A DNA stretch of 11,304 nt, taken from contig JBCBUK010000035.1 in the NCBI GenBank assembly GCA_039818205.1, positions 1-11,304 of the forward strand, written 5' to 3'. The stretch comes from Verrucomicrobiota bacterium (GTDB lineage: Bacteria > Verrucomicrobiota > Verrucomicrobiia > Opitutales > Cerasicoccaceae). This document shows, piece after piece, positions 1 to 11,304 of the stretch. A model generated the notes under the pieces. It saw only the letters and a program-made list of their open reading frames with translations. It did not search any database and was not told the origin of the DNA. The position numbers and the translations under genes are program-made. Position 1 is the first letter of the stretch. Every line of letters starts with the position of its first letter.

Positions 1-3000
1 CCCGCATTCCAAGTGTAGACCCAGCGCGCATCCTCTTGAAGGTTACCATCGGCATCGTAGATTTGGTTGGCTGGATTCACCGGCATCTCTTGCTCAAGCA
101 ATGCATCGGCCTCACGATCGACGCCGCCCGCGCCACCTCCGCTGAGGGTCCCGCGCACCCGCATCTCGTAGAGGCTACCTGTCGTGGCCGATTCCTCGGC
201 GGTTAAATCGTATTCGCCATAGAAGAAGCTGCCGTTGCGCGCTGGTTGCGGCGACGCACCTGCTCCAGATGTCACCACCGGATTCGCGCTTTTCTCAAAG
301 TAGAGCGCCGCCTGCGGATCAGCGCCTCCGTATGCCTGGGCCACCCAGCTCTCGCTGATACTGCCATATTGATTCAAGGCATTGGCACCCGTCGCCCCCT
401 GCCCATCGGTACTCGCATAGTAATCAACGCGAGCAGCACTGGAGCCCTGCTCGGCCCATTGGCGGTTACCAATATCGTCGAATCCGTAGACAAAAGAATA
501 GCCGGGAACCGCAACATCCGTATTCGTCCGTTTGACCGCGCCCGTTAGCTGGCCAAGGTCGTCGTAGGCATAGTCCCAATACTCACCGGTCGAGTGCGTC
601 TCGCGGGTTCGCTGGTTGGCATCGTTGTAGGCGTAGACGAATGACGAAATCGTAGCCGCCGCATGATCGGAATTTGTAACCGAAGTCAGGCGATTGAGCA
701 AATCCCACTGCTTCGAAACAGTTGCCATGTTCGCGGTTCCATTGTTCGCCACAATCTGGTCAACCAGGTAGGAGTTTGCATGGTAGGAATAGGTAAAGGT
801 CTGGTCATCTGCCAATGGGCGCTTGAAGCTTACCGTATCAAGGCGACTTGAATCGGTCTGGTAGGCGTAATCAATCGAGAACTGAGAGACGGCATCGTCG
901 ATCAATGCAACCGATTGATAACGATTGAGGCTGTCTTGTGTCCGCTCAATGACCATGCCTGCGAACGAACCGGTATCGTAAGTTTCTGAGTCCAGCGATC
1001 CGTTCTCATAGGTTAGGGTTCGTTGGCCCGAGGCATCCGTGACCTGTTCGATACGCCCCAACCGGTCATACTCATAGGTGACGGTTGGAGTTCCGTCGCT
1101 GTAGGCCATCGTATGCAGCTGATTGGTATCTGAATGGTAGGTATAAGTCACCGTATCGCCCCGCGCATTGGTGACCACATTGAGGCGACCATCGCCTAGG
1201 TAGGCATACGAGGGACCCGCCGTTCCCGAGACCGAACCAGCCGAATCGATTGCGGCATCATACCACTTCTGATCAAGCAGGCCAGCATCGTTGTAGGTCC
1301 AGGCTGTTATTGCTGCGCCACCGACTCCGCTTCCCGTTGCGTTGTCAAAGTCTTGCCATGTAGTCTGGCTAAGTAGGCGTCCTGCGTAGTCGTAGGCATA
1401 CTCCACGGCATTGGTCCGGTCACCATAAGACTTCACCGTCCGCCCCCGGGCATCCGTCTCATTGATTTGCGTTTTCAAATCAGGCAAGGTAACGGTGGTT
1501 TTCAACCCGCCGGCCAAGAAATCGTAGTCGAGCGAAGTCGTTTGAGCATCGAGTCCAATACCCGTCGCTCCAAGGTCAGGGTCCGGCGTCTCGGCAGACT
1601 TGAGCTGACCGTCGGTATAGTAGAGCAGTGTCGTTGTGCCATTGCGCTCATCCGTGCTCTTCCACAACCGGCGGAAGGAATCATACTGATTGGTTACCCG
1701 CTTCAAGAATGTTGAACCCGCGCTCTGCGATTGCTCAACAAGCAAGCCATCCTCAGTGATCGAGACAAGCGTTGAGTTGTCGGGAGCAGTCGTGGTTGTC
1801 GTGACTCGGCGATTAACCGGGTCAATATCGGTTTCGGTGATCGTTTCCTGGTCATAGGTTGTGCTCCATGAAATCAATCTATCGACTGCAGTTTGAGTAT
1901 TTCGGACAGTCGTAGCAATGTCCGAACCATCAACCTCCCAAACCTCGACCTTATAGAATGAGACTGCAATGACACCCTCGAGCCCAAGCGACCTTTTTAA
2001 ATATGTTGAGGTCACCTTAGAGATACGATCACTACCATCGTAGTCGATGATTCCATTGCCATTTACATCGATAGCTGTCGTGGTTTGCTGCCCCTCGGAG
2101 TTGTAATCGTAGAGAGTCGCGAGGCCACTGTAGTCGACGGACTTCTCGAGCTGCCCTTTGTCGTTAAAATATCGGAATAAGCTAGTTACACCGCTACCGG
2201 GGGAAGCATTTGGACGGTCGACGCGGTATACCCGTCCGAGAGCGTCACGGTAAGTCTTGGTGTATTCTGTGCTCGGAGCTCCGTCTTTCAGTAAACTATC
2301 CGTAGCAGTGCGAACACTGTAGCCAAGGCTAGCATCAACTTCGACACCATAGGTTGTGCGGGAATGCTCAGTTCCCGTCCCAGTAATTTCGTAGACCATG
2401 CCATCGGCGTATTGGCGGACGATACGCGTCGAACCATCACGAGTAGTTGTAGTATCTAGAGTCCACGCTCCATCTTGCGTGCGAGCGTAGGTCGTTTGCA
2501 AGCTGCTCGAAGGCGCGGAATCTTTCCAGCGCGACTGCGTGTTGATGAGCTCCCCCGCGAGATTGTAGGTATTCTTCTGCTCGAGCTGTAGATTCTGGAG
2601 ATCCGGTCCACGCCAAGTTTCAAGGACCCGCCCCGATGCATCATAGACATACTGAGTAACCATCTCGTATGACGAACCAGAATACTCGGTCACATACTCC
2701 TCACGCCCTAATCCATCCCGTTCGATAACCGTAGTATTCCCGGTTACGTCGGTCACCGTGCCGAGTCCGCAACAGGAGTAGGTCATCGACTCGATTGTCC
2801 CATTCAAATAAATATATGTTTGGGGACGTCCAAAGTCATCGAAATCAGCGCCCATCTGATTGGATACAACCAACTCACCCAGAAAAGCTGAATTGCGATA
2901 ACGAGTTTCTGACTCAACGAGACTACCCTGAAAATTGGTTTTTCTAGACGTCCAGGTTCCATTAACAACCGCGGTTGGAGAGCTAAAACTATAAGGCTCA

Positions 3001-5267
3001 CCGGTAGCGACGGTAACCTCGAAACTGGAATTCTGAGCATTCTGATAGGTATAAATGGTCGCCGTTGAATCCGGGTCGATTTGCCAAGCAATCCGACCTG
3101 ACCAGGGGCCTTCATAAAACAAGGCGGATTCCGTTCGCAGATTCGCAGAGTCGTCCCAGCTCGCGTTAGGACTTACACCTTGAATATCGCTTCGTTTGTA
3201 AATCTTGTGACCAATATAATAGCTACCGCCAACGGGCCAATCAATCTGCCAAGATCTCGCAACAACCGTCCCTTGGATAGCTTCTGTTCGCTCAGTCATT
3301 TCTCCGTCAGGATTACTTAGAAAGCTATAGGCGAAGCTCACCACTTTATTCGAAGCTTCTAAGGAGCTCGAGCTGGTGGATAAATCCGGAGCTGGCTCAT
3401 TCAAATATCCGTAAATAGATTTGGATTTACGACCCGTGACTACATCGTATACACACCGTTCCCATTCCCCGTCAGGATAGACGACCTGTTTTAGTCTTCC
3501 ATAGGCAAGACCGTCATTCACTGCATCGTCATAGTAGGAGTACGTGGTGGTTCGAGCTGAGCCCCCAACCTCATCTGGATTAAGTACCTCGCTGACCATT
3601 CTTTCGACCTCAACGCCGTTGACCATAAACGTCCTGTAGGTTTCTTCAGTTACACTTGAGACGGTTACCAATCCAGCGCTTGCTGATTGCTCGGTAATGC
3701 GCTTCGTATACGTATTATTGATCAAGTCTTCAGTGATTTCCACGACTTTTACATACTCCCCATTTCCGACATCAAGCGTCCAAGTATCATTGGCTGAATC
3801 GTGAGTATATTCGTAGCTTCGGGTTGAACTTCCCCGTGTTGTAGTAATCCCCAACGACTCTCCTACTATGCCCGGATTCGTAATCTCATGAGTTACTAAC
3901 GGTACCAAGCCAGTAGTATCGTAGATTTTTGCGGGTCCACCCAAGTCGGGATTCCAGATTATGATCGTGCTGATATCCTCGATACTATCGATGTTATATC
4001 CAGATATTATGTATGTATCTTGATCAATGGCTTGAATATCCCAAAATAGAGTTGGAGTTACCAATTGGCGAGGAGCACCCGAATCCGTCTTGAGAAATTC
4101 CAGGTCATCTGATTCAGCAATGCTCACCCCAAGCCCGATGGGCTGATAGGTAGTCGAATCGATTATGTCGGTAGAAATGAAAAAAGACCCAGCGACACGG
4201 TCATCTTTAATCTTTCCTAGAGAAATACTAAAATCAACCGAACCGACATCGGCGCTTTCTGAGCCTGCAAGCGGGGAACCTGAAACATTGCAGGAACTTA
4301 TCGGGCGGAGTTCAATGGAAGCCAGCCAGGTGTTCTTACCCGATTTTAAAGGGATTTCCTCGCTCACCACATACTCTTCCGTCAGTGAGGCCTCTTGAAC
4401 TTGGAAGGTGTAAGTTTGATTTATCGTCGAAATGGGTCCTGAACCGACTCCAGCAACACGATCTTGCTGGTAAAACTCAACACGGGCCTCATAAGCACCG
4501 GCACATAAATTGTATTTGGCAATAAATTGAGCTGACTGACCTTCGACAACTCGGTCCGTGCGCGGTTCGGCATATGCCAAATTCTCTGTTCCATCCACGG
4601 TTCCGAAGTCACTTCCCCAACCGCGGGCGGCCTTACGCTCATTGGCGTAGCGCAGCGCAATTTCCTCGGTATCTTCATCTAAAAGCTTCAGCTCAACGGT
4701 TTGCTTCGGAATATAGGTTAGATTATGACACTCTTCATGATCGATTTCTGTGTTATGGAATCGCTTTGTAGTATTGTCGACGATCGTATATTCACTTAAA
4801 CCTATTTGACCCCAGTTGCTTTTGGACTGTGAGCTGCCAGGATCTTCAAAGCAGATTCCCTGGATGTGTCGGCTTTGGACAGAACCAGTTTCGACTCCAG
4901 TTATTAAATCTACATATCGTAAACCTTTTACCTGCGTCGCTTCGTACGCATAAATTGTGACGTCATTGTGTGGGTTTAGAAATGAATATTCCCTAGTTCC
5001 AAATAAACCATCCAGTGGTGGCGCCCCACCTTCTATTGCCGGGTCAAACGCCTCCTTACGATAATATCTGGGCGGCGAACTCGGGCTTAGATGCTCCGGG
5101 ATGCCGAAGAGCTTACTTTTCCCGCGCTGACTCGTAAATTCAATACTCTCCAAAGGAATAACGTCCCCTGTATTGCACTGTCCATAAACCGCGGACCCCG
5201 CCGATGAAACGAGGGCTAAGCATGCTAGCCATAAGAAGTTAAATCGCATATTCCGAACTATTTTCAT
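1..5267 (-). CDS. Rhs/YD-repeat protein with N-terminal Sec signal peptide, probable polymorphic toxin. Partial: >1755 aa, C-terminus beyond the left edge
   Basis: Manual translation from ATG 5267 (alternative Met at 5249) gives MKIVRNMRFNFLWLACLALVSSAGSAVYG-QCNTG. I found no stop from 5267 to 3421. Spot checks further on are in the same frame and give Rhs-type motifs: TTTYSYYDD, YGRLKQVVYPDGEWERCVYD, YSCCG, WDYAYDDLGQL, FDDIGNR, ANALNQY and, at 59-3, YDADGNLQEDARWVYTWNA. Probably absent from the ORF track because it has no stop in the window. Confidence 0.93.
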   Translation of the reverse strand, partial: MKIVRNMRFNFLWLACLALVSSAGSAVYGQCNTGDVIPLESIEFTSQRGKSKLFGIPEHLSPSSPPRYYRKEAFDPAIEGGAPPLDGLFGTREYSFLNPHNDVTIYAYEATQVKGLRYVDLITGVETGSVQSRHIQGICFEDPGSSQSKSNWGQIGLSEYTIVDNTTKRFHNTEIDHEECHNLTYIPKQTVELKLLDEDTEEIALRYANERKAARGWGSDFGTVDGTENLAYAEPRTDRVVEGQSAQFIAKYNLCAGAYEARVEFYQQDRVAGVGSGPISTINQTYTFQVQEASLTEEYVVSEEIPLKSGKNTWLASIELRPISSCNVSGSPLAGSESADVGSVDFSISLGKIKDDRVAGSFFISTDIIDSTTYQPIGLGVSIAESDDLEFLKTDSGAPRQLVTPTLFWDIQAIDQDTYIISGYNIDSIEDISTIIIWNPDLGGPAKIYDTTGLVPLVTHEITNPGIVGESLGITTTRGSSTRSYEYTHDSANDTWTLDVGNGEYVKVVEITEDLINNTYTKRITEQSASAGLVTVSSVTEETYRTFMVNGVEVERMVSEVLNPDEVGGSARTTTYSYYDDAVNDGLAYGRLKQVVYPDGEWERCVYDVVTGRKSKSIYGYLNEPAPDLSTSSSSLEASNKVVSFAYSFLSNPDGEMTERTEAIQGTVVARSWQIDWPVGGSYYIGHKIYKRSDIQGVSPNASWDDSANLRTESALFYEGPWSGRIAWQIDPDSTATIYTYQNAQNSSFEVTVATGEPYSFSSPTAVVNGTWTSRKTNFQGSLVESETRYRNSAFLGELVVSNQMGADFDDFGRPQTYIYLNGTIESMTYSCCGLGTVTDVTGNTTVIERDGLGREEYVTEYSGSSYEMVTQYVYDASGRVLETWRGPDLQNLQLEQKNTYNLAGELINTQSRWKDSAPSSSLQTTYARTQDGAWTLDTTTTRDGSTRIVRQYADGMVYEITGTGTEHSRTTYGVEVDASLGYSVRTATDSLLKDGAPSTEYTKTYRDALGRVYRVDRPNASPGSGVTSLFRYFNDKGQLEKSVDYSGLATLYDYNSEGQQTTTAIDVNGNGIIDYDGSDRISKVTSTYLKRSLGLEGVIAVSFYKVEVWEVDGSDIATTVRNTQTAVDRLISWSTTYDQETITETDIDPVNRRVTTTTTAPDNSTLVSITEDGLLVEQSQSAGSTFLKRVTNQYDSFRRLWKSTDERNGTTTLLYYTDGQLKSAETPDPDLGATGIGLDAQTTSLDYDFLAGGLKTTVTLPDLKTQINETDARGRTVKSYGDRTNAVEYAYDYAGRLLSQTTWQDFDNATGSGVGGAAITAWTYNDAGLLDQKWYDAAIDSAGSVSGTAGPSYAYLGDGRLNVVTNARGDTVTYTYHSDTNQLHTMAYSDGTPTVTYEYDRLGRIEQVTDASGQRTLTYENGSLDSETYDTGSFAGMVIERTQDSLNRYQSVALIDDAVSQFSIDYAYQTDSSRLDTVSFKRPLADDQTFTYSYHANSYLVDQIVANNGTANMATVSKQWDLLNRLTSVTNSDHAAATISSFVYAYNDANQRTRETHSTGEYWDYAYDDLGQLTGAVKRTNTDVAVPGYSFVYGFDDIGNRQWAEQGSSAARVDYYASTDGQGATGANALNQYGSISESWVAQAYGGADPQAALYFEKSANPVVTSGAGASPQPARNGSFFYGEYDLTAEESATTGSLYEMRVRGTLSGGGAGGVDREADALLEQEMPVNPANQIYDADGNLQEDARWVYTWNA

Positions 5268-5406
5268 CGTATCAAACTATTAAAATATTGTATGCCGCCT
5301 GAGACACTGTCACGGCCAACACGAAAATCTTTTAGTATCTATTTCTGCTAAAATAATGACTATCAATAAATTCCCGTGTATTTCTCATCATTAAATTGAG
5401 ACTACA

Positions 5407-6174
5407 CTAGCGGGCGTTCCAAAGAACCAGAACAACGTCGGGGTGATCCTTCTCTATTGGATTCTGACCATTTTCGAAATCCGCGCCGTCGAGCAGCCCA
5501 TCACTATCAGTGTCTCCTATACTAGGATTGGAGTGAAAGAGGAACTCAGACCCATTGTCGAGCCCATCCATATCGTGATCAAGGGTCAGACTCGTCAAGG
5601 TTGTGAGGTTAGAAAAATAGAAACTCTCCCACCAGTCTGGGATACCATCACCAGCCCCTGAATTTTCACTATCGATCAATAACCAATTTCCCAGCTCCCA
5701 ACTAACTAAGAACTTAAGTTGGCCGATCGTAGTAACTGCATCTGGCTTGTCATCGCTCGTCGTTGAAGTCCACGGATAACCAGTCGTAGTGTCCACTGTC
5801 ATACTGCTTGGCCAATCGCTAAATCCAATAGCTTGCAAACGGTCATAGATCGGAGCGGTTAAAAATTTAGTCTGCGAATTAGTGACCACCAAATTATTGT
5901 CCGACAGATTCCTAAACCAAGGCAGAGCAACCAATGTATCGATTTCCGTCCCCGCACCACCCACAGGACCCAGGACTGAATCAAAATACTGCCGCGTTGT
6001 GTCGACGACATGCTTGGCTTGGCCTTGGGTCGCAACATTATTATCAGCTGCCGGATTAGAGTTTATCAGCCCATTCGTGGACCACCAGGTAGGAGTCTGA
6101 GCCAACAAGCTACCGCAAAATAGACCTGTAAATAGAAACGACGCCACTGGGCGGGAGAATACTGAGATTTTCAT
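5407..6174 (-). CDS. Secreted 255-aa protein: N-terminal domain with three GQxK-type motifs, C-terminal bacterial thrombospondin type 3-like (DxDxDG) Ca-binding repeats
   Basis: Signal peptide MKISVFSRPVASFLFTGLFCGSLLA|QTPTWW. Motifs DNNVATQGQAK, NNLVVTNSQTK, DAVTTIGQLK. C-terminal GDGIPDWWE, DHDMDGLDNGSE, NPSIGDTDSDGLLDGAD, GQNP. Confidence 0.85.
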   Translation of the reverse strand: MKISVFSRPVASFLFTGLFCGSLLAQTPTWWSTNGLINSNPAADNNVATQGQAKHVVDTTRQYFDSVLGPVGGAGTEIDTLVALPWFRNLSDNNLVVTNSQTKFLTAPIYDRLQAIGFSDWPSSMTVDTTTGYPWTSTTSDDKPDAVTTIGQLKFLVSWELGNWLLIDSENSGAGDGIPDWWESFYFSNLTTLTSLTLDHDMDGLDNGSEFLFHSNPSIGDTDSDGLLDGADFENGQNPIEKDHPDVVLVLWNAR

Positions 6175-6237
6175 ATTACTAGAGCTTGCCGATAAATCGC
6201 CACCGGATTAACTGTACCTAAGGACACCGCCGTTCCG

Positions 6238-7707
6238 CTAGGGAGCAAATGGTGGAATGTCCCCCTGAGGGGTCACTTGAACACTACCTGTAATAACCAC
6301 ATTCCCAGACAAACCGGTGGTCCCAACAACATGGAGGTTGTATTGCGGATCAGCCACCCCGATCCCAATTTCGCTACTGCCAAGATCTCCATAAATCGCA
6401 TTGCCAATATTCAACTGGTCGCTGCCATTTGGGTTCGGCAAGTTTGCGTCATATCCCAGAGAAATATTGTTGCTGCCCACTATTAAATCATCCCCAGCGA
6501 GTCCCCCGATAATGGTATTGTTGCTGCCGCTGGTCATGGCCACGCCCGCTTCGGTGCCAACCAATACATTATGACTACCCGAATCAATATTCAGTCCAGC
6601 ATCCTCACCAACCGCGACGTTTGATTCTCCGGTATCTAGTGCCAGCAACGCGTTATACCCCAATCCAATATTGTAATTAACTATACTACTGGCATCGTCA
6701 CCAGCATACTTCATCGCATTTGTTCCGATAGCAATGTTATAGGCGCCATACTCCCCTTCGAGCAATGAAAACGAGCCAATCGCAACCGAATAGTTGCCTG
6801 TGAGATTGTCTCTAAGAGCTCCGTTCCCAAAAGCAACGTTTCCCGACCCCGAAAGCTTATTCTTCATAGCTCCAGTTCCGAATGCATAGTTGGTATTTCC
6901 AGTCGTATTAAAATGCATTGCAGAAGCGCCGATAGCAAGATTATGATTTCCCGTTGTATTGGAGGTAAGCGCTGATGTTCCGATTGCCAAATTTTTATAG
7001 CCGGTCGTGTTATTTGCGAGTGCCAACTCTCCAATGGCTACATTGTGATCACCTACCGTATTGTCTTCCAGCGTCCGGGAGCCGATGGCAAGGTTACCAG
7101 CGCCGCTCGTCATTGATTGGCTCGAGTTGTATCCGAAAATGAAGTTTCCCCCTCCCGTCATTCCAGAAATCTCCGGGCCAAAGCTTACCGAGTAGTTGTC
7201 GTAGAGCCACAATAAGGTAGAACTGCTACTCCCAATTCCAATTTCACTTCCAGTCGACTGCAACCCTGTAGCCGACAGACTTCCGTCGGACTCAACTAGT
7301 GCCACTGGCTTTCCATCGATCGTTATTTCTAGATCGCGTGGATTCAAGACAATCGCTGGAGCCGGCGACGTCTCATCCATGTCATAAAGCGTCAAGATAT
7401 TAAACTCATCGAGCGACATCTGGTTGAAAGTTCCATCGGTCTTCCAATACCATTTCGATTGCGGCTCCGTTACGGCGAATATCACTTTCCCAGGATGATC
7501 ACCATCTCCGTCTTGGTAAAATTTCGTGTAATAAAACTCTACGCCATCATCAGTCGTTGCCGTAGGATCCTCGATCCGAAGCTGGCCCTCGATTTGTACA
7601 TCGTCGGTTCCGATAAGCTCGAATGACGCATGAGAACTTGTGGACGCGACCAACACCACGGCCAACGGTGAGAGGACAGACCAATAATTTCTGAAAGATG
7701 GATACAT
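6238..7707 (-). CDS. Secreted 489-aa adhesin/tail-fibre-like beta-roll repeat protein
   Basis: Signal peptide ending ...VASTSSHA|SF. About 14 tandem 17-aa repeats of type NTTGxxNxAIGxxAL, similar to YadA-head/Hep_Hag NSVAIG repeats. C-terminal GIGVADPQYNLHVVG fibre-like motif, ending VTPQGDIPPFAP. Confidence 0.85.
   Translation of the reverse strand: MYPSFRNYWSVLSPLAVVLVASTSSHASFELIGTDDVQIEGQLRIEDPTATTDDGVEFYYTKFYQDGDGDHPGKVIFAVTEPQSKWYWKTDGTFNQMSLDEFNILTLYDMDETSPAPAIVLNPRDLEITIDGKPVALVESDGSLSATGLQSTGSEIGIGSSSSTLLWLYDNYSVSFGPEISGMTGGGNFIFGYNSSQSMTSGAGNLAIGSRTLEDNTVGDHNVAIGELALANNTTGYKNLAIGTSALTSNTTGNHNLAIGASAMHFNTTGNTNYAFGTGAMKNKLSGSGNVAFGNGALRDNLTGNYSVAIGSFSLLEGEYGAYNIAIGTNAMKYAGDDASSIVNYNIGLGYNALLALDTGESNVAVGEDAGLNIDSGSHNVLVGTEAGVAMTSGSNNTIIGGLAGDDLIVGSNNISLGYDANLPNPNGSDQLNIGNAIYGDLGSSEIGIGVADPQYNLHVVGTTGLSGNVVITGSVQVTPQGDIPPFAP
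6436..7161 (-). repeat. Coding tandem repeat, about 14 x 17 aa (51-nt period), degenerate at DNA level
   Basis: Examples: NTVGDHNVAIGELALAN / NTTGYKNLAIGTSALTS / NTTGNHNLAIGASAMHF / NTTGNTNYAFGTGAMKN / KLSGSGNVAFGNGALRD / NLTGNYSVAIGSFSLLE. Confidence 0.85.
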
Positions 7708-7988
7708 ACTAAAGATAGGATCTATGGTTGGTGATTTTTTTGATGCGAAGGAAACCCTTCAACGGGAGAAGAAGGTCAGCTAATACCGTACCAACACGGG
7801 ACCAGGAATGAAAATCGAAGACTGATTGCAGGATACCGATATGACAAGCGAAAATATGAAAAATATAAATATAGATTGATACGGAATTTTTCGTCATGCA
7901 AATGGCACATTTATAGATGCGCTGAATCAAAGGCTTACGCATTATTGATACGCTCATATCATTAGCAAAGAGGCAGACTGTGAATAAC
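7708..7988 (-). promoter_or_regulatory. AT-rich intergenic region, probable promoter region for the fibre/TSP3/Rhs genes
   Basis: 7861-7920 is 17/60 GC by hand count. Weak sigma70-like TTGCTA-N16-AATAAT on the minus strand (7968-7941). Direct repeat ATTGATACG at 7875-7883 and 7944-7952. Confidence 0.35.
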
Positions 7989-9155
7989 TTAGTCCAACCG
8001 ATCATCCTCTGATTTACAACTCACCTCCCGAGGCTTCCTATAGATCGTTTCACCGCTAATCACGACGGTTTCGTGCAGGAAGTCGACGCGGTGGAGTTCG
8101 GGGTGCTGGTCGGTGTATTTTCGTCCGTTGCTCAGGTGGACTTCGATCTGGTCTCCGAAGCGAGACATCGAGACCCAATAGACGGGCTCCTCGGTTGGAG
8201 GTTGTGGTTGATCGGTTGACGTGCTGGGTTCTGAGGTTGGTAGCAAATGGTTCTCTGCTTCTGGGCCGGCATCGGCCTGTTCGCTCGTGAGTTGGTCATC
8301 GATCTCGGTGGTGCCGATGATGATGGCGGGCAGCTTGACTGCGAGGAACCAGACGCCGAGTCCGGCGGCGATTAGGCCTCCCCAGAGAAACGGATATGGG
8401 ATGCCCTTGGCGGTTTGGCCTTTATCGGCTTTGCCACCCTGCGCGCTGGTTTCGTAGCAGTTGGCTTGCTCGGGGTTTAGGCGAAAAGTGGTGACCTCGG
8501 CAGGCTGGTCCATGGTCGACCCCGTTGGCGGGCGCAGATAAACGGAGCGCCGGAATACCTTCGGTCCCGCAAACCAGGCATACTTTTCTTTACCACGGTT
8601 GCGCATGACTTCGAAGTCTTGCCCAAGCAAACGGATCTGTTTATCGACCTGCGCTAAGTGCTGGGTGATGAAGATGACCTCATCGCCGAGGTGACGGTGT
8701 TCGGCGAGGTATTCGAAGACGCGGGTATCGGCTTTGGCATAAGCGCGCGATGGCCAAAGTTTATGAATCTCATCGAGGATGAAGATCGTTCCCTTGTAGC
8801 CGGTTTCGACGCCGTCGGCATCCTGATAGAGTTCGGACCAGTCGAGAATGTCGCCGGGCTCCCACATCGGCATAAACTTTTCATGCTTTCGGAAGCGAAA
8901 GAACTGACTTAGGGCTTGGTTGCGATTACGTCCGTTCTCATGAACTGATTGCAGGTATTGGTCATCAAGGAGCACAATACGGTCCTCAATATCGATTCCC
9001 CATTCGCGCTTGTCGGCATACTCTTGGATGCGGTCTAGGTGCAGCGGTAGGTTCGTAACGATGGGCCGTTCATCGTTCTCCAGATAATTGAAGAGCAACT
9101 GCATGACGCGGAGCGTTTTGCCTCCGCCCGGTTTTCCAGTAACAAACTTAATCAT
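7989..9155 (-). CDS. zot: Zot-family / inovirus pI-like morphogenesis ATPase
   Basis: Walker A at the extreme N-terminus (FVTGKPGGGKT), IVTNLPL, Walker B IFILDEIH, Zot signature EHRHLGDEVIFITQHLAQVDKQIR, one TM helix (PFLWGGLIAAGLGVWFLAV), then a Pro/Ser/Thr linker and a small C-terminal domain. Confidence 0.93.
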   Translation of the reverse strand: MIKFVTGKPGGGKTLRVMQLLFNYLENDERPIVTNLPLHLDRIQEYADKREWGIDIEDRIVLLDDQYLQSVHENGRNRNQALSQFFRFRKHEKFMPMWEPGDILDWSELYQDADGVETGYKGTIFILDEIHKLWPSRAYAKADTRVFEYLAEHRHLGDEVIFITQHLAQVDKQIRLLGQDFEVMRNRGKEKYAWFAGPKVFRRSVYLRPPTGSTMDQPAEVTTFRLNPEQANCYETSAQGGKADKGQTAKGIPYPFLWGGLIAAGLGVWFLAVKLPAIIIGTTEIDDQLTSEQADAGPEAENHLLPTSEPSTSTDQPQPPTEEPVYWVSMSRFGDQIEVHLSNGRKYTDQHPELHRVDFLHETVVISGETIYRKPREVSCKSEDDRLD

Positions 9156-9322
9156 TAGTCCGAGAGTCCCATGGATTCACTGCCGAGCTTACGGAAGATC
9201 CGAATGGCAACGATGATGACGACCATGCCCAGCGCGACGCCCGCACCTTGGCCCCACCAAGTGAGCTGTTCTTCGATTGGAACGTTGATCACGACCTCGA
9301 CAGTTTGGGCTAGGTAGTTCAT
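9155..9322 (-). CDS. 55-aa single-TM inovirus minor coat-like protein; likely start 9322, not 9514
   Basis: MNYLAQTVEVVINVPIEEQLTWWGQGAGVALGMVVIIVAIRIFRKLGSESMGLSD: TM helix followed by basic RIFRK. Its ATG overlaps the upstream stop (TAATG, 9324-9320) and its stop overlaps the zot ATG (TAATG, 9157-9153). Confidence 0.8.
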   Translation of the reverse strand: MNYLAQTVEVVINVPIEEQLTWWGQGAGVALGMVVIIVAIRIFRKLGSESMGLSD

Positions 9323-11139
9323 TAGATGATTCCGGCGAGTTGACGTATAATGTAGCCCGAGAAAAACGCGGGCAGTTTCGTGCCTTCGATGACCAAGTAA
9401 GTCAGCGCGACGGATACGAGATGAAAGATTGGAATGAACTGATCGACGTAGTTGGCACCCGCCGCAACCGTTGGTGAAACCGCTTGCAATGGATCGGCTT
9501 GGACGATGTCCCACGAGATGCCATCGATGCGCGAGGATGCGAGCGCGGTTAAGATTGCCGGCGATGAAAGCGTCACACCCATCACCGCCACGATTCCCAG
9601 AAAGGTAAACACCGCGCGTAGGTTGACGGTGATACCGATGCCGAAGGGTTGCGCCGCGATCGCAAGCTCTGTGGAGCCTTGCTTGAAGGGCGTCTTTGCA
9701 AGGTCAACCGTTGTGCTATAGATCGTCTTAACCGAGAAGATATAAACGGCTAGTGTCGTTGCCCAGATGATGAACTCCCTAAGGAAGTAAGCGGCGCCTC
9801 CCCACTCGCCTTCGTCAAAGGGATTGAAATCAAACGTGAATTGAAGAATCTGGAACTTAAACGGGTCCGAGTCGGGCGGCGATCCATCGTAGGATACGGT
9901 TGGCGTAAAGTCCGCAAGACCATAGCTGTCTCCGACCTCACTGAGTAGTTCATCTCGTTTTGCATCGGCGTTCGCTTGGCTAAAGCTGGTGACATCGCTC
10001 TTGCTCACGCCGCCTGGGATTGCGCCGACCGCTTCCTGGCCCTGGGCAACAAGTTCTTCCTCCTTGGGCAACTTGCCTTCGATCGACTCCAAGTGTTCGT
10101 TGGTCTCCGAGCCCTGAAGCTGGCTTTCGTTAAACTCGTTCTTCATGTCGGCGAAGCCCTTCTCGAGCCGGTCGGCATGCTCGGCCTGCCAAACCATGTC
10201 TTGGTCGTGGCGTGCTTGTTGCTGTTGATTGAGCTTCTCAAATCGTGCGTCCTGGTTCTCTTCGGAGCGTTGCCAAAGTAGCTGATCAATTCGGGCGTCC
10301 GTGTCGCGATCATCGGACTGAGCGGCTGCAATCTCTTGCGGTGTCGCGTCAGGATCAATGGGTGTTGATGGCGCTTCGATGATCGTCCAACCGAGGTCGT
10401 TGATCAACGAATTCGGAAAACCGCGATCGGCTTCATTGAACTCTTGGGCAAGAATTGGTGGCTGGTAGTTATCGGGTTCACCGGTTCCATATTGGAGCGT
10501 GTAGACGGTCTCGGGCATATCTTCTTCGTAGAACTCACCTGTGACCAATCGAGGCACCGAGCCAAGGTTAACAACCGAGCCATTGATTAATTGAGCGATG
10601 GATAACTTCCATTCGCCACCGCCGCGAGCGGTCGCTTGAAAGAACTCGTTGGGCCCGAGATCGACTTGTTCTTGGAGTGAGTTTGGAACGCCATTTTCAT
10701 CGATGGCCGTGAAGGTGATGACGTAGCTTTGTGTTATATCGCTACCGTTGTAAAACTCACCCGATGAGGCTTCGTAGAATGGACGCAAGGGCGGCTCTTC
10801 GTAGACCAAGTCGATATAAGTAACCCAAGGTGCCGCTAGTCCGTCAACGTATTCCTGATGCAGCGACCAACTGACAAGAAACTGTTCGTCGGGCGGGATG
10901 ACATTACTGATCGTATGGAAGTCAGGATCGGTGTCTTCGACTTCGCTGTGCTTAACCAAGACGAAGCGACCCGTTTCTGAGGGAAGGGATTTTTGACGGC
11001 CTTCGGTGACCGCACCGGTTGGTGTGACCTGGTCAAAGGTCCACGTTCCGGCATTGGCAGAGGTCAACGCAAGAGCAGCGAGAACGCCAACATAACAAAG
11101 ACGAACCCACAGGTGAAGTAGATGATTTCCATAGCGCAT
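9322..11139 (-). CDS. Inovirus pIII-like adsorption/minor coat protein (605 aa) with extended hydrophobic, pVI-like C-terminus
   Basis: Lies between the major coat gene and zot. Signal peptide ...LAALALTSANA|GTW, acidic N-terminal domains, Pro-rich linker, helical Q/E-rich stretch, pIII-type anchor FTFDFNPF...AAYFLREFIIWATTLAVYIFSVKTIY, then about 130 further aa with at least two hydrophobic segments. Confidence 0.8.
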   Translation of the reverse strand: MRYGNHLLHLWVRLCYVGVLAALALTSANAGTWTFDQVTPTGAVTEGRQKSLPSETGRFVLVKHSEVEDTDPDFHTISNVIPPDEQFLVSWSLHQEYVDGLAAPWVTYIDLVYEEPPLRPFYEASSGEFYNGSDITQSYVITFTAIDENGVPNSLQEQVDLGPNEFFQATARGGGEWKLSIAQLINGSVVNLGSVPRLVTGEFYEEDMPETVYTLQYGTGEPDNYQPPILAQEFNEADRGFPNSLINDLGWTIIEAPSTPIDPDATPQEIAAAQSDDRDTDARIDQLLWQRSEENQDARFEKLNQQQQARHDQDMVWQAEHADRLEKGFADMKNEFNESQLQGSETNEHLESIEGKLPKEEELVAQGQEAVGAIPGGVSKSDVTSFSQANADAKRDELLSEVGDSYGLADFTPTVSYDGSPPDSDPFKFQILQFTFDFNPFDEGEWGGAAYFLREFIIWATTLAVYIFSVKTIYSTTVDLAKTPFKQGSTELAIAAQPFGIGITVNLRAVFTFLGIVAVMGVTLSSPAILTALASSRIDGISWDIVQADPLQAVSPTVAAGANYVDQFIPIFHLVSVALTYLVIEGTKLPAFFSGYIIRQLAGII

Positions 11140-11147
11140 TGTGAGTA

Positions 11148-11182
11148 GAAAATAAAAGGGGCGGGTTTGTCGCCCGCCCCTT
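11148..11182 (-). terminator. Rho-independent terminator after the major coat gene
   Basis: Minus strand AAGGGGCGGG-CGACAAA-CCCGCCCCTT-TTATTTT. Perfect 10-bp inverted repeat (11156-11165 / 11173-11182) plus U-tract, 7 nt after the coat-gene stop. Confidence 0.9.
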
Positions 11183-11189
11183 GGTTAGG

Positions 11190-11304
11190 TTAGGAGCCTG
11201 CCCTTCGGAGGAACTTCTTGCCCACCATCACGGCTGCAACGCCGATGATGATCGTAGCGATCGTTCCCCAGATGGTTTCGACATCGCCCACGGCAGTTTC
11301 AACC
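11190..11304 (-). CDS. Filamentous phage major coat protein (pVIII-like), 5'-partial
   Basis: Frame from 11303 reads VETAVGDVETIWGTIATIIIGVAAVMVGKKFLRRAGS*: acidic amphipathic segment, TM helix and basic C-terminal tail. Followed by a terminator and the pIII-like gene. Not in the ORF track. Confidence 0.85.
   Translation of the reverse strand, partial: VETAVGDVETIWGTIATIIIGVAAVMVGKKFLRRAGS

Follow-up and report, generated by a model that had tools for sequence, protein, structure and literature searches.

Gene content of the window

The window, the whole stretch of 11,304 nucleotides analysed here, is an entire contig (C35) of the source genome G000, which is 99.97% complete. Three genes of interest lie on its minus strand: a fibre gene (6238..7707, an ORF of 489 aa), a gene for a 255-aa protein that we call the GQLK protein (5407..6174), and a gene for an Rhs/YD protein (3..5267; 1755 aa, open at its 3' end; PF05593, E 6e-6). 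The sequence-only reading had described three co-oriented genes with gaps of 63 and 139 bp and a Sec-type signal peptide on each, and both points were confirmed, the latter by a hydropathy heuristic: every protein opens with a basic residue and a hydrophobic run, followed by a cleavage-like site of small residues. By the same heuristic, the three proteins have no membrane segment after this start and no lipobox. Pfam searches of the window proteins found no PAAR, VgrG, EagR/DcrB, TpsB, or autotransporter domain, as had been stated, and no TPS domain or S74 chaperone; the C-terminal YadA anchor barrel of trimeric autotransporters was absent from them by Pfam and hydropathy. The counts of promoters and terminators in the window were at chance level.

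Contigs of run X1, which may be the source sample, covered all 30 bins of the window and bridged the GQLK–Rhs junction, and one of them extended 374 bases beyond the window start. No X1 contig bridging the fibre–zot junction was present among the best 8 of 31 pieces. No RNA dataset was listed as containing the window.

An AT-rich gap (7708..7988, no strand assigned; GC 0.38) separates the fibre gene from a zot gene (7989..9155, minus strand; PF05707, E 1.8e-21) encoding a Zot/pI-type filamentous-phage assembly ATPase, which is context outside the conserved module. The rest of the filamentous-phage morphogenesis block (9155..11304, minus strand) is likewise context and comprises a hydrophobic ORF of 55 aa (9155-9322), a gene for a pIII-like protein of 605 aa (9322-11139), a terminator (11156-11182), and the end of a coat-like gene (11190-11304), all on the minus strand; the pIII-like and coat-like names were assigned from position, size, and hydropathy. 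The sequence-only reading had made no mention of these phage genes. This arrangement raises the question of whether the neighbouring filamentous prophage carries the module as cargo or as a decoration of its virions, and whether the module may use the phage assembly pore. zot ends 281 bp upstream of the fibre gene on the same strand, GC falls from 0.54 to 0.48, and a second zot copy on contig C42 of G000 shares ca. 215 bp after the zot stop codon with the window; beyond that point the similarity ends, and each copy leads into a different secreted gene. The position resembles that of ctxAB, which sits behind zot. However, none of four related zot loci (one with only ca. 600 bp of contig left) carried fibre, GQLK, or Rhs genes downstream, the ORFs listed for the 20 seed loci showed no zot-type neighbour, and the second module copy of G000 is not beside zot. 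We consider this explanation very improbable: the upstream block is probably incidental to the module, the element may carry this one copy, and a functional link is unlikely.

Recurrence of the gene set in Verrucomicrobiota

Residues 26-165 of the GQLK protein (5680..6099, minus strand) form a 140-aa domain with no Pfam family. It is represented by 2,661 clusters, the named members of which nearly all belong to Verrucomicrobiota and include the culturable genera Cerasicoccus, Coraliomargarita, and Ruficoccus. The domain was not found in phage and plasmid collections or, in a pattern search, in metagenome contigs; the window's own domain as a query gave no match in viral contigs, and two IMG/VR contigs hold both GQLK and Rhs. 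The claim that the small genes are enriched near rhs genes was borne out, as 22 of 41 GQLK matches were followed, on the same strand and no more than 25 kb downstream, by a TIGR03696 core, where ca. 0.8 were expected (0.77, a crude estimate). Ten of the 19 matches without a linked Rhs lie less than 7 kb from a contig start. Duplicate loci (L101-L103, L105, and L106) and loci with short flanks (L001-L020) were left out of the counts.

The fibre gene ends in a tail motif (6241..6270, minus strand). The C-terminal PQGD motif that the sequence-only reading associated with Verrucomicrobiota hypothetical proteins proved to be real: the ends of 68 fibres give the consensus QGDIxMGxF, of which the window carries an atypical version without MG. 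A tail-bearing fibre ORF was found within 2.5 kb upstream of GQLK in 61 of 84 loci (16/19 seed, 35/52 phylum-wide, and 10/13 other loci), and 65 of the 70 tail-motif ORFs among 3,514 ORFs fell in this position. Across 401 genomes, 35 of the 37 tail-positive genomes were also GQLK-positive, a count whose positive half is circular because ORFs lying upstream of GQLK served to train the tail model, and in which related genomes are not independent; tail matches in GQLK-negative genomes numbered 2 of 361 and were marginal. Covariation of tail subtypes was not accepted as evidence, given the shared descent of entire operons. Fusions join the same parts. GQLK and Rhs are fused at five loci (L040, L078, L079, L085, and L086), and a tail immediately followed by GQLK forms a single chain at five loci in three genomes (L075, L079, L080, L083, and L087); four of these loci also carry separate tailed fibres upstream. 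When a natural tail–GQLK fusion was folded, the tail region was of low confidence (pLDDT 47-62).

Rhs was present in 20 of 52 phylum-wide loci, and in 10 of the 24 with at least 12 kb available downstream. GQLK stood upstream of 28 of 97 Rhs cores in 17 GQLK genomes, and two loci (L130 and L131) contain Rhs operons with a calcium-repeat partner and neither GQLK nor fibre; thus, these Rhs proteins do not depend on the pair. About half of the well-covered phylum-wide loci carried non-Rhs cargo. One GQLK protein terminates in HINT plus an AHH nuclease; other cargos were alpha/beta hydrolases, lectin chains, and several proteins without obvious toxicity (beta-helix, Ig, DUF1800/DUF1501, and RCC1), and giant LamG/FN3/RCC1/Ig passengers sit between GQLK and Rhs. 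The fibre–GQLK pair is the constant part of the set, and Rhs is its commonest but not its sole cargo.

The contig end truncates the window Rhs, which lacks the last 375-486 aa in comparison with six relatives, so that both the core motif and the toxin tip fall outside the window; no other G000 contig was found to carry the missing end. Its first ca. 330 aa are unlike those of relatives: residues 28-334 had no homologue in the fetched loci, and a search of a protein collection with residues 28-620, which was insensitive given that local searches matched from residue 337, found no homologue. No solved structure matched the Rhs by sequence. A signal-peptide-like start was seen by the hydropathy heuristic in 39 of 46 linked Rhs proteins. 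After a DPxG-type motif, the tips diverge among relatives (4 similar pairs of 325), with 24 of 28 lacking a Pfam match and none scoring above the cut-off of a named toxin family. Small genes follow Rhs in 22 of 27 relatives (no control set), and truncated Rhs cassettes lie downstream in six loci. Among the traits of Sec-exported polymorphic toxins, the signal-peptide-like start and Rhs repeats are thus found, heuristically, in the window and its relatives, and the variable tip, small downstream gene, and orphan cassettes in the relatives.

These features bear on a reading in which the fibre and GQLK protein make a general adhesive surface appendage, with Rhs as an optional subunit for adhesion or recognition rather than killing. 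The absence of Rhs from 14 of the 24 well-covered phylum-wide loci, the giant passengers, and the paucity of recognisable toxin tips fit such an appendage. On the other hand, polymorphic tips, small downstream genes, orphan cassettes, and HINT-AHH cargo make up the polymorphic toxin signature (PMC3482391), and we regard the appendage as quite unlikely.

The T6SS PAAR/VgrG-Rhs effectors, the BC shell of Tc toxins, and WapA resemble the proposed toxin in having an Rhs/YD cage and a variable tip that is cleaved off. The idea that the present Rhs belongs with the ordinary T6SS effectors or Tc-type C subunits and has unrelated neighbours would accord with the general prior for diderm Rhs proteins, and VgrG scored above the cut-off in 3 of 40 GQLK genomes. 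However, a signal-peptide-like start stands where T6SS Rhs effectors have an N-terminal PAAR/VgrG domain or an EagR/DcrB chaperone, neither the window nor 13 linked Rhs proteins showed an SpvB/TcB domain or neighbour, and VgrG, TssC, and PAAR were detected in none of five genomes (G000 and four relatives), in which the controls were detected. TcA was also found in none of the five, where the control queries were silent as well. The module differs from T6SS Rhs, Tc, and WapA systems in that no PAAR, VgrG, chaperone, SpvB, or TcA partner was seen and in adding fibre and adaptor genes. With the strong conserved linkage, this reading is largely refuted and retains almost no weight; the Rhs was not shown to use T6SS, the outcome that the sequence-only reading had named as decisive against its proposal. 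As to other routes, secretins were found in all five genomes, GspE-like ATPases scored 624-626 bits, slightly below the cut-off of 630, and ShlB was found in none, again with silent control queries. The fibre–GQLK–Rhs gene set recurs across Verrucomicrobiota, mostly in genomes where the search for type VI needle genes gave nothing.

The fibre and the GQLK domain

The 489-aa fibre has a signal-peptide-like start, a small N-domain, ca. 13 Gly/Asn repeats, a short triple-beta-helix-like segment, and the C-terminal tail. Its earlier description as a beta-roll fibre needs correcting: the repeats have a 17-residue period in 11 of 12 spacings, and the window fibre gave no match to the Pfam YadA_head family, although a related fibre (L025) matched it at E 8.8e-41. 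Other searches returned a tail spike in PHROG (E 6e-34), the Bdellovibrio fibre Bd3182 (E 0.0019 over a short match of 38 aa), and tailspike, S74, and YadA-type models in the Atlas (TM 0.65-0.70). Some fibres have a coiled-coil neck directly ahead of the tail. The fibre is predicted to be a trimer and the tail to be its docking element.

The 255-aa protein consists of a signal-peptide-like start, the GQLK domain, two DxDxDG calcium-type repeats, and a terminal hydrophobic strand. Its earlier TSP3 label needs correcting, as the protein itself gave no Pfam TSP3 match and has only the two DxDxDG motifs; PF18884 was present in 8 of 18 homologues in one search set. The motifs WW, GQLK, YDRL, and PW named in the sequence-only reading were recovered as PxWW, three GQxK, PFYDRL, and YPW in the consensus of 75 homologues. 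The terminal strand may be a donor strand, a lead on which the evidence is weak (44/88 versus 524/2,213 in the background).

The domain was modelled (pLDDT 86.8) as a single chain of three bridge-plus-helix units, and it contains three copies of the neck beta-layer motif of trimeric autotransporters. Position beta3 of the three repeats is N/T/S in 55/75, 67/75, and 64/75 members, and position g is Q in 75/75, 71/75, and 74/75, which is the pattern of the N-capping beta-layer rule described in PMC4786415. The YadA_stalk neck family was matched by 8 of the 75 members (best E 2.4e-7). Sequence searches against solved structures gave no match (best E 0.18), and Foldseek found none in PDB or BFVD at E ≤ 0.001. 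SLH triads, which bind cell walls, were the top fold matches in every search, with Z values of 6.1 (rmsd 4.8, 106 residues) and 6.6 (rmsd 4.2, 102 residues); values below 8 may reflect a common arrangement; the Foldseek E was 0.24 and the Atlas TM 0.52-0.56. Judged by these patterns and the predicted model, the three GQxK repeats appear to fit the beta-layer/neck motif of trimeric fibres, arranged with pseudo-threefold symmetry in one chain as in SLH.

The same matches could mean that the GQLK domain anchors to the envelope in the manner of SLH: by binding a glycan on the producer's surface or wall, it would keep Rhs, and perhaps the fibre, tethered for display that depends on contact, as proposed of MafA for MafB. 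Besides the SLH triads at the top of its fold matches, its N-terminal place in 160 of 164 proteins and its fusion to many unrelated passengers are what an anchor would show. The arginine at the TRAE position of SLH binds pyruvate. In GQLK members, however, this position is occupied by L/I/V/Q, none of 75 matched Pfam SLH (PF00395), and the five genomes contained neither an SLH domain nor a CsaB above the cut-off, with no CsaB match whatever in G000; the CsaB result speaks only indirectly to binding of a pyruvylated wall polymer. An anchor also leaves the near-exclusive pairing with the fibre tail and the tail–GQLK fusions unexplained, and the Z values may be those of a common arrangement. We think an envelope anchor unlikely.

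A proposed toxin particle and its relation to known systems

We favour the interpretation that the locus is one copy of a conserved fibre–GQLK–Rhs set that likely encodes a secreted toxin particle composed of a trimeric fibre, a 3:1 GQLK adaptor, and a monomeric Rhs cage (probability roughly 0.55). Such a particle is likely fibre-aimed, antibacterial, and of an undescribed type; we infer the binding of fibre to GQLK and the toxicity of Rhs. The suggestion that the fibre and small protein act as a spike or adaptor is supported by their conserved linkage with Rhs, but nothing points to the exporter role that was also suggested. In the proposed mechanism, each chain would cross the inner membrane via Sec. 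The fibre would fold as a trimer with a variable body, which recognises the target, and a constant tail, and the three beta-layer/helix repeats of GQLK would mimic, within one chain, the junction between neck and stalk of a trimeric fibre and clasp three tails, which would resolve the 3:1 symmetry mismatch. The Rhs N-terminus would be bound by the calcium-type repeats and last strand of the GQLK protein, or GQLK and Rhs would be parts of one protein. The assembly would probably exit the periplasm through a secretin of the T2SS/T4P type, and binding of the fibre to its target would release the self-cleaved C-terminal tip, against which the small downstream gene would provide immunity. HINT-AHH nuclease, alpha/beta hydrolases, and lectin chains could substitute for the Rhs cargo.

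No description of a fibre–GQLK–Rhs operon was found in the openly available main texts searched. The closest toxins in the available part of one survey (Zhang et al. 2012, PMC3482391) are Neisseria MafA/MafB, Microscilla-N, and APD1/APD2, which are exported by Sec/T2SS and have lineage-specific N-terminal domains. They share with the module a signal peptide followed directly by a lineage-restricted domain, Rhs repeats, a variable tip, a small downstream gene, orphan cassettes, and an upstream partner gene. However, MafA and the APD proteins are lipoproteins, whereas a lipobox occurs in 2 of 221 GQLK proteins, and the partner gene here encodes a variable, predictedly trimeric fibre with a constant tail, unlike in those systems. 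The same part of PMC3482391 gives no neighbourhood signature for the Sec/T2SS route and no such Verrucomicrobia domain.

As described in PMC11062931, the umbrella toxins of Streptomyces (UmbA/UmbB/UmbC) similarly combine a separately exported targeting protein, a small adaptor, and a repeat-containing polymorphic toxin that are encoded together, and a short terminal peptide motif docks in a groove of its partner, as is proposed for the fibre tail here. No part was found in common: they have ALF repeats instead of Rhs and trypsin-lectin spokes instead of a predicted trimeric phage-like fibre, and the host of the putative particle proposed here is diderm. Pfam detected no ALF-repeat toxin, trypsin-lectin UmbA, or UmbB domain in the window or linked proteins. 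The trimeric autotransporter neck and the SLH triad follow the same beta-layer sequence rule as GQLK (PMC4786415), but GQLK has no membrane anchor barrel, has a neck-like GQ(L/A)K in place of TRAE, and carries three necks per chain in a gene separate from the fibre. The Bdellovibrio MAT fibres such as Bd3182 (PMC10769870) and phage tailspikes are, as is predicted of the module fibre, signal-peptide-bearing, mosaic, trimeric phage-like recognition fibres; in the module, the constant part appears to be the C-terminal tail rather than an N-terminal 130-aa domain, and toxin-type cargo is linked.

More tentatively, and with some doubt, we propose a lineage-wide, needle-free particle in which a single-chain pseudo-trimeric neck would snap any trimeric phage-like fibre with a ten-residue tail onto a monomeric Rhs cage or another effector. 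It would be the phage-fibre equivalent, in diderm bacteria, of the umbrella toxins, and the chief means of antagonism among T6SS-less Verrucomicrobiota. With one neck accepting any tailed fibre, the aiming part and the warhead could evolve independently.

The locus bears on the question of how diderm bacteria bring signal-peptide Rhs toxins to and into their targets without a type VI needle. The standard survey, in its available part, gives no partner genes for the Sec route of Rhs proteins (PMC3482391), and this locus supplies some. It also offers a domain family, new and numbering 2,661 clusters, as well as a specific candidate docking motif in culturable genera. If the proposal is true, GQLK would be a second single-chain pseudo-threefold beta-layer domain besides SLH, which the available part of PMC4786415 gives as the sole such monomer, and a pool of Rhs tips unrecognised by Pfam would be opened. 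Verrucomicrobiota, which are abundant in sea, soil, and sediment, would then have a competition system of their own.

Composition and distribution of the module

The window comprises contig C35 of the source genome in its entirety. The three ORFs of the module, on the minus strand of the window, encode a fibre (489 aa), a 255-aa protein carrying three GQxK motifs (the GQLK protein), and an Rhs protein (1755+ aa), with gaps of 63 and 139 bp. A hydropathy heuristic gave a signal-peptide-like start in all three, with no membrane segments further on and no lipobox, in agreement with the sequence-only reading of three co-oriented signal-peptide genes. The Pfam search of these ORFs returned nothing beyond RHS repeats (E 6e-6). 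The Rhs ORF is cut by the contig end, 375–486 aa short of the end of its six closest relatives, and its remaining part was not found on any other contig of the source genome. Therefore, the C-terminal tip of this copy and its immunity gene would lie outside the sequence.

The source genome has a second, larger module. It comprises a 1,085-aa fibre with the C-terminal tail motif of the family (QGDIxMGxF) and an 8,996-aa gene, both on contig C7, together with a GQLK protein encoded on C36 and an Rhs of 3,411 aa encoded on C9. Contig-end matches (exact for C36–C9, a 90% repeat for C7–C36) suggest that this copy is continuous. Giant secreted-type ORFs in this genome are the 8,996-aa ORF (C7, 1888–28878), within the second operon, and one of about 16,270 aa (C1, 377975–426784).

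The GQLK domain (residues 26–165) has PxWW, YPW, and three GQxK motifs as its invariant elements, and it is N-terminal, beginning no later than residue 60 in 160 of 164 proteins. A profile of the domain matched 2,661 clusters (50% identity); among genomes, 40 of the 401 from the phylum and 17 of the 41 relatives gave a match. Organism-named matches were from Verrucomicrobiota in 9/9 cases in one search and 2/3 in another, the third carrying conflicting labels (Burkholderiales in one source, Opitutaceae in another). Judged by its named homologues, the host is probably a member of Opitutales within Verrucomicrobiota. No description of the operon or the domain was found in the open-access literature searched. 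These results indicate that the module is real, conserved, and undescribed, and that the domain of the 255-aa protein is new. The module probably belongs among Sec-exported polymorphic toxins, for which the list in the available part of the survey gives no neighbourhood genes (PMC3482391).

Fibre tail and the GQLK domain

The 489-aa fibre has 17-residue repeats and matches phage tail-spike families and, in sequence, Bdellovibrio fibre Bd3182 (PMC10769870, available part). Its Atlas model resembled tailspike, S74, and YadA-type models (TM 0.65–0.70). These similarities suggest that the fibre may form a trimer. At related loci, fibre length varies between 133 and 1,934 aa and the bodies are unrelated, yet the QGDIxMGxF ending is kept; at the sequence level, the fibre is a variable body with a constant tail. 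Using the motif derived from the seed set, a tailed ORF preceded the GQLK gene by no more than 2.5 kb in 16/19 seed, 35/52 phylum-wide, and 10/13 other loci, and 65 of the 70 motif-bearing ORFs (among 3,514 ORFs) occupied this position. Genome-wide, GQLK was present in 35 of 37 tail-positive genomes, a partly circular count, and a marginal tail match occurred in only 2 of 361 GQLK-negative genomes.

A tailed mini-fibre is fused directly N-terminal to the GQLK domain in five loci of three genomes. In four of these loci, one or two further fibre genes with the tail lie upstream, a pattern that a domain accepting three tails would produce. Structure prediction of a natural tail–GQLK fusion gave a tail pLDDT of 47–62, which has no bearing on docking either way. 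Locus L080 (2689–7931) has two separate tailed fibre genes and a third tail fused to GQLK, possibly a heterotrimeric fibre. In L067 (4143–4814), the tail motif is internal to a protein encoded directly upstream of the GQLK gene, and the segment after it presumably resembles a phage tail-collar domain. A further accessory secreted gene, absent from the window, is found upstream of the fibre in L021, L022, L031, L033, L067, L075, and L100; its product terminates with the initial rung of a motif resembling a right-handed beta-helix, and a gene for a 230–260-aa helical protein often follows.

The AlphaFold model of the GQLK domain (pLDDT 86.8) consists of three bridge-plus-helix units. Its best fold matches, though modest, were SLH triads (Z 6.1, rmsd 4.8 over 106 residues; Atlas TM 0.52–0.56), in line with an SLH-like envelope anchor, which we consider unlikely. 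None of 75 members matched an SLH family by sequence, and 8/75 matched a trimeric-autotransporter neck/stalk family (best E 2.4e-7). In the available part of PMC4786415, necks and SLH have a beta-layer in common, and the proteins listed are all homotrimers except SLH, a pseudo-threefold monomer; this shared layer reconciles the SLH-like fold with the neck-like sequence. All three GQLK repeats follow the N-capping layer rule from that part of the source (beta3 = D/N/T/S, g = D/E/Q), with N/T/S at beta3 in 55/75, 67/75, and 64/75 members and Q at g in 75/75, 71/75, and 74/75 for repeats 1–3. The domain can thus be read as three putative fibre necks within one chain.

Export route and filamentous-phage surroundings

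Searches of the source genome (99.97% complete) and four relatives for VgrG, TssC, and PAAR found none, with control searches positive; a T6SS route, which would have refuted the sequence-only reading, gained no support. VgrG exceeded the cut-off in 3 of 40 GQLK genomes. Diagnostic features of T6SS effectors, Tc toxins, autotransporters (the anchor barrel), and Umb proteins were not found in the module, nor were SLH features by sequence. TpsB and TcA gave no match in the five genomes, in searches whose controls gave no signal. Delivery of the Rhs via T6SS or Tc is therefore extremely improbable. Since T6SS genes were not found while several secretins and GspE/PilB-type ATPases were present in all five genomes, Sec and then a secretin would be the presumed route of export by default. 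Judged by analogy from genes, the module may work like Streptomyces umbrella particles, but no part in common with these particles was found (PMC11062931, available part).

Directly upstream of the module (7989–11304) are genes for a Zot ATPase, a 55-aa hydrophobic ORF, a pIII-like gene, and a coat-like gene. Related tRNA-inserted, filamentous-phage-like elements, all partial in the assembly, occur on C7 (214559–219386), C42, and C45. Past zot, about 215 bp are common to the C42 copy and the window, after which C42 has a different secreted gene; therefore, the stretch behind zot may collect cargo. The window copy may have arrived with the filamentous element. However, none of the four related zot loci carries the module, which makes a phage function highly improbable, and the module does not depend on the element. 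On two IMG/VR contigs, GQLK plus Rhs adjoin tailed-prophage genes. Seven tRNA genes lie within about 1 kb on C16 (13079–14107), typical of a mobile-element tRNA array.

Rhs and other cargo

In the 41-genome set, a same-strand Rhs core was located ≤25 kb downstream of 22 of 41 GQLK matches against a crude expectation of 0.77, bearing out the predicted enrichment of the small genes beside rhs; 10 of the 19 remaining matches had too little room on the contig. Rhs was present in 17/20, 20/52, and 9/14 of the fetched loci and fused to GQLK in five, and 39 of 46 linked Rhs proteins had a signal-peptide-like start by hydropathy. Rhs tips were mutually unrelated (similar pairs, 4/325), a small ORF followed 22 of 27 tips (no control set), and six loci had truncated Rhs cassettes downstream. 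Counting against the Rhs link, only 10 of 24 phylum-wide loci with ≥12 kb of downstream DNA had Rhs, of the 97 Rhs cores in genomes with GQLK just 28 had it upstream, 24 of 28 tips had no Pfam match, and other cargo was found (HINT-AHH, alpha/beta hydrolases, a deiminase, and lectin/RCC1/Ig chains). A non-toxic adhesive appendage is rather improbable. Signal-peptide Rhs operons that lack a tailed fibre but encode a calcium-repeat protein and a helical protein of 280–300 aa occur at L130 (9253–10776), L131 (11967–13410), and L112 (8399–9894); the first two also lack GQLK, and some lie inside mobile elements.

In the most likely scheme (probability about 0.55), each chain would be exported by Sec, the fibre trimer would dock by its tails onto the pseudo-trimeric GQLK domain, and the Rhs cage would be held by the calcium-repeat half of this adaptor or be fused to it. 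The assembly would leave through a secretin, and the fibre would direct binding to the target before the tip is released. Among the Rhs tips, those unmatched in Pfam are candidates for new toxin domains.
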